From the NCBI GenBank assembly GCA_965238175.1, contig CBDEGZ010000003.1, positions 1,536,001 to 1,600,000 of the forward strand: a stretch of DNA of 64,000 nucleotides. Reading direction: 5' to 3'. The stretch comes from Gammaproteobacteria bacterium (lineage in GTDB: Bacteria > Pseudomonadota > Gammaproteobacteria > CAJXQU01). Shown here in pieces: positions 1 through 64,000 of this stretch (within the stretch, counting starts at the first letter, position 1; every line of letters begins with the position of its first letter). Under the pieces are notes generated by a model. The model was not told the DNA's origin, made no database searches, and saw only the letters and a list, made by a program, of their open reading frames with translations. The position numbers and the translations under genes are program-made.

Positions 1-522
1 TTGAGCTCGTGAGCACCAAATATAAGCATGATAAAAATCTTTTTCTCCTAATTCTCCTAAGCCATACATTAGAGCTAAATTTATCATAGCTTCTGCCCAA
101 CCAAGATCTGCAGATTTCCTATATAGCGTGAATGCTTTTTGTTTGTCGGAATCAACACCAAGTCCAAGATCATACAGATAAGCTAAATTATTTATGGCTA
201 AAGCATGATTTTCACTTGCCGCTTTTTCATACCAGATCAGAGCATTAGTATAAGCTTTTTCTTCTTGATAGATACTTCCTAAGCTATTTTGAGCTTCAGT
301 ATGACCATTTTCAGCAGCGAGGGAATACCATTTTTTAGCGAGAGATCTATTTGGGTTTACAGGAAAGCCTGTATCGTATGCTGTGCCTAGTTCAAACTGA
401 GCTTCTACATTTCCTGAATTTGCTTGTTCAGTCAAGGTAGCAATTTTAGGTGATAATGAAGCTGTACAACTTACTAATAAAATAGCTAAGGTTGTGCTCA
501 TCACTAAAAAAAGGTTTCGCAT
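1..522 (-). CDS. Sel1-like repeat lipoprotein (3' end runs off window)
   Basis: Manual translation from ATG at 522 (alternative in-frame ATG at 534): MRNLFLVMSTTLAILLVSC...EAQFELGTAYDTG...AKKWYSLAAENGHTEAQNSLG...AINNLAYLYDLGLGV; lipobox LVSC plus Sel1 repeats. Open to position 1; not in the ORF track. Confidence 0.85.
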   Translation of the reverse strand, partial: MRNLFLVMSTTLAILLVSCTASLSPKIATLTEQANSGNVEAQFELGTAYDTGFPVNPNRSLAKKWYSLAAENGHTEAQNSLGSIYQEEKAYTNALIWYEKAASENHALAINNLAYLYDLGLGVDSDKQKAFTLYRKSADLGWAEAMINLALMYGLGELGEKDFYHAYIWCSRAQ

Positions 523-548
523 TTTTTTTACCATTATAAAATCCAACA

Positions 549-577
549 AGGTCGGATTAGCTCAGCGTAATCCGACA
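549..577. repeat. REP-like palindrome
   Basis: GTCGGATTA-GCTCAGCG-TAATCCGAC, a perfect 9-bp stem just downstream of fabI; a related copy lies at 59941-59970. Confidence 0.7.
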
Positions 578-593
578 TAAATTACTCTTTATC

Positions 594-1370
594 TCAAACC
601 AATCCTAAAATACTATACCCACAATCCACATAAGTGATCTCGCCGGTAATCCCAGCAGCCAGATCAGAGCTCATAAAGGCCGCCGCATTACCAACGTCAT
701 CAATGGTGACATTACGGCGTAGCGGGGCATTTTCTTCAACGGCATTCAGGAAACCACGCAATCCAGAAATACCGGATGCGGCGAGGGTTTTGATCGGGCC
801 AGCGGAAATGCCGTTGACGCGGATCCCTTCTGGGCCGACATTGGATGCCATATAGCGCACATTTGCTTCCAGACTCGCTTTGGCTAGCCCCATGACATTG
901 TAGTTGGGCATCGCTCGCATCGCGCCGATGTAGCTCAGGGTCAGCATCGAGGCATTTCGCCCTTGCATCATCGGTCGAGCATGATTACCCAATGCGGTGA
1001 AGCTGTATGAGCTGATGTCATGCGCCATTTTGAAACCTTCGCGGGTGACACTGTTCATGTAGTCATCTGCCAGTTCTTCGCGTGGTGCGAAGGCCACGGC
1101 GTGGATCAGAATGTCTAAATGATCCCATTCTTTTTTTAGATTAGTGAAAACTGCTTCAATTTCATCATCGCTGGCGACATCGCAGGGCAGGGTGATGTTG
1201 GAGTCCATTTCTGCGGCAAATTTTTCTACACGTCCTTGAAGTTTTTCATTTTGATAGGTGAAAGCTAGATTTGCGCCTTCACGATGCATGGCTTTTGCAA
1301 TACCATAAGCGATTGAACGGTTGCTGGCGACGCCAACGATTAATGCATTTTTTCCTTCAAGAAACCCCAT
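594..1370 (-). CDS. fabI: Enoyl-ACP reductase FabI
   Basis: [38 protein letters not shown] motifs. Confidence 0.97.
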
Positions 1371-1440
1371 GTTTGAATCCTCTTTATTGTTGTTTGGGTA
1401 TATAATCTTCAGTCTACATTTGGATTTTATAAGAAACTGG

Positions 1441-3582
1441 ATGCGCCGGCGACTCTCTTTATTGTTTATTTTTCTGATCTGTAGCGGATGTTCTGAGCCG
1501 CCGTGGAATAACCCGTATCCTGCCAGTCAGGATCAGGCTTCGATTTTGTACGATCATTTTAAAGAGCGGCCTAAGCATTTAGATCCCGTTCGTGCTTATT
1601 CTTCGAATGAATATGTATTCCTTGGGCAGATCTACGAAGCGCCTTTGCAATATCATTTCCTCAAACGACCTTATGAGCTGACGACGTTAACCGCGACAGA
1701 GATGCCTAAGGTGGTTTATTTTGATCAGGATGGAAATGTATTACCTGACGATGCGTTGGTTGATCAGATAGCCTGGAGCAAGTATTTGATCACCATCCAG
1801 CCGGGTATTCAGTATCAACCACACCCGGCATTCGCGAAAGATCAGCAAAATCAATATCTCTATCATTCGAATGTTGATCTGGATGGTATTCATACCTTGA
1901 GTGATTTTCCTGAAGCGAGCACGCGAGAACTAACTGCTGCAGATTATATTTATCAAATTAAGCGGATGGCTAATCCTGCCACCCATTCACCGATTGCGGG
2001 TTTGATGTCGGAATATATTGTCGGCTTGAGTGAATTGTCTGCACAAATTACTAAGGAGTATCCTGCAGAAGAAAAAGCCTTTGTCGATCTAAAAAAATAT
2101 TCCATCAGTGGTGTTCGTGAGATTGATCGATATAGCTATGAGATCAAATTAAAAGGCAAGTATCCGCAGTTTATTTACTGGTTATCGATGTACTTTTTCT
2201 CGCCGATGCCATGGGAAGCAGATCTGTTTTATTCGCAGCCGGGTATGGATGATAAAAATATTTCATTGAACTGGTATCCGGTAGGTACTGGCCCATATAT
2301 GTTGACTGAGAACAATCCAAATCGACGCATGGTGTTGTCGCGTAATCCTAATTTCCATGGTGAAACTTATCCTACAGAGGGTGAAAGTAGTGATCGTGAG
2401 ACTGAGCTTCTCATCGACGCGGGTAAAGAAATACCTTTTATTGATCAGGCAATTTATTCGTTAGAAAAAGAGTCGATTCCATCTTGGAGTAAATTTCAGC
2501 AAGGTTATTATGATACGTCGGGTGTTTCATCTGATAGCTTTGATCAAGCCGTTCAGTTTGGTGCTCAGGGTGATGCCTCACTTACCGAAGAGATGAAGAA
2601 AAAAGACATGAAATTGCTCACTGCGGTGACAACGTCAACGTATTACACCGGATTTAATATGTTGGATGAGATTGTCGGTGGTGATTCAGAGCGTGCGCGA
2701 AAATTGCGTCAAGCCATCTCAATTGCGGTTGATTTTGAGGAATACATTTCGATTTTTTTCAATGGCCGTGGGGTGCCAGCGCAAGGGCCGATCCCGCAAG
2801 GGATTTTCGGAGTGAAAGAAGCTGAAGAAGGAATTAATCCGATTGTTTACAACTGGCAAAATGACGCACCGAAACGGAAGTCAATTGAGGTAGCAAAACA
2901 ATTGATGATTGAGGCCGGTTATCCGCAAGGTCGGGATGAAAAAACTGGTAAGCAGTTGATACTTTTTTTTGACACTACGGGTGGCGGGCCGGGTAGTAAA
3001 GCACTGTTAAATTGGTTAGAAAAACAATTTAAAAAGTTGGGTGTTCAACTTGTGATCCGGGCAACAGACTATAATCGGTTTCAGGAGAAAATGCTAAAAG
3101 GAACCGCGCAGATTTATCAGTGGGGTTGGAATGCCGACTACCCTGATCCGGAAAATTTTATGTTCTTGCTGTATGGGCCAAATGGTAAAGCAAAACACAA
3201 AGGTGAGAATGCATCTAACTATTCAAGTCCTGAATTTGATGGGCTGTTTGAAAAAATGAAAAACATGGAAAATGGATCAGAAAGACAAGCTGTGATCGAT
3301 GAGATGGTGACGATCTTAAGAGAGGATTCGCCATGGTTATGGGGTTGGCATCCGGTGGCTTTTTCATTGCATCATGGATGGTATAAAAATGCTAAGCCCA
3401 ACTTGATGGCAAATAACACGCTTAAATATAAACGTATCGATCCTGTCACTCGAACAGAAAAACGTCAACAATGGAACCCACCTGTTTTGTGGCCATTGAA
3501 ATGGGTACTCGCGCTGTTTTTATTATTCCTAATCCCTGCGATTGTTATCATGCGGCGTAAGCAGAGGCGGACCGCTTTATGA
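1441..3582 (+). CDS. ABC transporter substrate-binding protein (peptide/nickel family 5), lipoprotein with C-terminal TM helix
   Basis: Likely start ATG 1441 ([17 protein letters not shown] lipobox); [24 protein letters not shown] motifs. The ORF-track start at 1321 overlaps fabI. Confidence 0.88.
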
Positions 3583-4556
3583 TGGCTTATATTTTTCGAC
3601 GAATTCTTTATGCGGTCCCTATTTTAATCGGTGTGAATGTGCTGACGTTTGTATTATTTTTTGTCGTGAATTCGCCTGACGATATGGCACGTATGCAACT
3701 GGGTGCGAAGCGGGTGCCAGACGCAGCAGTTGAATCCTGGAAAGCTGAGCGAGGTTATGATCAACCCTTATTAATAAATGCAGAAGAGAAAGGCTTGGAT
3801 CAGGTTACAGAGACGATCTTTTTTCAAAAATCTGTAAGTTTATTCTTATTCGATTTTGGTCGATCAGATAGCGGTCGAGATATCAGTTATGACATTAAAC
3901 AACGAATGTGGCCGAGCTTAGCAATCGCGATCCCAAGTTTGATCGTTGGCTTATTAGTTAATATAAGTCTGGCACTATTGATCGCATTTTTCCGGGGAAC
4001 TTATCTCGATTTTACCGGTGTGGTTTTGTGCGTAATTTTAATGTCAATTTCCGGGCTGTTTTATATTATTGGTGGTCAAGTTTTGATCGGGAAACTGATG
4101 AATCTTGTTCCTATCTCAGGATACGATACTGGATTTGAAGCGGTGAAGTTTTTGATCTTACCGGTGTTGGTGGGTTTGATTGGAGGTATTGGATCTGGCA
4201 CGCGTTGGTACCGAACAATTTTTCTTGAAGAGATCGGCAAAGATTATATTCGCACGGCACGATCAAAAGGTTTATCTGAACGATTGATTATGTTCAAACA
4301 TGTTTTGAAAAATGCAATGATCCCGATTCTTACCGGGGTTGTTGTTATCTTGCCATTATTATTTATGGGCAGTTTGATCACTGAATCTTTTTTCGGCATT
4401 CCTGGTCTTGGAAGCTACACATTAGATGCAATCACCAGTCAAGATTTTGCCATTGTACGATCAATGGTGTTCCTCGGATCAGTTTTATATATTCTAGGAT
4501 TGTTGTTGACAGATATTTCATACACCCTGGTTGACCCAAGGGTGAGGCTGCAATAA
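3579..4556 (+). CDS. ABC transporter permease (DppB/OppB-like)
   Basis: YIFRRILYAVP start, FDFGRS, DYIRTARSKGL EAA loop, DPRVR end. Confidence 0.93.
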   Translation: MMAYIFRRILYAVPILIGVNVLTFVLFFVVNSPDDMARMQLGAKRVPDAAVESWKAERGYDQPLLINAEEKGLDQVTETIFFQKSVSLFLFDFGRSDSGRDISYDIKQRMWPSLAIAIPSLIVGLLVNISLALLIAFFRGTYLDFTGVVLCVILMSISGLFYIIGGQVLIGKLMNLVPISGYDTGFEAVKFLILPVLVGLIGGIGSGTRWYRTIFLEEIGKDYIRTARSKGLSERLIMFKHVLKNAMIPILTGVVVILPLLFMGSLITESFFGIPGLGSYTLDAITSQDFAIVRSMVFLGSVLYILGLLLTDISYTLVDPRVRLQ

Positions 4557-5974
4557 TGCCAACCATACTCTGGACCGATGGGCTGATCTTTCTATTGTTA
4601 TCTATGTTGACCATGTTTGTCTTGCATGTGCGACGATATGAACATTTACGACGACCATGGCGAACAGTTTTACGCAGCCGTGTAGCGATGTCATCAGCAG
4701 TTATTCTGTCGATTTATTTAATGATCGGAATCTTAGATTCACTGCATTTTCACCCTAAGCTAGAAAATGTTTCCGGTGATGTAACTGATAGCGAAGAGGT
4801 TCAATATTCCACACAGATCAAAAGTGTGTTTGATGTTTTGGTCAGCCATTTACAAGATCGTGATGAGAAAACCTATTCGGCCCCTTTTGTAGCATTTCAA
4901 TATAGCAAAGAAACTTTAGAGACAGATGATGGAACAACGGTTCGTGATTATCCGCGTTTGAAATTTGGTGGCGCTCATTTGGAGGATCCTGTTAATGGAA
5001 GAAATTCCGATATTGTCAGTATCATCTCCAAGTCCACGATCAAATCTTTAATAATATTTTCTTTGCTTTTCTTAGTTATTGTTTGGCGGATTTCACGAAA
5101 GAAAAACTGGCTTTTTAGAGATGCCTTAAAAGCGGTGTTAGCAGGTCAAACTGAAACACCGTGGCGAGTGATTTTGATCACTTTAGCTTTAAGTCTTTGG
5201 GTGTTGTTGAATGCATGGGATCTGAGTCATTTTTATCATATTTTTGGAACCGACAAAGTAGGGCAAGACGTTTTTTATCAATCGATGAAAAGCATTCGTA
5301 CTGGTTTGATCATTGGTACGTTGACAACCTTGGTGATGTTACCTTTTGCAGTATTGATGGGGATTTCGGCCGGTTATTTTCGTGGTTGGATCGATGATGT
5401 TATTCAGTATATTTATACAACGTTAAATTCTATTCCAGGTGTACTTTTGATCGCCGCTGCAATTCTGATGTTGCAAGTTTATATGGCAAATCATGCGGAA
5501 GATTTTACTAGCCTAGCAGCGCGATCAGATATGCGTTTATTGTTTCTTTGTATCATTCTAGGTGTCACCAGTTGGACGGGTTTATGCCGACTGTTACGTG
5601 GCGAGACAATGAAGTTACGCGAGGTCGATTATATTCAGGCCGCACAAGCGTTTGGGGTTGGTCACATGACGATTATTTTGCGTCATATTTTACCCAATGT
5701 GATGCACCTTATTTTGATCTCGGTGGTTTTGGATTTTAGTGGTTTGGTGTTAGCTGAAGCGGTGTTGTCTTATATTAATATCGGTGTTGACCCAAGCATG
5801 AATAGTTGGGGGAATATGATCAATAGTGCGCGTATGGAAATGGCGCGTGAGCCGATCGTCTGGTGGGCATTAGTTGCGGCATTTTCATTTATGTTTGTAT
5901 TAGTACTGGCCGCAAATTTATTCTCTGATGCGGTTCGAGATGCATTTGATCCGCGGCTGCAGGAGCGAGAATAG
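4556..5974 (+). CDS. ABC transporter permease (DppC/OppC-like)
   Basis: HIFGTDKVGQD, YIQAAQAFG...RHILPN, DAVRDAFDPR. Confidence 0.93.
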   Translation: MPTILWTDGLIFLLLSMLTMFVLHVRRYEHLRRPWRTVLRSRVAMSSAVILSIYLMIGILDSLHFHPKLENVSGDVTDSEEVQYSTQIKSVFDVLVSHLQDRDEKTYSAPFVAFQYSKETLETDDGTTVRDYPRLKFGGAHLEDPVNGRNSDIVSIISKSTIKSLIIFSLLFLVIVWRISRKKNWLFRDALKAVLAGQTETPWRVILITLALSLWVLLNAWDLSHFYHIFGTDKVGQDVFYQSMKSIRTGLIIGTLTTLVMLPFAVLMGISAGYFRGWIDDVIQYIYTTLNSIPGVLLIAAAILMLQVYMANHAEDFTSLAARSDMRLLFLCIILGVTSWTGLCRLLRGETMKLREVDYIQAAQAFGVGHMTIILRHILPNVMHLILISVVLDFSGLVLAEAVLSYINIGVDPSMNSWGNMINSARMEMAREPIVWWALVAAFSFMFVLVLAANLFSDAVRDAFDPRLQERE

Positions 5975-6427
5975 ATGCAAAAAGTAATGTTGCCGACTGA
6001 TAAAGAACTGACAATGCGTGTAGTGCCGATGCCAAAGGATACCAATGCAGGTGGCAGTATTTTCGGAGGCTATATTTTCTCGCAGATTGATATTGCCGCA
6101 AGTATCCCCGCGGTTCGGCGAGCCAAAGGACGAGTTGCGACAGTTGCAGTAAATTCTATCGAACTACATCAACCTGTTTTTGTGGGCGATGTTCTAAGCC
6201 TTTATGCACAAGTTGCAAAAGTGGGTCGAACGTCGGTGACAATAGATGTGGAAGTCTATGCAGAAAGAAATGCGATTGATCCTGAAGTGATCAAAGTGAC
6301 ACAAGCAACTCTGACCTTTGTTGCGCTGGATGAAAATCGTAAACCACGAAAAATACCTCTAGAAGTTGGCTCAGAAGATCCACAACAAAATTCACAAGAA
6401 GAATTACAGGAAGGAGCAACTGGATGA
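5975..6427 (+). CDS. Acyl-CoA thioesterase (YciA-like hotdog fold)
   Basis: MPKDTNAGGSIFGG, VATVAV, PVFVGD, VGRTS motifs. Confidence 0.92.
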   Translation: MQKVMLPTDKELTMRVVPMPKDTNAGGSIFGGYIFSQIDIAASIPAVRRAKGRVATVAVNSIELHQPVFVGDVLSLYAQVAKVGRTSVTIDVEVYAERNAIDPEVIKVTQATLTFVALDENRKPRKIPLEVGSEDPQQNSQEELQEGATG

Positions 6428-8046
6428 CAACACCTTTGCTACAGATCTCTAATCTAAAAGTTTGTTTTGGATCGACGCCAGCTGTTGATGAAATTGATCT
6501 GATAATTAACAAGGGTGAAACCTTCGTTCTGTTGGGTGAATCTGGTTGTGGAAAGTCAATGTCTGCAATGTGCATTATGCAGTTGTTACCCAATACGGCG
6601 AAGATTGAATCCGGACAAATATTGTTAGATGGCGAAGATTTATTAAAATTGCCTGAGTCGGAAATTCGTAACATACGCGGTGGCAAGGTTGGAATGATTT
6701 TCCAGGAGCCACAGACATCATTAAATCCGGTGATGACGATTGGTGATCAAATTGCAGAATCTGTTTTATGTCATAGTCGGATGATCAGTAAAAAAGCGGT
6801 TCGCACTCGCGTTATACAATTACTTAATGATGTCGGAATTTCCGATGCAGAACGACGATATGCAGAATACCCGCATCAGTTTTCGGGTGGAATGAAACAA
6901 CGCGTAATGATCGCAATTGCATTAGCGGGTGAGCCTGAATTATTGATCGCGGATGAGCCTTCAACGGCGCTTGATGTGACGATTCAAGCACAGGTTTTAG
7001 ATCTGCTTTTGAAATTACAAAAAGAACGCGATATGGCGATTCTGTTTATCACACATGATCTTGGTGTCGCAGCAAGAATGGCTGATCATGTCGGAGTGAT
7101 GTATGCCGGCAAAATTGTTGAAACGGCCGCGCGTGATCAATTCTTCAAAAAGCCTGCACATCCTTATTCGCAAAAGTTATTCGATGCTTTACCGCATAAA
7201 ATGAAACGAGAGTTAAGCGAAACGGATCATAAAACTGATCAAGAGAATAATGTGTTGTTGGAAGTTAAAAATCTAGATGTTCACTTTCCGATCAAAAAAG
7301 GTTTTTTCAGGCGTGTTGTTGGTCAGGTGCGAGCAGTTAATGACGTTTCATTAGTGTTAGAAAAAGGTAAAACCGTGGCAATGGTTGGTGAATCGGGCAG
7401 TGGAAAAACAACCTTTGGGAAAGGCGTTTTACAATTGATCAAACCTACCAATGGAACTGTGTTATTTGAAGGTCAAGATCTTACTAACTTGTCGCAGGCT
7501 GAATTACGCAAGCATCGCACCGATATCCAGATTGTTTTTCAGGATCCGTATTCTTCAATGAATCCGCGAATGATCGTCAGTGACATTATCGAAGAAGGTA
7601 TGATGGCACAGGGTATTGGTAAAAATAAACAGGAACGGGTTAGTCGTGTAGGGGAATTACTCGAACAAGTGGGTTTAGAGAAGGCCTTTCGACTTCGCTA
7701 TCCACATGAATTTTCTGGTGGTCAGCGACAACGAATTTGTATTGCTCGTGCGTTAGCGGTCGATCCTAAATTGATCATTTGTGATGAGCCGACCAGCGCA
7801 CTGGACGTGTCAGTACAATCGCAGATCCTGATCTTATTAAAAGATCTGCAAAACCGGCTTGGGTTGTCTTATTTATTTATTACCCACAATCTCGGTGTGG
7901 TGGAATATATTGCTGATAAAGTCGCGGTGATGTATCAAGGTGAGATTGTTGAGTATGGTGATGTTGCTCAGGTATTATATCAACCACAGCATCCTTACAC
8001 ACAGAAATTATTGTCCGCTGTTTTGACTGTAGATACTGGTACATAA
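6424..8046 (+). CDS. Double-domain peptide ABC transporter ATP-binding protein
   Basis: Two Walker A motifs (GESGCGKS, GESGSGKT), two YPHxFSGG signatures, DEPS/DEPT. Confidence 0.95.
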   Translation: MTTPLLQISNLKVCFGSTPAVDEIDLIINKGETFVLLGESGCGKSMSAMCIMQLLPNTAKIESGQILLDGEDLLKLPESEIRNIRGGKVGMIFQEPQTSLNPVMTIGDQIAESVLCHSRMISKKAVRTRVIQLLNDVGISDAERRYAEYPHQFSGGMKQRVMIAIALAGEPELLIADEPSTALDVTIQAQVLDLLLKLQKERDMAILFITHDLGVAARMADHVGVMYAGKIVETAARDQFFKKPAHPYSQKLFDALPHKMKRELSETDHKTDQENNVLLEVKNLDVHFPIKKGFFRRVVGQVRAVNDVSLVLEKGKTVAMVGESGSGKTTFGKGVLQLIKPTNGTVLFEGQDLTNLSQAELRKHRTDIQIVFQDPYSSMNPRMIVSDIIEEGMMAQGIGKNKQERVSRVGELLEQVGLEKAFRLRYPHEFSGGQRQRICIARALAVDPKLIICDEPTSALDVSVQSQILILLKDLQNRLGLSYLFITHNLGVVEYIADKVAVMYQGEIVEYGDVAQVLYQPQHPYTQKLLSAVLTVDTGT

Positions 8047-8150
8047 ATTTTGCGAGATAGTGGGAAGTATTGCTGAACAAACTGATCTGGCGTAATGTTA
8101 CCTTCACATTTCTAATACTAATTTTTAATACAAAAATGGATCGATAAGAT

Positions 8151-8531
8151 ATGAACCTCGAAAAAGTCATCTTTGGTTTTTTTATAGTCCTGGCATTAAC
8201 GCTTAACTTTGGTTTTTTCCTCGGGGAGATTGATAACCCGAGCCACCACCCTGTCTATGAATTATTTGCAGTGATCGTAGTTAATTTGATCGCTACAGTA
8301 TTGAAGTTTGGGGATAGAACTCAAATCGGAGCAGTGTTGTTGGCGACCAGTTTAGTGGCCGATTTACAATTGATTGCCGCCGCAGGACTTTGGGCCTACG
8401 GCGTAATGGGATTAGGAGGAATGACACCGGAATTGATGGCAAGTATTGTTTCACTGTCTGGCGGTGCCTTGCTGGCGAACATTGTTTCTGTCGTATTATT
8501 GGTGCTTGAAACAATAATGTTGCTACGCTAA
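8151..8531 (+). CDS. Small membrane protein (DUF6394-like), upstream of K+ channel gene
   Basis: MNLEKVIFGFFIVLALTLNFGFF...ATSLVADLQL; hydrophobic; family recalled from memory. Confidence 0.7.
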   Translation: MNLEKVIFGFFIVLALTLNFGFFLGEIDNPSHHPVYELFAVIVVNLIATVLKFGDRTQIGAVLLATSLVADLQLIAAAGLWAYGVMGLGGMTPELMASIVSLSGGALLANIVSVVLLVLETIMLLR

Positions 8532-8587
8532 CCTTTTTGTTCTTATTCTCAAATTCAAATCAGATCTGACATAAAACAAAGACTAAT

Positions 8588-10291
8588 ATGAACCGAGTGG
8601 TCTGGCTAGTTTTAAGGCGAATGCGCCAGCCATTGTTGGTGCTGATCAGTGTCTACAGTATTTCTATCCTTGGTATGGTTCTGGTGCCTGGTTCCGAACA
8701 AAATGGTCAGGCTACACACATGGATTTCTTCCATGCGATCTATTTTGTTAGTTACACTTCAACAACCATTGGTTTTGGCGAAATTCCCATCGCTTTTTCT
8801 TATGCACAGCGAATGTGGGCAATGGTTTGCATATATATGAGCGTAGTTGCCTGGCTTTATTCTATTGGTTCGATTCTCACTCTCATTCAGGATAAGGCAT
8901 TTCGACAAGCAATGGTTGAACGCAGTTTCGCGCGCGGTGTCCGGAAAATAAAAGAACCTTTTTATCTACAATGTGGCTATGGAGAAGCGGGGGCGTTATT
9001 AGTTCAGGCGCTTACAAATTACAATATTCGTATGGTTGTGATTGATAAAAGCCAAGATCGTATTAATGAGTTGAGTTTACAAGATCAAAAGTTACCGCTT
9101 CATGTCCCAGGTTTATGTGCAGATGCAAAAGTACCTGAGCACTTATTAGAAGCGGGGTTAAAACATCCACTTTGTTCAAGAGTTATAGCACTGACAGACA
9201 GTGATCGGATTAATCTCAAAATAGCCCTCACCAGTAAATTGCTTAACCCAAAGCTTAAAGTTGTTGCCAGCGCAAGTAATGCAGAAACCCAGGCAAATAT
9301 TGCCTCCTTTGGAACCGAAGATATTGTCGATGCATTTGGAATATTTGCGGAAACAATCGCGCTTGCATTACATTCACCTGATCAGTATTTGCTACGAGAA
9401 TGGTTGTCAGGGATTTCGCATCGTAAATTTATAAAACCACGTGTACCACCAAGAGGAAAATGGATTATTTGTGGTTACGGTCGCCTGGGTCATTTTTTGA
9501 TCCAACATCTCGAAGATGAAGATTTACCAACTGTCGTTATAGAATCCAACGATCAAATAGAAGCTCCTCCAGAAGGCATGATTATTGGAACGGGAACCGA
9601 GGCTCATACTCTGCATGAAGCTGGTGTTGAAGGAGCCGTTGGAATTGTTGCTGGCACGGATGATGACCCGAATAATTTGTCGATTATTATGACGGCACGA
9701 GAATTAAACCCTGATCTATTTGTTGTCGCTCGTCAGAATAGAGAATCAAACACGGCGCTGTTTGAGGCACTGGATGCGGATATGATTTTGAACCCTGGGC
9801 AGGTGCTTGCTGATAAAATTCGTGGTTTGGTGACGATGCCTAGATTATCCGAGTTTTTTCAATATGTTTCGCAATATGATAATGAATGGGCAAAGGGCTT
9901 GTTTAATCGTTTGGATGAATTGATTGGGACTGAGACTAATCCTGATATTTGGGTGGTGAAAATTAATCAAGCCAATGCGCCTGCGCTGCTTGAGATCTTA
10001 CTTTACGACAATGAAATGATAATTGAACAATTATTAACTCATCCATACAAAAGGGATACTCAACTAAAAGCATATCCACTTTTTTTGATCCGCGGTGAAG
10101 AGCATCGGGTTATGCCTTCGGTAAAAACAGCTTTGAAGCCTCTCGATAGAATATTATTTTGTGGTGTTGATCATGCATATCACCGAATGCAATTATTGAT
10201 TAATGATCGCTATTTGTTAGATCAAGTTGTGTTAGGTCAGGATATTCCTCGTAGTACAGTTTTGCGGTGGGTACTTGAGCACAGTAAATAG
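8588..10291 (+). CDS. Potassium channel protein with two RCK/TrkA-N domains
   Basis: Pore helix and filter YFVSYTSTTIGFGE; two CGYG dinucleotide-binding motifs. Confidence 0.88.
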   Translation: MNRVVWLVLRRMRQPLLVLISVYSISILGMVLVPGSEQNGQATHMDFFHAIYFVSYTSTTIGFGEIPIAFSYAQRMWAMVCIYMSVVAWLYSIGSILTLIQDKAFRQAMVERSFARGVRKIKEPFYLQCGYGEAGALLVQALTNYNIRMVVIDKSQDRINELSLQDQKLPLHVPGLCADAKVPEHLLEAGLKHPLCSRVIALTDSDRINLKIALTSKLLNPKLKVVASASNAETQANIASFGTEDIVDAFGIFAETIALALHSPDQYLLREWLSGISHRKFIKPRVPPRGKWIICGYGRLGHFLIQHLEDEDLPTVVIESNDQIEAPPEGMIIGTGTEAHTLHEAGVEGAVGIVAGTDDDPNNLSIIMTARELNPDLFVVARQNRESNTALFEALDADMILNPGQVLADKIRGLVTMPRLSEFFQYVSQYDNEWAKGLFNRLDELIGTETNPDIWVVKINQANAPALLEILLYDNEMIIEQLLTHPYKRDTQLKAYPLFLIRGEEHRVMPSVKTALKPLDRILFCGVDHAYHRMQLLINDRYLLDQVVLGQDIPRSTVLRWVLEHSK

Positions 10292-10408
10292 GATTGCTGG
10301 AGGGCTATCTAGCACTTTCTATTCCAGTAGACTCTTGGATCGGCTACAATCCGTGGCGCATCCTATTGGCTCATCTTAAGGTTCCTTAATTAATAACAAC
10401 TCTCGTTT

Positions 10409-12199
10409 ATGAAGAATATCCGTAATTTCTCTATTATTGCCCATATTGATCATGGCAAATCGACCTTGGCCGATCGGTTTATTCAAACTTGTGGAGGCCT
10501 GGCTGATCGAGAGATGGAAGCACAAGTCCTTGACTCTATGGATTTGGAGCGCGAGCGTGGAATTACGATAAAAGCACAAAGTGTGACCTTAGACTACAAG
10601 GCCAAAGACGGTGAAATCTATAAGCTGAATTTTATCGACACACCTGGACACGTTGATTTCACCTATGAAGTTTCGCGATCATTAGCGGCTTGCGAAGGTG
10701 CATTATTAGTGGTTGATGCAGCGCAAGGTGTGGAAGCACAAAGTGTTGCAAATTGCCACACGGCGGTAGATCAAGGGTTGGAAGTAGTTCCAGTATTAAA
10801 CAAGATAGATTTGCCCGCAGCAGAGCCCGAACGTGCGGCACAAGAAATAGAAGATGTCATTGGTATAGATGCAACGGAAGCATTACAGGTCAGTGCAAAA
10901 TCCGGAATAGGGATTGATGATTTATTGGAAATGATCGTTGATAAAATACCTGCGCCAGTGGGAGATCCAGAAGCACCGCTTAAAGCATTAATTATCGACT
11001 CCTGGTTTGATAATTATCTTGGTGTTATCTCTTTAGTCCGGATTGTTGACGGGGTTCTTAAAAAGAACGTGAAGATAAAAATGATGTCGACTGGTCGTGA
11101 TTGGGGGGTTGATCGCTTAGGAATATTCACACCAAAACGGGTTGAACTAGAGGAGCTAAGAACCGGTGACGTTGGTTGGGTAGTTGCTGGGATCAAAGAA
11201 ATAGACGGTGCGCCAGTTGGTGATACGATTACTGATGCTGGTAAACCAGCGGCGGAGCCTTTAACAGGGTTTCAGACGATTAAACCAAATGTCTTTGCAG
11301 GTTTATATCCAATAGACTCTGGCCAATACGAGGACTTTCGTGAAGCCTTATCTAAACTGCGGTTGAATGATGCCGCGTTGTTTTATGAACCAGAAGTGTC
11401 AGAAGCATTAGGGTTTGGTTTCCGTTGTGGTTTCCTTGGCATGCTGCATATGGAGATCATTCAGGAGCGGTTAGAACGTGAGTACGAAATGGAGCTAATC
11501 ACAACAGCTCCAACGGTTGTGTATCAGGTGTTGATGACTTCTAGTGAAGAAATATACATTGATAACCCGGCAAAACTTCCTCCCCAGAACACTATTGAAG
11601 AAATCAGAGAGCCGATGATCCAGGTCGATATACTGGTCCCTCAGGATTATGTTGGTAATGTCATTACGTTATGTGTTGAAAAACGTGGTATGCAAACCAA
11701 ACTTCAATACCTTGGTAATCAGGTGTCAGTCTCTTATGAGTTACCGATGAGCGAAATGGTGTTGGACTTTTTTGATCGGCTCAAATCAGTCACGCGTGGT
11801 TATGCATCGCTGGATTATCATTTTACCCGCTATAACCCAGCGAAGATGGTGAAACTGGATATAATGATCAACGGGGAACAAGTCGACGCGCTTTCCGTCA
11901 TCGTGCATTTGGAACATTCGCAACGACGAGGACGTGAACTTGCCGCAAAAATGCGTGAGATAATTCCTCGACAAATGTACGAAGTTGCGATACAGGCAAC
12001 GATTGGATCAAAAATTATTGCACGAGAAAATGTCAAAGCTATGCGCAAAAATGTAACTGCAAAATGTTATGGTGGTGATATTTCCCGAAAACGAAAGTTG
12101 TTGGAAAAACAAAAAGCTGGGAAGAAACGAATGAAACAATTTGGATCAATAGAGATCCCACAAGAAGCCTTTATGGCCGTACTGTCAACAGGAAAATAA
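10409..12199 (+). CDS. lepA: Translation elongation factor 4
   Basis: [20 protein letters not shown]; [18 protein letters not shown]. Confidence 0.99.
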
Positions 12200-12202
12200 G
12201 TT

Positions 12203-13024
12203 ATGACAATGGATTTTTCAGCACTTTTAGTTTTGCTTACTTTTGTGAGTGGCATTATTTGGCTATTTGATCATTTATTTTTACTACCGCGTCGTAAAGA
12301 AAAATTGAATGCTCCCGGTTCTGATATTGATCAAGAGTTAACAGAATCAATTTTAAGGCCTTCAACCCTGGTCGACTATGCACGATCTTTCTTTCCGATT
12401 TTTTTGATCGTTTTATTACTACGATCATTTCTGGTTGAGCCATTTCGTATTCCTTCAAATTCTATGATGCCAACATTATTAACCGGTGATTTTATTTTGG
12501 TGAATAAGTTTGATTATGGAATAAGACTACCCGTGATCAATAAAAAAATTATTCCTTTTGGTAATCCAGGGCGTGGCGATGTTTTGGTATTCAGATATCC
12601 CGAAGATGACAAAACACCGTTTATCAAACGTGTGGTAGGTATTCCTGGTGATCGCATTAGTTATATCGATAAACAACTCACTTTGAATGGGGAGAAAGTC
12701 GAGCTGGATAAGATTGGACTCTATCAGGGCGTTGGATCAGGAGTAGGTATGACAGGTGCTAATATTTTACAAGAAAACCTGGATCCTATTATGCATAGTA
12801 TTTTGACGTCGCCAGATAGGAGTAGTCGTGGTGTGATTGATTTTACTGTGCCTGATGGAGAATATTTTGTGATGGGTGACAACCGAGATAATAGTTTAGA
12901 TAGTCGATTCTGGGGAACGGTACCTGATGAAAATATTATTGGTCGAGCTTTTAGAATCTGGATGTATTGGGATATGAAAAGTGAAGGTATGGATTGGAAT
13001 CGAATTGGGAAAAAGATCCAATAG
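12203..13024 (+). CDS. lepB: Signal peptidase I
   Basis: EPFRIPSNSMMPTL, FIKRVVG, GDNRDNSLDSR; follows lepA. Confidence 0.97.
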   Translation: MTMDFSALLVLLTFVSGIIWLFDHLFLLPRRKEKLNAPGSDIDQELTESILRPSTLVDYARSFFPIFLIVLLLRSFLVEPFRIPSNSMMPTLLTGDFILVNKFDYGIRLPVINKKIIPFGNPGRGDVLVFRYPEDDKTPFIKRVVGIPGDRISYIDKQLTLNGEKVELDKIGLYQGVGSGVGMTGANILQENLDPIMHSILTSPDRSSRGVIDFTVPDGEYFVMGDNRDNSLDSRFWGTVPDENIIGRAFRIWMYWDMKSEGMDWNRIGKKIQ

Positions 13025-13067
13025 TTAAATCTATAGGTTTATATAAAGAATAGTGGAGAGGGTAATC

Positions 13068-13469
13068 ATGTTAGCAAAGAATAAACAGAAGGGTGTTACT
13101 TTTTTAGGTTTCCTGATCGTTTGTGGGTTAATGATATTCTTTGCCTACTTAGGAATGCGTTTATGGCCAGTTTATAATGAAAAGATAAAGATTGACGGTG
13201 CGTTGGAGACAGTTGCAGCTCGTCCTGATATTGCGACGCTAAGTAAAAATAAGATCGGAGATTACATTCTTGGATCATTTGCTGTAGAGGATGTAGATCA
13301 ATTTGCGACATTGAAAGATATGAAAGATGTTTTTTCGGTTAAAAAAATAAAAGGTAAGAAAAAACGCATAGTGAGAATGGCGTATGAAATCCGACGACCA
13401 CTTTTTTCCAATCTAGACGTTATAATGAAATATGATAAAAGTCTCGAGATTGATGGAACAGGTCGATAG
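13068..13469 (+). CDS. DUF4845-family pilin-like protein
   Basis: KQKG|VTFLGFL prepilin-like N-terminus; conserved lepB-rnc position; ATG 13068 follows GGAG. Confidence 0.8.
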   Translation: MLAKNKQKGVTFLGFLIVCGLMIFFAYLGMRLWPVYNEKIKIDGALETVAARPDIATLSKNKIGDYILGSFAVEDVDQFATLKDMKDVFSVKKIKGKKKRIVRMAYEIRRPLFSNLDVIMKYDKSLEIDGTGR

Positions 13470-14170
13470 TGTCTGAAAATAGTTTGTCGTATAACAAATT
13501 AAAGAAAATATTAAATTATGAATTTAACGATCTGAGTTTGCTTGAAACAGCTTTAACGCACTGCAGTGCAGGTAACCCAAATAACGAGAGGCTTGAGTTT
13601 CTTGGTGATGCAATTCTCGGGGCAATTATTGCTGATGAACTTCATCATCGATTTCCCGAAGGTAGTGAGGGTCAAATGACCCGTCTTCGATCGTCCTTAG
13701 TAAAAAAACAAACGCTCGCCAAACTTGGAAGAGATCTTGAACTCGGTTCGTATTTGAAGTTGGGCGAAGGAGAGATGAAAACGGGAGGATGGCGTCGTGC
13801 ATCTATTCTTGAAAATACCATTGAAGCAATAATAGGTGCAGTATATTTGGACAGTGGTTTTGATCGTTGTCGATTATTTGTGAAAGATATTTTTAAAGCA
13901 TTACTGGGGTCAATCACGCTCGAAGATATTCAAAAAGATCCTAAAACAACTTTGCAAGAATATCTGCAGTCACAAAAAAAGTCTGTTCCAAGTTATGAAG
14001 TTTTGTCTTCCACAGGTAAGTCCCATGAGCAAATTTTCACGGTGAGTTGTTCGTGCGAGTTATTACCAGCAGCTATTCAAGCACAAGGTGCTAGTCGTCG
14101 AAAGGCAGAGCAAGCTGCTGCCCAGCAAGTGCTCGATTTCATCCAACAACAAAAATCGGACAACTCGTGA
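13469..14170 (+). CDS. rnc: Ribonuclease III
   Basis: NERLEFLGDAIL signature; C-terminal dsRBD (DPKTTLQE). Confidence 0.98.
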   Translation: MSENSLSYNKLKKILNYEFNDLSLLETALTHCSAGNPNNERLEFLGDAILGAIIADELHHRFPEGSEGQMTRLRSSLVKKQTLAKLGRDLELGSYLKLGEGEMKTGGWRRASILENTIEAIIGAVYLDSGFDRCRLFVKDIFKALLGSITLEDIQKDPKTTLQEYLQSQKKSVPSYEVLSSTGKSHEQIFTVSCSCELLPAAIQAQGASRRKAEQAAAQQVLDFIQQQKSDNS

Positions 14171-15072
14171 ATGAACAAGCACAAAAATTCGTATGTGGAT
14201 CGGTCGCAATTATTGGACGACCCAATGTTGGTAAGTCTACTTTTCTGAATCATTCAATTGGTCAAAAGATCAGTATTACTTCCAGGAAACCCCAGACTAC
14301 AAGACATCAAATTCTTGGTATAAAAACATCGGATGATTCGCAAATTATTTATGTGGATACACCAGGATTACAGTTGAAACCTGATCGAGCTTTAAACCGT
14401 GGTATGAATAAAGAGGTTATGCGGGCGGTATTGGAAGTTGATGCTGTTTTATTTATGGTTGAAGCTGGAAAGTGGACACCTGCCGATGAAAACGCGTCGG
14501 TTTTGATCAAGCAAGCAAATGTGAAAATGATTCTTGTGGTCAATAAAATTGACAAAATCAAAAACAAAAAAGATCTTCTGCCTTTTATAAAAAAGATTAC
14601 CGAAACAATGGACTTTGCCGAGGTGATCCCTACGGCAGCCACGAAAGGTGATAATATTTCTATCGTTGAAGATGCAATAATTAAATGCTTACCCGTTGCA
14701 GATCCATGGTTTTCAGAAGATCAAATAACGGATCGTAGCGTACGTTTTTTGGCGGCGGAGATGATCCGGGAAAAATTGACCCGAAAACTAGGCGACGAAC
14801 TCCCTTATCGACTAAATGTAACTATTGATCAATTTAAAGAAGATGAAACGCTTGCCCATATTCATGCCACTGTTTGGGTAGAAAGTAAGGGACAGAAGAA
14901 GATCGTCATTGGTAAAAGTGGTTCTGTACTAAAAGCGGTTGGCGAAGAAGCGCGCTATGACATGCAAACAATGTTGGATAAGAAAGTGTTTTTAGAAACC
15001 TGGGTTAAGGTAAAAGAAAAATGGACAGACAATGTAAACGCCCTTAGTCAGTTTGGTCTAAGTAGTGAATAG
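14167..15072 (+). CDS. era: GTPase Era
   Basis: GRPNVGKST, PQTTR, DTPG, NKID, KH domain VIGKSG. Confidence 0.98.
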   Translation: MNEQAQKFVCGSVAIIGRPNVGKSTFLNHSIGQKISITSRKPQTTRHQILGIKTSDDSQIIYVDTPGLQLKPDRALNRGMNKEVMRAVLEVDAVLFMVEAGKWTPADENASVLIKQANVKMILVVNKIDKIKNKKDLLPFIKKITETMDFAEVIPTAATKGDNISIVEDAIIKCLPVADPWFSEDQITDRSVRFLAAEMIREKLTRKLGDELPYRLNVTIDQFKEDETLAHIHATVWVESKGQKKIVIGKSGSVLKAVGEEARYDMQTMLDKKVFLETWVKVKEKWTDNVNALSQFGLSSE

Positions 15073-15121
15073 AAAATAGCGAATAGGAAAACCGTGAAAA
15101 GAAAGACAGATAATTATTCAA

Positions 15122-15850
15122 ATGCGCGTTGAACTACATTCGTGTTTTTTGCTGCATAAAAAAGCCTATCGAGAAACAAGTTTGTTATTAGAAGTTTTCT
15201 CAAAAAAACATGGCCGTGTTGGTTTGATTTCTAAAGGTGGTGCAAACAAAAAGCTATTGAATCGAAATTTACAGTCATTCACACCCTTACAGATGTCTTG
15301 GTCAGGTCGAGGGGAATTGGGAAATCTAAATAATGCTGAACCTGAAGGGATACCCTTATTGCTTACTGGTGATAAATTATTCCTTGGATATTATCTTAAT
15401 GAATTGTTGATCAGATTGTTGCATCGATATGATCCACATCCTCAGTTGTTTAACATTTACCACCTTGCCCTTGCTCAATTAGTTGACACAAGCTGCATGG
15501 AATCTACATTACGATTATTTGAGAAAAGAATGCTGGAGCAACTGGGCTACGGATTAATTCTTGAACATGAAACAAGCTCAGGAACACAAATTGCTCCAGA
15601 TGCTATTTATGATTATATTTCAGGAAATGGTCCACGATTGATCAATTCAGCAGGTGTTAAGACAAGTGGTGTGAAGATAACTGGAGAGACAATACTGTTA
15701 CTCCAATCAGAGGCTTTACTAAAAAGTAAAGAGCATCGCGCTGAAGCAAAACGTCTTATGCGTTATTTACTCTCCCCGTTACTAGGTGATAAACCCCTGA
15801 AGACGAAAAAAATTTTTGAAACAATGAAGTTAAATGAGGTAATACAATGA
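15122..15850 (+). CDS. recO: DNA repair protein RecO
   Basis: LHKKAYRETSLL, YLNELL, LRLFEKRML; rnc-era-recO synteny. Confidence 0.95.
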   Translation: MRVELHSCFLLHKKAYRETSLLLEVFSKKHGRVGLISKGGANKKLLNRNLQSFTPLQMSWSGRGELGNLNNAEPEGIPLLLTGDKLFLGYYLNELLIRLLHRYDPHPQLFNIYHLALAQLVDTSCMESTLRLFEKRMLEQLGYGLILEHETSSGTQIAPDAIYDYISGNGPRLINSAGVKTSGVKITGETILLLQSEALLKSKEHRAEAKRLMRYLLSPLLGDKPLKTKKIFETMKLNEVIQ

Positions 15851-16521
15851 GAGAAAGCAAATTACTTACGATCGCTTTAGCCAGTGTTTTTATGGCAAGT
15901 TGTAGTGAAGACCAAAATGATCAGGCGAAAAATATGGTTGAGAAGACAGCCACACCTGTAATTGAACAAGTAGAAAATATGACAGAACAAAATAGCGCGG
16001 GAATGACTAATGAAGTGAAAGAAACCGCTGCAAAGCTTATGGAAAAAGCTGAAGTCAAAGAGGTGGAAACACCAGCCACGAAAACAGAAATGGCAAAAAC
16101 TGAAGTAGCTTCTCCTAAGGAAGAACCAGTCAGTCAATCACCTGTTACAGAGCCTCAAACCCACATAGTAAAAGCTGCTGTAACCCAGTTTCGACCATTG
16201 GTTGTTTTCGCTCAGCCAGGAGATACTATTGTTTGGCAGAATATGAACGGTCATGACACGCGATCCATGAATGGCATGGTTCCGGAAGGTGCTGAAGGAT
16301 GGCAATCAAAATTGGGCGAGATCTTCAGCGTGACATTAGATAAAGAAGGTGCTTATCTTTACAAATGTACTCCACATGCTTCGCTAGGAATGATGGGTGC
16401 GATAATTGTTGGCAACTCGGATAATCTTGAGACAATTAAAACAGGTGTAGATTCAAGTGGAGAACCGAAAGGAATGGTGAAACGTGTGATCAGAAAAGTC
16501 GAAAAAGAGTTGGTTAAATAA
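15847..16521 (+). CDS. Lipid-anchored pseudoazurin-like blue copper protein with long low-complexity linker
   Basis: Lipobox FMASC, ~85-aa E/K/T/P-rich linker, then a cupredoxin domain with GHD and YKCTPHASLGM type-1 Cu ligands. Confidence 0.85.
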   Translation: MRESKLLTIALASVFMASCSEDQNDQAKNMVEKTATPVIEQVENMTEQNSAGMTNEVKETAAKLMEKAEVKEVETPATKTEMAKTEVASPKEEPVSQSPVTEPQTHIVKAAVTQFRPLVVFAQPGDTIVWQNMNGHDTRSMNGMVPEGAEGWQSKLGEIFSVTLDKEGAYLYKCTPHASLGMMGAIIVGNSDNLETIKTGVDSSGEPKGMVKRVIRKVEKELVK

Positions 16522-16803
16522 CTATTAAATCAGGTAGGTAGCGTACTTTCAAGCATTCAGGAATCATTCATGAGAGATGCTGTATTATTTGTTACCACGG
16601 TAGTCAGCCGAATTGCTAATCGGTCAGTTTCTTGACACGGTGCTGCTGAGAGATAAACTATGCACCGCTAGGATCTTTGAGAATGGGCTTCCGTGAGTGT
16701 CCAAGATAACAATAATTAAGACTGGACAGGGTGTACTGATGAACTGGAATGGATTGTGAATTTAGAATTTCACATGAAGATATAAAATAATTAGGAGAGT
16801 CAA

Positions 16804-17232
16804 ATGAACAAACAAATCTTTATAGGTTTTGCGGCTTTGGTTGCAGCTTTTTCAATTAACGTCAGTGCAGAAGAGCATGTCATAAAAGCAGCAGTAACCG
16901 CTTTTCGACCTTTAGTTGTCCATGCTCAACCGGGTGATACAATTGTCTGGCAAAATATGGCTGGTCATGACACATCATCAATGAACTCTATGATCCCTGA
17001 AGGTGCAGAAGCATGGCAATCAAAAATGGGTGAAATCTTCAGTATTACGGTTGAAAAAGAAGGTGCTTATTTATACAAATGTACACCACATGCTTCTTTA
17101 GGAATGATGGGTGCGATTATCGTGGGTAATGCAGATAACTTACCGGCGATTGAAGAAGGCGTAGATACTAGCGGTGAGCCTAAAGGAATGGTTAAACGCG
17201 TCATCAGAAAAGTTAAGAAGGAATTGAAATAG
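16804..17232 (+). CDS. Soluble periplasmic pseudoazurin-like blue copper protein
   Basis: Sec signal ending VSA|EE; GHD...YKCTPHASLGM; AGGAG RBS; close paralogue of the 15847 C-terminal domain. Confidence 0.9.
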   Translation: MNKQIFIGFAALVAAFSINVSAEEHVIKAAVTAFRPLVVHAQPGDTIVWQNMAGHDTSSMNSMIPEGAEAWQSKMGEIFSITVEKEGAYLYKCTPHASLGMMGAIIVGNADNLPAIEEGVDTSGEPKGMVKRVIRKVKKELK

Positions 17233-17269
17233 TCGATTCCATTAATCATCAAGATTAATAGGTAGTATG

Positions 17270-17303
17270 GGCAGTATCGCGTAAAGTGGTACTGCCTTTT
17301 TTT
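17270..17303 (+). terminator. Rho-independent terminator
   Basis: GGCAGTATCGC-GTAAA-GTGGTACTGCC stem-loop followed by T7. Confidence 0.8.
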
Positions 17304-17434
17304 ATTTGGTCGGATATTTTCCTGAATCTGGTTGTCCAAGTACCACGTCAGAATCACATGCTGTATAGTATTCTGAAGATTCTTCACCAGAATAAATAAC
17401 TAAAAATAAAGTAATAGATCGGAGTGATGCTGAT

Positions 17435-18433
17435 ATGAAAAAGATCATAACCATACTGGTTTTAGTTGTCGCAGGTGTAATATTGTTTAAGACACTGTTT
17501 CAGACAGAAGAAGCAGAGGCAACTAGTCAGACTGAAGCACCGGTTGAAAAGAAAACACAAGAAATGGACTCCGCAAAAGCTGTGGATCCAATACAAGATG
17601 TTGTAGCAGAGACGACAATATCTGCCGAACAAGTGAAAACTGAAGCTACGCAAACCTCAAGTGTTAATGCTACTAATAAACCAGCACGATTTAAAGTATG
17701 TGCAGATCCTTTTAGTCTACCTAGTTCGAATAAAGCTCAGGAAGGTTATGAGAATAAAATTGCCAAATTATTTGCTGATGATTTAGGAGTGCCTTTGGAA
17801 TTTGAATGGTTTCCACAAAGGATCGGATTTATACGTAACACGTTAAGAAATGATGAAACCGAGGACGGAAATTACAAATGTGACATCGTAATGGGCACCA
17901 TTGAAAATTTTGAAATGGCTGCTACAACTAAACCTTATCTGCATTCTTCGTGGGCAATGGTATATGTCAAAGGACGTGGCCTGGATGAAATTAAATCGCA
18001 AGAAGATTTGATGAATGTTAGTGCTGAATTAAAAGAGAAACTCCGTATAGGACTTTTTGATCGTAGTCCAGCTGCGGATTGGTTACACGCCTATGGATTA
18101 ATGGAAAATGCCAAACCCTATCAAATTATGATGGGCGATGCGCGCGCTTATCCGGGTCAGATTATTGAACAGGATCTTGTTGAAGATAAGATCAATTTAA
18201 CCTTTGTCTGGGGCCCAATTGCAGGCTACTTTTCAAAAACGATAAAAGATCATGAAATTGTCGTTATCCCAATGAAGTCAGAGCCGGGAATTCGTTTTAA
18301 CTATAAGATAGCGATGGCGGTGCGATTTGGTGAAAAAGAATGGAAAGAGCAGATTAACCAATTAATTGATAAAAATCAGCAAGAGATCGATAAAATACTA
18401 ACAGAGTATGGTGTTCCCTTACTAAAATTATAA
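17435..18433 (+). CDS. Quinoprotein dehydrogenase-associated periplasmic binding protein (XoxJ/MxaJ-like) with N-terminal anchor and linker
   Basis: FKVCADPFSLPSSN, GYENKIA, WFPQRIGFIRNTL, CDIVMG, VWGPIAGYF, YGVP motifs. Confidence 0.85.
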   Translation: MKKIITILVLVVAGVILFKTLFQTEEAEATSQTEAPVEKKTQEMDSAKAVDPIQDVVAETTISAEQVKTEATQTSSVNATNKPARFKVCADPFSLPSSNKAQEGYENKIAKLFADDLGVPLEFEWFPQRIGFIRNTLRNDETEDGNYKCDIVMGTIENFEMAATTKPYLHSSWAMVYVKGRGLDEIKSQEDLMNVSAELKEKLRIGLFDRSPAADWLHAYGLMENAKPYQIMMGDARAYPGQIIEQDLVEDKINLTFVWGPIAGYFSKTIKDHEIVVIPMKSEPGIRFNYKIAMAVRFGEKEWKEQINQLIDKNQQEIDKILTEYGVPLLKL

Positions 18434-18459
18434 TAACTAAAAATGCACATACATAGTGA

Positions 18460-19272
18460 ATGAAGATGAATATTATGAATATGACTTTTAAAGATCGATT
18501 ATTAAAAAAAGCTTCTGTTTTAGTTTTGCTTTTAAGTACTACAGGGTTCCAAACAAGCTATGCGGAAGAACAGGATGATTTAATAGAGAAGCTTGAGAAA
18601 CAAGGTATTTCTATTGGTGGGTTAAGTGATGATCCCCATGCAAAGCGTGAAGATATAACTCTTTCAGAAGCGGAAGTGCTTCTATGGGAAACAGATCAAT
18701 TATCGAATATAGGTAAAGCTGGAACAGTTCGATATGAATTCGAACGTAAAGGGCAATTGGATGATGGTTTTACAGATTCTGTCGAGTTGAATATTACCAG
18801 CGTTAAAGACGATGGAATGAAGTCGGCGGTTGTTACATTCTTTACGGGTGATCGAAACCAGGATGTTGCACCAAATGACAATACTAATGGTAACCCAGTT
18901 TTAGGTGTCTACCTCCAAGGAGATGTCTATGAAATGAATCGTTTAACTGAAGGAAGCTGGCGATATTTTCATAAACGGATCAAATTTGCTTTAGCAGATG
19001 ATGCGATTATCGAACTGGTTAAGATTTCTGTTGATGGTAAAGAAGTTAATGCAAAAAAGGTGACGTTTAAACCTTACGAGAATGATCCAAAGAGGAAATT
19101 ATTTGAGGAGTATGCTGACAAAGTTTATGAAGTGACTGTTTCAGAAGATATTCCTGGGATGCTGTACAAAATCCGTACAATCATTCCTGCGATATCAAAA
19201 GAGGGCAAAACGGCAGATTCAGCTCCTATGGTTGAAGAAACACTTGTATATGCAGGCGTGGATTTTGAGTAG
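18460..19272 (+). CDS. Conserved periplasmic hypothetical protein, co-oriented with xoxJ-like gene
   Basis: Signal peptide; LLWETDQL, GFTDSV, GNPVL, GSWRYF, PYENDP, IPGMLY; no catalytic motif recognised. Confidence 0.7.
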   Translation: MKMNIMNMTFKDRLLKKASVLVLLLSTTGFQTSYAEEQDDLIEKLEKQGISIGGLSDDPHAKREDITLSEAEVLLWETDQLSNIGKAGTVRYEFERKGQLDDGFTDSVELNITSVKDDGMKSAVVTFFTGDRNQDVAPNDNTNGNPVLGVYLQGDVYEMNRLTEGSWRYFHKRIKFALADDAIIELVKISVDGKEVNAKKVTFKPYENDPKRKLFEEYADKVYEVTVSEDIPGMLYKIRTIIPAISKEGKTADSAPMVEETLVYAGVDFE

Positions 19273-19304
19273 GTATATATTTCGAGTAGTAAGAGGAGCC
19301 AAGA

Positions 19305-19425
19305 CGAGGCAAAATAGGCACAAAAGCGGACGACTGAATGGACGCAGGAGCTAAAACAACGCAGGAAACTAACACCACGTTTACTGGTGTAAACGAGCAT
19401 TCTAAGCCTATTTTTATCAACAGTA
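19305..19425. repeat. MITE-like nested inverted-repeat element
   Basis: AAAATAGGC (19311) / GCCTATTTT (19406) inverted repeat, inner CGTTTAC-TGGT-GTAAACG hairpin, and two ACGCAGGA direct repeats; lies between convergent genes. Confidence 0.5.
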
Positions 19426-19548
19426 GGTGTTTTTTAGGCAACAAAGTATTGGCAAGCGCAGTAGTGATGCTGAGGTCTCAAGAGAATAACTTGCTTATAA
19501 AATAATAATGCACTAGATCGTGAGACTAGTTTGAATGTGAAGTTAATC

Positions 19549-20403
19549 TCAGTTTTTTTCTTTCTTCATGGTTGTCAACACACCAGATATACAAATAAGA
19601 CAAGCGCCTAAAAGTGAGATGTGATCAAACGTCTCATTCCATAGTAGCCACCCAAATGTCGCAGCAAAAATCACGTTGGTATAAGCGAAAGCACCAATTT
19701 TTGCAGCAGGCGCAAGGCGGTATGCATAGGTCATCAATAGCTGGGCCTTTGTGGCTATAAACCCTGCTCCCAACATAATAGCCCAAACTTTGAGGTTTGG
19801 CATTTGCCAACACCATATTAGTGGTATTGCCGAAATTATTGTGCTTAGGAAACTAAAATAGAAAACGATCCTTACCGTTGGTTCTGTACTTGAAAGATTA
19901 CGGATACTGACCATAGCAAGCGCGACGAATATGCCGGCCGCGACTCCAACAATGGCGGCGGACGAAAATACGCCAAAGCCTGGTTTAAGGATCAAAATCA
20001 CACCAACGAAACCTATCATTATGGCAATGATAACGAATCTTGGTGCAGGTTCTTTTAACCAAATAAGTGCGATCAGTGCAATAAACAATGGCGAGCTAAA
20101 ATTAAGTAATACAGCTTCACCAAGTTTTAAATGGGCAATCGCATAAAAAAAACAGTACATCGCGGTCAAGCCAGTGAGTGTTCGTACAAGATGTGCACCG
20201 AAACGTTGAGTTTTCAGCGTATCAAGTCCAGCATTATGTATCCATGGCAATAAAAAAAGCAGGCCAAAAGCATTGCGTAAAAAAACCACAACTTCACTCG
20301 AGACAAATTGCGAAGAATATTTCACGCTTGCACCCATAAGTGCAAAAAGAAAGGCGGATAAGGTTGAGCATAAAGCACCGCGTAAAATGTTTGTTTCGGA
20401 CAT
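19549..20403 (-). CDS. DMT/EamA family transporter
   Basis: About 10 TM segments, SPLFIALIALIWLKE, AYRLAPA. Confidence 0.9.
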   Translation of the reverse strand: MSETNILRGALCSTLSAFLFALMGASVKYSSQFVSSEVVVFLRNAFGLLFLLPWIHNAGLDTLKTQRFGAHLVRTLTGLTAMYCFFYAIAHLKLGEAVLLNFSSPLFIALIALIWLKEPAPRFVIIAIMIGFVGVILILKPGFGVFSSAAIVGVAAGIFVALAMVSIRNLSSTEPTVRIVFYFSFLSTIISAIPLIWCWQMPNLKVWAIMLGAGFIATKAQLLMTYAYRLAPAAKIGAFAYTNVIFAATFGWLLWNETFDHISLLGACLICISGVLTTMKKEKN

Positions 20404-20590
20404 ATAAAATCTACTTCAATAAAAATTTTGAATGTAGATTCTACTCGTTATTGTCTGGCAGGTTTGGAACAATAATTTGATTCAACTAAATTAGTTGGAA
20501 TTGCACCTGCCACATAGAGAATTTCATTCTGATTTGATAAGATGCTTTACCCATGATCATTCATCGTGGATTTCTCCCTGGGGCCTTTAA

Positions 20591-22231
<1,641 letters not shown>

Positions 22232-23050
22232 GTGAAACTATGTAATTTTGAGGTTGGTGATGATAACCCTTTCTTTTTGATTGCTGGCCCATGTGTTATT
22301 GAAAGTGAAGCCCTGGCGCTTGATACGGCGGGGCAATTAAAAGAGATCACGGCTAGCTTAGATATTCCTTTCATTTATAAGTCATCCTACGATAAAGCGA
22401 ATCGGACTTCACATACCAGTTTTCGTGGGCCAGGTTTGGAAAAGGGCTTAGCGGTTCTTGAAAAAGTTAAGCAACAAATAGAGGTTCCAGTCTTAACGGA
22501 TGTACATGAAAATTCGCCGTTTGAAGAGATTGCCTCGGTGGTAGATATTATTCAAACTCCAGCTTTTTTGTGTCGACAAACCGATTTTATTCAAAAAGCG
22601 GCAAGTGCAGGTATTCCAGTTAATATAAAAAAAGGCCAGTTTATGGCGCCGGGTGATATGCAACACGTGGTCGAAAAAGCTAAAGCGACGGGAAATGATC
22701 AAATCATGGTTTGTGATCGTGGAACCAGTTTTGGGTACAATTACCTGATCTCAGATATGCGAGCAATGCCTATAATGGCGGAAACGGGTTGTCCGGTCGT
22801 TTTTGACGCAACACATTCCGTACAAATGCCGGGTGGAAAAGGGGCAAGTTCTGGCGGGCAACGCGAGTTTGTGCCGGTGTTAGCACGTTCTGCAACGGCA
22901 GCTGGTATCTCGGGTATATTTATGGAAACACATCCAGATCCGGATAAAGCAATGAGCGATGGACCAAATTCATGGCCGCTAGATAAAATAGAATCATTAT
23001 TAGAAATTTTGAAATCAATTGATGAAATAGTAAAGCGCTCTCCAGTATAG
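22232..23050 (+). CDS. kdsA: KDO-8-phosphate synthase
   Basis: [27 protein letters not shown]. Confidence 0.98.
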
Positions 23051-23100
23051 TCCAGACATGGGCAATGCGTGAGAGTGATTATTAGAGGAAATATAAGAAC

Positions 23101-24381
23101 ATGTCAGAAATTAAACAAATAATTGGCCGAGAGATTGTTGATTCACGAAGTAACCCAACCGTACAAGTAGATGTGATCACAGCGACGGGTGTGATGGGAA
23201 CTGCTTCAGTACCATCGGGTGCATCAACTGGCGAGCGTGAAGCAATCGAATTACGTGATGGCGATCAAAATCGTTATCTTGGTCAAGGTGTTCTGAAAGC
23301 CGTTGAGAATGTTAATACCACTATCCAACAAGGTTTGAAAGGTAAAGACGTTTCGGATCAAGAAGGCATAGATAATCTGATGCTCGAAATGGACGGCACC
23401 GATACCAAAGCAAATTTAGGTGCAAATGCATTACTAGGTGTTTCTATGGCGGCTGCCCATGCTGCTGCAAATGAAAAGGGCGTGCCCTTATTTCAATACC
23501 TCGGAGGAGATGGGCCATTAACGATGCCTGTCCCGATGATGAACATTATTAACGGCGGTTCGCATGCAGACAATAGTGTGGATTTCCAGGAATATATGAT
23601 CTTGCCCGTCGGTGCTTCCAGTCTTCGCGAGGCCGTTCGCTACGGTGCAGAAGTTTTCCATAATCTGAAAAGTGTATTAAGAAAAAAAGGCCTGAATACA
23701 GCAGTGGGAGATGAAGGTGGTTTTGCACCAGATTTACCATCAAACGAAGCAGCCGTCGAGGTCGTTATTGAAGCAATTGAGCAAGCAGGGTTTAAAGCCG
23801 GTGAAGATATTTTACTTGGGCTAGACGTCGCCAGCTCTGAATTTTATGAAAATGGAAAGTATAATCTGGCTTCTGAAAATAGAAAACTGTCCTCAGAAGA
23901 GTTCGCAGACATGCTGACAGATTGGGTCAGCAAATATCCAATCATCACCATTGAAGATGGAATGGATGAAAATGATTGGGATGGCTGGAAAGTACTGACT
24001 GAAAAAATTGGAAAAAAAGTCCAACTAGTTGGTGATGATCTTTTTGTAACCAATACAAAAATATTTAAGCAAGGGATTGATAAAAACATTGCTAATTCAA
24101 TTTTGATCAAGGTTAATCAGATAGGTACATTGACTGAAACGTTAGCTGCGATTGAAATGGCGAAAAAAGCCAATTATACCGCGGTAGTTTCTCATCGCTC
24201 CGGTGAAACAGAAGATACCACGATTGCAGATCTTGCGGTTGCCACATCGGCAGGTCAAATCAAAACTGGCTCATTATCACGTTCTGATCGTGTTGCAAAA
24301 TATAACCGCTTGATCGTTATTGAGGAATTGTTGGGCGATAAAGCGTCATATCCTGGCAAAGGGACTTTTTATAACCTTTAA
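23101..24381 (+). CDS. eno: Enolase
   Basis: [32 protein letters not shown]. Confidence 0.99.
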
Positions 24382-24414
24382 TTAGAGGCTCCTTAAGCTT
24401 ACAACAGGATAAAA

Positions 24415-24762
24415 ATGCGTTTTGGATTGATACTGCTTGTTATCTTATTAGTGTGGTTACAATTCGAACTCTGGGTTGGTAAAGGTAGTCGGACAGAAGT
24501 GCGTGAGTTGGAACAGGCGATCGCACTTCAGAAAGAAGAAAACAATCAGTTAAGAGAGCGAAATCAGGCGCTGGCTGCCGAAGTGAAGGATCTTAAATCC
24601 GGTATCGAAGCGATCGAAGAGCTTGCCCGCAGTGAGATGGGTATGATCAAAAAAGATGAGACCTTTTACCAGATTGTTGATCCTGTTGAAGGATCTTCAA
24701 TATATGAATCCTTCAATTCGACAAACGATCCAAAAGACATCTTAGAAGGTAATCCACAATGA
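24415..24762 (+). CDS. ftsB: Cell division protein FtsB
   Basis: N-terminal TM, LWVGKGS, coiled coil, EELARSEMGMIKKDETFY. Confidence 0.93.
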   Translation: MRFGLILLVILLVWLQFELWVGKGSRTEVRELEQAIALQKEENNQLRERNQALAAEVKDLKSGIEAIEELARSEMGMIKKDETFYQIVDPVEGSSIYESFNSTNDPKDILEGNPQ

Positions 24763-25466
24763 CTGAAAAATACTGGGCAGTGATCCCTGCTGCTGGTATT
24801 GGTTCCAGAATGAATTCTGAAATACCCAAACAGTATCTTAAAATTGCTGGAAAAACGATCCTCGAACACACACTCAATTGTTTTCTACAACACCCAAAAA
24901 TTTCTGGAATTATTGTTGTCATCTCCATGGAAGATCAAACCTGGAAAGATCTTAATATCATCACAGATAAAACATTAGTCACCGCAGGGGGTGGGGCTGA
25001 AAGATGTGATTCGGTTCTTTCAGGTCTACAAACAGTGGAAAAGCTGACAGATCAAAAAGACTGGATTTTAGTTCACGATGCAGCTCGTCCTTGTTTGAGA
25101 CAAGCAGATATTGATAAGTTAATCATAGAAGTTTCTGATCATAGTGTTGGAGGTTTACTTGCTGCTCCTGTCAGAGATACGATGAAGCGTAGCGTTAATA
25201 AAAACGTTGATCAAACGGTCATGGAGACGGTTGAAAGAACAAATTTGTGGCATGCTTTAACGCCGCAGATGTTCAGATTGTCTGATCTAAAATCTGCCTT
25301 AGTACATGCTCAACAAAAAAAACTTGTTGTTACCGATGAAGCACAGGCGATGGAATTAGTAGGAATGATGCCACTTTTGGTCGAAGGACACATGGATAAT
25401 ATTAAAGTCACTAGACCACAAGATTTAGAACTCGCAACGCATTATTTGGAGAAGAATATAGAATGA
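24759..25466 (+). CDS. ispD: 2-C-methyl-D-erythritol 4-phosphate cytidylyltransferase
   Basis: [29 protein letters not shown]. Confidence 0.97.
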
Positions 25467-25939
25467 GAATAGGACAGGGTTACGATGCGCATAAGTTCAG
25501 TATAGGGACTTTCATTATGTTGGGTGGTGTTCGCATTCCGTTCGAAAAAGGCCTTGCCGCACATTCTGATGGCGACGTTTTGATCCACGCAATTTGTGAT
25601 GCATTATTAGGTGCGGCTGCTTTAGGTGATATTGGAAAACACTTTCCTGATACCAATCCTGATCTAAAAGGCGTTGATAGCCGAATTATTTTGCGTAATG
25701 TTTTAGAATTATTATTAGAAAAAAATTATAAAATAATCAATGTTGATGCGACGGTCGTTGCACAAAAACCAAAAATTTCTTCATTCATTCCAGAGATGAG
25801 AAAAGTATTGGCTTCTGATCTAAATCTGTCTATTGATGAGATCAATATCAAAGGAACAACTACCGAAGGTATGGGTTTTACCGGGAGAGAAGAGGGAATT
25901 TCAACCTATGCGGTATGTCTGATTGATACAAAAATTTGA
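25463..25939 (+). CDS. ispF: MECDP synthase
   Basis: [35 protein letters not shown]. Confidence 0.98.
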
Positions 25940-25958
25940 TTTTTCACCAATCCAATTT

Positions 25959-26744
25959 CTAAAGTTTTAACCAATTAATTTCCAAAGCAGTTTCTTTTCC
26001 GATAACACACTTTTTTAAACTTTCGGGCATTTTTGATTTTGTTGGTGAAACAGGAATTCGCCCAGCCATGATTTCAGCTTTACTTTGATCGTAAGGGTTT
26101 TTCTTATTTGGTGAGGCAAAGCCAATTGGTAATATCGGTTCACCATTGGCTCCATATTTATCTGATGCGCCTAGTGTGTGTAAAAATTCATGGGCGATGA
26201 CAATATTATTTTGATCTTGCTGTTCTTTCGATGCGAAAGCATTGACGTAACCAAGTAAGCCTTTATTCAAACCATAAGAGTGTGCAAGTTGACGTCCATC
26301 ACTTGCTTGATGGTATAAAACAAAAATGCGTATACGGCGGAGATTAGACTGGTCATCAGGTGTGTTTTTCCAGGCCCAATATCTGAACTTTATACTCCAG
26401 CTTATAACCGATAAAATTCCTGAATCAGGTTTTGGTGCGAGAGGTGGAAGAACGGTAATTTCTTTTCCTAAACGTGTCCTTGTTGGCTTGCTCAGGATCA
26501 AATTATATTTGCCTGACTGTGCAGACATAAACTTATCAATTAAGGCAAAATTTTTATCTTTTAATTTATCAATATACTTATCGACGATCTTATTGTTTTC
26601 AACATTGATAGGATAAATGACTATTTCAAGGGTTTTATACCAGGATGTGGAAGCTCGTTTTTGCTCATAAGTATAAAGCGCGACAATGAGTAATATGAAT
26701 AAAAGAAAGTGTACTCGAAGTGTTTTGAATGTTATTTGAGTCAT
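25959..26744 (-). CDS. Membrane-anchored putative zinc metalloprotease (hypothetical family)
   Basis: N-terminal TM; AHEFLHTLGASDKY (HExxHxxGxxD) with downstream IMAG as a possible Met-turn. Confidence 0.65.
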   Translation of the reverse strand: MTQITFKTLRVHFLLFILLIVALYTYEQKRASTSWYKTLEIVIYPINVENNKIVDKYIDKLKDKNFALIDKFMSAQSGKYNLILSKPTRTRLGKEITVLPPLAPKPDSGILSVISWSIKFRYWAWKNTPDDQSNLRRIRIFVLYHQASDGRQLAHSYGLNKGLLGYVNAFASKEQQDQNNIVIAHEFLHTLGASDKYGANGEPILPIGFASPNKKNPYDQSKAEIMAGRIPVSPTKSKMPESLKKCVIGKETALEINWLKL

Positions 26745-26845
26745 TTTTGTGTTTTGATTGATTAGTAATGTAGATCAATGTGCAAAACATAAGCCGTTAA
26801 CAAAAAATATTTTTAAGCAAATATTTGAAAATTACTTTTGTTGTC

Positions 26846-28294
26846 TTATTCCTTTTGGGGAATATACTCATCCAAATGATCGCAAGCTTCTTGTAAACCC
26901 ATAGCACAGGCTTGTTCGATCAATAAATAACCATGTTGTTGATCACGTTCAGCACCCCGACCCCGATGGTACATGGAACCTTGTTTTGCACAGGCTAAAG
27001 GATTGCCTTTTTCACACTCAATCGAAATTAAGGTAAAGAGGTTTTTGCAACCGTTGCGTAATTTTTGATCGCATGCTTGTTCCCAAAAATCAGACTGCTT
27101 TCCTGGATGATTAACGCCAACACGACCAGAACCATACCAGCAGATAAATATTATTATCCAGATTGTCATATGAATAAGGTTAAGTTTATAGGGAGTTAGT
27201 TCACTAAATGATTTGAAGATGTTTTTGAAATCGAAATTTTTCGAAAATCGATCTAAAACTATAATCGAAAGATTGAGTAAAGGTACGGATAATAACTTGT
27301 CATAAAATGTTGGTGCACCGAAAGCATCGAGTACTTCAAACAAAATCATCACGCTGAATGCATATAAAACCCCAAATAAAATACGTCCGAAATTTGTTTT
27401 GGGAGAAGTGACAGGATCAGTTACCAGTAAGTGTAATCCCAGAAAAACAGCGATTGGGATATCAGATGTATAAAAGAAATAAACGCCAGTAATTTGAAAG
27501 TAGATCGCGCCTGCGATGAGTAAAGTAATAGCTGTTGCGAGTGTTACTAATGTCACATGAAATAAATATTGTACGATTAATCCTAAGGTGAAAATCAAGA
27601 TGTACATGTGAGGAGGCATAGCCAGGGTATTGGAAATTTCAGGACCCCAACTTATACCAGTACTGCCAGTAAAAATAAGTATTGTCGATGCAACGGCTAG
27701 TGAGATTGCAGAAGGGTTAAATATATGAACTTTGCGATCATTTATTTTCCAAGAAAAAATTTCTTTAGCGAGGACGCCGAAGGCAATCATCAGGAACTGA
27801 TAATAGAACCAATCATCACGAAACCAGAGAAATAAATTGGTACTAAAAATGATTGGGAATCGACCGAAGCCTAAAAGCCAGGCATCGTTACGATACCAAC
27901 GAAATAACAGATCAATAATGTGAACAAAAATGAGTTGCGCGAGAATTAGAATAGCTTGTTCATAAACTTGCGGCCAATACATACCCCAGTAAATAAAAAT
28001 ACATAAATGCATCGTCATTTGTACGTAATGTGCTTTAACCAGAACGAGGCTTACTTCTGCATTTATTGGACGCCGTTTATTGAATAAAAGTAAACTAAAA
28101 TAAGCTAAAAAGAAAAAGCCAGATATGAGTTGGAATGTAAGTAATAAAGTCTCGTTTTGCTGCACACGATCTGTGAAAGACAAACTAAAGAATATAAGGA
28201 TTAGTAAAAAAGGAATTACGATTAATCTCGAACGAATAGTTGACTGTTTTTCAGCCGTAATAGTAGTACTCATAGGATCCAATAGTAGATTCAA
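26846..28294 (-). CDS. Polytopic membrane protein of RnfD/NqrB-UnbU-like type with C-terminal Cys-rich Sel1-like repeats
   Basis: HIFNPSA and LLVTDPVTSP motifs; C-terminus WEQAC...NGC...AC...GRGAERD...ACAMGLQEAC. Confidence 0.65.
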   Translation of the reverse strand: MNLLLDPMSTTITAEKQSTIRSRLIVIPFLLILIFFSLSFTDRVQQNETLLLTFQLISGFFFLAYFSLLLFNKRRPINAEVSLVLVKAHYVQMTMHLCIFIYWGMYWPQVYEQAILILAQLIFVHIIDLLFRWYRNDAWLLGFGRFPIIFSTNLFLWFRDDWFYYQFLMIAFGVLAKEIFSWKINDRKVHIFNPSAISLAVASTILIFTGSTGISWGPEISNTLAMPPHMYILIFTLGLIVQYLFHVTLVTLATAITLLIAGAIYFQITGVYFFYTSDIPIAVFLGLHLLVTDPVTSPKTNFGRILFGVLYAFSVMILFEVLDAFGAPTFYDKLLSVPLLNLSIIVLDRFSKNFDFKNIFKSFSELTPYKLNLIHMTIWIIIFICWYGSGRVGVNHPGKQSDFWEQACDQKLRNGCKNLFTLISIECEKGNPLACAKQGSMYHRGRGAERDQQHGYLLIEQACAMGLQEACDHLDEYIPQKE

Positions 28295-28432
28295 TAATTT
28301 TTTTATTTTTGTGATTCACTAGCCGCGTTTCATTATCCGTATAAAAAAGAAAAAATGATAGTGGAAAACGAACTTGTTCATGGTTTACTTAAATGAGAGG
28401 ATTACACAAGAACATAAGGAGATAAAAGACAA

Positions 28433-28855
28433 GTGATTAAAGCATTTATTTTAAATAGTCTTCTCGTTGCGATGGCAATTCTGATCCACTACGAAGTCTT
28501 GTTCAAGTTATCAAATCTGATCCCGAGATTTACCATCCGATATCATTTTCGAGTAGTGATTGCTCTTTTCGGTGCTATGTTTGCCCATGTGTTTGAAATC
28601 TGGTTATTTGCTATTGGTTATTACATAGCAATTAATTCTAAAAATTTAGGTAGTTTCTCGGGTAATTTCACAGGTTCGTTTATGGACTGTGGTTATTTCT
28701 CTTTCACTACATATACATCATTGGGTTATGGTGATATTGAACCGCATGGACATATACGTTTTCTAGCGGGACTTGAATCACTTGTAGGTTTAGTCCTTAT
28801 CGGCTGGACAGCATCGTTTATGTATATAGAGATGCAAAAGTTTTGGAATAAGTAA
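28433..28855 (+). CDS. Small ion-channel (K+ channel pore) domain protein
   Basis: YFSFTTYTSLGYGDI filter motif, three hydrophobic segments. Confidence 0.85.
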   Translation: MIKAFILNSLLVAMAILIHYEVLFKLSNLIPRFTIRYHFRVVIALFGAMFAHVFEIWLFAIGYYIAINSKNLGSFSGNFTGSFMDCGYFSFTTYTSLGYGDIEPHGHIRFLAGLESLVGLVLIGWTASFMYIEMQKFWNK

Positions 28856-28979
28856 AGAATAGCTTCTTTTCTTTTCTAAGTTATATTCACCCGAAAACTC
28901 AAACACTTATTATTGTAAGTATTCTCGTAGGATCAACTTTTTTTGCACTGAGCTGAGAGCGCTTTTTGTTAGAGCACTC

Positions 28980-29678
28980 CTAGTCTGCAACTTTTGGAAG
29001 AAAAGAAATATCGACATAGTATTTTTTGGGGTTATTCCTTTCTATTAAGACTGTTATTTCTTCATTGCTTATGTGAACAGTCGGATCAAACCATATGTTT
29101 TCGCTGTTGAAAACATGCAGTTCTGACGTAGTAGGATTTTTCCATTGAACACATATCTGATATGGGTTTCTATCATTTACTTCAAGTGAGTCATTAATTT
29201 CAACACTTTGAAATTTTGCTCTAACTGGGATTCCATTTCTCTTCAAATATTTAATTTTTTTATCTTTTAGATTTCCAAAGAATATTATTGAAAATCCCAC
29301 AATAAAAAATACAGTACCTAGCCCACCTAAAATTACAGGGCCACTCCATAATGAAAAGAAACCACTGATTTTAGCTTGTTCAGGTGAGGATTTCTGATAC
29401 AAGACTTCAACAATTTCGCCTTTAGAATAGCTTGAAGGATTACTTCCAGATGACGAGATGAATTCAATCAACTTATCATCTTGAGTTTTAAACTCAACAA
29501 CAGGTCTATATATAGTTGAATCACTTGATCTTGAACTAATAAGCTCTACAACTGTTCCATTGGTCGTTAGAGCATTTTTCAGGAAATCTTGTGTATTTGT
29601 ATAGAGGGAAAATGCTCCGAATAATATGCCAAGACCTATCACTGTAAATGCATATTTCATGACTGAAATTGTTCTCAT
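28980..29678 (-). CDS. DUF3592-like membrane protein (probable gene cassette)
   Basis: TM, GTVVEL...YRPVVEF...SSGSNP...GEIVEVLY...TM; begins 16 bp after the attC end, and CTCTAAC follows its stop. Confidence 0.8.
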   Translation of the reverse strand: MRTISVMKYAFTVIGLGILFGAFSLYTNTQDFLKNALTTNGTVVELISSRSSDSTIYRPVVEFKTQDDKLIEFISSSGSNPSSYSKGEIVEVLYQKSSPEQAKISGFFSLWSGPVILGGLGTVFFIVGFSIIFFGNLKDKKIKYLKRNGIPVRAKFQSVEINDSLEVNDRNPYQICVQWKNPTTSELHVFNSENIWFDPTVHISNEEITVLIERNNPKKYYVDISFLPKVAD

Positions 29679-29693
29679 ATTTTTCCTGTTTTA

Positions 29694-29759
29694 GTTCTAA
29701 CACCGCAAACAGCGGTAAGGAGCACGTAGTGCAATGATCTGCTACTTTACTTGTTATGC
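29694..29759 (-). mobile_element. attC-like integron cassette recombination site
   Basis: Minus strand GCATAAC AAGTAAAGTAGC...GCAC-TAC-GTGC...GCTGTTTGCGGT GTTAGAA; R'' overlaps the GNAT C-terminus (HNK*). Confidence 0.7.
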
Positions 29760-30319
29760 AATGCCCAGTCTTGGTACGTCATTCGGTATAGCTGCACCGG
29801 CAGATCATGAAATTCATGAGTCGTGTAGTCTCCAAACCCAGCCTTCTTGGCTACCCTGACAGACGCCGTATGCTCTGGCTCAATGATAACAACTACCGAT
29901 TCACAGTATTTTTTATCGAAGGCATAACTCAAAACAGCGTTGACAGCTTCTGTCGCAAAACCCTGATTCCAGTGCCTCCGCGCTAATCGATAACCTAGAT
30001 TGATTTCCTCAATGTCATCGACCAACTCAGGCGCGACACCACAGAAGCCAATAAGATCACCATCCGATGCTTTCTTCAATAATGCCCATGGGCCTATCCC
30101 GTGGGATGAGTAGCATTCCATACACCAATCGATAAACTTTCTGGAGATATTCTCGTCGCAAACCCCGCAAACAGAATATTTCATGACTTCAGGGTCGCTC
30201 AAAATCTTAGTGAGTGCTGGAAGATCTTGGAGGGATAGTTGCCTTGCGACTAACCTTTCCGTTTCAAATAATTCCATACATTCTCGTTTATATTCTGATG
30301 ATAGTATTTTTTTGAGCAT
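29747..30319 (-). CDS. GNAT N-acetyltransferase (RimJ/RimL type), cassette-borne
   Basis: ETERL, LIGFCG, LGYRLARRHWNQGFATEA, SVRVAKKAGF; true start possibly ATG 30277. Confidence 0.9.
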   Translation of the reverse strand: MLKKILSSEYKRECMELFETERLVARQLSLQDLPALTKILSDPEVMKYSVCGVCDENISRKFIDWCMECYSSHGIGPWALLKKASDGDLIGFCGVAPELVDDIEEINLGYRLARRHWNQGFATEAVNAVLSYAFDKKYCESVVVIIEPEHTASVRVAKKAGFGDYTTHEFHDLPVQLYRMTYQDWALHNK

Positions 30320-30705
30320 CTTGACCTAGTTATTTGTAGTAATAATATCTCTAACTAAGTCTCCAACTAAATTGTACCGTTACAATGTTGAGTTCTTTTT
30401 TGTTTGCCTATTCAGTTTTCATGCTATTTTTTTTAAGGTGGCGTGTTTTTTATGCTTAAAAAATACAATGTGTACAGTGTATCTTTACCCCAGTCGTTAT
30501 CGACCGGGAATAGCTACGGAAGGTAGCGACAGCGGGTGATATAACTTTAGCTTTTGAAGATAGAAATAGGACACATTGTGACAGTGTACTTGTTACGTTT
30601 TTTTATTTGCGCTATAGGTTTGTTTAACCGGTTAATCTGACCTTTTTTAAAGTACGGGATAACACAATGTCAACGGTTCCTATTACTAGGTGTAAATTAA
30701 TCGAT

Positions 30706-30727
30706 CCTCCTCTATTAATAGAGGAGG
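30706..30727. terminator. Perfect 22-bp palindrome, possible terminator of the 30773 gene
   Basis: CCTCCTCTATTAATAGAGGAGG is its own reverse complement and lies 45 bp past the stop codon. Confidence 0.5.
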
Positions 30728-30772
30728 GATTATTAAGCGTAGACTTAGAATATAGCTGATATGGATACTAAT

Positions 30773-33700
30773 TCATTTAATAACCTTCCAATTGAGATCA
30801 GCTTCTACATTAATCATGTCATTAAGTAAGATATGCGTTCCGTTCATTAAGTACATCCAGTTCAACCCCGTGTTTTGATTGCGCCAGAAGATATCGGTTG
30901 TGCCATCACCATTATAATCGCCCGTGGCTTCTATTTCCCAATCCAGGCCGGTAAAAGCGACGTGGTTGTTTGTTGAAATATCCGCTCCGTTCATGAGGTA
31001 TGCCCAAACTCGTCCATGAACATTATTACGCCAAAGAATGTCATCTTTCCCGTTCCCGTCGAAATCACCCATTGTTAGAATATCCCAGTCTAATCCGGTA
31101 AAGGCGACATGGTTGCTATCGAGAATATTTGTGCCATCCATGCGGTATCTCCAGACACGGCCGTTCGTTTTGTGACGCCATAGGATGTCATCTTTCCCAT
31201 CACCGTTTAGATCTCCTATTCCTGCGACTTTCCAATTAAGATCGGGAATGAAAGTTATAGAGGTCGCAGCTAAGATATTTGCACCATCCATTGTATAAAT
31301 CTGAGCTTCTCCTGTGCTTGCGTGATGCCAAAGAATATCGTCTTTTCCATTACCATCGAAATCACCTGTTCCTGCAATTTTCCAGTTAAGATCTGCTTCT
31401 GTGTTGAACAATGACATGTCTATAATGTTTGTACCATTCATCAGGTATATCCAGTTTTGTCCGGATGATTTATGACGTAATAAAATATCGGATGTACCAT
31501 CACCGTTGAAATCTCCGTTACCGACGATTGCCAGATTCGGGTCGCTTATGGAAGTAATAATTTGGCTGTGGAATACAGAGTTGGCTTTCATCTGATACAT
31601 CATTACGTTCCCGGTACTGGCATGACGCCATATAACATCTGCCATATTATCGTCATTATAGTCATTAGGTAATGATAAAGAATTTTTCCAGAAGCGTAGC
31701 AATTTCGCTAGGGCTTGTGGAGGATTGGCAGGTTGGCCTGAGCCTGATTGAGATTGATCATTGACACCGTGGCAGGCGGGACAAGTACGAATTTCTCCGG
31801 GTTGAAAAGATAACCAGTTCCTTTCGCGAACGACTGGACTATGACTTGGATCTGTTGTTTGCCAGGAGATAGCTCGTTGTGCCGGAACAAAAGCAGCAAT
31901 CGAGCCATCTTCTGCTATTTTCACACTACCTTTTGGGCCATCGAAAATATTTGGATTTTGCACGAGGGCACTGTCATCGTGTAATGCCTGACCTATTACC
32001 CTACGGCCCTCATCAATATCACCATCACTTTCTCGCATGGCTCGTAATTGATCTGCCTGAAAGATTTGTAAATGATCTATATCGTAAATTTTGCCACCAC
32101 CTGCTAATGTTTGTTTATCTCGACCAGCTACGCGAAGGTTTGATGGTTGCTGTTGATCCAAATCATCTCGGCTGGTGACATCACGACTGATAATGAGACT
32201 GAGGTTCCTCTGTTTTAAATAATTTTTTAACTCATTCACATCAACGTTTTCTTGCGCAAACATCTGTTGCTCCGCCGGGGCTAATGTAGATGAGAGCATT
32301 GCCGGACGAGAGCGTACTCTAACTTCAACGGGTTGCCACTCCCATAACGGACCCGAATAACTAACCAGTTGATCAGGATCCCAATAACTAATTGTCTTAT
32401 TTATTCCACCCGGAATAACAGCACTGCCTGCGGTTTGAGTGCCGTTGGAAGATACTATGTTTTTCAATTTAAATGCATATCGCGATTGAGGACTGGTACG
32501 GCTCCCTTCATTACTATCTTTACGTGTTTCTGTGGTGTGCGCCGCAATCAAGGTACTGTCAGAAAGCGGTAAAGGATCACGATATAAACCAGAATGATTA
32601 GTTGATGGACTATTGCTTATATCAGAAGTGTCTTTGTGGGTAATATAATGAACGATTATATCTTCAGCACTTGTCGTTGGAGGTGCGCTCAATCCAATTA
32701 TTTGTCCTGCGGCGTGACTACGAAAAGTTGGGGCATCAATACCATAATAAAATCCATCAACTGTCGGGTGTTCTCTAACTTGTAACATGTTTCTAATTGA
32801 ATTTGGATTTGTTCTTGGGATTTGCCCATAATATTCTCGGACGTTGGAATCATCGTTAAATGTTCTCGGTAAATAATCATGTAGTTCATGCCGACCGATA
32901 TGGTTAAGCGTTTCAATATCTGTTCCATCTTCATTTATCATCCATGGAAAGAAATGATTAAAACGATGGCCTTCGAGATTAGGGAAATTACTTATTTGGA
33001 TGCTGGAATCTCGAGGTTCAGGAAACACCTCAGTTCTGTCATTAAAGAGAGGCGTTGCATTGGCAGCCTCGCTGCTGAAATTAAAAGTTCCGTGTTGCAG
33101 GGCTTGTCCTGATGCCGCTCTTCGCCTATCAGCATCAGCCATTTGATCTTGCTGTAAGTGATCCCATTGAGTGAAGATGACCCGTCCAAACCTGTCAATA
33201 ATGGGTGTAAAGTTCCCCGAAGGTGCGTGGTTGAGTAAGGTCAGAGCACCGTTAGCAGGATCAAGTTTCCACAACCCAGTATTGGTTGCTTCCATTTCAT
33301 ATTCATCGAGTTGTGGGTAAAGGTGTCGCTCCCCATTTCTTGATCTATCACTGGTGAAAATAATCTTATCATCTGTTCCGTAGATTGGACTGATGTTATT
33401 GAAATTAGTGGGTTGATTTGCAATTTTTTTAATTACAGGTGTGTCAGTTTTACCTAGGCCTGTCATTTCATACATTTGCCAGAAGAAAGTCTTAACTTGA
33501 TAACGTTCGGTTGGAGCACCGACGATCATACTAAAAATAATTTTGTTTCCATCCCAATGGACAGATGGATTACGAACTGCAATGGCATTTGCCCCCTGAA
33601 AACCTGTTGTGCCATAACCGGCAGCGGCGGTAAGATTTTTTAGAGTACCATCCTGATATTTGATCCATAAATCACCACCGCGACCAACCCGTCTCATGCT

Positions 33701-33853
33701 GGCTTTATGATTCCCAAAGGTAGAACCAATCGTTGTGAAGTCGGCAGGGATGGGTACTTGTGTTACAAAAACAATTGGATTTGTTTGTGCAAAAACGTGC
33801 GTGGTAATAAGTGTGAGAAATAGAAAAGTGAGGTTGATAGTAGATAATTTCAT
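30773..33853 (-). CDS. Secreted hydrazine-synthase-alpha-like (HzsA-related) protein with CxxCH and C-terminal FG-GAP/VCBS repeats
   Basis: Signal peptide; propeller-like PSVHWDGNKIIFSM; DEYE; EDGSIAAFVPA...SWQ...RERNWLSFQPGEIRTCPACHG; repeated GDFNGDGxxDI(L/F)WR motifs. Confidence 0.75.
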   Translation of the reverse strand: MKLSTINLTFLFLTLITTHVFAQTNPIVFVTQVPIPADFTTIGSTFGNHKASMRRVGRGGDLWIKYQDGTLKNLTAAAGYGTTGFQGANAIAVRNPSVHWDGNKIIFSMIVGAPTERYQVKTFFWQMYEMTGLGKTDTPVIKKIANQPTNFNNISPIYGTDDKIIFTSDRSRNGERHLYPQLDEYEMEATNTGLWKLDPANGALTLLNHAPSGNFTPIIDRFGRVIFTQWDHLQQDQMADADRRRAASGQALQHGTFNFSSEAANATPLFNDRTEVFPEPRDSSIQISNFPNLEGHRFNHFFPWMINEDGTDIETLNHIGRHELHDYLPRTFNDDSNVREYYGQIPRTNPNSIRNMLQVREHPTVDGFYYGIDAPTFRSHAAGQIIGLSAPPTTSAEDIIVHYITHKDTSDISNSPSTNHSGLYRDPLPLSDSTLIAAHTTETRKDSNEGSRTSPQSRYAFKLKNIVSSNGTQTAGSAVIPGGINKTISYWDPDQLVSYSGPLWEWQPVEVRVRSRPAMLSSTLAPAEQQMFAQENVDVNELKNYLKQRNLSLIISRDVTSRDDLDQQQPSNLRVAGRDKQTLAGGGKIYDIDHLQIFQADQLRAMRESDGDIDEGRRVIGQALHDDSALVQNPNIFDGPKGSVKIAEDGSIAAFVPAQRAISWQTTDPSHSPVVRERNWLSFQPGEIRTCPACHGVNDQSQSGSGQPANPPQALAKLLRFWKNSLSLPNDYNDDNMADVIWRHASTGNVMMYQMKANSVFHSQIITSISDPNLAIVGNGDFNGDGTSDILLRHKSSGQNWIYLMNGTNIIDMSLFNTEADLNWKIAGTGDFDGNGKDDILWHHASTGEAQIYTMDGANILAATSITFIPDLNWKVAGIGDLNGDGKDDILWRHKTNGRVWRYRMDGTNILDSNHVAFTGLDWDILTMGDFDGNGKDDILWRNNVHGRVWAYLMNGADISTNNHVAFTGLDWEIEATGDYNGDGTTDIFWRNQNTGLNWMYLMNGTHILLNDMINVEADLNWKVIK

Positions 33854-34039
33854 TATAGTTCCCTTATGTTTTTGTTATGTAATTTGCGCTATTGTTATGC
33901 GCTTAGTCATCCATGATTTTGTATGGTTCAGCCGTCAAAATGAGTAGTGCGTGATTCTGTGAACTGATTCACAAGAGTATTTTTTAGGACGTTTTATTCG
34001 TTCTGGAAGAAAACCAGAAAGATTGTTTCAGGTATCCTA

Positions 34040-34328
34040 CCTAAATATAACTATTCCATTATTTGGAACCTGCTCAAAACAAAACCCACTCGTGACAGTT
34101 ATGTATCATGATGGCAATACGATCACCTTCTTCAAGATCATATTTTGTGAGGGAAGCTTGCCAGCGATTAACATCTTTTTCAGTTTGTTCCTAACGATAA
34201 ATAATCTAACTTTTTGATAATTGATTGAATTGCCGATAAGCAATTGTATTCGGTGTGAGTTGTTATTGTTGACAGAAAAACCCTTGAGGAGTTGAAGGGT
34301 TTGTAACTTGAATGATACTATTTTTCAT
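34040..34328 (-). pseudogene. N-terminal remnant of long-chain fatty-acid-CoA ligase
   Basis: Manual translation with internal stops: MKNSII...TPNTIAYRQFNQLSKS*IIYR*EQTEKDVNRWQASLTKYDLEEGDRIAIMIHNCHEWVLF. Confidence 0.7.
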
Positions 34329-34383
34329 TGTCGTTATTTAGTGTTTTTTTTTAATTTTCACCAGCCAGAATCGAGTTTTAAAT

Positions 34384-34584
34384 ATGATCCATAATTTTCT
34401 TCGAGATTTTTTAAGTAAAAATATTGAAACTGCAATTAAGATTGGACAATGTCATGGCAAACCAGTTGCACTTAAAATACTTGCTAGAGAAATAGATAAA
34501 GATGGCTATCAGTCTTTTGAATCTAAAAATAATGCCTGGCTTACGGATTGTATTTCAGTAAAATATTTAACTACTAATAATTAA
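34384..34584 (+). pseudogene. kptA: C-terminal fragment of RNA 2'-phosphotransferase (KptA/Tpt1)
   Basis: LSKNIETAIKIGQCHGKPVALKILAREIDKDGYQSFESKNNAWLTDCISVKYL resembles the KptA C-terminus; the N-terminal two-thirds is missing. Confidence 0.75.
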
Positions 34585-34592
34585 AAGTTTTT

Positions 34593-34808
34593 ATGTCAAG
34601 AATGATGTCACAACTTTATTGCTTGAAAGAAGAGATCGTTGATCTATGCAACACGATCAGAGATAAATTAAGTTCGTCTCAATACTTTCTTCGAGAAAAA
34701 CCGTACGACTTATTTGATTTTAATCACTATCAAAAAAATCGTGAGTTTGATGTAATTCTATTTTCAAGCCGTGTTATTACTTTTTACACGATAATTTTAT
34801 TTGGGTGA
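34593..34808 (+). CDS. Short hypothetical, possibly a truncated immunity gene
   Basis: 71-aa ORF at the head of the immunity array; no motif recognised. Confidence 0.3.
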   Translation: MSRMMSQLYCLKEEIVDLCNTIRDKLSSSQYFLREKPYDLFDFNHYQKNREFDVILFSSRVITFYTIILFG

Positions 34809-35073
34809 CCGCTCGGTTAGCGGAATTCAAGAGTCATCGTTTTCCTTTTCTGGTGATAACGAGGCGCTAATTGGAGATGCGAAAATCATTTCAAGAGTTT
34901 TGAAGAAAATAACCAAAGCGGGTGTTTTCATTAAAAACCCTGTTAGTGGTGCCGAGCAGTACTACAAGAAGTTTAGGTATTCTGAAGGTGCAGCGCAAAT
35001 GTTTCGTCAGGGTACCCCGCTTTTACCAATCGCTGGCCATTGTATCGGAAGAGTGCCTAACGAGAATGACTAA
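34801..35073 (+). pseudogene. Probable C-terminal fragment of a polymorphic toxin
   Basis: Open frame without a good start, just upstream of the Imm44-like gene; DNEALIGDAKI...NPVSG loosely resembles URI-nuclease toxin tails. Confidence 0.4.
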
Positions 35074-35114
35074 AATTAAACAAATGTTATTATTAGCAAC
35101 TTAAGGAAAATATC

Positions 35115-35537
35115 ATGCAACTTTGGACATCATGCGAAGGCACTGGTAGCTTTCCAGACAAAGCAAACCAGATATTCAATGGCTTCGAACAGAAGTTCAA
35201 TGATTATATTAACGAAAATAGCTATGGTAATGGATTGAAGGAATGGTCTGTCATATTTATTATCGCCGGTGGGCCGCTGGATCCAGGTTTTACTGAAAGA
35301 ACCATGGTAAAGAGAAGCTCACAGGATATGGACTTTCGTTTACGTGTAGATTTTGAGGCTTTTAAAAAAGGTAACACACAAAAGCGCACTTTTCTAATGC
35401 ATAATACTTTGCTTCGATCCCTAGATATTCTCGCAGCCAAGAAGGTCAAAGACTTCGACCTAGACAGCTTAAGAAAAGATTTTGAGGCTTGCGCAGACTT
35501 GAATGGTTGGAATGTCGAACCTGATAAAGCCGTCTGA
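35115..35537 (+). CDS. Polymorphic-toxin immunity protein (Imm44-like)
   Basis: N-terminal WTSCE, SYGNGL.EW..IFII, F.ER, DFRLRVDFEAF, LLRSL, KDFD...L..DF pattern; AAGGA RBS. Confidence 0.7.
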   Translation: MQLWTSCEGTGSFPDKANQIFNGFEQKFNDYINENSYGNGLKEWSVIFIIAGGPLDPGFTERTMVKRSSQDMDFRLRVDFEAFKKGNTQKRTFLMHNTLLRSLDILAAKKVKDFDLDSLRKDFEACADLNGWNVEPDKAV

Positions 35538-35583
35538 AATACTCTTTGGAGCAAGGTATAGATTTTAAGTAAGATACAACATA

Positions 35584-35970
35584 ATGAATAGATTGACCTT
35601 TAGAACGATGTTTGGTGGGCCCGATACACCTAACATCTACAGAGAAGAACTCAGATCCATCAAGAGAGGACTAGAGAAAGTAACGTTTGTATACGAGATT
35701 GATTTTAGCTTAACCTTTGGCGGCCAATTCATTAAAGTAACGAAGCCCTTAGGCTTGGATTCGCCGAGAATTTGGACTAACAAAGAAAAAGTCACCGGAA
35801 CAATTTTTATACCAAAAGCAGATACTACCAAACAAAGCGACCATGCCCAGTTTTTGAGAAAGATTATTTATGAAAGCCTTATCACTGTTTTCAAAAAAAT
35901 GGAAAAGAAGAAAATTATTAGCGATGCTGAAAGTGAAATAAAAAAGGTATCTTTCCTGGTAGAAAATTAA
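35584..35970 (+). CDS. Polymorphic-toxin immunity protein (Imm12-like)
   Basis: T.FGGPD, EIDFSL..GG, GLDSPR, IFIP pattern; array context. Confidence 0.55.
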   Translation: MNRLTFRTMFGGPDTPNIYREELRSIKRGLEKVTFVYEIDFSLTFGGQFIKVTKPLGLDSPRIWTNKEKVTGTIFIPKADTTKQSDHAQFLRKIIYESLITVFKKMEKKKIISDAESEIKKVSFLVEN

Positions 35971-36131
35971 CTTTTTTCTGTACAGACATCAAATCTACCA
36001 AGCCTGATTCACTAAAGGATACGCTTAGACTTTACCCTGCAGATAGATTTTTTTAGTATTGACTGGACAAAAAAGATCAGAGTGCAAAATTACTCAGGTA
36101 ATGAAGCCTGAAAAAATGTAAAAAACACTTT

Positions 36132-36557
36132 ATGAGATTGAGCACAATTGATAGCAAGCTTTCTACTATATTTCTAAATGTCTCCAACCTCAGTGAAGCT
36201 AAAGAATTATATGAGATAGTTTTTTGGCATTGCTATACTGTTCTGAATAAAAATATAAGACAGGAATTGGAAGAGGAGGCTGCTTTTTCTTGTTTGAAAT
36301 ATCAAAAACTACCATTATCCGATTTTCTGGATAAGCTTTGTGAGACGTTTGATAAGCGCTATTTTGAACTTGAAGAAAAGGGTGAGATTGAAGCTTCTGA
36401 TAAGTATTTTAAAAAAGCCAGAATAGCAGCTTCTGTTGCTCAGGCAAACAGAGCTGAAAACAATAAAGACTATGCCGAAGCAGCATATGAAGCGTTAATG
36501 ACAAGTAGTGATCCAAAGGCTCAAGCAGCGTCTATTGTTTTTTATCTGATTGCTTAG
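36132..36557 (+). CDS. Hypothetical helical protein, probable orphan immunity
   Basis: MRLSTI...FDKRYFELEE...YFKKAR.AAS...AEAAYEA; AT-rich array context. Confidence 0.55.
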   Translation: MRLSTIDSKLSTIFLNVSNLSEAKELYEIVFWHCYTVLNKNIRQELEEEAAFSCLKYQKLPLSDFLDKLCETFDKRYFELEEKGEIEASDKYFKKARIAASVAQANRAENNKDYAEAAYEALMTSSDPKAQAASIVFYLIA

Positions 36558-36650
36558 AGATAACATTCTCACCGCTACAGCAATCTTGTAAATTACTCCA
36601 ACAATTAAATTCATTTAAACACTAATAAGAGCACCACAATTCCTGAAACC

Positions 36651-37115
36651 ATGGAATTCAAGCTTATGTTTAATCGCCATATTGATAGACGGGTATTGCA
36701 TAATTTTCTATTGAAAGAAGGATTAGGTTCCATCGATGATTTTTATTCCCTTGAACAAGTAATAAATACTTTGCTTTGGCAATGTGAAGCTATTTTCGAT
36801 CTAGATATATTCTCTGATAGTAAACCTATTTATGAAACAGTGGAGGATATCTTTGAGAGCAATACATCTAACTGGAATATCATTGGTGTTAGATATTATG
36901 TTGCTTCCTTGCCTAAAGAATACCTAGCAATATTAATTGAATATATTCAAATTATCATTGAAAAATTCCAGCTGAAAATACTGTTTTTTGGTAATAAGGT
37001 AAGTTTAAAAACGTTAGCATTTGAGATTAATGAAGTAATCAATAGCATTGAAGAGGAATTCTTTGAAGTTGGTTCTGAGGAGTTATTGGCGCACATTGAG
37101 ATGAGCTACAAGTAA
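36651..37115 (+). CDS. Hypothetical acidic protein, probable orphan immunity
   Basis: 154-aa low-GC ORF co-oriented in the array. Confidence 0.5.
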   Translation: MEFKLMFNRHIDRRVLHNFLLKEGLGSIDDFYSLEQVINTLLWQCEAIFDLDIFSDSKPIYETVEDIFESNTSNWNIIGVRYYVASLPKEYLAILIEYIQIIIEKFQLKILFFGNKVSLKTLAFEINEVINSIEEEFFEVGSEELLAHIEMSYK

Positions 37116-37570
37116 AATCTCGTATTTTTCAGAAAACAAGGTAACCCCTACGGCAGCAGAAGTTTATTCCGCTATAATGAAAAAGGCGAATGTAGAAAAA
37201 AATAAACAGATAGGGACTGAAACAGCCGTTAGTGCACCAATCCCTTCTAAATATACAAATAATAAACATTAGAACTAGAAGAGCTACAATAATTACCTCG
37301 GGTAAGTACCCTGTAGAGAGGAGGATTTCTCGAACTTAGCACTAAAAGTAATCCAATGATTACCGCTCCAGTAATATTTATCATGAATATATATTGCTAA
37401 GGTTATTATAAATAACAGACTTGTGTAAAGTATCGTAAAAAATTTCATAGAATAAACTTAATGAGTAAATTTAATTATTATTACAAAATGGGATGACATC
37501 AAGAATATAACAGGATTAATTATATTTTTGAGTAAAAGGGGGCGAAGCCTGAGGGATCCCCACAAAACCC

Positions 37571-37856
37571 GATCCAATCGGGATCAACGGTGGCTAAGGA
37601 GTCAAGGGTATGTGACTGATACCTGTATCTGGTTTGACCCAGTGGGCGTTACGGCGTTTATGTCTTCAAAGTAAAAGGAGAATGCTACGTCGGTAAAGGT
37701 GAACGGGCCAGAATGGAGGCGTCAAAGAGAGCAAGCCGAGATTGGCTAAATGTCAAACTTGATGGCCAGAAAATTTTTAACAATGCAACAAATACTCAAA
37801 AAATGGCGGCTGACGCTACAGCGGCTAGAATAAAGTCATCGTTTGGGACCTGTTGA
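37571..37856 (+). pseudogene. Frameshifted Rhs core tip plus GIY-YIG/URI nuclease toxin
   Basis: DPIGINGG (37571), frameshift, QGYVTDTCIWFDPVG (37603), frameshift, GRYGVYVFKVKGECYVGKGERARMEASKR...FGTC* (37644-37856). Confidence 0.8.
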
Positions 37857-37875
37857 ATGTTAGGTAGAGACAGAT

Positions 37876-38391
37876 ATGGAAATTGATATTGGAAAGTATG
37901 GCAAATTAGATGTAATTGAAGACTTATCGAATGATAATTTTAAGTTTAGTGGAGATGCAGAGGTAGATACGGAGTTCTCAAAGAATCTCGAAATATTGGT
38001 TTTCACTAATAATTGTTCCGCCTAATTTATTGAATATATTCAAACCGCTTTCCATAAACTGGATGATCTAATCGCAATTTCAATCAAGGCATTAGATGAA
38101 GATCAAAATTCCATTTTTGAAGAATATATAAGCGACTGGGTTGCATTTCTCGAGAATGAAACCAACTTGCAGGAATTTGTTCCAGAAATGATTCCGGGCG
38201 AAAAGAAGATTGAACAGTATTTACGGGACGAAACTCGATTAAATTTGGGAATAATCTCCACTAACGAAGGGGGTGAATTTAGGTTTAATTTAGACTTTCT
38301 GTTAGGTGATCATCCAGTTTTTTTCGACAACTTGCTTACGGTAGCATTTGATGAAAACTTAGATTTTTTGGAAATGCACACTGATGGATAG
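37876..38391 (+). pseudogene. Cognate immunity gene with one internal stop
   Basis: ATG 37876 is in frame with ORF 38167-38391; single TAA at 38023-38025; starts 19 bp after the toxin stop; C-terminus FNLDF...LLTVAFDE is DUF2004-like. Confidence 0.7.
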
Positions 38392-38727
38392 CACGCTAGT
38401 CAAACTTAGAACCTCCGAGCCAAAATCAGGCGATGAGCGACTTTCGTACCTTGACCGTTTCAACAGGAGAACATAGAGTCAGGCCTTACATTTGACACAG
38501 AATAGAGTGCATAGAAGCTGGAGAGAATGTCAATTGCAAGGCCTTGTACCTGACCTGAGGGACTTTTGACCTTGAGGAAAAGGTTAGAGACAGGTTTTGG
38601 TTCCATCAGAATCAAACAGGCTTTAGAGGTGCTCCATGATCCTGAGTAATAGAGCTCAATACCGTCATAATAACAGAAAAGATAAGGGTAATTATTTTCC
38701 AAAGTGAGTTTTTTCAGGAGCAATTAA

Positions 38728-39564
38728 ATGCACTACACTAATATCTTTTTCCGTTTCTTTTCAGCAAAAGTTTTGGTTTTATTCCTGATTACATGTGCAC
38801 AAGCCGAACCGAACCGCATCTCGTTAGAGATTGAACTCCCCAATAGAACTAGCGACCTTAGGGGTATTTTGCCCCACGGAACTGATGATTTTTCTATTAT
38901 TTCTGAAACGAAAACTATCAACATCGCCCCAGATGGGAAGGAATCACTTTTAACCGATCAAGGAGAAAGATATAAGCCTTGCGACACTCATAATATTACA
39001 GCTAATGACAATGGTGTTGTGAATATTACTCAAAGCAATGGAGAATCAATACTCTATAACTTAATGGACGTGCTTCCCAAAAATATTGAATATTATTCAG
39101 ACAGAGTAAGTATTTCATGCAACCTTCAATATCTATTTTATTATGATGATTACGGCGATGGTTTAATCGTCGTAGATATCGTGAACAATGATTTGCTAGG
39201 CAGTCCGCTGTGGTTGTCTGGACAAAACCTGTCTGTTGTTGATCCCACAGGAAGATACGCACTCCTAGTTTCTACATCTCTCAGTGAATATCTTTTGTGG
39301 GAGTTTCCCAATAAATTAGTGAGTAGAATTTCCGTTAAGCTTGAGTTAGATGTTCCTAGGTTTTCAGGGGATGGAAGTGTCTTTACGATTCGACGGTATA
39401 ACGATAATCAAGAAGGTAATATTGTTGAAGTATACTTGTCTTCTAGCGGTGTGTATTTAGAAAGCTTTGCTTTGAATTTTCACGCAATATCAAACAGCGG
39501 AAACTACTTGTTAGGTGTTGACGAGGATGAGAGCACCTTAAAGGTATATAGAATTACGCATTAA
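38728..39564 (+). CDS. Secreted hypothetical protein, beta-propeller-like
   Basis: Signal peptide ending AQA|E; DPTGRYALL, FSGDGSVF, ISNSGNYLL blade-like repeats; AGGAG RBS. Confidence 0.65.
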   Translation: MHYTNIFFRFFSAKVLVLFLITCAQAEPNRISLEIELPNRTSDLRGILPHGTDDFSIISETKTINIAPDGKESLLTDQGERYKPCDTHNITANDNGVVNITQSNGESILYNLMDVLPKNIEYYSDRVSISCNLQYLFYYDDYGDGLIVVDIVNNDLLGSPLWLSGQNLSVVDPTGRYALLVSTSLSEYLLWEFPNKLVSRISVKLELDVPRFSGDGSVFTIRRYNDNQEGNIVEVYLSSSGVYLESFALNFHAISNSGNYLLGVDEDESTLKVYRITH

Positions 39565-39779
39565 ATTTTTAGCTGCCTGCTGAGAGATAATGATAGATGC
39601 TGGACTTTGAGAGGCCAAAGGTTTTTATGAGATGACTGATCTTTTCTCTGTCAGCTCGGTACTGTTTCAGCTCCTTTGCTTCATTCGCTTACGCTTGCCT
39701 AGGTGGACGCAATTTTAGGATCGTTCTGAAGCAGATTTGAAAGCAAGAACATGGAAAGCTCATATATGGTCTCCTCCCG

Positions 39780-40008
39780 TATTGCAAGATAAAACATTCA
39801 GATAACAGGGACAGGATTGCTGTCATATATACGGCCTTCAATGAAGTTTTCAACTTCTGACCTGGATGTATTACGCGCCTATTTTCCTTATCAGGTTATC
39901 GGTATTAGTTACCCCTGAGCTCGACAGGTTTTCAATAGGCTGGTTTGACCTGTTATGCCATCTTTAGTTTTACCTTCGCAATTCGTTGAAATGATTTGTT
40001 CTCTCTAT
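39780..40008 (-). ncRNA. Predicted bridge/seek RNA of the IS1111-type element
   Basis: Contains AGCTCAGG and ATAACCTGA, matching both strands of the rejoined target, around a GGTA/TACC hairpin; also ATATATGA matching the circle junction. Exact RNA ends unknown. Confidence 0.75.
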
Positions 40009-41022
40009 TTAGGCCGGTGAGTAGTCATCACCAGAAACCGTTATAGCCCAGGCCATTCTTGCCATTTTGTTGGCATACGCCACACACGCTCGATTATGCC
40101 CCCGCGTCTCAACTAAACGATTAATCCATTGACTCAGTTTATCGCCTTTCGTTTTGGCTCTTGATACCACGGCCTTCGCGCCTAGAATTAACAAACAACG
40201 AAGGTATTTATTGCCGCGTTTACTGATCCCCAGTAGCACCTCTTTACCACCACTACTGTACTGTCGTGGAACAAGTCCTAATGAGGCGGACACATCGCGC
40301 CCTTTGTGATAATGAGCGCCGTTTCCCACTTCATTAAAATACGCGCTCGAGACCATCGGCCCAAACCCTGGAATAGTTTGTAAGCGTTGGCAAATCGCAT
40401 TGTTTTTTGCCGATTGAATGATCAATTGGTCAAATGTCGCAATACAGGCATCAAGTGATTGCCATTGTTCCTTTAGCTGGCGCAGTATCCTTTTGAAAGT
40501 AACGGACAACCGTTCGTTCTCATCACTTAATAGCAACGGGATAGATTGACGTAGGGTATTTAGGCCGGGACGAAGGCTAATGCCATATTCTGCAACAAGC
40601 GCTCTCATTTGGTTACATAATGCGGTTCTTTGTCTGACCGCTAAGTCTCTTGCTTTATGTTGTGCCTGGTTGTCTTGTTGCTCAACTGATTTAATGCCCA
40701 CACTTTTTAAATGAGGTTGTTTCGCAGCAACGGCGATGGCCAAGGCATCGTTATAATCATTCTTATTGCCGATTAGAAATGCGTTAACATGCTGAGGTGG
40801 TAGTAATTTCACCTGATGTCCCTGTTGTTGTATCGCTCGGGCCCAATACTGTGACGTTGCACAAGATTCTATTGCGACTAAACAAGGAGGTTGAGATTGA
40901 AAAAAGGAGAGTACCTGCGCTCGCTTTAACATTTTCTTTTTGATTATACGCCCTTGTTGATTACAGCAGACAGCATGAAATACGTTTTTTGCTATGTCTA
41001 ACCCGATTGTTGTAGTCTTCAT
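40009..41022 (-). CDS. IS110-family DEDD recombinase/transposase
   Basis: GLDIAK, AIES, KNDYNDA (DEDD), LGLVPRQYSSGG (catalytic Ser), GNKYLR; ATG 41022 follows a GAGGAG RBS; intact frame. Confidence 0.95.
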   Translation of the reverse strand: MKTTTIGLDIAKNVFHAVCCNQQGRIIKKKMLKRAQVLSFFQSQPPCLVAIESCATSQYWARAIQQQGHQVKLLPPQHVNAFLIGNKNDYNDALAIAVAAKQPHLKSVGIKSVEQQDNQAQHKARDLAVRQRTALCNQMRALVAEYGISLRPGLNTLRQSIPLLLSDENERLSVTFKRILRQLKEQWQSLDACIATFDQLIIQSAKNNAICQRLQTIPGFGPMVSSAYFNEVGNGAHYHKGRDVSASLGLVPRQYSSGGKEVLLGISKRGNKYLRCLLILGAKAVVSRAKTKGDKLSQWINRLVETRGHNRACVAYANKMARMAWAITVSGDDYSPA

Positions 41023-41165
41023 TTTGGTCTTCTCCTCTTTTGATTGTGTGTATGTCAGTTCAATCATGGCACCTAGATGCCGTTAGGGGGAGGAGACCAT
41101 CACATCAGGTTATGTTCGATCATAAGTCAGGGTAGTTTATAAACTTTTAGGTAATATATCGTGAT

Positions 41166-42225
41166 GTGTATACTAAAAGTAATTCTATGTGTTATTTCGT
41201 TTTATTATTTTTGATACTATTATCAACCTCAGGCTGTAGTTCGGAAAAGGTTCTGGAACAGCCTCAGGCCATAGTGTTTACAAAAACGGCAACTCTTGTT
41301 TCAGTGCAAGATGCACACGAGTTTACTGTTTCTGAAAATGATATAGCGCTCCGTGTCGAAGATAAAAATAATAGTGTCTATTTAATTCATAGTAATGGGT
41401 TTGTTACTCAGGCAGAGAGTCTGTCATATAGACGTTTACCCACCACCATACTGGTTCCAAAAGAAACGAGCTTTATTACAATAGATTGTACGCAAAAGGT
41501 TGATCAAAGTTATTATATAAATCCTGAAGTGAGTGAAGATTGTCAAATACATGCTACGGGCGGTGAAGAAATAACTTATGTAGGTGCCGGAGAATTATCT
41601 GAGTTATACTCACATAACTTCTGTTTTGAAGAAAAAAGATTTATCTGCGGGATTGATTCGTCTGTAGATATGTATGGCTTGCCGCGAACATTATTTGAAT
41701 TTAATGAAGTAGCTTTTTTTGCGCATTGGAATGATTTAAGCTTATCCTACGAAGGGTTCGATATTACGAATAAAATAGGTATTTTTCGCCAACCTTTTAT
41801 TGCCACAAAAAATACGCCCGCAGCTGTAATAACACATTATCAATATGTAGCTAAAAATAATTTAGAATATACAGACTTACAAGAAATCACAAAAATAAAT
41901 TCTGGATTATTAAATAAATGCAGACCAGAGACAGAGGTGAGAGTTAGTAGCTGGTGCAAATATTAGTGTAATAATTTATTATAATTGTTTAGAGAATGGA
42001 TCATTAAACTTATATGTCACCAATACGTTAAATGATAAATATATTATAAGTATAAAAACACCTAATACAAATATCGTAACTGAAAGTTATTCCATAGAAG
42101 ACAATATCTTAATATTTAATTCAAACCAAGGAAGTGTGCATGAGCATATTCCTTACGCGATAAAAATAAATTTAGCTAAGAAAACTCACCCCCTTACTAT
42201 TACGTATAGAATATCAACAGATTAA
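41166..42225 (+). pseudogene. Hypothetical lipoprotein, apparently frameshifted near 41940
   Basis: ORF 41166-41966 has lipobox TSGC; a +1 frame stays open from 41941 to 42225 (94 codons) and reads as a natural continuation. Confidence 0.55.
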
Positions 42226-42353
42226 TTTCAAGACAGAAACGTACCGTTGAAAAATTTGGAGGGTTTATTCTCGATTTGTAGGCGATAGTCGACTGTGAGA
42301 TTAATCTTAAACTTATTTTTTATAAAGTGTCCTATTACTTTATTAAGTCAATG

Positions 42354-43004
42354 TCAGCGTAAATAATCCAAAGCCAACTTTGGATGCTTAATTGAACCAT
42401 CAGCCCCCCAGTCTTCTGGTTTGTCTTTTGACCCAAGATATCCAAATAATGCAACTAGGGATTGCATGCCCGCATTCCTGGCGGCTTGAATATCACGTTC
42501 AGCATCACCGATATAAAGACATTCATGTGGTGCAAGTTCAAGCAATGTTGCTGCATAGATCAGCGGTTCGGGATGTGGTTTTGAATGCGCTGTTGTGTCA
42601 CCACTTACAATACATTTGGTTCGTTGAGTTATTTTAAGTTTATCCATCAAGGGTAGAGTGAATCGTTCAGGTTTATTGGTGACAATTCCCCAAAGGATAT
42701 TATTCTGATCAAGATGATTGATCAGATCTTCTATGCCTTCAAAAAGTGTTGTCTGTTGGGCAATATTATTGCTGTAGTTTTCGAGCAGTTCTTTTTTTAA
42801 TTCGGCAAAACCTTCATTTTGCTCATTAAGATCAAATCCTAATTTGATCAATGCATTAGCACCATTGGATGTTTGTAGGCGGACTTCTTCCAAAGGCAAC
42901 TCAGTAAGTTTTTTATCCGTACGACATTTGTTTAGTGCAGCCGCTAAATCTGGTGCTGTGTCGGCAAAAGTGCCATCGAGATCAAATAGTACGGCTTTGA
43001 TCAT
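42354..43004 (-). CDS. gph: HAD phosphatase (phosphoglycolate phosphatase/MupP-like)
   Basis: FDLDGTFADT, VTNKP, KPHPEP, IGDAERDIQA; ubiG-adjacent. Confidence 0.85.
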   Translation of the reverse strand: MIKAVLFDLDGTFADTAPDLAAALNKCRTDKKLTELPLEEVRLQTSNGANALIKLGFDLNEQNEGFAELKKELLENYSNNIAQQTTLFEGIEDLINHLDQNNILWGIVTNKPERFTLPLMDKLKITQRTKCIVSGDTTAHSKPHPEPLIYAATLLELAPHECLYIGDAERDIQAARNAGMQSLVALFGYLGSKDKPEDWGADGSIKHPKLALDYLR

Positions 43005-43169
43005 GATTTTATTAGAAAGAAAGTTAAGATTATTAGTATGGAAATTAAGGAAGTTCCCTCAATAAAAGTACTTAAGGTACTGTTTTCTTCGACCATGTTT
43101 TTCGGTAAAATATGTTTAGTGAGTAAGTTACCTAAAGGTTGAAAAACTTCGATAATAATATCCACGAGT

Positions 43170-43874
43170 TTATTGTTTTTGAGCGCAGATCAAATAATTC
43201 ACTTTTAGATCTTCTGTTAGGGCAGCTTCACTATTGATCGGGTTGTATGACATTCCTGATAGATCTTCCAGATTGAGATCATGTTTTCTTAACCAATTAG
43301 CTATTTCTGCAGGTTGGATAAATTTTGCATAATCGTGGGTTCCTTTCGGCAAGAGAGACAATACATATTCAGCGCCTAAAACGGCGAACACATAGGCCTT
43401 CAATGTTCGGTTTAAGGTTGATAAGAAAATGTAACCATCTGTTTTGACCAATTTTTTGCATGCAACGATAATGCTTTCGGGGGAGGGTACGTGTTCGAGC
43501 AACTCCATACAGGTGACGACGTCAAATTGTTCGTAATTATCTGCTGCCAACGCTTCTGCCGTTGAATGTAAGTAATGTACTTTTGATCCGCTTTCCATTT
43601 GCTGCAGGCGGGCAACTTGCAAAGCTTCTTCACTGGCATCAATAGCGGTGACGATTGCGCCTTTGCTATCCATGCTTTCCGCTAAAATTCCACCACCACA
43701 GCCAATATCCGCAACAGTTTTAAGCTTAAGTTCTCCTGAACGATTTTCGATATACTCAAGTCGTACAGGGTTAATATGGTGTAGGGTTTTTAGATCGCCT
43801 TTTGGATCCCACCAGTTTGATGCCATCAAGCTAAATTTGTTGATTTCGTGAGGGTCGATATTTGGATTATTCAT
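43170..43874 (-). CDS. ubiG: Ubiquinone biosynthesis O-methyltransferase
   Basis: WWDPKG...LHHINPVRL, DIGCGGGILAE, CMELLEHVP, LPKGTHDY. Confidence 0.97.
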   Translation of the reverse strand: MNNPNIDPHEINKFSLMASNWWDPKGDLKTLHHINPVRLEYIENRSGELKLKTVADIGCGGGILAESMDSKGAIVTAIDASEEALQVARLQQMESGSKVHYLHSTAEALAADNYEQFDVVTCMELLEHVPSPESIIVACKKLVKTDGYIFLSTLNRTLKAYVFAVLGAEYVLSLLPKGTHDYAKFIQPAEIANWLRKHDLNLEDLSGMSYNPINSEAALTEDLKVNYLICAQKQ

Positions 43875-44599
43875 TCGCTCATTATATCAACAATCGAGAC
43901 GGTTATATTATCCGTACCTCCATCGTTAAGTGCTAATTTGATCAATTGTTGTACTGCTTCTTGAGGATCATAATTATTTAATGTTTCTTCAATAACAGAA
44001 TGGGAAACATGCTTATCAAGACCGTCAGAACTGAGTAAAAAACGATCCCTCTCGTTTAGCTCACTAGTTCCGGTCTCAAGTTGTAGATCACCATGAGTAC
44101 CAATACAACGAGTAAGCACATTCGCTGAGGAATGCCGACTTGCCTCATCACGTGACAGCATTCCAAGATCGACATAAACTTCGGCTTGAGAATGATCACG
44201 AGTAAGTTGGGTAAGTTCTTGATCTCTTAGCTGGTATAATCGACTGTCGCCAGCCCAAATGAAGTGACACTCGTCATCTACAATATGCATAACAATAACC
44301 GTACTGCCATTAATACGATTATTCTCATTGCCCACTTCAATTAATCTGTTATTTGTTTTATAAAGTGATAGCTTTATTTTTTCTATTGATTCATTTGTTG
44401 ATTCTGATGGGTTTTCTAATGAGAGTTCATTCACAGATTCAATAATAAATTGACTGGCAAAATCGCCTGCGTCGTGGCCGCCCATTCCATCGGCTATTAC
44501 CCATAGATTGGCTTCTGGTTTATCAAGAAAGGCGTCTTCATTATGTTTGCGTACGTATCCAACGTGTGTTGCCGAACATGATGCACTGATAAAGCTCAT
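43871..44599 (-). CDS. PP2C-family Ser/Thr protein phosphatase
   Basis: VRKHNED, ADGMGGH, AGDSRLY, SDGL, GGTDNIT. Confidence 0.95.
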   Translation of the reverse strand: MSFISASCSATHVGYVRKHNEDAFLDKPEANLWVIADGMGGHDAGDFASQFIIESVNELSLENPSESTNESIEKIKLSLYKTNNRLIEVGNENNRINGSTVIVMHIVDDECHFIWAGDSRLYQLRDQELTQLTRDHSQAEVYVDLGMLSRDEASRHSSANVLTRCIGTHGDLQLETGTSELNERDRFLLSSDGLDKHVSHSVIEETLNNYDPQEAVQQLIKLALNDGGTDNITVSIVDIMSE

Positions 44600-44615
44600 T
44601 TTTAATGTAGGAAAC

Positions 44616-45536
44616 TTATTCGCGGGTTATCTGGAAATGCAGAACATGCTCGGGATGTTCTTTGAAAGATTTACCAAAACTTATCTCACCCTCGGGCGGT
44701 AGAAGCATTTCGTCTCGGCGTAGAAATATCTCTCGACCTTTTTCATTTTTTATCCAAGTTCCATTGGTACTTAAGTCAATGATGAAAAGCTTTCCTCGAC
44801 GATTTTCTATCGTGAGATGTTGTCGCGAGGCTAATTCTTCTTCTAAGGCTATATCGCAATGCATACTTCTACCAACTGCGAATTGGTTTTGTTTGTCACG
44901 GAAGACATAACCTTGCTTATTGTATTGCATCATTAAGGTTGTTGGTATTTTATTTTTGCGAGCGGCACCAATTGTCATTTGAGTGAGATCTTTTTCGTCA
45001 TCAAATATTTCATAGATATCAATATCTTCAGATTTTCCTTTCATTTGAGTTCTATCAATGTGTCGACAATTTTCAAAAAGTCCTGTAGGTAATTGTTTTG
45101 CAGTTTCTCCTGAAGTTATAATTTGTCCTGGTTTTGAGAGGGAGACAAGTCGGGCGGCGATATTAACGGAATCACCAAAGACATCACCATTCTCCATAAT
45201 CGTAGGCCCGGAGTGTAGGCCAACCCGGATATCCAATCTTTTATGTAGTTCAACTTGAATAGACTCTTTTTGTATTTGACAGGCCGCTTTGACGGCATTC
45301 TCCACCGATTCAAACCGAATCATTAGTTCATCACCGATGGTTTTGACAATGATTCCACCACTACGTTCTGCAATTGTTTCAATTGATTGTAAACATTCGG
45401 AAACTCGTTCTTTAGCCTTTTGATCACCAAGCCTTTCGTACAGTTGAGTGCTGTTACAAATATCAGCAAATAACAGGGTTTGATTGGTGTTTTTTACTTT
45501 TGTGGTCACTTTGGAGGTCACTTGCATCGCTAGCAT
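44616..45536 (-). CDS. Class III adenylate cyclase with C-terminal FHA domain
   Basis: FADICNST, KTIGDELM, DVFGDSVNIAARL; FHA motifs VGRS, ASRQH, DLSTNGT. Confidence 0.92.
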   Translation of the reverse strand: MLAMQVTSKVTTKVKNTNQTLLFADICNSTQLYERLGDQKAKERVSECLQSIETIAERSGGIIVKTIGDELMIRFESVENAVKAACQIQKESIQVELHKRLDIRVGLHSGPTIMENGDVFGDSVNIAARLVSLSKPGQIITSGETAKQLPTGLFENCRHIDRTQMKGKSEDIDIYEIFDDEKDLTQMTIGAARKNKIPTTLMMQYNKQGYVFRDKQNQFAVGRSMHCDIALEEELASRQHLTIENRRGKLFIIDLSTNGTWIKNEKGREIFLRRDEMLLPPEGEISFGKSFKEHPEHVLHFQITRE

Positions 45537-45695
45537 TAATAGAAAGGTGGTTATTATTTATAATGAGTAAAGTATGAAGGATACAGTGCTGCCATCATTA
45601 ACTATTTGCAACTTAAGTTAAATAATGTCACATCTTCACTCTGGATGACTGTTTACTGACAATTAAGGGAAAAGATAGGCTATTCTGTCAAGGTT

Positions 45696-46148
45696 ATGGA
45701 TAGGTCTATACGTCTAATATCTACACATTCTACTGGCTCTCAATTGATGCAGGGTACTTATGTGAGAACAGATAAGGGTTCGGCCAGTGTCACAACAATC
45801 AAACCGCCGACTGAGCATAATGCTGATAATACCGTCTCGAGAATACAACGCAGATCGCGTTGGCAGAACACTCCCGGTATTCGGGTCTCATTACAGAGTC
45901 TGGATACTGAACCACAGATTGAAGAATATAGAAGTCTTAAGTTTGACGGGCGCAGAAAAGCATCGACCAAGATAGTACCTGAAATGATCATCAATCCAGA
46001 TAAATTTAATAAAGGTCAATTTGCAGAAGGGAGCTTCCGTACGGTAAACCCTAGATCTAAAATGGTATTGGATGATTTTATCCAACAAATGGGCGGTGCT
46101 GCACAACCGGCTGATCAGAATGGCAGCCTTGTTAATACTTCAGTTTAG
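45696..46148 (+). CDS. Hypothetical protein
   Basis: 150-aa ORF filling the gap between neighbouring genes; no motif. Confidence 0.5.
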   Translation: MDRSIRLISTHSTGSQLMQGTYVRTDKGSASVTTIKPPTEHNADNTVSRIQRRSRWQNTPGIRVSLQSLDTEPQIEEYRSLKFDGRRKASTKIVPEMIINPDKFNKGQFAEGSFRTVNPRSKMVLDDFIQQMGGAAQPADQNGSLVNTSV

Positions 46149-46177
46149 ATTTTTGTCTTAAGTTAATAATTTAAGAA

Positions 46178-46678
46178 CTAGGGTTTTTTACCCATTTTTG
46201 GCGCTTCGCCATATTTTTCAATATAGTCATCTGCCAGTTGCTGAGCTGCAGCGAGTTGCTCATCGCTAAGCTTTTCGCGTGTGGGATCTAAAGCAAGTTT
46301 TGATTTTTTATGACCTAAATGTGTCGCTACTTTGTACCAGGCGTATGCTGCTTCGTAGTCTTGCGGGACACCTTTACCTTCGGCATACAATTTACCAAGT
46401 CTATATTGCGCTTCCTTAACGCCTTGTTTTGATGCTTTTAAATACCACTGAGCTGCTTCTTTATCGTCTTGTTCGACGCCTTGGCCTTTTGAGAACATAA
46501 CTCCAAGATAATACTGCGCGTATGGATGGTTACTGTTTTGAGCTAATGGCATCATTGTTTGCCAGGCTTTTTCATGGTCACCATTTGCATAGGCGAAGAC
46601 ACCGTCATTGAAATCTGCATGCGCCGCTGATGAGAGCGTGAGAACTAAAATGGTGATTAGGGATGGTTTTCTGAACAT
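46178..46678 (-). CDS. Secreted Sel1-repeat protein
   Basis: Signal ending AHA|DF; AQYYLGVMFSKGQGVEQD, AQYRLGKLYAEGKGVPQD. Confidence 0.92.
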   Translation of the reverse strand: MFRKPSLITILVLTLSSAAHADFNDGVFAYANGDHEKAWQTMMPLAQNSNHPYAQYYLGVMFSKGQGVEQDDKEAAQWYLKASKQGVKEAQYRLGKLYAEGKGVPQDYEAAYAWYKVATHLGHKKSKLALDPTREKLSDEQLAAAQQLADDYIEKYGEAPKMGKKP

Positions 46679-46775
46679 TAATCCTTTCCTGTTGAGTGGT
46701 TGTGCATATTATTGTTATATATAGGTGAATGTTAAGTGAACGGGTGAAGTTTACCCCAATCAGGCAGAGGATTAT

Positions 46776-47762
46776 ATGGAAAAATTTCGGGTATTTCGAA
46801 TCTATAAAAACGATCAACAAATTGTTGGTCGTATTGAAGAATCAACCTTAGATGAGTTGTCAGTTGGCGAAGTTGTGATCAAATCTGAATATTCAAGTGT
46901 CAATTATAAGGATGCTTTAGCAGCAACAGGAGCCGGAAAGATTATTTCCAAGTTCCCATTAATCGGCGGTATTGATGTATCTGGAGTGGTCGAAAGTTCT
47001 CAAGATGATCGGTTTAAAGCGGGAGATAAGGTGTTGGTCACAGGCTATGAAATGGGTATGTCACATGACGGTGGCTATGCTGAATATGTACGTGTGCCGG
47101 CAGAATGGGTGATCCCGTTACCTTCTACTTTAACCACGAGAGAAGCGATGATCATGGGTACCGCCGGCTTCACTGCGGCACTCTGTATTGCTCGAATGGA
47201 ACAGAATGGACAAAATCCTGCACAGGGTCCGATTTTGATCACAGGTGCTTCCGGTGGTGTCGGCTGTATGGCAATCGATATGTTTTCTTCTAAGGGTTAT
47301 GACGTTACTGCGCTTACTGGCAAAATGGGTGAAGTGGATTACCTACGTAATCTTGGGGCGAAAGAAGTTCTTGATCGAAATGATCTCACATTTTCTGAAA
47401 GACCTTTAGAAAGATCATTATGGGCTGGCGCCGTGGATAATGTTGGTGGCGATATACTCAGTTGGATAACTAAAACGGTTCAACCCTGGGGGAATATTGC
47501 CTCTGTTGGGCTTGCGGCCAATACTCAATTGGAAACCACAGTACTTCCATTTATTTTAAGAGGTGTTAGCTTGCTCGGTATTACTTCTGCAGGTTGTCCA
47601 ACAGATTTACGTCATAAAATCTGGAGCCGTATTGGCACAGATCTTCGCCCACAACATTTTGATCAAATAGCACTTCAAGAAGTGGTTTTAGAAGAGCTGG
47701 ATGATGTGTTCCGTGCAATGCTTAAAGGTGAAACAAAAGGGCGAACTATTGTTCGTTTGTAA
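46776..47762 (+). CDS. YhdH/AcuI-family quinone oxidoreductase (acryloyl-CoA reductase-like)
   Basis: YSSVNYKDALA, GTAGFTAA, TGASGGVG, TVLPFILRGV. Confidence 0.9.
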   Translation: MEKFRVFRIYKNDQQIVGRIEESTLDELSVGEVVIKSEYSSVNYKDALAATGAGKIISKFPLIGGIDVSGVVESSQDDRFKAGDKVLVTGYEMGMSHDGGYAEYVRVPAEWVIPLPSTLTTREAMIMGTAGFTAALCIARMEQNGQNPAQGPILITGASGGVGCMAIDMFSSKGYDVTALTGKMGEVDYLRNLGAKEVLDRNDLTFSERPLERSLWAGAVDNVGGDILSWITKTVQPWGNIASVGLAANTQLETTVLPFILRGVSLLGITSAGCPTDLRHKIWSRIGTDLRPQHFDQIALQEVVLEELDDVFRAMLKGETKGRTIVRL

Positions 47763-47766
47763 TGAA

Positions 47767-47915
47767 ATACCTAAACAACTTGGAAATAGAGTTTTCAGCG
47801 AAGCCGATAGCTTCACCCAAAGGGCGCGTCCAAGCCGCTACGCCACAGCGTTAGTGTTCTTGAAAAGGGAACAACCTTTCTCGGCGTACACTGCATTTTC
47901 AAGTAGTTTGGGTAT
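47767..47915. repeat. ERIC-like MITE (~150 bp)
   Basis: Imperfect terminal IRs ATACCTAAACAACTTGGAAAT / ATTTTCAAGTAGTTTGGGTAT. Confidence 0.75.
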
Positions 47916-47954
47916 ATAATCGCCCGCTTTTAACGACTAACCACTTACGAATCT

Positions 47955-49364
47955 ATGTCATCAGCAAAGACTTTATACGACAAATTATGGGATGCGCACG
48001 TTGTTCGCGAGAACGGTGATGGTACTTCACTTATTTATATCGATCGTCATTTGATCCACGAAGTGACGTCACCCCAAGCTTTTGAAGGCTTAAAACTGGC
48101 GGATCGAAAACCATGGCGCATTGATGCTAACTTAGCTGTTTCTGATCATAATGTGCCGACAACCGATCGATCTCAGCCTATTGAAGATCCGGTTTCAAAG
48201 TTACAGTTAGATACTCTGGATGAAAATTGTTCTGAATGGGAAATCACACAGTTTGATATTAATGATCCACGGCAAGGTATTGTTCATGTTATTGGGCCAG
48301 AGCAGGGTGCTTCTCTACCGGGAATGACCATTGTCTGTGGTGACTCGCATACTTCTACTCATGGTGGTCTTGGAGCATTAGCATTTGGGATAGGCACATC
48401 GGAAGTCGAACATACACTGGCAACACAATGTTTAGTGTTACAAAAATCTAAAAATATGTTGATCCAAGTTGATGGACATGTTGGTAAAGGCATAACAGCC
48501 AAAGATATTATCCTTGCGATTATTGGTCAGATTGGAACGGCGGGTGGCACTGGATATGCTGTGGAGTTCGCGGGTTCAGCTATTGAAGATCTGTCGATGG
48601 AAGGCCGCATGACTTTGTGTAATATGGCGATTGAAGCGGGTGCAAGATCAGGTTTCGTTGCTGTTGATGATAAAACGATCGAATTTGTAAAAGACAGGCC
48701 TTATTCACCTAAGGGAAAAATGTGGGATCAAGCCGTTGAATATTGGAGAACATTGCATACTGATGAAGGTGCAAGTTTCGATAAGGTTGTAACACTAAAT
48801 TGTGAACAGATAGAACCTCAAGTCACTTGGGGAACATCACCAGAAATGGTTGTTTCTATTACGGAAACTATTCCTGATCCGACGCAAGAATCTGATCCTG
48901 TAAAAGCAGAGGGTATGACAAATGCTTTAGCCTATATGGATCTGAAAGTGGGTACGCCTATTTCCGAGGTAAAAATTAATCGTGTCTTTATTGGTTCCTG
49001 CACAAATTCACGTATTGAAGACATGCGAGCGGCAGCAGAAATAGCTAAAACTGGCAGAGTTGCTAGTAGTGTTACGGAAGCCATCGTAGTTCCAGGCTCA
49101 GGTCTTGTGAAAAGACAGGCTGAAGAAGAAGGTCTTGATCAGATATTCATTGATGCTGGTTTTGAGTGGCGTGAACCTGGTTGTTCAATGTGCCTAGGAA
49201 TGAATCCTGATCAACTTAAATCAGGTGAACACTGCGCATCAACTTCAAACCGTAATTTTGAAGGGCGACAAGGACCTGGCGGCAGGACACATCTGGTCAG
49301 TCCAGCGATGGCAGCCGCCGCCGCAATTGCAGGTCACTTTGTAGATGTTCGGGAGGTAAATTAA
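47955..49364 (+). CDS. leuC: 3-isopropylmalate dehydratase large subunit
   Basis: [47 protein letters not shown]. Confidence 0.99.
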
Positions 49365-50005
49365 TGGAAGCTTTTACAACACTAAAAGGATTAGTAGTAT
49401 CGTTGGATCGGCCCAATGTAGATACGGATGCGATCATTCCTAAACAATTCTTGAAATCGATCAAACGAAGTGGTTTCGGCCCTAATCTTTTTGATGAGTG
49501 GCGTTATCTTGATCAGGGACAACCTGGACAAGATTGTAGTAATAGACCTTTGAATCCTGATTTTGTACTCAATCAGGACAGATACCAGGGTGCTCAGATT
49601 ATGTTGGGCAGAGATAATTTTGGCTGTGGATCGTCTCGTGAACACGCACCGTGGGCTTTTTATGATTATGGGATAAGCTGCATTATTGCCCCAAGCTTTG
49701 CGGATATTTTTCACAGCAACTCCTTTAAAAATGGTATCTTATTAGTAAAACTTGATTCAGAAACTATCGATCAATTATTCACAGAAGTTGAGATGATGTC
49801 TGGATATGAATTGGATGTGGATCTCGCATCACAAACGATCAAAACTCCGAGTGGTGAAGAGATTAAATTTGATGTTGATGGTTCCCTAAAACATCGGCTT
49901 TTGAATGGACTTGATGATATTGGTATTACCTTACAGCATGCCGATGAGATCAAAGCTTATGAGCAAAATAGAAACCAGCTAACGCCTTGGTTATTTAACG
50001 CGTAG
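49364..50005 (+). CDS. leuD: 3-isopropylmalate dehydratase small subunit
   Basis: [26 protein letters not shown]. Confidence 0.99.
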
Positions 50006-51275
50006 ATTCATCTTCTGCTTTTTTAAAAAGCGGTAATCGATAGATCGTATTGATTGCGCCTGCAATGGCAACAAAAGCCAAAATTTTGATAACACCAACG
50101 GTAGAAAGCCCCCATTCACAGACTAAGACAGTCATTATCAGGAAGAAAAGCATCACAGTTGTTTGTATAAAGTTATAACCGGCTAAAACAATTCCCAGCT
50201 CACGTTCTTTTGCATGCAGCTGGATAAATGCGTTTAGCGGTACTATGAATAAACCTCCAAAAAAGCCAACTGAAAAAAAGTTAATGGCATGTGCTTCTGG
50301 TGAACTTAGAAAAGGAATAATTGCAATCGTTATCGCAATTCCAATTGATCCAATCAATACTAGCCCAGTTGCATTGTGATTCTCCGCATATTTGCCGGAG
50401 GTAATCGATCCAAACATTATTCCTATACCAGTACAGGCCATCATGCCCTGGATAATGATCGTATTCAGCATTTCCATCGTTTCTTTCGCAAATGCAGGAA
50501 AAGAGGCAAGCATTACCTGACAGATTGCCCAGAAGATAGACAAGCCAATAATTGATGTCCAAATGACTTTGTGATGAAAAACAAGACTGAGGTTTGTTTT
50601 TAGATAACCACCTCGTTTGTAGCGATCAAAATCAAAATGTAATTCTTCATAAACCTTCTTTTTTTGCGGAAGACGAAAAGTAAGTGCAAATTCGATGAGA
50701 GCACCAAGGATCAATGCCCAGCCGACCGGCGCGACTATTTTGATCAATTCTGATTTGTCTTGATAAGTCACACCTTTAAGCAGACTTTCAAATATGATCG
50801 AAAAGATGAATGTTCCAGATAATATCGCGATAATCGTTACTGCCTGAACAAGACCATTCGCAGATGATAGATATTTTTTGCCAACCAACTCACGAATAAA
50901 GCCGAATTTTGCTGGTGAATAAATCGCGCTTTGTACCGCCAGCAAGAATGTCATACTGAATGCTGCCCAAAAGTAGCCGAGGTAATAAAACAGGGTAATC
51001 AAGCAGGTTAAACAAACTGCAATAAAGGCACTGATTCTAATGACATTATTCTTCGGGTATTTATCAGCTAGAAATCCAGCAGGTGTGAACAGAAGAATGA
51101 AGGGTAATAAAATCAGCGCATTAACAATAGCAGTTAAGATTACTTGCTCTTGCCCATCATATGTTTTGAAAACGGTATTTTGGATAATGATCTTGTGGCC
51201 CAAATCAACAAAAGCGTTGAGAAAAACGACCAGTACATAGGGAAGAAATCCGATGATTTTAAACAGTTTGAGCAT
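49995..51275 (-). CDS. MFS transporter (LplT/Aas-N-terminal-like), no acyltransferase domain
   Basis: [33 protein letters not shown]; probable ATG 51275; overlaps leuD 3' end convergently. Confidence 0.8.
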
Positions 51276-51441
51276 ATCGAGATCCTTTGTAATGTTTTGC
51301 TTGGAAGAAATGCACAAACAACGCTATATATAGGTTTATTTCTCTGAGTCTATTTTTAAAGTTTGTTAATTTGGTGTCTTTAGTAATGAAATGAAGATAG
51401 ACGCTCCAGAGTTTAGCAATAAATGGGGTAGAATCCACCTT

Positions 51442-51729
51442 ATGAACTCACAAACAGACAAACTGGATCAAATATCCTGTTGGATCTACAGAAGTAATAG
51501 AAAAGAAGAGATGTACCTTTACCTTAGTAACAAAGATGATTTAGAAGAGGTGCCTGACGATCTACAGAAAAGACTTGGGGAACTGGATTTTGTTATGCAG
51601 TTGGAATTGTCTGAGCAACGTCAGTTAGCCAGAGCAGATGTCTCTGAGGTAATGAAAGCACTCTGTGACGAAGGGTATTATCTGCAAATGCCACCAAAAT
51701 TAATTCCTGATCTGCACTTTGGTGATTAA
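51442..51729 (+). CDS. YcgL domain protein
   Basis: CWIYRSNRKEEMYLY, VPDDL, LARAD, GYYLQMPP. Confidence 0.9.
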   Translation: MNSQTDKLDQISCWIYRSNRKEEMYLYLSNKDDLEEVPDDLQKRLGELDFVMQLELSEQRQLARADVSEVMKALCDEGYYLQMPPKLIPDLHFGD

Positions 51730-52612
51730 TAAGCTTTCAAATTTGATCGAGCAGTTTTTAGACACGGCCTGGTCTGAACAAGGTTTGAGTGATAACACAC
51801 TAAGTTCATATCGATCAGATCTGACATTTTTTGCGAAATGGCTTATTAGCAATGATAAGCAGGTCAAAGAAGTCGGTTGGCAGGATTTGTTGAGTTTCCT
51901 AGATCATTTTGAAAAGGCCTCTCCGCGTAGTCGCGCACGTCGTTTGACCAGCTTGCGACGATTTTATCGATTTTTGATCCGTGAAGAATTGGTAGAAGAT
52001 GATCCTACCCGTCGACTTAAAACTCCTAGAGCAGGGCGCAGCCTTCCTAAAACTTTATCAGAAGATGAGGTTGAGGCTTTATTAACAGCTCCAAATATAG
52101 AAAAAACTTTAGGTTTACGTGATAAAGCTATGATTGAATTGCTTTATGCGACGGGATTACGTGTGTCAGAATTAGTTAATCTGACCATGCAAGAGATTAA
52201 TTTAAACCAAGGTGTTGTACGAATTACCGGTAAGGGCGATAAGGAAAGAATCGTTCCAGTAGGTGAGGAAGCTGTTCATTGGTTGGAAAGTTATCTGGAA
52301 GAAGCACGTTCTGATTTACTCAAAGGTCAAGTTTCGGATGCCTTATTCCCAGCTCGGCAGGGAAAGCCAATTGGCCGACATGCGTTCTGGCACCGAATTA
52401 AGCAACATACGACAACTGCAGGCATTGATAAATCGATATCACCTCATACATTACGACATGCTTTTGCCACGCATTTACTAAATCATGGTGCAGATCTAAG
52501 AGTGGTTCAAATGCTTTTAGGTCATCGAGATATTTCAACAACACAGATCTACACACACGTTGCACAAGCAAGATTACAAAATTTACACGCAGCCCATCAT
52601 CCAAGAGCATAA
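51719..52612 (+). CDS. xerD: Tyrosine recombinase XerD
   Basis: GLSDNTLSSYRSDL, LYATGLRVSEL, SPHTLRHAFATHLLNHGADLR, TTQIYTHV. Confidence 0.95.
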   Translation: MVINKLSNLIEQFLDTAWSEQGLSDNTLSSYRSDLTFFAKWLISNDKQVKEVGWQDLLSFLDHFEKASPRSRARRLTSLRRFYRFLIREELVEDDPTRRLKTPRAGRSLPKTLSEDEVEALLTAPNIEKTLGLRDKAMIELLYATGLRVSELVNLTMQEINLNQGVVRITGKGDKERIVPVGEEAVHWLESYLEEARSDLLKGQVSDALFPARQGKPIGRHAFWHRIKQHTTTAGIDKSISPHTLRHAFATHLLNHGADLRVVQMLLGHRDISTTQIYTHVAQARLQNLHAAHHPRA

Positions 52613-52620
52613 TTGCTTTG

Positions 52621-52649
52621 TTGCAACCTGTCTCGTGCTAACATAGAAT
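52621..52649 (+). promoter_or_regulatory. Sigma70 promoter of rpsF operon
   Basis: TTGCAA-17 bp-TAGAAT. Confidence 0.6.
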
Positions 52650-52662
52650 ACGCCGTTTTTAA

Positions 52663-52716
52663 CCCTTGCCTCACCGAAAATTAAAGCGGGAGGCTATAAA
52701 CCGAGAGGGAATATAG
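52663..52716 (+). promoter_or_regulatory. S6:S18 ribosomal-protein leader (autoregulatory RNA)
   Basis: GCCTC/GAGGC and CCG/CGG stems plus a CCG motif next to the RBS, directly upstream of rpsF. Confidence 0.6.
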
Positions 52717-53460
52717 TTGAGACACTACGAAGTCGTTTTTCTGGTCCACCCTGATCAGAGCGAGCAGGTTCCTGCCATGCTTGACCGTTACCGAACAATT
52801 ATTGAAGTCGATGGTGGTCAAATTCACCGCCTTGAAGACTGGGGCCGTCGTTTGTTAGCATACCCAATCAATAAGGTTCACAAAGCCCATTACGTTATGA
52901 TCAATATAGAGTGTGATCAAAAAGCACTCGATGAATTGAACAGTGCTTTTCGTTTTAATGATGCGGTTATCCGTAATTTAGTTATGAAACGCGATAGTGC
53001 GGTTACTGATCCTTCATTCTTGGCCAAGAGCAAGGAAGAAGAGGACGAACGTGCTTCAAAAGAAGCTGCAATTGCCAGAGCTAAAGAGGCTGAAGCAGTT
53101 GCTAAAGCTGAAGCCGCCACCGCAGCTAAAGCCGCAGCGGATGCTCAAGAAGATCCTACTGCTGAAGAGGCTGTCGCTGTTAGTACAGATGCAGAAGCAC
53201 CTGCTGCAGAAACTTCAACTAAAAAGGAAACTTCAACTAAAGAACCTAGTGATGCTGAGGTTATATCAACAGAAGATCACGAACTGAATTACGTACTCAA
53301 GAAGTATGGTAAACGCCAGACTGCTGCTAATCGCAAGAAATTTGTAACGTTACTTGATGAGTGCAAGGCTGATGCAGATTATGCACCACATCTTCGTGAA
53401 CAATTTTATCGCTATATCGAAGACAAAAAAGCCTTCGATATTATGGAAGATCTAGGTTAG
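52717..53460 (+). CDS. rpsF: 30S ribosomal protein S6 with long linker and extra C-terminal domain
   Basis: [18 protein letters not shown]...[12 protein letters not shown]...KAHY; TTG start; 247 aa versus the usual ~110-140. Confidence 0.95.
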
Positions 53461-53477
53461 ATCAGAGGAGAAGTAAT

Positions 53478-53705
53478 ATGGCACGTTATTTTCGACGCAA
53501 ACGTTTTTGCAAATTCACCGCTGAAGGTTATACCGAGATCGACTATAAAGATCTAAACACGTTGAAGGCATATATTTCCGAAACAGGAAAGATTATGCCA
53601 AGTCGTGTTTCCGGAACTAAAGCTGGTTATCAGCGACAACTAAAAACAGCGATCAAGCGAGCACGTTTTCTTGCATTGGTTCCATATTGTGACTCTCACG
53701 AGTAA
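53478..53705 (+). CDS. rpsR: 30S ribosomal protein S18
   Basis: [24 protein letters not shown]. Confidence 0.98.
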
Positions 53706-53727
53706 AGATTAAGCAGGTAGAAAACAC

Positions 53728-54633
53728 ATGAAAGCATTGGCCACGTATATTCTACGAGGTCCAATACAGGCGGCGGGTGTTATTGGCTTATTTGCCAGTA
53801 TCGGTTGGATTTTTCCACCATTGCTTATCATCAGTTGCGCTGCATTAGCATTGGTTGTGCTTAAGCAGGAAGCGAAAACTGGATTTTTAGTGATGTGTGG
53901 CGCAGTTGTATTTTGTGCTTTCATTTCTCAGATTGGATTTGGATCTTTACTGCTCGCTTTATATACAGTCATCGTACTGTGGCTGCCGATCTTACTGTTA
54001 GCCAATGTACTACGGCTGACACAATCGCAATCAAGTGCATTGGTGGCAATGATGATAGCGTCATTGATGTTTGCACTAAGCATTCGTTTTTTTAGTGGTA
54101 ATATTGAAGGGTTTTGGCAACAGAGCTTGACTCAAAATGTTAATGAAATTCCTTTGCTCGCAAATGCGGAGAATCAGTCAGAAATAATCAACGCACTTTC
54201 TGTCATTATGAATGGTTTTGTCGCAGCAATGCTAGGAATTATGCTAATGGTGAGTTTACTTGTTGCCAGATGGTGGCAAGCTATACTTTTTAATCCCGAT
54301 GGGTTTGGAGAGGAATTTCGCAAGATACAGTTGCCTGTTTTGATCACTACGCCTCTGCTTGTATGTATGCTTTTAGTAGCATTGGTTGAAGTTTCGATAC
54401 CACCTTATGGGTTCTTGCTTGATGTACTGGTGATCGGTTGTGCAATATTAATGTTTCATGGTTTAGCCGTTATACATTTTTTTGTGCACAAAAAGAGATT
54501 AGCAAAAGGTTGGCTGGTCGGGGTTTATATATTTTTTGTCTTAGCGGCCGTCTATGTTTTTAGTTTGCTGACAATGTTGGCGGTAACAGATAGCTACTCA
54601 GACTTTCGTAAGTTACGTACCAAGGCTGTTTAA
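53728..54633 (+). CDS. DUF2232/YybS-like membrane protein
   Basis: Polytopic; ARWWQAILFNPDGFGEEF; conserved rpsR-rplI position. Confidence 0.8.
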   Translation: MKALATYILRGPIQAAGVIGLFASIGWIFPPLLIISCAALALVVLKQEAKTGFLVMCGAVVFCAFISQIGFGSLLLALYTVIVLWLPILLLANVLRLTQSQSSALVAMMIASLMFALSIRFFSGNIEGFWQQSLTQNVNEIPLLANAENQSEIINALSVIMNGFVAAMLGIMLMVSLLVARWWQAILFNPDGFGEEFRKIQLPVLITTPLLVCMLLVALVEVSIPPYGFLLDVLVIGCAILMFHGLAVIHFFVHKKRLAKGWLVGVYIFFVLAAVYVFSLLTMLAVTDSYSDFRKLRTKAV

Positions 54634-54677
54634 AGGATATTTTAAGATTAAAAAGAATTGAGTGAGGAAATAATACG

Positions 54678-55130
54678 ATGGAAGTTATATTGCTAGAAAA
54701 GGTGAATAAACTAGGCGATCTTGGTGACAAGGTTAGGGTGAAGTCTGGTTATGGTCGAAACTTTTTGATCCCACAGGAAAAAGCAGTTCCTGCAACCGCT
54801 AAACATCTTGAAGAGTTTGAAGCTAGACGTTCTGAACTTGAAAAGGCAGAAAAAGAAACTCTCTCAAAAGCACAGTCACGAGAAAAAGCATTATCAGAAT
54901 TAACCGTGACCATTACTCGTAATGCCGGTGCGGAAGGCAAATTGTTTGGTTCCGTTACAAGTGCCGATATTGCAGCGGCTGCAACAGAAGCAGGCGTTGA
55001 GCTTGAGAAACGTGAAGTCCGATTACCAGAAGGGCCTATTCATGAGATTGGTGAGTTTGATATTGATCTGCATTTGCATTCTGACGTTAACACCACAGTT
55101 AAGGTAAATGTTGTCGCAGAAGAAGGTTAA
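54678..55130 (+). CDS. rplI: 50S ribosomal protein L9
   Basis: [27 protein letters not shown]. Confidence 0.98.
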
Positions 55131-55215
55131 AAAAAAGTTATTCAAAAGTATTTGTCATTATAACTTTTGATCTACTCTTCATTATTTTCACCTTGTAACG
55201 AGGTATAATCTCCAG

Positions 55216-56613
55216 ATGAATGAACCCTATCCAATGGATATGGGATCTGGAGAGCCGATCCAGGCCCTCAAGATCCCACCGCACTCTATCGACGCCGAGC
55301 AATCATTGCTCGGTGGTCTGATGCTTGATGAAAATGTCTGGAGTGAAGTTTCAGACAAGGTTTTAGAAGCCGATTTTTATCGTTCTGAACATCGCCTAAT
55401 CTTTCAAGCCGTACAAGCATTAGCAGCCAAAGATACACCTGCTGATGTGGTAACCGTGTCTGAGTGGCTAGATAACAATAATAGTCTGGAAAAAGCAGGT
55501 GGGCTCGCCTACATTGCGTCTTTGGCCGAAAATACGCCAACAGCTGCAAATGCGATTGCATATGCAGCTATCGTCCGAGAACGTTCGATTTTACGACAGC
55601 TTATTCAAACCGGAACTTCAATTGCGGGAAGTGGCTTTAATACCGAAGGACGTTCAACCAAAGAATTACTTGATGATGCAGAAAAACAAGTTTATGCCAT
55701 TGCTGAGCAACAAACACGTGGAAAAGGATTTCGACCGCTTAATGAATTATTAGCGAGTGCGATTGAGCGGATTGAAACACTCTATGAATCTCAAGACCCA
55801 ATAACAGGCATCTCTACCGGGTTTAGTGGTTTTGATGAGATGACTTCCGGCTTACAAGAATCTGATCTTGTTATTGTTGCGGGCCGACCTTCGATGGGTA
55901 AAACCTCATTTGCGATGAATATCGCTGAATCTGCGGCCATTAAAGACGGCGCGGCTGTTGCTGTTTTTAGTATGGAAATGCCGGGTGAGCAACTCGCGAT
56001 GCGACTTTTGTCTTCTCTTGGAAGAATTGATGCGCATCGTATGAGAACGGGTAAGCTAACGGATGAAGATTGGCCACGTTTAACCTCGGCAATTTCAATC
56101 ATGCAAGATGCCAAATTCTACATTGATGATACGCCTGCTCTGTCGCCTAATGAAATTCGCGCACGTTGTCGACGGATCTCTCGTCAAGAAGAAAAACTCG
56201 GTCTGATTGTGATCGATTATCTGCAGCTTATGCAAGTGCCAGGCTCGAGTGAAAATCGAACCACTGAGATCTCCGAAATTTCCCGATCATTAAAAGCGCT
56301 TGCGAAGGAGTTAAGCGTACCGGTGGTTGCGCTTTCTCAGCTGAATCGAAGTTTGGAACAACGACCCAACAAGCGACCCGTGATGTCAGATCTACGCGAA
56401 TCTGGAGCGATTGAGCAAGATGCGGATGTCATCGTCTTCATCTATCGTGATGAAGTTTACAATGAAGATAGCCCCGACAAAGGAACCGCTGAAATCATAA
56501 TCAGTAAGCAGCGTAATGGTCCAATTGGGACGACGCGATTAAGCTTCCTCGGCGAATATACACGCTTTGAAAATTATATTTCTGATCCCTACGGTGGTGG
56601 AGATTTTGGATGA
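55216..56613 (+). CDS. dnaB: Replicative DNA helicase
   Basis: PPHSIDAEQ, AGRPSMGKT, IDYLQLM, DLRESGAIEQDAD; no intein. Confidence 0.99.
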   Translation: MNEPYPMDMGSGEPIQALKIPPHSIDAEQSLLGGLMLDENVWSEVSDKVLEADFYRSEHRLIFQAVQALAAKDTPADVVTVSEWLDNNNSLEKAGGLAYIASLAENTPTAANAIAYAAIVRERSILRQLIQTGTSIAGSGFNTEGRSTKELLDDAEKQVYAIAEQQTRGKGFRPLNELLASAIERIETLYESQDPITGISTGFSGFDEMTSGLQESDLVIVAGRPSMGKTSFAMNIAESAAIKDGAAVAVFSMEMPGEQLAMRLLSSLGRIDAHRMRTGKLTDEDWPRLTSAISIMQDAKFYIDDTPALSPNEIRARCRRISRQEEKLGLIVIDYLQLMQVPGSSENRTTEISEISRSLKALAKELSVPVVALSQLNRSLEQRPNKRPVMSDLRESGAIEQDADVIVFIYRDEVYNEDSPDKGTAEIIISKQRNGPIGTTRLSFLGEYTRFENYISDPYGGGDFG

Positions 56614-57680
56614 CGCGTCCCGCTCGTGTTGTCATTGATCTAAACGCCTTCCGGTCAAACCTACAAACCACTAGAAAATATGCGCCAGATCAAAAAGTCA
56701 TGGCGATAATCAAAGCCGATGCTTATGGTCATGGTTTGGAACGCGTCGCAAATCAGCTTGGTGATGCAGATGCTTTTGGTGTCGCCTGTCTCGAAGAAGC
56801 TATTCGATTACGTACTGCTGGATTCACAAAACCGATCATCTTGTTGGAAGGATTTTTCTCTGCTGAAGAATTAGATCAGCTTTCAGAACTTAATTTGCAA
56901 ACTGTTATTCACCAGAATAATCAACTCGAATTGATCGAAAAACTTCCTGCCGATAAAGCAATTAATGTCTGGCTCAAAATTGATACCGGAATGCATCGCT
57001 TAGGATTTGATCTGGATCTTGTTTCTTCCGTTTTTAGCCGATTAAAAAAAGCAAAAGGTGCTGATCAAATAAAGTTAATGACGCACTTTGCTTCTAGCCA
57101 GCCAGACTCGATGGAATCTCAATTAGCTAATTTTTTTAAGGTTGTGTCTGATCTAGAAGGCGAGCATTGTCTGGCAAATTCGGGCGCCATTATAGAATGG
57201 TCCGCAGCTCATGGTGATTGGATCCGCCCCGGTTTGATGCTTTATGGTGTTTCACCATTTGTTGACCAAACTGGAGTAGAACTTGGTTTAAAACCCGTCA
57301 TGTCACTACATTCAGAATTGATCTCAGTGAAGCAGGCTAAAAAGGGCGAAAAAGTCGGCTATGGTGGAACATGGGAATGCCCTGAAGATATGCCGATTGG
57401 TGTTATTGCCATGGGTTATGGCGATGGCTACCCACGTCATGCACGTTCTGGGACACCGATGTTGATCAATAATCAAACCGCTGGACTCATCGGGCGACCA
57501 TCAATGGATATGCTGACCGTCGATTTGCGTCAATGTCCCGATGCAAAGATTGGTGATCCCGTGATACTTTGGGGTGAAGACTTGCCTGTCGAAGAGATTG
57601 CTCGTTGTGCTGAGACAATTCCTTATGAATTACTTTGTGGTATGCGTATGCGCGCCCGATTTGTTGAGATAAATGGCTAA
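56610..57680 (+). CDS. alr: Alanine racemase
   Basis: IKADAYGHG, KIDTGMHRLG, RPGLMLYG, GYGDGYPR. Confidence 0.97.
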   Translation: MTRPARVVIDLNAFRSNLQTTRKYAPDQKVMAIIKADAYGHGLERVANQLGDADAFGVACLEEAIRLRTAGFTKPIILLEGFFSAEELDQLSELNLQTVIHQNNQLELIEKLPADKAINVWLKIDTGMHRLGFDLDLVSSVFSRLKKAKGADQIKLMTHFASSQPDSMESQLANFFKVVSDLEGEHCLANSGAIIEWSAAHGDWIRPGLMLYGVSPFVDQTGVELGLKPVMSLHSELISVKQAKKGEKVGYGGTWECPEDMPIGVIAMGYGDGYPRHARSGTPMLINNQTAGLIGRPSMDMLTVDLRQCPDAKIGDPVILWGEDLPVEEIARCAETIPYELLCGMRMRARFVEING

Positions 57681-59040
57681 ACAAAAAAAACAATATGAAT
57701 GTCAGTCTTGCGGTGCGGTTAGTCCAAAATGGGCAGGGCAGTGCGGCGATTGTGGTGAATGGAATAGCCTGACAGAATCGATCATCGTTCAAGCGACGGC
57801 GACAAATGATCGTATTGGAAATTACAGCGGCAGTGCACCGGCGATCTGCAATCTTGATGAGGCCGACTTAACCGAGGAAATCCGCTATACCACCCATATT
57901 GAAGAATTAGATCGTGCCATGGGAGGCGGGTTAGTTACAGGATCGGTGATTCTGATCGGCGGTGATCCGGGTATCGGCAAATCCACATTATTACTGCAAC
58001 TGCTTGCTGCAATCTCTAAAGATCAGATGAAAACGCTTTATGTCAGCGGTGAAGAATCTGCCCGACAAGTGGCAATGCGCGGCAAACGACTAGTGCTGGA
58101 TCTGACCGATTTGCGCCTTCTTACAGAAACCAATGTCGAACGGATCCTGACTACCGCACAGAAGGAAATGCCTAAAGTGATGGTGATCGATTCAATACAA
58201 ACGATCCATACAGAACAACTCTCATCAGCGCCAGGTAATGTTGCTCAAGTTAGAGAAAGCGCCGCCAAGATTGTGCGTTTTGCAAAACAAACCGGAACGA
58301 CTATTTTACTGGTTGGTCATGTCACAAAAGACGGTGCACTTGCAGGCCCTCGTGTGTTGGAGCATATGGTTGATACCGTGCTCTATTTTGAAGGTGATAG
58401 CGGCAGTCGTTTCCGCTTAATTCGGGCGATCAAAAACCGTTTCGGTGCAGTCAATGAACTGGGTGTTTTTGCCATGACCGATACTGGTTTAAAAGGCGTA
58501 AATAATCCCTCGGCTATCTTTTTATCCCGACGTGAAGACGAAGCCTCAGGTAGCGTGGTGATGGTGACGAGAGAAGGCACACGTCCGTTAATGGTTGAAG
58601 TTCAGGCCTTAGTTGATGAATCAAAAGCAGGTAATCCAAGGCGTGTCGCAGTAGGGATGGATCAAAATCGACTTGGAATGTTGCTGGCCGTATTGCATCG
58701 ACATGCCGGGATAGCCACTTATGATCAAGATGTGTTTATTAATATCGTAGGTGGCGTTCGGATCACAGAAACCGGTGCTGATCTGGCTGTTATACTGGCG
58801 ATTTTATCAAGCTTAAGGAATCAACCTTTGCCAACAGATTTGATCGTCTTTGGTGAAGTCGGTTTAACCGGCGAACTACGCCCAGTCCAAAATGGTCAGG
58901 AAAGACTTAACGAGGCACAAAAGCATGGCTTTAAACAAGCAATAGTTCCGAAAGCGAATCTTCCAAAGCAAAAAATAAAAGGGATCGAAATAAAAGGGGC
59001 GGCTACTTTAGATGCGGCGCTTGGTTTTTTGAGGGGTTAG
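57673..59040 (+). CDS. radA: DNA repair protein RadA/Sms
   Basis: Zn ribbon CQSC...CGDC, GDPGIGKST, KNRFG. Confidence 0.98.
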   Translation: MAKQKKQYECQSCGAVSPKWAGQCGDCGEWNSLTESIIVQATATNDRIGNYSGSAPAICNLDEADLTEEIRYTTHIEELDRAMGGGLVTGSVILIGGDPGIGKSTLLLQLLAAISKDQMKTLYVSGEESARQVAMRGKRLVLDLTDLRLLTETNVERILTTAQKEMPKVMVIDSIQTIHTEQLSSAPGNVAQVRESAAKIVRFAKQTGTTILLVGHVTKDGALAGPRVLEHMVDTVLYFEGDSGSRFRLIRAIKNRFGAVNELGVFAMTDTGLKGVNNPSAIFLSRREDEASGSVVMVTREGTRPLMVEVQALVDESKAGNPRRVAVGMDQNRLGMLLAVLHRHAGIATYDQDVFINIVGGVRITETGADLAVILAILSSLRNQPLPTDLIVFGEVGLTGELRPVQNGQERLNEAQKHGFKQAIVPKANLPKQKIKGIEIKGAATLDAALGFLRG

Positions 59041-59383
59041 TCTTAATAGTAGTTCAATAAGAATGTAGCTAGTTGTCCCAATGAATGCTCGCCATAACCA
59101 CGGGTTTTATCGTTCAAAATAATTCCACCAAGATTAACTATATATTTCTCAAAAACTATCTCCTTAGCAGATTGATTATTTTGGTTTTACTTCGGAAGCT
59201 TCCATCTTTAAAAATACACAGATTTCCTGAACGTCAAAATACATAGGAAATTGTAAAGTTTGTTTAACTGTCTATCATCGCCCCTAGATATGGGAGAGGA
59301 TAAGTGAAAGTACTAAAAATAGTCTAGAGCATTGTACGAAGGGTGCTATCAATCAAACTGAAACAAAATCTAAGGAAGTTAAA

Positions 59384-59842
59384 ATGTATAGAAAACTAGT
59401 GTTAATTACTTTTGTGTCATTTTTATTCACAGGTTGTGCCTCAGTCCCTATGGAAAGTACTGATAGAACCGATACTGTAAAGGAGTTTAATTCACCTTCA
59501 GACAAAAGTGCAGGGTTGTATATCTACCGATCAGGCGGTTTCGGAGGATCCTTAAAAAAGGATATCTGGATTGACGGAGAATGCCTTGGTGAAACGGCTC
59601 CTAACGTTTTCTTCTATGAAGAAGTTCAAGGTGACGGAGAACATAAACTCTCTACAGAATCTGAATTTTCACCTAATGATTTGGTGATTAAAACAGAAAG
59701 TGGTAAGAATTACTTCGTTAAGCAATATATTAAATTCGGTTTGTTTGTTGGAGGTGCAGGTCTAGAACAGGTTGACGAAGAAGAGGGTAAAAAGGCCGTA
59801 GAGAAATTGAAGCTAGCTAAAAAAGGTAACTGTAGTAAATAA
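59384..59842 (+). CDS. DUF2846-like lipoprotein
   Basis: Lipobox FTGC, GLYIYR, GETAP, TESEFSPN, GKNYFVKQYI. Confidence 0.8.
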   Translation: MYRKLVLITFVSFLFTGCASVPMESTDRTDTVKEFNSPSDKSAGLYIYRSGGFGGSLKKDIWIDGECLGETAPNVFFYEEVQGDGEHKLSTESEFSPNDLVIKTESGKNYFVKQYIKFGLFVGGAGLEQVDEEEGKKAVEKLKLAKKGNCSK

Positions 59843-59940
59843 TATGAGGGGCTGTTTTAAAATATATAGTCTCGATGTTCAATATATGTCGCAAAGACAT
59901 ACAATAATTTTTTGACCTTGCTGCATCCTTTATTCAGTAT

Positions 59941-59970
59941 TGTTGGCTTACGCGAGAATAAGCCTACCTA
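59941..59970. repeat. REP-like palindrome related to 549-577
   Basis: GTTGGCTTA-CGCGAGAA-TAAGCCTAC; the reverse strand begins TAGGTAGG. Confidence 0.6.
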
Positions 59971-60050
59971 GTCGCCCCTTAATAAACCAGAATTACTCCG
60001 AAGATGATTTGCAGGAATGCATATTTCACTTTTATCTCCATTACTTTTAT

Positions 60051-60193
60051 GCCTAACATCTATTCTATGGAATCATTCCAAAATATATCTCGATAAGTGA
60101 CAGTAATTGTCACAACTATTAAGTAATGTGAATAGCTATATTGAGCCGATAATGACCTTCAAGACTGCACTAAAAAGGGTCGGTTTTGGTGCA
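60051..60193 (-). mobile_element. attI-like module, copy A
   Basis: Roughly 80% identical (by eye) to 61322-61464; homology stops at GTTA, the integron crossover point (here GTTAGGC). Confidence 0.65.
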
Positions 60194-60250
60194 CTGAATT
60201 TAAGGCGGCTTACGAGAAAAAGCAGAGACTTTTAACGGTTGAGCCACCTG

Positions 60251-60688
60251 TTAACTGTTTGCATCTACTTTAGCCCTGAACGACACAGGAAAACCATTAA
60301 ACTGTACGCCATTTTGATAAAGAAACATCATTCCATAGACTGCGCTTGCCGACTTTCCTGATCCGGAAAGCTTCCAGCCAGATAGAACCAATTTGTATCT
60401 GATGCCAAATTCACCATCGTGATATTCAATAAGAACAATATCGTCAAGAATTTTCATATTCTCTGGCTTGGAATAAACAGCGATAACCTTACCATCTTTG
60501 GATTTGCGGGAAAATTTCGTGGAGTTATCTTGTGAGATAACTAACTTTTGTTTTTCACCTTTCACCACCACATAGCTCGACACCCAATCTCCAATCAATC
60601 CATTAGGCACAATTGGGCGAGTGGTACTTTTTTCAGCTATAACTGAAAAAGAAACCATCAATATAAGTAATATTCGAATCATGGTCAT
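60251..60688 (-). CDS. Secreted hypothetical protein in an integron gene cassette
   Basis: Signal peptide; cassette begins GTTAACT (60697-60691) and its stop overlaps the complementary AGTTAAC (60256-60250). Confidence 0.8.
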   Translation of the reverse strand: MTMIRILLILMVSFSVIAEKSTTRPIVPNGLIGDWVSSYVVVKGEKQKLVISQDNSTKFSRKSKDGKVIAVYSKPENMKILDDIVLIEYHDGEFGIRYKLVLSGWKLSGSGKSASAVYGMMFLYQNGVQFNGFPVSFRAKVDANS

Positions 60689-60690
60689 AC

Positions 60691-60760
60691 AGTTAACGTC
60701 GCAATAAAAGGCGCGCGCCTTTTGCGCGTCCAGCCCACGCCTTTTATTGCTTTGTTATGA
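60691..60760 (-). mobile_element. attC site (70 bp)
   Basis: TCATAAC AAA GCAATAAAAGGCG...CGCCTTTTATTGC GAC GTTAACT; perfect 13-bp arms between R'' and R'. Confidence 0.88.
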
Positions 60761-60769
60761 GTTTTAAAT

Positions 60770-61306
60770 TCAAACATTTCTACCAAACCAATTTAGGCTT
60801 TTAGTGTATGGTGAAAAATTGGTTTCATAGACATCTGTATATATTACTGTACAGCTTAATTCCTTTAACCATACCCTGCATAAATCACGGGCTTCTGAAA
60901 AATTTGAATCATCTTTAGCTTCTGTAAGCTCCAATAATGGAATAAAGTCACCCGGCATAATTGAGCGGTTATTTAAATCAGTTGCAAAGTGCGTCCATGG
61001 TCTATTCTCTGGCAGTTTCCTCATCCACTTAACTATATCGGACTTTGATTCAGCCCCTTTTGTTACTGTAAGGCTCTTGATAATAAGTGGGCCAGAGCCA
61101 CGGAGGCTATTTTCATAATCAGCAACTGTTATTTCTGGTATTGGTGAAACCGACAAAGTGTTGTTTTTTTTCTGATGCTTAAGGGAAGTGACGGAAACAT
61201 AAATAGAAATCGATGATGCTAACAATGCTAAAAAAGCAATAATCACCCTCATTGTTGCCGCCAAGGCACTAGCTACACTAGTATTTTCAATTAGAAATTC
61301 ATACAT
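60770..61306 (-). CDS. Membrane-anchored hypothetical protein in an integron gene cassette
   Basis: N-terminal TM; cassette starts GTTATGAG (61328-61321) and ends CTCATAAC (60761-60754). Confidence 0.8.
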   Translation of the reverse strand: MYEFLIENTSVASALAATMRVIIAFLALLASSISIYVSVTSLKHQKKNNTLSVSPIPEITVADYENSLRGSGPLIIKSLTVTKGAESKSDIVKWMRKLPENRPWTHFATDLNNRSIMPGDFIPLLELTEAKDDSNFSEARDLCRVWLKELSCTVIYTDVYETNFSPYTKSLNWFGRNV

Positions 61307-61321
61307 AATGATTCCTTAGAC

Positions 61322-61539
61322 TCATAACATCTATTATATGGAACCATTCCAGAATATACCTCGATGAATGACAATAATTGTCACAACTGCTAAGTAATGT
61401 GAATGGCTACATTAACCTGATAGAAGCCATCCAGACTGCACCAAAAGGGTTTGGTTTTGGTGCATCAATCCATAACTTTCTAAACCCTTGATTTTGTTAT
61501 AACTGGACTGCACTAAAAGCGTGGTGCAAAACTGATACA
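61322..61539 (-). mobile_element. attI-like module, copy B, with IHF site and repeated GACTGCAC motifs
   Basis: Ends CATATAA-TAGAT-GTTATGA; TGACAAT-A-ATTGTCA palindrome; TGCACCAAAA-N8-TTTTGGTGCA; IHF consensus AATCAAGGGTTTA at 61481-61493. Confidence 0.65.
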
Positions 61540-61554
61540 TTAAATTTAATGTTG

Positions 61555-62298
61555 TTACCGTTGACTTAAAACTTCAATCAATAGCTTCTTAACCTGCTGC
61601 ATGCCTTTTTCAAGATGCTGTTCAATTTGTTTCATTGAGATCTCTTTTTCGCCGTTTCGCCCAGCTGCTGGGTTTACAATAACTGCACAAGTTGCGTAAG
61701 AAAGATCGAGTTCTCTTGCTAGCGCCGCTTCTGGCATGCCGGTCATTCCGACCATGTCACAACCGTCTTTTTCCATGCGATCAATTTCTGCGGCGGTTTC
61801 TAGTCGCGGGCCTTGTGTGGCGCCGTAGGTGCCACCATTTGAAATATCGATCTTTGCATGTTTTGCTGCTTTGATTATTTTTGATCTTAATTTTTCATTG
61901 TAGGGATGAGTAAAGTCAATATGTACGACTTCGCCTTTATCGCCATCATAAAAGGTATTTTGACGGCCAGCGGTATAGTCAATAATTTGATCAGGAATGG
62001 CCAGGCGGGAAGGTGTTAGTTCAGCAGTTATTCCACCAACGGCAGCAATGCTGATCACTTCGGAAATGCCGATTTCTTTTAATGCCCAGATATTTGCGCA
62101 ATAGTTGATCATGTGAGGTGGGATGGTATGACCCGCACCGTGTCTCGGCAAAAAAACGACTTCTTTACCCTTATGTTCACAAAAGGTGAGTGGTCCTGAA
62201 GGTTCTCCGAAAGGGGTGCGCATCACACGTCTTTTTAGGATATTAATCCCTTCGAGTTTGTTTAAGCCGGTACCGCCGATGATTGCTAGATCTGTCAT
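61555..62298 (-). CDS. mtnP: S-methyl-5'-thioinosine/thioadenosine phosphorylase
   Basis: AIIGGTG, TPFGEPS, LPRHG..HTIPPH, GPRLETAAE, VGMTGMPEA; NPAAG is more MTIP-like. Confidence 0.88.
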   Translation of the reverse strand: MTDLAIIGGTGLNKLEGINILKRRVMRTPFGEPSGPLTFCEHKGKEVVFLPRHGAGHTIPPHMINYCANIWALKEIGISEVISIAAVGGITAELTPSRLAIPDQIIDYTAGRQNTFYDGDKGEVVHIDFTHPYNEKLRSKIIKAAKHAKIDISNGGTYGATQGPRLETAAEIDRMEKDGCDMVGMTGMPEAALARELDLSYATCAVIVNPAAGRNGEKEISMKQIEQHLEKGMQQVKKLLIEVLSQR

Positions 62299-62587
62299 TT
62301 TATAGATTCTATTTTTAAGTAAGCTCTAGTTTAACGTTTTCAACGTTATTGTGTAGTTTACTGTTGATGGAAAAAGCTCAACCCATTGGAATATTTCTCT
62401 CATTTACTGAAAATTTAAAAATGGTGCTTAGTTTTTTTTTATTGTGGCCGATAGTAGTTCTATGACCTTCAGTTTTATAGGTTCAAAAATGATCAAAACA
62501 GTATGAAATCGCAGTACATTTGATCCTGAAACTGAATTTAATTCACAATTTTTATTTATAAACAGTTAGTTATGATCAGTATTTGGT

Positions 62588-62603
62588 TGGCACGACATAT
62601 GCA
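62588..62603 (+). promoter_or_regulatory. Putative sigma54 promoter
   Basis: TGGCACGACATATGCA gives GG-N10-GC at the correct spacing, ~80 bp before ATG 62682. Confidence 0.55.
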
Positions 62604-62681
62604 ATTACTACTTTGATAATGAGTTGAAAAAACTTGTTGTCTCGATCTATAGGGATCTTTAGATTAGAAAGGAGGCATACA

Positions 62682-63830
62682 ATGGACTACAGAACGTCAG
62701 TCACACCTGCTAAGACATCACAATCGTGGATGTCTTGTCTCTCACTCGGCTTGCTACTTTTTCTACAAACCATTCCATCTCAAGCTGAAAATTTAGCCGG
62801 AAATTTATTTGATCCGCCCGGTAAAATGGTCGATGTCGGTGGCTATTCTTTACATTTAAATTGTGTGGGTCGTGGTTCGCCGACGGTGATTTTGGAAACA
62901 GGCTTAGGCGGGATGTCTGTAGAATGGTATTCAATTCAGCACCAACTTAAGCAGCATACAAAAATATGTGCTTATGATCGGGCCGGTTACGGCTGGAGCG
63001 AAACAAGTAGCCAACCAAGGACGACGGAAAATATCGTTCATGAATTACACACGCTTTTGCATGTTGCAAATATTCCAGGGCCTTATGTTTTAGTTGGTCA
63101 TTCTTTTGGTGGTTATACCGTCCAGCATTTTGCTAGTCTTTATCCACAAGAAACTGCTGGAGTTGTTTTGGTTGATGCATCTCATCCAGAGCAAGTCGAT
63201 CGTTTTAAAAAGATTGGTTTGATCGTTGCGCCAACCAGAAAGGTAACGCATATCAAATTTAACAAACCACGCCTTCCTGCACATTATCCAGTAGACATGC
63301 GATATATCGCGCTACAGCAAATGCAAGATAGTAATACGATGAATGCTATTGCTGAAGAATATATTCATTTCAAACAAAGTGCACAGCAGGTGGCCAACTC
63401 TATGTCATTAAAATCCACGCCGATGATCGTCTTAACAAGAGGTATTCCGGGGTGGCAACGTATACGGCATGGGCGAAAATTTGAGCAGCTCTGGCAAAAA
63501 TTACAATCTGAGCTGACCGATCTCAGTTCTAGATCTTCACATCTTGTGGCAAATAAAAGCGGTCATCATATTCATTTAGATCAACCCGATTTGACCGTTG
63601 CGACTATAAGCAGGTTGGTTGAATTAGCCCGCAATAAGCAACGTAGTAAATGGGTAGAAATAAATCATAGCAGTAATAAAAGTATTCGCTGGTTAGCTAT
63701 GAAAGATGTTAGATGGCAACGTGACAGGTTAAGAACACGTTTACATGAGTGGCCTGTTTTTGATCCGAATTCTCGTCAAAACAAACTGTCTGCCAGTGAG
63801 TTAATGGTAAGTAATTACAGTAAATTTTGA
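62682..63830 (+). CDS. Secreted alpha/beta hydrolase
   Basis: AGGAGG RBS; signal peptide; YDRAGYGWS, VGHSFGG nucleophile elbow, SGHHIH; C-terminal extension. Confidence 0.88.
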   Translation: MDYRTSVTPAKTSQSWMSCLSLGLLLFLQTIPSQAENLAGNLFDPPGKMVDVGGYSLHLNCVGRGSPTVILETGLGGMSVEWYSIQHQLKQHTKICAYDRAGYGWSETSSQPRTTENIVHELHTLLHVANIPGPYVLVGHSFGGYTVQHFASLYPQETAGVVLVDASHPEQVDRFKKIGLIVAPTRKVTHIKFNKPRLPAHYPVDMRYIALQQMQDSNTMNAIAEEYIHFKQSAQQVANSMSLKSTPMIVLTRGIPGWQRIRHGRKFEQLWQKLQSELTDLSSRSSHLVANKSGHHIHLDQPDLTVATISRLVELARNKQRSKWVEINHSSNKSIRWLAMKDVRWQRDRLRTRLHEWPVFDPNSRQNKLSASELMVSNYSKF

Positions 63831-63973
63831 TCAGGTAGCTATTGCTGAAAAATAGTTTGTGAAACATTAAGGTTTGTTATTAGTCGTTATTAATACTTCT
63901 TAATTGCATTAGAGGATAGATACGCTTTACTATTACTATGCAATACACATTAAAATAATAAAGAGGTAGTCAG

Positions 63974-64000
63974 ATGAAGTTCTTAACAATAGTGACAGTA
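63974..64000 (+). CDS. Start of a gene running off the window (signal-peptide-like)
   Basis: GAGG RBS then ATG, MKFLTIVTV. Confidence 0.35.

Follow-up and report, generated by a model that had tools for sequence, protein, structure and literature searches.

An IS1111-type insertion sequence with a predicted guide RNA whose target segments covary with insertion sites

Organization of the element

The window analysed is a 64,000-nucleotide stretch of a gammaproteobacterial contig. The 16S gene of this genome has 86-90% identity to those of four marine Gammaproteobacteria, and a DotI/IcmL search, run with no positive control, gave no match. It carries on its minus strand an insertion sequence made of a transposase gene followed by a long non-coding region (Table 1). 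A previous sequence-only reading had placed an IS1111-type element at 39760-41107. This interval is real and takes in both copies of the shared TGA, its first position, 39760, being target base +1. The element begins with TGTGATGG... on the left and ends with ...CCATATA on the right, within the arrangement CATAACC-TGA...TGA-GCTTTCC. Subterminal inverted repeats of 13 bp, ATGGTCTCCTCCC and GGGAGGAGACCAT, lie 7 and 5 nucleotides inside the insertion boundaries; their length falls in the 7-17 bp range of IS1111 elements. The left end is 83 nucleotides long and the right end 246 nucleotides long, the right end being the longer one as in the IS1111 subgroup.

The sequence shared by both junctions of the window copy is indeed TGA, as had been read. 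However, because TG (or CG) is all that the two junctions have in common in relatives, the core itself is probably the dinucleotide TG and not TGA. The A that follows TG opens the left end of the element and also counts as target position +1. The boundaries rest on 24 copies of the element in the genome and on empty sites located at the ends of a miniature repeat (MITE) described below. For the window copy, the empty site is unreadable, as its left-flank DNA (41108-41700) had no match in the 20 other genomes searched, 6 of which belong to the same genus.

Near the right end, the hexamer TTGCAA belongs to a promoter-like arrangement with a 17-nucleotide spacer and TATGAT, which requires fusion of the two element ends in a circle to be complete. 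Junction promoters are described for the family in the Discussion of PMC11187229. A promoter scan of the integrated copy gave 3 promoter-like sites for 3.0 expected, none of them upstream of the predicted RNA on the minus strand.

Table 1. Features of the element in the window
Feature	Position	Strand	Basis or remark
Whole insertion including both TG core copies	39761..41107	-	Copy comparison in the genome
Element proper with one core	41107-39763	-	1345 bp
Left core copy, TG	41106..41107	-	TG or CG alone common to both junctions in relatives
Left-end tip ATGTG, DNA read by the predicted 5′ donor guide	41101..41105	-	Fourth base pairs with guide column in 53/55 relatives
Left subterminal inverted repeat ATGGTCTCCTCCC	41088..41100	-	Kept in relatives
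Transposase gene, 337 aa, including stop codon	40009..41022	-	Pfam PF01548 and PF02371; D9, E52, D89, D92, S257-G258
Predicted bridge/seek RNA, about 160 nt, ends approximate	39801..39962	-	31 pairs, 7 helices, covariation
Target-loop basal stem, 5′ strand GCCUAUUG	39933..39940	-	Pairs with 39877-39884; helix 2, 6/8 pairs changed on both sides
Predicted 5′ target guide UCGAGCUCAGG	39914..39924	-	Same as bottom strand of -2..+7; would pair with top strand of core and right flank
Target-loop distal hairpin GGUA-ACUAA-UACC	39901..39913	-	Helix 4, 4/4 pairs compensatory
Predicted 3′ target guide GAUAACCUG	39892..39900	-	Same as top strand of left flank and core; would pair with bottom strand
Predicted 5′ donor guide UACAUCC	39864..39870	-	Complements left-end tip and second core base; first core base mismatched
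Donor-loop distal hairpin GAAGUU-GAA-AACUUC	39843..39857	-	Helix 7, 5/5 pairs compensatory
Predicted 3′ donor guide GUAUAUAUGA	39823..39832	-	Same sequence as right-end tip ATATA, core TG and A
TTGCAA, -35-like promoter half	39782..39787	-	Read from sequence; TTGCA almost invariant in relatives' alignment
Right subterminal inverted repeat GGGAGGAGACCAT	39766..39778	-	Read from sequence
Right core copy, TG	39761..39762	-	Sequence and relatives' junctions

The transposase and the relatives of the element

The transposase matches the Pfam families DEDD_Tnp_IS110 (PF01548, E 3.2e-16) and Transposase_20 (PF02371, E 6e-20). An alternative in-frame ATG located upstream, at 41067, would extend the protein to 352 residues. 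Eighty loci were kept as a starting set for comparison. Fifteen without an end pair were dropped and five with doubtful end pairs (L046, L047, L053, L079, L082) were set aside, leaving, after merging of identical non-coding regions, 56 relatives whose ends could be recognised and whose non-coding region was usable. L065, which has a deletion in the donor loop, was omitted from the RNA alignments and from the 5′ donor-guide counts. The non-coding region was also matched in 1 of 5426 E. coli genomes, at 70.7% identity, and the best plasmid matches, on a Klebsiella IncHI2 plasmid, show the same stretch beside an IS110-family transposase; none of these matches names a previously studied insertion sequence.

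The DEDD and Ser motifs are intact, as had been noted. D9, E52, D89 and D92 are conserved in 54 of 55 relatives, the remaining one having a gap. Position 257 is a serine in 51 of the 55 and a threonine in the 4 others, and G258 is present in all 55. The residues of the GL-P----S(t)G motif are found at G249, L250, P252, S257 and G258. The C-terminal domain aligns to the IS621 and ISCro4 transposases (PDB 8wt6, 9t56; E 2e-4), with coincidence of the Ser-Gly motifs. Judging from its sequence, the protein is a member of the IS1111 subgroup of the IS110 family. The IS1111-type assignment is borne out by the two Pfam domains, by the 13-bp subterminal repeats and by a long non-coding region that follows the transposase gene.

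Structure of the predicted RNA

All the strings on which the guide reading was based are present on the minus strand. On the target side, these are AGCTCAGG (39921-39914), the hairpin GGTA-ACTAA-TACC (39913-39901) and ATAACCTGA (39899-39891). On the donor side, they are ACATC (39869-39865), the GAAGTT/AACTTC stem-loop (39857-39843) and ATATATGA (39830-39823). Folding of the non-coding end and its alignment with relatives, the check that the sequence-only reading had called for, gave seven covarying helices. In the alignment of 55 relatives, 97.9% of the cells are paired, as compared to 34-39% when the partners are slid, and 19 of the 31 pairs show compensatory changes. None of 500 shuffles matched any of these measures. 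The four guide segments are all located in unpaired strands of the two internal loops of this conserved structure, and the two target segments coincide with hypervariable columns of the alignment.

The folding energy of the whole non-coding end beats that of all 200 shuffles (z = -2.68). The 151-nucleotide core is unremarkable in energy (z = -0.63), 49 of 200 shuffles folding equally well. Because this core is unexceptional, the structure is supported by covariation and not by folding energy. A search of Rfam 15 with positions 39500-41400 (E ≤ 10) returned no match, a result that carries little weight since Rfam may have no model for an IS1111 bridge RNA.

Insertion sites and target guides

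The genome contains 24 full copies of the element and one copy cut by a contig end. Twenty-two of the full copies are identical and the two others each carry a single-base difference that leaves the ORF open. TG(A) is found at both junctions in 24/24 sites and TAACC in the left flank in 23/24. Insertion is therefore specific for site and orientation, with a short shared core and no longer target duplication. The left flank differs at every copy. The usual target, TAACC-TG-AACTCGGGATAAG (that is, TAACC-TG-AACTCGG), is the terminal inverted repeat of a resident MITE of about 215 bp, the preferred address being the outer tip of this repeat. Unoccupied TAACCTGAACTCGGGATAAG sites are also present and correspond to ends of the same ~215-bp repeat. 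The window copy is atypically placed. Its target had been reconstructed as CATAACC-TGA-GCTTTCC, of which the right flank, GCTTTCC, departs from the common target.

Each of the two target guides matches a different strand of the target, with the core covered by both. Their order, in which the guide complementary to the top strand comes first, is that given for IS1111 seekRNAs in PMC11187229. The 5′ target segment had been correctly located but too narrowly delimited, since it extends as (U)CGAGCUCAGG. Positions -5 to +1 read TAACC-TG-A in 23-24 of the 24 sites, exactly as the guides predict. Agreement at +3, +4, +5 and +6 is observed in 16, 22, 17 and 14 of the 24 sites, respectively. At +2, the guide predicts G, yet A is found in 19/24 sites, and at -6 only 6/24 sites agree. 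Overall, 10-13 positions of the guide-predicted 16-mer are matched in 23 of the 24 sites and 8 in the other. Other insertions had been named as the place where the guide reading could fail; because the other 23 full copies occupy guide-related, TAACC-TGA-A.T-like sites, it is not refuted.

Occupancy of TAACCTGA sites follows the match of positions +2 to +6 to the guide-predicted GCTCG. With 0 to 5 matches, the occupied fractions are 1/107, 1/59, 5/23, 7/16, 9/12 and 0/1, the only genomic site with 5/5 right-half matches being empty. Comparison of sites having at least 3 matches with those having at most 1 gave p = 8e-14 in Fisher's test, and p = 3e-11 after merging 60 repeated sites into one. 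Repeated TAACCTGACAGTC sites, which match only in the left half and the core, are occupied in 1 case out of 61.

For the comparison of guides and flanks across relatives, six more loci were omitted (short flanks or gaps) and identical guide pairs were merged, giving 48 distinct pairs. Compared with the 5′ guide in reverse complement, the right flank agrees on average at 5.27 of 6 positions (mispaired control, 2.72); the left flank agrees with the 3′ guide at 4.79 of 6 on average (control, 2.65). None of 10,000 permutations reaches either mean, although the corresponding p-values are too optimistic because the relatives share phylogeny, so that independence is overstated, with flanks representing one site per relative. 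Natural retargeting is visible in close relatives (68-78% amino acid identity), as L031 is inserted at GATC-TG-AGGTTA and L035 and L036 at TG-GGTATA. Several relatives target GTAGGT-CG-GATAAG-like repeats; these resemble the ISPa11 target as given in Table 1 of PMC13604230, which is a lead only. The guide segments thus go beyond chance matches: all four lie in loop strands of a structure kept in 55 relatives, and the target segments covary with the flanks.

The sequence-only reading had cautioned that TCAGG and CCTGA, in the two target guides, might partly form a plain stem. Their complementarity is real, and an overlap of 3-4 nucleotides is what would be expected of two guides that each read the core on a different strand. 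Covariation with the DNA extends past this overlap, which largely answers the caution. Among relatives, all four overlap positions agree in only 16/56 cases, and position -2 in 20/56.

Donor guides and element ends

The donor matches proposed for the window copy, 8 nucleotides (AUAUAUGA) and 5 contiguous nucleotides (ACAUC), are present in the second loop. Their covariation with the element ends is weaker than that of the target guides with the flanks, being confined to one variable tip position and the core. Little donor covariation is possible because variation is nearly absent from both the element ends and the donor-loop segments. Base 4 of the left-end tip is Watson-Crick consistent with its guide column in 53/55 relatives. 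The 11 T/A cases at this position come from at least three lineages (the window clade, L074 and L099), so that independent events are few. The core at the right junction equals that of the 3′ donor guide in 50/56 relatives. At tip base 5, 46/55 relatives are compatible with the guide when G-U pairs are counted and only 21/55 are Watson-Crick.

In 13/56 relatives, TG stands at the left junction, but CG is found at the right junction as well as in the 3′ target and 3′ donor guides. The reverse junction pattern is found in none of the 56. Four of the 13 have a 5′ donor guide reading TG. It is conceivable, if rather doubtful, that the two donor guides of this IS1111 clade read both integrated junctions separately, in addition to the circle junction; the junctions concerned may be the left core with the left end, and the right end with the right core. 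If true, a single RNA would set excision and insertion alike.

Discussion

Our preferred reading, with a probability of about 0.9, is that the locus holds a complete insertion sequence of the IS1111 subgroup whose DEDD/Ser recombinase is guided by its own RNA of about 160 nucleotides. It draws on the observed anatomy, copy number, site consensus, covariation of the guides with the flanks and within the RNA, and conservation of the catalytic residues.

An explanation in which the protein alone picks the site, the RNA/DNA matches being incidental or the target segments forming an intramolecular stem, could call on the complementarity of TCAGG and CCTGA in the window RNA and on a single-sequence fold that pairs part of the 5′ guide with a conserved upstream CCUG. 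We regard it as very improbable. Guide/flank covariation reaches positions beyond the overlap (+2 to +7 and -6 to -3), the overlap itself is poorly kept among relatives, site occupancy follows the guide match, and members of the family have been reprogrammed experimentally, as reported in PMC11187229. A second possibility accepts the target guides and takes the donor matches for conserved scaffold; the protein would then recognise the ends by way of the 13-bp subterminal inverted repeats. The near invariance of ends and donor-loop segments, the poor pairing of tip base 5 and the five contiguous bases of the window 5′ donor guide would fit this idea, as would the report in PMC11187229 that the short 82-nucleotide seekRNA of ISEc11, which contains the target matches, is enough for movement. 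Against it stand the agreement at tip position 4, with a T/A state that arose in at least three lineages, the agreement of the core, the location of the donor segments in an internal loop whose geometry is that of the target loop, and the donor complementarity that Durrant et al. (PMC11208160) describe for IS1111 loops. On balance, scaffold-only donor matches appear unlikely, while keeping a sizeable minority of our expectation.

The element could also be intact but immobile, its identical copies recording an earlier burst, or gene conversion that made them uniform. Several sites are empty despite a good match, and among 6 coded sequencing runs no RNA run contains the sequence, which occurs only in 3 DNA-type entries from a single study. 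Nevertheless, the near identity of all 24 full copies, with an ORF open even in the two variants, the retention of all catalytic residues and the unique left flank of each copy make immobility somewhat less likely still than a scaffold role of the donor loop. We infer, as the sequence-only reading had done, that the element is probably active and programmable.

According to the RNA-guided reading, a guide RNA of about 160 nucleotides would be produced from the 246-nucleotide region downstream of the gene and would form two internal loops. In loop 1, the partner of UCGAGCUCAGG would be the top strand of CC-TG-AGCTCGA and that of GAUAACCUG the bottom strand of ATAACC-TG; the two pairings together would determine where the element inserts and in which orientation. 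In loop 2, UACAUC and AUAUAUGA would read the joined ends of the element (...CCATATA-TG-ATGTG...). Recombination would occur at the common TG. The junction of the excised circle would then form a sigma-70-like promoter (TTGCAA, 17 nucleotides, TATGAT) for both transposase and RNA. In this scheme, RNA production, protein binding, strand-exchange chemistry and present-day activity are extrapolated from the published mechanism of the family.

Insertion into the ends of another mobile element reportedly has a precedent in the IS1111-family elements IS4321 and IS5075, which are said, in work attributed to Partridge and Hall (2003), to insert in one orientation into terminal inverted repeats, namely those, 38 bp long, of plasmid-borne Tn21-family transposons. 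The element studied here shares such one-way insertion into terminal inverted repeats, whereas its target belongs to a chromosomal MITE of about 215 bp. Its core is probably TG, that of IS621 being CT. Like the RNA predicted here, the IS621 bridge RNA of the IS110 group, as described by Durrant et al. 2024 (PMC11208160; 8wt6-8wt9), has target-binding and donor-binding loops, each with two guides on opposite strands around a dinucleotide core, and the catalytic Ser-Gly aligns. In contrast, the RNA of IS621 is located at the left end, while the one predicted here lies at the right end, downstream of the transposase gene; the 13-bp subterminal repeats of the present element are long, and sequence alignment is restricted to the C-terminal domain. 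The donor loop of the present element resembles a simple internal loop, whereas many IS1111 members have multi-loop donor sites according to the same authors.

The closest likeness is to the IS1111 seekRNA elements ISEc11, ISPa11, ISKpn4 and ISPst6, as described by Siddiquee et al. 2024 (PMC11187229). Common traits are a transposase of about 340 residues that has the DEDD residues and a GL-P----S(t)G motif, subterminal inverted repeats, a long non-coding region after the gene, natural retargeting of close relatives and a promoter, predicted in the present case, at the circle junction. The length of the predicted RNA falls within the 145-170 nucleotides of their 'long' seekRNA form. The target differs, being here the tip of a MITE terminal repeat (TAACC-TG-AACTCGG), and the element is set beside them by description and not by sequence identity. 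It is clearly a new example of the RNA-guided class known since 2024, not a new type of system. The clade may already figure in the supplements of PMC11187229 and PMC11208160, among the seekRNA folds and predicted IS1111 bridge RNAs.

RNA-guided recombinases of the IS110/IS1111 group are under development as compact tools for genome writing, and the number of IS1111-type RNAs dissected so far is small. The RNA predicted here is small, with a target loop and a donor loop that each resemble a simple internal loop. Natural guide variants whose flanks are known number at least 48 and provide a natural reprogramming series, and the series within this genome shows occupancy dropping with the loss of right-half matches. 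The window element gives a natural map of specificity, in which a guide mismatched at +2 of its main target still fills 9 of the 12 best sites. For the host genome, the element would be a driver of rearrangement, with 25 copies of a 1.3-kb repeat nested in other mobile elements.

Organization of the element and its transposase

The IS1111-type insertion sequence of the window (hereafter the IS) is organized as listed in the table. Strings and coordinates quoted in an earlier, sequence-only reading were all correct when rechecked against the window sequence. An alternative in-frame ATG upstream of the transposase ORF would give a 352-aa protein. The transposase contains the Pfam domains DEDD_Tnp_IS110 and Transposase_20, and its DEDD and Ser motifs, previously described as intact, are indeed so: D9, E52, D89 and D92 are kept in 54 of 55 relatives, position 257 has S in 51 relatives and T in the other 4, and all share G258. 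In the alignment, this Ser-Gly motif matches up with that of the IS621 transposase. The left-end hairpin is kept as GGCAUCUAUGUGCC among close relatives and may form a 5′-UTR structure.

Features of the IS in window coordinates
Feature	Position	Strand	Description
IS	39761-41107	minus	1345 bp, TG at each junction
Left end		minus	83 nt
ATGGTCTCCTCCC	41100-41088	minus	within left end
Hairpin GGCA-UCUAGG-UGCC	41058-41071	minus	within left end, directly upstream of alternative ATG
Transposase ORF	41022-40009	minus	337 aa
Right end		minus	246 nt, non-coding, downstream of ORF
TTGCAA	39787-39782		-35-like element of predicted promoter
Inverted repeat copy GGGAGGAGACCAT	39778-39766	minus	followed by ATA, then TG

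Genomic copies and target guides

The host, a gammaproteobacterium, has a genome of 3.35 Mb in 3 contigs (C1 to C3), with 40.4% G+C and only one 16S match. The two small contigs depart from the chromosomal 40.4% G+C (C1, 10,967 bp, 55.8%; C2, 8,481 bp, 43.9%); foreign origin or contamination may explain C1.

The assembly contains 24 full copies of the IS and one truncated at a contig end. Twenty-two full copies are identical. The other two (C3:747417-748764 and C3:393960-395307) carry one base difference each: an A-to-G change within the donor loop in one (window-equivalent 39837), a C-to-T change within the transposase gene in the other (window-equivalent 40384); their ORFs are open. The left flank is TAACC in 23/24 full copies and AAACC in the remaining one, and beyond TAACC it is different at every copy. 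The right flank usually starts with AACTCGGGATAAG. Sites TAACCTGAACTCGGGATAAG without the IS are also present; this sequence forms the terminal inverted repeats of a MITE-like repeat of about 215 bp, the chief insertion target of the IS. About 9 near-full copies of the repeat were found (for example C3:2509894-2510108), and in 6 or 7 of them one of the two terminal repeats holds the IS. The window copy occupies an atypical intergenic site, ATAACC-TG-AGCTTTCC, the empty form of which was not found in the 20 related genomes searched.

The sequence-only reading had proposed two target guides in the non-coding end and comparison with other copies as a check. The 3′ target segment GAUAACCUG predicts ATAACC-TG on the top strand, and the 5′ segment UCGAGCUCAGG, when reverse-complemented, predicts CC-TG-AGCTCGA. 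Of the 24 sites, 23-24 agree with these predictions at positions -5 to +1 (minus, left of the core; plus, right of it). Positions +3, +4, +5 and +6 agree in 16, 22, 17 and 14 sites. Two positions speak against the predictions: at +2, G is predicted and A is found in 19/24 sites; at -6, agreement is limited to 6/24. The guide order is that given for IS1111 seekRNAs in PMC11187229, with the segment complementary to the top strand coming first.

Partial IS sequences also occur on C3. Loci L027 (C3:1154716-1154798) and L028 (C3:2897431-2897503) are solo left ends with 90% and 84% identity, and L026 (C3:2357911-2358383) is a decayed relative (79% identity) retaining only the first ~390 bases and a short later piece; TAACC or TAATC precedes all three. 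At C3:1393274-1393339 (L029/L030), two left-end tips (IS bases 1-40) lie head to head in a perfect 66-bp palindrome with TAACC on both sides, a possible miniature derivative or product of recombination.

Site occupancy

Outside IS copies, the genome contains 195 unoccupied TAACCTGA sites. When all TAACCTGA sites were ranked by matches of +2 to +6 to the guide-predicted GCTCG, 1/107, 1/59, 5/23, 7/16, 9/12 and 0/1 were occupied with 0, 1, 2, 3, 4 and 5 matches, respectively (Fisher's test, ≥3 versus ≤1 matches, p = 8e-14). Sixty of the poor-match sites are TAACCTGACAGTC, within one end of an abundant IS of about 1231 bp (at least 60 near-identical copies, at C3:946621-947850 and 60 other places); counting them as one gave p = 3e-11. 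This end carries TTAAACTTAACCTGACAGTC, corresponding to the left half and core of the IS1111 target, and is occupied in 1/61 cases. Since occupancy rises with the right-half match and only one TAACCTGACAGTC-type site is filled, left half and core are insufficient for insertion and the right-half guide matters. The best guide-matching site of the genome, C3:393936 (TTAACCTGAGCTCGGGG; 1 mismatch in 14, GCTCG matched at +2 to +6), runs counter to this trend in being unoccupied, although the right end of an IS copy is just 3 bp away, the orientation being inverted. Three IS1111 copies sit a few bases beyond the opposite end of the ~1231-bp IS.

Guide covariation in relatives

One genome per species was scanned, which yielded 80 loci encoding relatives with 49-78% amino-acid identity, chiefly in marine Gammaproteobacteria and Desulfuromonadales. 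Ends were placed in 65 of them; 56 were left once 5 doubtful end pairs had been dropped and identical regions merged. The aligned non-coding regions are conserved save for two hypervariable blocks, which are exactly the two proposed target segments. The comparison of guides with flanks covered 48 distinct guide pairs in a fixed register; shifts of ±1 were permitted equally in real and mispaired control pairs. Between the right flank and the reverse-complemented 5′ guide, on average 5.27/6 positions matched (mispaired controls, 2.72), and between the left flank and the 3′ guide 4.79/6 (controls, 2.65); 0/10,000 permutations attained either mean, the relatives being non-independent samples. Retargeting is visible among close relatives: L031, with guides UAACCUCAG and CGAUCUG, is located in GATC-TG-AGGTTA, and L035 and L036, with guide UAUACCCAU, adjoin TG-GGTATA.

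Core and proposed donor guides

A dinucleotide core is most likely, because the bases common to both junctions in relatives are TG or CG only. Of the TGA core proposed earlier, TG thus stands, and A is base 1 of the left end and target position +1. In 13/56 relatives (L056, L058, L059, L065, L077, L083, L086, L088, L090, L093, L094, L100 and L108), the left junction is TG but the right junction, 3′ target guide and 3′ donor guide have CG; the reverse pattern was found in none of the 56. Three further relatives combine TG at the left junction with TA at the right.

The 3′ donor segment AUAUAUGA corresponds to the right-end tip plus core, and covariation of its core base with the core of the right junction holds in 50/56 relatives. 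Complementarity of the 5′ donor segment UACAUC covers the left-end tip ATGTG and extends to the second core base; the first base of the core is a mismatch in the window RNA. At tip position 4, where the base is T (window clade, L074 and L099) or A, pairing with the guide column holds in 53/55 relatives. The two covariations support the proposed donor guides, at few variable positions.

Predicted RNA structure and circle-junction promoter

The fold and alignment of homologous ends suggested by the sequence-only reading gave, with RNAalifold on 55 sequences, 31 pairs in 7 helices. The predicted RNA has an outer stem, a target loop (basal stem, 3-bp CCU/AGG clamp and distal hairpin) and a donor loop (2-bp closure, 4-bp helix and distal hairpin), all four guide segments lying in unpaired strands of the loops. 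Paired cells amounted to 97.9%, versus 34-39% with partners slid by 1-3 columns; compensatory changes occurred in 19 pairs, and 0/500 shuffles attained any of five measures. Rfam gave no match for the RNA region. An earlier caveat held that the complementary TCAGG and CCTGA of the target guides could in part form a plain stem. This is not borne out: the overlap fits at 4/4 positions in only 16/56 relatives, and at -2 in 20/56, the pattern expected of two guides that simply read opposite strands of the core.

Seventeen nucleotides separate TTGCAA from the final two bases of the right end. When right end, core and left end are joined, the six bases after this spacer read TATGAT. Because TATGAT arises only upon joining, a sigma-70-like promoter is predicted in the circle form only, in agreement with the circle-junction promoter described for the family in the Discussion of PMC11187229. 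A promoter scan of the integrated copy gave no excess over chance.

Place of the element in the family

By every testable defining feature, the element belongs to the IS1111 subgroup with a predicted bridge/seek RNA; the earlier reading of an RNA-guided IS1111-type element was, as far as sequence can tell, right in substance. Bridge/seek RNAs of this subgroup were described in 2024 (PMC11187229, PMC11208160). The class is therefore already known, and the IS adds one further member. A match outside the relatives came from L119, an IS110-family element of a Klebsiella IncHI2 plasmid (NZ_CP043927.1 187220-191020), the right end of which shows 70.7% identity over 192 bases with the RNA-coding right end of the IS; conservation of the RNA scaffold thus extends well past marine bacteria. 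IS4321 and IS5075 insert into Tn21 ends and likewise target terminal repeats of another mobile element. Compared with studied IS1111 members, the IS is distinguished by its targeting of a MITE terminal repeat, by a donor loop that is apparently a simple internal loop, and by the unusually clean within-genome evidence that its host supplies.

Follow-up and report, generated by a model that had tools for sequence, protein, structure and literature searches.

The rpsF gene of the 64,000-nt window, the whole stretch of gammaproteobacterial DNA that we analysed, encodes a ribosomal protein bS6 in which a canonical core is followed by a long, flexible linker and a conserved C-terminal domain of an unnamed family whose other members are small free proteins or parts of envelope proteins (Table 1). 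By analogy with known swinging-arm systems, we give about even weight to the proposal that this domain is a binding module, tethered to the 30S platform by an arm that would be free to swing. The initial annotation of this DNA had described S6 fused to a C-terminal domain of about 70 aa after an Ala/Glu-rich linker, in a frame ending 17 bp before rpsR. Our analyses agree on each of these points: Pfam PF01250 matches residues 3–91, the domain occupies residues 178–247, and rpsR begins with ATG at position 53478 after a spacer of 17 bp.

Table 1. Features of the extended rpsF gene and its immediate surroundings, in positions of the window
Feature	Position	Strand	Remarks
Shine-Dalgarno-like GAGAGGG	52703..52709	+	7 nt 5′ of the rpsF TTG; consensus match only
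rpsF, whole gene (bS6 core, linker, and C-terminal domain)	52717..53460	+	247 aa, TTG start
bS6 core, residues 1–100	52717..53016	+	PF01250, TIGR00166, AF2, dN/dS 0.051
Ala/Glu/Lys-rich linker part, residues 106–140	53032..53136	+	one long helix predicted by AF2, pLDDT 53–69
Acidic Ala/Thr/Pro/Glu-rich linker part, residues 141–177	53137..53247	+	predicted disordered, pLDDT <50 over residues 140–176
In-frame tandem duplication in linker	53209..53241	+	two exact 15-nt copies, 18-nt period
Conserved C-terminal domain, residues 178–247	53248..53457	+	unnamed family, about 68 aa
rpsF stop codon TAG	53458–53460	+	
rpsR Shine-Dalgarno GAGGAG	53465..53470	+	inside the 17-bp rpsF–rpsR spacer; read from sequence
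rpsR (bS18), ribosomal partner of S6	53478..53705	+	Pfam PF01084, E = 2.6e-23

The gene is part of a row that encodes a YcgL-domain protein, a tyrosine recombinase (with Phage_integrase and SAM-like domains), S6, S18, a DUF2232 membrane protein, L9 (rplI), and DnaB, and the order rpsF–rpsR(–rplI) within it is that of bS6-type genes. The core matches the Pfam Ribosomal_S6 model from position 1 to 90 of 90 (PF01250; E = 3.1e-29; 101.4 bits with a cut-off of 27) and the NCBIfam equivalog TIGR00166 over residues 1–93 (E = 2e-31; 108 bits with a cut-off of 42.9), and AF2 predicts for it the succession β-α-β-β-α-β with block pLDDT values of 69–92, mostly 83–92. It is the single PF01250 match in a genome that is 97.7% complete, that is, the sole rpsF without a canonical paralogue; judged from its sequence and context, the open reading frame at 52717–53460 is the organism's only, and a working, rpsF. 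One recorded gene call (P0002) starts at Met21 and yields 227 aa. We consider this start less fitting because the conserved MRHYE N-terminus would be lost and because the relatives' rpsF genes have a GTG start at the same codon as the TTG in the window; the 3′ end of rpsF is unaffected by this choice.

The linker as a whole is acidic (pI 4.5). Its first part, residues 106–140, contains 15 Ala, 9 Asp and Glu, and 7 Lys and Arg in 35 residues, and its second part, residues 141–177, has a pI of 4.05 and is the most variable stretch in an alignment of 17 fused proteins (alignment A1). Linker length differs between species, from 46 to 76 aa, and the sequence is variable as well and can hardly be aligned. 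In the AF2 model of the full-length protein, which has a pTM of 0.39, the C-terminal domain reaches pLDDT values of about 77–87, and the low pTM together with pLDDT values below 50 over residues 140–176 indicates an arrangement of beads on a string without fixed packing of the parts, in line with the tether that had been supposed, which is a flexible linker to S6. Weak matches of the linker to sucB/E2-linker models in an NCBIfam scan (E = 0.027–0.24) are attributable to similar linker composition. We rejected NCBIfam NF051451, the "S2 sunset domain variant", whose name points to a C-terminal addition on S2, likewise a protein of the small subunit; its match to residues 100–183 (E = 0.1; 11.7 bits with a cut-off of 710) falls on low-complexity linker and leaves the C-terminal domain itself unmatched.

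The last part of the linker contains two exact copies of a 15-nt direct repeat, GAAACTTCAACTAAA, at 53209–53223 and 53227–53241 with a spacing of 18 nt, the second copy ending 6 nt ahead of the C-terminal domain; by arithmetic, about 3e-4 exact 15-nt repeats are expected by chance in 781 nt. The initial annotation had noticed this repeat and placed it at the apparent fusion joint. The repeat is present at both positions, but we reject it as a relic of the fusion. Because it is in frame and the closest relative (96–97% identity in the domain) has a single ETSTKE unit, sequence comparison identifies it as a recent, strain-specific in-frame 18-bp slippage duplication in a hypervariable linker. 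This duplication belongs to one genome, and the fusion is far older given synonymous divergence of 0.5 to >2 between the species that bear it.

The C-terminal domain is conserved to a degree that the linker is not. In alignment A1, 30 positions are invariant between D179 and M243, and across seven species the dN/dS of the 70-codon domain is 0.047 (11 of 21 pairs, dS being saturated in the other 10) and that of the S6 core is 0.051 (20 of 21 pairs), so that purifying selection on the domain is as strong as on the S6 core. The domain segment quoted in the initial annotation ends in ...YIED, and the C-terminus of the protein itself is ...MEDLG. Modeled alone with AF2 from the window's sequence aligned to 30 stand-alone relatives, the domain has a mean pLDDT of 90.5 and a pTM of 0.73, with three main helices and a short fourth (residues 16–25, 32–47, 56–66, and 68–71 of the 76-aa query). 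The early impression of an ordered, helical tail is thus supported by the model, the dN/dS value, and the invariant positions alike. The polar positions D179, E189, N205, Lys or Arg at 199–200 and 206, H225, R227, and Y231 are kept in the wider family, a pattern that suggests a specific binding surface. With a pI of 5.3 (family median 6.6), the domain is mildly acidic, which does not favor generic RNA binding. A homodimer prediction was unsupported (score 0.07 with a mark of 0.42) and argues neither for nor against binding.

A search of a collection of 5.8 billion proteins with residues 170–247 returned 22 proteins, all of which contain PF01250, are 206–255 aa in length, and are 68–100% identical in the domain. 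Whole-genome searches of 41 relatives identified the domain in seven, which are all of the genomes of the window's genus (g1), its own included, and in 0 of the 34 genomes of other families; every match in the seven lies in a stop-free open frame of 229–287 codons, and the window's own genome has one match only and no further copy. When 401 genomes across the class were searched with a profile, six gave a match, namely three of the same genus, one (G178) of GTDB family f173, and two in which the match is a stand-alone gene of about 70 codons. In G178 the same domain is attached to an S6 of 228 aa; rpsR comes next, and after it a membrane ORF of 297 aa that looks similar to the one in the window. 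The domain occurs in only one of the four f173 genomes, and in a sister genus within this family (three genomes, 71–88% complete) S6 has 147–166 aa with a plain acidic Thr/Ala/Glu tail directly before rpsR, which indicates that the domain is dispensable or replaceable. With each prokaryotic species represented by a single genome, a pattern scan yielded 27 loci. Five of these encode the fusion to S6, and the MAGs that they come from all have the label Gammaproteobacteria bacterium or uncultured proteobacterium.

The occurrence of the fusion throughout a genus of uncultured gammaproteobacteria and in a genome of a second GTDB family implies that it is old. Fused domains are 68–100% alike and at most 56% identical to stand-alone forms (the best stand-alone relative reaches 56%), which suggests a single fusion event. 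The S18 protein of G178 is 84–88% identical to that of the sister genus versus 77% to that of g1, and its S6 core is 74–78% identical to the sister genus versus 75–77% to g1; two histories fit these sequence comparisons, an old fusion that was lost in the sister genus or transfer of rpsF or its 3′ part. The fusion most likely originated by capture of a free-standing gene of the family between rpsF and rpsR.

An exhaustive phmmer (HMMER) scan of 1.84 billion cluster representatives provides a view of this family: 72 proteins match at E ≤ 1e-3, 15 of them even at E ≤ 1e-10, over query residues about 7–74. The initial annotation had inferred a small stand-alone counterpart, and it exists: 30 of the 72 relatives are stand-alone proteins of 64–79 aa. 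The remainder consists of two short pieces, one S6 fusion, and 39 longer proteins, one of which is an S6 fragment and 20 of which have a C-terminal OmpA domain (PF00691). In the OmpA members the domain is located at the extreme N-terminus and is followed by a single membrane helix and the periplasmic peptidoglycan-binding OmpA domain. Other architectures include P0024 (1072 aa), which has a signal peptide, Ig-like domains, and membrane helices and ends in three tandem copies of the domain with basic linkers, P0027 with two tandem copies, and P0091, which has a weak P-loop ATPase match. The predicted topology of all architectures places the domain in the cytoplasm in each. Among longer proteins, 23 matched in a profile search, 22 of them S6 and one an OmpA protein; fusion to other ribosomal proteins had been raised as a check, and among the phmmer relatives and the longer-protein matches S6 is the only ribosomal protein that carries the domain. 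A word-index search for shorter proteins found none, which was a miss of sensitivity since the HMMER scan recovered the stand-alone forms.

The family shares the motif D-x8-9-E-x-HEL-x-Y-[VIL]-L..K..K[RK]..-x2-N[RK] ... F[KR] ... PH.R..FY.Y, to which the window's domain conforms, and in an alignment of the 30 stand-alone proteins (alignment A2) D8, E18, and L23 are invariant and N34 and Y60 are at least 90% conserved. Loci other than S6 fusions in the pattern scan, stand-alone or fused to OmpA, are from Spirochaetota, Leptospiraceae, Methylomonas, Methylococcaceae, Gallionella, Chromohalobacter, Enterobacter, Kosakonia, and others; the occurrence of the family is widespread but sporadic. Of ten clusters looked up for source names, nine carry none and the tenth is called "30S ribosomal protein S6". 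We identified no recurrent translation-linked partner in the gene neighborhoods of stand-alone members, and no family occurred more than three times among 71 scanned ORFs (from a set of 89 ORFs at 24 loci, the near-duplicates L015, L016, L028, L029, and L031 being left out of the scan). A tblastn search of phages with the domain gave no match.

The domain has no name in Pfam, NCBIfam, or PHROG, in which the 31 family members gave only chance-level matches. The best PDB match by sequence has an E-value of 0.3; Foldseek against the PDB returned nothing at E ≤ 0.001 (best E = 1.4), and VIA-align against 48,161 chains returned none with Z ≥ 5 (best Z = 4.2). The best ESM Atlas cluster, "Z1636-like protein", scored 0.86, which is under the 0.9 level and makes it a lead only; its follow-up gave no DNA match in E. 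coli genomes. We rejected DUF3606 (PF12244), which matched three of the 31 members over the N-terminal 23 residues only (best E = 0.012) and did not match the window's domain. DUF2853 (PF11015), which to our knowledge has no known function, is the one candidate for a distant relation. Three of the 31 members match its Pfam model weakly (best E = 8e-4), and the window's own domain has no match to it at E ≤ 10. In an hhalign comparison with a profile of six DUF2853 sequences from genomes, columns 9–69 of A2 aligned with columns 31–94 of DUF2853 over 58 columns (E = 8.4e-4, with a probability of only 23.8%), and a pattern of the form D..(L)VS...EL..V...KKLG ... R..FY.L is shared. The DUF2853 crystal structure 2pyq (Jannaschia Jann_4075) ranked sixth of the 48,161 chains with Z = 3.8 and an rmsd of 5.1 over 67 residues, which is noise level for small helical folds. 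The overlap concerns the C-terminal half of DUF2853 only, and a separate true DUF2853 gene is encoded elsewhere in the window's genome; a distant relation of the family to this half of DUF2853 is possible. Our search of the literature on S6 C-terminal extensions and fusions, the "sunset domain", and DUF2853 found no description of the domain.

The platform of the 30S subunit is formed by S6 together with S18. The abstract of PMC9976891 places S6 with S18 and S21 on this platform near the 3′ tail of 16S rRNA. Given this position, each ribosome would bear a single such domain on a movable arm, and with an arm of 46–76 residues the domain could sweep the platform and the mRNA-exit side of every ribosome. 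Such a tether would keep a partner at high local concentration there; the partner may be a soluble factor, or else a site that belongs to the ribosome or the mRNA itself. The combination of a conserved head with a freely varying arm resembles the swinging-arm pattern and underlies our proposal of a tethered binding module; against it stand the gene neighborhoods of the stand-alone forms, which showed no recurrent partner from translation, the domain's pI of 5.3, and its absence from the sister genus. The window's genome contains genes for short HPF, S21, and a RimK-type ATP-grasp protein, and RimK-type PF08443 matches are also present in 13 of 14 control genomes and are not specific. We dropped the idea that the domain replaces the hibernation factor RMF: RMF was not found in the window's own genome, but its absence is uninformative because it occurs in only two of the 41 relatives.

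Other readings of the fusion differ in what the domain does and whether its task concerns the ribosome at all. In a Rosetta-stone reading, which we hold to be possible but rather improbable, the domain would be a ribosome binder in its own right, with its target at the platform or on a neighboring ribosome, and fusion to S6 would make this association permanent, for example for modulation of initiation or ribosome storage; free members would be small ribosome-associated proteins, and forms with a membrane helix and OmpA would anchor ribosomes to the envelope. The fusion is kept across more than eight species, every architecture consists of a cytoplasmic domain on a large anchored structure, the flanking linkers of P0024, P0027, and P0030 are strongly basic and would suit RNA surfaces, and membrane-anchored ribosome binders are a known kind, exemplified in E. 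coli by YqjD, ElaB, and YgaM. However, the domain is not basic, the linkers of other OmpA-fused members are acidic (e.g., P0032), no neighborhood with translation genes is conserved, and S6 is the only ribosomal carrier, accounting for 22 of the 23 longer matches beside the one OmpA protein. The more specific statement that the whole family docks on the 30S platform, including the free forms of Methylomonas, spirochaetes, and Enterobacter and the heads of the membrane-anchored OmpA proteins, with wall-anchored forms tethering ribosomes and the built-in S6 copy regulating initiation or storage, appears unlikely to us.

It is more doubtful still that the domain is a hitch-hiker with a role unrelated to translation, for which S6 provides strong, growth-coupled expression and from which it may be released by cleavage of the linker. 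Its carriers are very different (OmpA membrane proteins, an Ig-domain envelope protein, and the weakly matched P-loop ATPase P0091), a long disordered linker is easily cleaved, and the sister genus manages without the domain, yet the frame has been kept through many changes in linker length, and a domain active in free form would be expected to have a gene of its own, whereas inspection by eye showed no in-frame start codon (ATG, GTG, or TTG) ahead of the domain, and the genome holds no second copy. We assign a small probability to self-association, in which homo-oligomers of the domain would link ribosomes to one another in pairs or larger clusters, in the manner of hibernation, or dimerize OmpA-type proteins; the tandem copies in P0024 and P0027 fit it, as does the fact that OmpA-like proteins commonly act as dimers, and the confident monomer fold predicted by AF2 counts against it. 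The refuting outcomes named with the initial annotation, a stop or frameshift between two genes and unconserved read-through, amount to an artefact of assembly or sequencing or of reading past a stop, to which we attach next to no probability. This reading is refuted: the same continuous frame, with no stop or frameshift, is present in eight independent genomes and 22 database proteins, and the domain's dN/dS of 0.05 excludes unconserved read-through. Logan contigs from two runs of one sample, which may be the window's source, span 52650–53720 with 0 differences. In contigs of relatives from two other studies the linker is replaced by stretches whose lengths depart from it by 15, 120, and 123 nt, each divisible by three. 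No RNA run is listed for this stretch; the one run guessed to be RNA provided relatives' contigs only.

Bacterial ribosomes are usually treated as uniform, and lineage-specific extensions of their proteins are known with functions that are almost all unknown. Since the S6 extension described here has an autonomous, strongly conserved domain at the end of a long arm, this domain can be excised and expressed to serve as bait. For an unnamed family found in several phyla, the fusion to S6 hints at a link with the ribosome, which is the first lead to a function.

Compared with canonical bS6 of E. coli, the window's protein is alike in its full-length core, the rpsR gene directly downstream, the rplI/dnaB cluster, and the single copy. 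E. coli S6 ends in a short acidic C-terminal tail with a run of Glu, whereas the window's S6 has about 150 extra residues that end in a folded conserved domain. The premise of the initial annotation that S6 tails are normally short does not hold in general: long S6 extensions have already been described as common in bacteria by Xue et al. (2022; PMC9534751), whose paper states that ribosomal-protein extensions are common throughout bacteria with unknown functions and reports a long C-terminal extension with partial secondary structure in Mycoplasma pneumoniae S6. In contrast to the M. pneumoniae extension as described there, the window's extension has at its end a globular domain, which is autonomous and is found free and on unrelated carriers as well. 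Extensions of S6 and of ribosomal proteins as such are therefore known (PMC9534751), and what we consider new is the end of this S6 extension, an autonomous domain whose unnamed family includes free and envelope proteins. In mechanism the S6 arm is analogous to the L7/L12 stalk and the lipoyl arms of E2, in each of which a small globular domain is joined by a flexible arm rich in Ala, Pro, and Glu to a large machine. The L7/L12 stalk and the E2 lipoyl domains are swinging-arm systems to which the S6 arm has no homology, and the S6 arm is located on the small subunit. Should the domain prove to recruit a factor or to dock on the platform, the extended S6 would represent a small-subunit counterpart of the L7/L12 stalk principle.

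The rpsF gene of the window starts with a TTG codon, the start codon being GTG in six related species and ATG in the GTDB family f173. For the identical protein, one recorded gene call places the start at Met21, yielding a product of 227 aa from which the conserved MRHYE N-terminus is thereby missing; this start looks like a start-codon miscall. Upstream of rpsF, the gene for the YcgL-domain protein overlaps the start of the gene for the XerD-like tyrosine recombinase by 11 nt. The rpsF-rpsR interval of the window contains no priB-like ORF. The genome of f173 that encodes an S6 fused to the domain (G178) has, in the same position as the multi-pass membrane protein of the window, a comparable membrane ORF of 297 aa; the DUF2232 match itself is that of the window protein.

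Features flanking rpsF in the window, with the 5' end of rpsF
Feature	Position	Location	Pfam match (E-value)
YcgL-domain protein and XerD-like tyrosine recombinase	51391-52612	immediately 5' of rpsF	YcgL (8.7e-31); Phage_integrase (2.6e-58)
5' end of rpsF, with its TTG start codon	52717-52779		
Multi-pass membrane protein, 301 aa	53728-54633	between rpsR and rplI	DUF2232 (1.9e-9)

At three loci of the genus g292 (L049, L051, and L052), a sister genus of G178 within f173, the S6 proteins are 147-166 aa in length and carry long acidic Thr/Ala/Glu-rich tails without a folded domain. Even where S6 lacks the domain, a long, low-complexity tail thus occurs within this branch of the class.

The window's own genome also encodes a true DUF2853 protein outside the window (G000:C3:2814523-2814813; 117.6 bits). 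In a sample of 151 genomes from across the class, DUF2853 was found in only five, two of which belong to the genus of the window.

In Enterobacter sp. and Kosakonia sp. (loci L026, positions 3968-4843, and L028), a stand-alone 69-aa member of the domain family adjoins a 208-aa ORF whose translation has the appearance of a resolvase-type recombinase and, judging from the translations, lies close to a helicase-like ORF of 671 aa; these surroundings may represent a mobile element. The metagenomic protein P0024 (1072 aa), a large protein of the envelope, has a signal peptide, membrane helices, and Ig-like domains of the FixG_C/Big_9 type. At its C-terminal end the domain is repeated three times in tandem, and the lysine-rich linkers between the copies are nearly identical.

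Follow-up and report, generated by a model that had tools for sequence, protein, structure and literature searches.

A probable orphan attI-type platform at the head of a small integrase-less cassette array between mtnP and radA

Clusters of integron cassettes without a nearby integrase gene (CALINs) are common, and their origin is unsettled. The locus described here bears on how such clusters arise. It holds cassettes in the spacer between mtnP and radA, together with two copies of a 140-nt module, and the question is what this module is and how cassettes came to lie beside it. Our analysis covered a window of 64 kb (64,000 nucleotides) read from the chromosome of the source genome, G000, in which the array features lie on the minus strand, and a comparison set of seven genomes of the order, including G000, G002, G003, G005 and G006. 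A first-pass annotation of the window had pictured a non-autonomous, multicopy attI-carrying element that seeds arrays in trans or, alternatively, the dif-like end of an element of another recombinase. In our view the module is probably an orphan platform of attI type that stands at the head of a small CALIN and forms a junction of the ΔattI type. From upstream to downstream of the array, the locus comprises:

61555..62298, minus strand: mtnP-like phosphorylase gene (Pfam PNP_UDP_1, E 6.9e-41)
61465..61554, minus strand: left extension of platform B (75.8% identical to G003 over 91 columns)
61325..61464, minus strand: module B, a type-2 attI-like platform (87.9% identical, 1 gap, to its G003 orthologue)
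60697..61327, minus strand: cassette 1 (TTATGAG..., ORF178, attC1 to its crossover G)
60691..60761, minus strand: attC1, complete (R'' CTCATAAC, 13-bp stem, R' GTTAACT)
60203..60696, minus strand: cassette 2 (TTAACTG..., ORF145, truncated attC2 at 60203-60256)
60054..60193, minus strand: module A, the second platform copy (82.9% identical to B)
59979..60029, minus strand: 16-codon GTG...TAA frame after GTTAGGC, read from the sequence
59384..59842, plus strand: DUF2846 lipoprotein gene (Pfam PF11008, E 1.6e-22)
57673..59040, plus strand: radA, an open reading frame (87.9% identical to G003)

The upstream flank, mtnP, has the orientation of the cassettes and is 83.6% identical to its G003 orthologue. 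The downstream flank is convergent with mtnP, and we take it to be radA from our own reading of its protein sequence rather than from a family search. The DUF2846 lipoprotein gene runs opposite to the array and is missing at the G003 site. The 16-codon frame, already noticed at first pass as a decayed ORF following GTTAGGC and copy A, is probably what is left of a cassette gene. It is not followed by an attC, and search and inspection by eye revealed no significant repeat or attC-like structure in 59041-60053. An attC2-like remnant considered after copy A (59945-59963) was dropped at E 4.7.

Copy B had been described as followed by two cassettes with matching ends and a complete attC between them, and this is indeed the arrangement found. 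The ends of cassette 1 are complementary (GTTATGAG...CTCATAAC), and those of cassette 2 read GTTAACTG...CAGTTAAC. Cassette 1 carries ORF178 (60770-61306), with an N-terminal membrane anchor, and cassette 2 carries ORF145 (60251-60688), with a signal peptide. Neither product belongs to a Pfam family or has a homologue in five congeners, and ORF178 has none elsewhere in G000. The DNA fold of attC1 reaches -20.9/-20.8 kcal/mol (z -6.0/-6.6), and its layout, TAACAA...CGTTA, is that of 15 attC sites in the main array of the genome. A model of these 15 sites left attC1 unscored at E<=1 and found two attC sites of the G003 mutS array; it was built on sequence only because their RNAalifold consensus had no base pairs, and a structure drawn by hand paired only 63% of the cells. 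A simple attC finder missed attC1 because only 4 of its 7 R''/R' positions are complementary.

The second attC is less damaged than first thought. Instead of being cut after about 20 bp, it retains 54 nt (60203-60256), including R'' CAGTTAAC and the stem arms AGGTGGCT/AGCCGCCT, and only the R' box is missing; the stem is seen in the fold but is weak (z -1.6). After 9 nt (60194-60202) comes copy A, which occupies the place of this R', and the 140-nt platform ends at GTTA|GGC. The 3' site of cassette 2 is therefore an attI-like piece that ends at the crossover and replaces an attC, as in ΔattI-type cassettes, with the oddity that 54 nt of the attC survive on its left side. The junction between attC2 and copy A is not a clean G|TT product, because no G precedes TTAAAT. 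A CALIN is recognized by at least two attC sites with no intI near; here attC1 is complete, attC2 lacks its R' box, and the 64-kb window contains no intI.

The two modules are direct repeats. Ungapped identity is 81% over 154 nt (60040-60193 and 61311-61464) and, from the hairpin to GTTA, identity is 82.9% over 140 nt (60054-60193 and 61325-61464), in agreement with the earlier estimate of about 80% for repeats ending at GTTA. On the minus strand, homology stops after this GTTA, which leads into GTTA|GGC in A and GTTA|TGAG in B. The G003 orthologue reads GTTA|TGCAG, and the right sides after GTTA differ in all three copies. Module B consists of hairpin h2 (61437-61464), a GTGACA-N5-TGTCAT palindrome and the core GGAATGGTTCCATATAATAGATGTTA (61325-61350), in this order, and module A contains hairpin h3 (60166-60193) and the core GGAATGATTCCATAGAATAGATGTTA (60054-60079). 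As reported at first pass, the hairpins are 10-8-10 inverted repeats (60166-60193 and 61437-61464), with the sequence TGCACCAAAA-N8-TTTTGGTGCA, and three GACTGCAC(T/C)AAAA motifs are present (60163, 61434 and 61506). Within the 3.35-Mb genome, the inverted repeats have no other occurrence and the motifs are unique to the locus.

The left extension of platform B, which has no counterpart in copy A, contains a degenerate half-hairpin (61506-61528) and an IHF-consensus match (61481-61493, minus strand). This match is present as proposed and is kept in G003, but it is not significant alone because it is one of 11 in the window, where 7.7 are expected. The part of module B shared with A lies 90 nt from the end of mtnP; the extended end formerly placed at 61539 lies about 15 nt from it, and nothing supports the 'TGT terminus' suggested there. 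A promoter scan gave seven sites (10.3±3.0 expected). One of them (TTCACA-18-AATTAT) lies in module B but has no equivalent in copy A, and for this reason we claim no promoter. By eye, no sigma-54 promoter (GG-N10-GC) was found downstream of the NtrC-like half-sites of the hairpin. An Rfam covariance search of 58000-64000 at E<=1 returned nothing relevant, its sole match being a sub-threshold SurA (62415-62537). A plus-strand frame of 37-42 codons across both modules was rejected as a gene, as a 1-nt deletion in G003 breaks it, and a 42-codon minus-strand frame with an IntI-like MYQ start has the wrong orientation and was taken as coincidence. The module itself was also discarded as a long attC: module A has no TAAC, the TTATAAC upstream of B reads TTATAGC in G003, and R''/R' pairing is missing from the module folds (z -2.1 to -3.8).

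Across the order, the module is present in two of the seven genomes, G000 and its congener G003, in both between mtnP and radA, and the cassettes at this site differ between them. In G002 and G006 the site is empty and radA immediately adjoins mtnP. Since the spacer is absent there, the module was brought by the insertion and did not belong to the resident sequence. Between G000 and G003, module B shows 87.9% identity (123/140), as compared with 60% and 69% at the third codon positions of mtnP and radA, and with 70.7% and 52 gaps in another spacer of the two genomes; the binomial probability of this excess of conservation is 1.2e-6. Moreover, the end of the G003 array retains the first 40 positions of module A (E 2.6e-7), and the hairpin is the best-kept part of this decayed copy. 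Because the A-type hairpin is shared, the A/B duplication is older than the split between G000 and G003.

Judged by its sequence, the 3' end of the module appears to look and behave like an attI site, and several results support this view. In A, B and the G003 copy, a conserved left side ends at G|TT and unrelated cassette DNA follows on the right. When both strands of the 3.33-Mb chromosome were scanned with a matrix of five attI cores of the genus, one of them beside intI in G000, the G000 attI ranked first, the end of module B second (24.8 bits) and the end of module A fourth (19.8 bits). The pattern GGAA-N3-TTCC-N9-12-GTTA, which was devised after both sequences were known, has four matches in G000, three of which are the true attI, A and B. 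It then revealed four orphan attI platforms in G003 besides the one at the locus studied here, with five matches against one for the reversed control. G005 holds two more attC-less or attC-truncated cassettes followed by a copy of an attI platform. By contrast with this match over a 26-nt core, the comparison with the attI of intI that had been suggested at first pass revealed no whole-length homology. Profiles of the whole type-1 attI region left the module unmatched, both in the window at E<=10 and in the genome at E<=1, the reverse profile search gave no match either, and the pairwise local alignment is not significant, its score being reached by 16 and 26 of 300 shuffles. The resemblance between module and attI therefore resides in 26 nt plus architecture. 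An adjacent intI is the usual defining context of attI, and the module is not beside one.

As first noted, the locus has no intI. G000 has a single TIGR02249 match above the family cut-off (C3:2175053-2175916), which carries a frameshift and lies 578 kb from the locus. No intI was found in the G003 assembly, in which one platform lies at a contig end. With no intact IntI in either module-bearing genome, current recombination does not explain the conservation of the module, and the proposed seeding of arrays in trans has no evident functional IntI behind it today. An intI-linked copy of this module type was found neither in the genomes nor in the metagenome contigs, viral contigs, plasmids and phages scanned.

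Altogether, we propose that the 140-bp module is a double-stranded docking site for cassettes, the final 26 nt of which (GGAA-N3-TTCC, an A/T-rich L-like box and GTTA) would be recognized by the lineage's integron integrase. Cassettes would have entered at G|TT via attC x attI recombination. The platform probably arrived between mtnP and radA ahead of the divergence of G000 and G003, with cassette turnover afterwards, and the integrase would have acted from elsewhere or have been lost. The array is probably transcribed by read-through from mtnP. As for copy A, it is the same platform a second time, standing where the R' end of the last attC should be. In this sense it would correspond, on a chromosome and at a length of about 140-150 nt, to the ΔattI-type cassettes described in class 1 and 2 integrons.

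Other readings have to be weighed against this one. One unlikely reading is that the module represents conserved DNA of an ordinary intergenic or regulatory kind (a promoter, an operator region or a spacer with a hairpin, for instance) that happens to include a good secondary site of the 'attG' type, at which cassettes landed by off-target IntI activity. Insertion at attG sites and the small CALINs and SALINs so made are among the phenomena documented in bioRxiv 10.1101/2022.09.11.507474, and the conservation of the module where no IntI is encoded suggests another function. The module also has palindromes typical of protein-binding sites, and it showed no whole-length homology to the attI region. 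On the other hand, the spacer is absent in G002 and G006, the attG sites described in that source need a right-hand motif (here, as at attI, only the left side is conserved and any cassette may stand on the right), the cores rank second and fourth genome-wide against true attI cores, and a second copy of the module lies inside the array.

We also regard as improbable that the module is a small non-autonomous mobile unit carrying attI, moved whole (for example in IntI-excised circles) and seeding arrays where it lands, with landing sites that would include existing attC sites, immediately 5' of their GTT. Such a unit would fit the fact that deleting module A with its 9-nt linker (60194-60202) would restore attC2 with R' GTTA. 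It is also favored by orphan attI platforms of other sequence types, which are multicopy in congeners (G003 has four, G005 five and G006 one). The G003 platform adjoining mutS joins at GTTA exactly where G000 has a perfect GTTAGGG core, and three G005 copies share an extra segment of about 95 nt. The left ends of the type-1 copies differ in all three resolved cases, and truncation therefore fits better than a defined element.

The type-2 module itself occupies one chromosomal site in two of seven genomes. A whole-genome search found two copies in G000, both at the mtnP|radA locus, with no further match of at least 25 nt, which contradicts the idea of a multicopy element; what was said of multiple copies is true of the other sequence types and not of this module. 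Nor does it resemble a MITE or IS: its termini (TGCACC... / ...GATGTTA) are not inverted repeats, and no target duplication, dispersed copies or parent element were found. Module B had no blastn match in plasmids and phages, and exact-pattern scans for hairpin and core gave no locus in metagenome and viral contigs; in genome contigs they gave just a pair of overlapping loci, both on the same congener contig. The A/B duplication, in turn, predates the G000/G003 split. Of the attI-carrying element first proposed, the attI-like 3' end and the lack of an adjacent integrase hold, and multicopy mobility is unproven for this module. None of the findings named at first pass as fatal was made, namely homology running past GTT in other copies, a lack of other copies with variable cassettes after them, or a repeat derived from the promoter or coding sequence of a duplicated gene.

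Finally, it is very unlikely that another tyrosine recombinase (Xer/dif-like or lox-like) has its core site in the 10-8-10 hairpin or at the end of the module, with the repeats as attL and attR of an integrated element: the 10-8-10 geometry does resemble recombinase core sites, the hairpins flank the cassette block in G000 and G003 and the hairpin is what the decayed G003 copy kept best, but the 2.5-kb island encodes no recombinase, the Xer-type gene of the window (51776-52570) is a conserved housekeeping gene also present in G003, no further occurrence of the hairpin was found in the genome or scanned collections, and variable DNA begins at GTTA, 110 nt from the hairpin, so that the dif-like end suggested at first pass found no support.

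The other platforms of the genus invite a broader and more tentative view. Possibly, attI platforms of this genus multiply and move without their integrase as 'satellite integrons', which would depend on an integrase in trans and persist after intI decay. Off-target IntI recombination near the intI start, or at other GTT sites, might detach attI with its array, and both would settle directly behind the stop codons of expressed housekeeping genes, among them mtnP, mutS and a Na:Ala symporter. Inside arrays, copies of attI would take over from attC as the boundaries of cassettes. If true, satellite integrons could be the origin of many CALINs. As most attI sites are unknown, whether integrase-less arrays retain a docking site could not be asked. 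This clade offers recognizable attI cores, attI platforms that outnumber the integrase genes, an orphan platform whose orthologues stayed conserved despite cassette turnover, and attI copies replacing attC in chromosomal arrays. The recombination competence of orphan platforms, their origin by intI loss or by relocation, and the existence of attI-flanked cassettes outside clinical class 1 and 2 integrons thereby become testable.

With regard to known systems, canonical attI1 comprises L and R boxes plus DR1 and DR2, as described in PMC12901181. Like the canonical attI described there, the module has its crossover at G|TT in a box resembling GTTRRRY. Upstream of this come an L-like box, at 4-5 nt, and additional repeats or palindromes, and variable cassettes lie to the right. 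Unlike it, the module is not beside intI, and its accessory motifs are palindromes (GGAA-N3-TTCC and the 10-8-10 hairpin) instead of direct repeats. The attG sites described in bioRxiv 10.1101/2022.09.11.507474 are also double-stranded, non-integron targets of IntI, with expression via nearby host promoters, a likeness that presumes use of the module by IntI. They are 18-bp 9+9 sites that require the right-hand motif, whereas the conserved information of the module spans 26-140 nt and, as in attI, is confined to the left side of the crossover, and the module is imported rather than resident. Like the surveyed CALINs, the locus is a small cassette array with no intI within reach and an integron elsewhere in the genome. 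Such arrays have been proposed to originate by loss of intI, by rearrangement or by insertion at a secondary site. The present array differs in being headed by a recognizable attI-type site, with one of two attC sites complete; according to PMC4889954 the attI sequence is undescribed for most integrons, and CALIN surveys could therefore not look for it. Parallels in structure are the ΔattI-type cassettes of 14-244 nt and the attI1-ΔaacA4-attI1 arrangement documented in PMC12901181. This source also reports excision above 97% for attI1-aadB-attI1, and the block from module B through the cassettes to module A has a comparable attI-X-attI layout. The cases described there belong to mobile integrons; here the array is sedentary and chromosomal, lacks an integrase and carries a new attI sequence type, and R'' and both stem arms precede the putative ΔattI. 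As in the class 1 and 2 examples of that source (attI1-ΔaacA4-attI1 and ΔattI2-238), a stretch of attI ending at the crossover G replaces a complete attC, and attI is found both upstream of and inside the array.

Judged on sequence, the mtnP locus is best read as an orphan attI-type platform, that is, an attI-type site without adjoining intI, which heads a two-cassette CALIN (a cassette array without intI). In minus-strand order, the locus comprises the following features (window positions):

62298-61555, minus strand: mtnP, first in order
Between mtnP and module B: spacer of 90 nt
61464-61325, minus strand: module B
3' of module B, minus strand: cassette 1 with ORF178
60761-60691, minus strand: attC1
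After attC1, minus strand: cassette 2 with ORF145
60256-60203, minus strand: truncated attC2, then 9 nt before module A
60193-60054, minus strand: module A
After module A: GTTAGGC and a 16-codon frame
Beyond this frame, opposite strand to the array: DUF2846 lipoprotein gene
Last in order: radA, convergent with mtnP

The direct repeat described in the first-pass annotation was recovered over 154 nt (81% identical, ungapped), with 82.9% identity in the 140 nt from hairpin to GTTA, and similarity collapses directly past GTTA, where the homology had been said to stop. The cassettes do have matching ends, in the complementary pairs GTTATGAG/CTCATAAC and GTTAACTG/CAGTTAAC, and attC1 is complete as proposed, folding far above shuffles (z -6.0 and -6.6). 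The three GACTGCAC(T/C)AAAA motifs and the 10-8-10 hairpins were also found, three motifs and two hairpins being unique in the genome. On the other hand, attC2 is not cut after ~20 bp: R'' and the two arms of its stem are retained, and R' alone is absent. Its junction with copy A is without the G expected from a G/TT product. The IHF consensus match is present, but the window contains 11 such matches in all, where 7.7 are expected.

The module had been suggested as a possible multicopy element. With the two modules as blastn queries, the entire 3.35-Mb genome yields two copies only, both at this locus. Within the family, here equivalent to the order, the module occurs in two of seven genomes, the source genome (G000) and its congener (G003); searches of wider collections (patterns in genome, metagenome and viral sets, blastn for plasmids and phages) added no more than one congener contig. 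In G003, the module lies at the same place, directly 3' of mtnP, and is followed at GTTA by TGCAG and by two ORFs (92 and 111 aa) unlike those of G000. This array ends with CTCATAAC, 8 nt and a hairpin, where module positions 1-40 alone are recognisable. Because this hairpin carries A-type substitutions, the A/B duplication is older than the G000/G003 split. In G002 and G006, where mtnP and radA are convergent and at most 16 nt apart, the site is empty; in G005 it holds one additional gene, in G001 the neighbours differ, and in G004 no mtnP match was obtained. The 16-nt spacer of the G006 empty site (L014) reads ATCAACAAATTCAGTT. It contains the 8 nt AAATTCAG that immediately precede hairpin h3 of module A (window 60194-60201), which may reflect descent from the ancestral spacer or coincidence.

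Between G000 and G003, module B has 87.9% identity (123/140, one gap). Identity at third codon positions is 60.1% for mtnP and 69.1% for radA; that of the mtnP-hydrolase spacer is 70.7%, with 52 gapped columns. Against an expectation of 0.707, the identity of module B has a binomial p of 1.2e-6. A recent transfer patch as the source of this conservation is unlikely, since third positions in the last third of mtnP are 67% identical, with no local rise. Altogether, these comparisons indicate that the module is under constraint.

G000 has a single integron integrase gene (C3:2174968-2175916, 396.5 bits vs a cut-off of 265), which is 578 kb from the window, heads an attC array and is split across two frames near codon 40. 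Logan contigs from a single sample (runs X1 and X2), possibly the assembly's own source, give the same sequence, with zero differences. The attI of this main integron ends GGAAATATTCCTTATAATAATGTTA; modules B and A end GGAATGGTTCCATATAATAGATGTTA and GGAATGATTCCATAGAATAGATGTTA. The pattern GGAA-N3-TTCC-N9-12-GTTA, derived after both the attI and the modules had been seen, has four matches in G000, namely the main attI, A, B and one other. Applied predictively to congeners, it gave five matches in G003 vs one with the reversed control: the mtnP module and four sites reading GGAA(ACG/GCA)TTCCTCATAATAATGTTA. Cassettes follow in all four and an integrase adjoins none. In three, the preceding module matches, over ~200 nt, a profile in which the G000 intI-attI spacer is one of the sequences; of the fourth, at a contig end, the last 26 nt are visible. 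A core matrix from five cores (G000 main attI and these four sites) was run on the G000 chromosome, on either strand and permitting one gap; the true attI came out on top (35.9 bits), with module B in second place (24.8) and module A in fourth (19.8).

Whole-region profiles of the main attI type did not detect the modules, the reverse search was likewise without match, and the module-attI local alignment score was reached by 16 and 26 of 300 shuffles. Hence, the relationship appears confined to the 26-nt core and a common layout (GTGA...TCAC palindrome, 16-17 nt, GGAA-N3-TTCC, 10-11 nt, GTTA). The module is not an attC, as it has neither R'' nor R''/R' pairing; an Rfam search ruled out a known RNA, the lack of a conserved frame an ORF, and genome blastn a dispersed repeat. 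Two 17-nt palindromes, TGCAC(C/T)-N5-(A/G)GTGCA (G000:C3:584821-584837 and 1834142-1834158), have the half-sites of the module hairpin at a spacing 11 nt shorter; we take them to resemble NtrC-type sites. The window also holds a Xer-type tyrosine recombinase gene (51776-52570, plus strand, 302-aa frame), conserved in G003, two segments of which match the integron-integrase model under the cut-off (82.6 and 66.7 bits). Nothing was found tying this gene to the cassette locus.

Six of the seven genomes have intI above the family cut-off. No intI was found in G003, also with the G000 IntI protein as query (matches were two Xer-type frames only), and both G005 matches cover profile positions 1-221 of 315 only, with a TAA inside. 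The attI core of G005 and G006 is of the type GGACA-N3-TGTCC-N8-13-GTTA. G005 (loci L051, L053, L057, L059) has seven such cores (0 in the control) vs two integrase genes, two of the cores adjoining intI; G006 (locus L056) has three vs two, with one orphan and two intI-linked sites. Two G005 arrays are ordered like the mtnP locus: a co-oriented housekeeping ORF, a platform, cassettes with normal attCs, next a cassette with an attC that is truncated in one array and absent from the other, and finally another platform copy with one more cassette behind it. The G005 copies match the intI-linked platform over ~155 nt, with divergence starting exactly past GTTA. Three G005 orphan copies also have an extra ~95-nt segment in common, with a 60-nt palindromic insertion in one.

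All resolved array-head orphan platforms sit 3' of the stop codon of a co-oriented ORF (mtnP in G000 and G003; mutS, Na:Ala symporter and WD40 genes in G003; three in G005; one in G006). The four G003 platforms of the G000 main-integron type (L043 on C10, L044 on C24, L045 on C40, L046 on C69), each with cassettes, lie directly 3' of mutS, the Na:Ala symporter gene and the WD40 gene and, in one case, at a contig end. In three of them, a hairpin "mini-cassette" of 32 nt (TTATGCGGGAAnnnTTCCCGTATAACAGACTG) is enclosed by two GTTA boxes. G003 array ends repeatedly show a short hairpin, AAAAGGGGTCAGACCCCTTT. The second crossover box of the main attI region reads AGACT-TTACACG in G000 and AGACTGTTA in three G003 copies, and the former appears to lack the crossover G. 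In G000, an IS30-like element lies just 3' of mutS (C3:3069720-3070830), and a ~160-nt part of it recurs, with matches of 92-94%, in four G000 places and inside a G003 cassette array (L046:479-647). A palindromic repeat of 82-120 nt (AACCTGATGTGATGGTCTCCTCCCCC...), probably an IS end or MITE, has at least seven copies (G000:C3 6639, 1154708, 1285807, 1393266, 1789947, 2299119, 2912235). A simple finder returned attC-like sites (TAAC...GTTA, strong stem) outside the main array at G000:C3 414096, 559526, 706418, 970886 and 2355972 and in a cluster near 2.02 Mb (2018616-2028941), possibly further SALINs or CALINs.

The orphan platform may have originated by local loss of intI, or an "attI plus array" block may have been relocated. 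The G003 mutS platform, which joins mutS at GTTA (GTTAGGG in the G000 counterpart), retains the spacer up to the first intI codons, and the G006 orphan retains almost the whole spacer; these clean breaks at the intI start are compatible with both. Paired intI-attI units in G006 (L024 vs L027, 98.6% over 1243 bp) and G005 (L026 vs L028, 99.3% over 1269 bp) are alike over the stretch between the attI crossover and roughly the intI stop. The sequences flanking this stretch on either side are unrelated, which suggests that the platform was duplicated, or underwent gene conversion, as a unit.

In a limited search of open-access full text, we found no description of attI copies heading or inside integrase-less chromosomal arrays, nor, among the papers listed, the term "orphan attI". 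Copy A matches the ΔattI-type cassette junction of the literature. Junctions of this kind are on record from mobile integrons of classes 1 and 2, where the attI portion measures 14 to 244 nt; in one described case, a complete attI1 lies on both sides (PMC12901181). The wider frame is that of CALINs, SALINs and attG insertion (PMC4889954; bioRxiv 10.1101/2022.09.11.507474).
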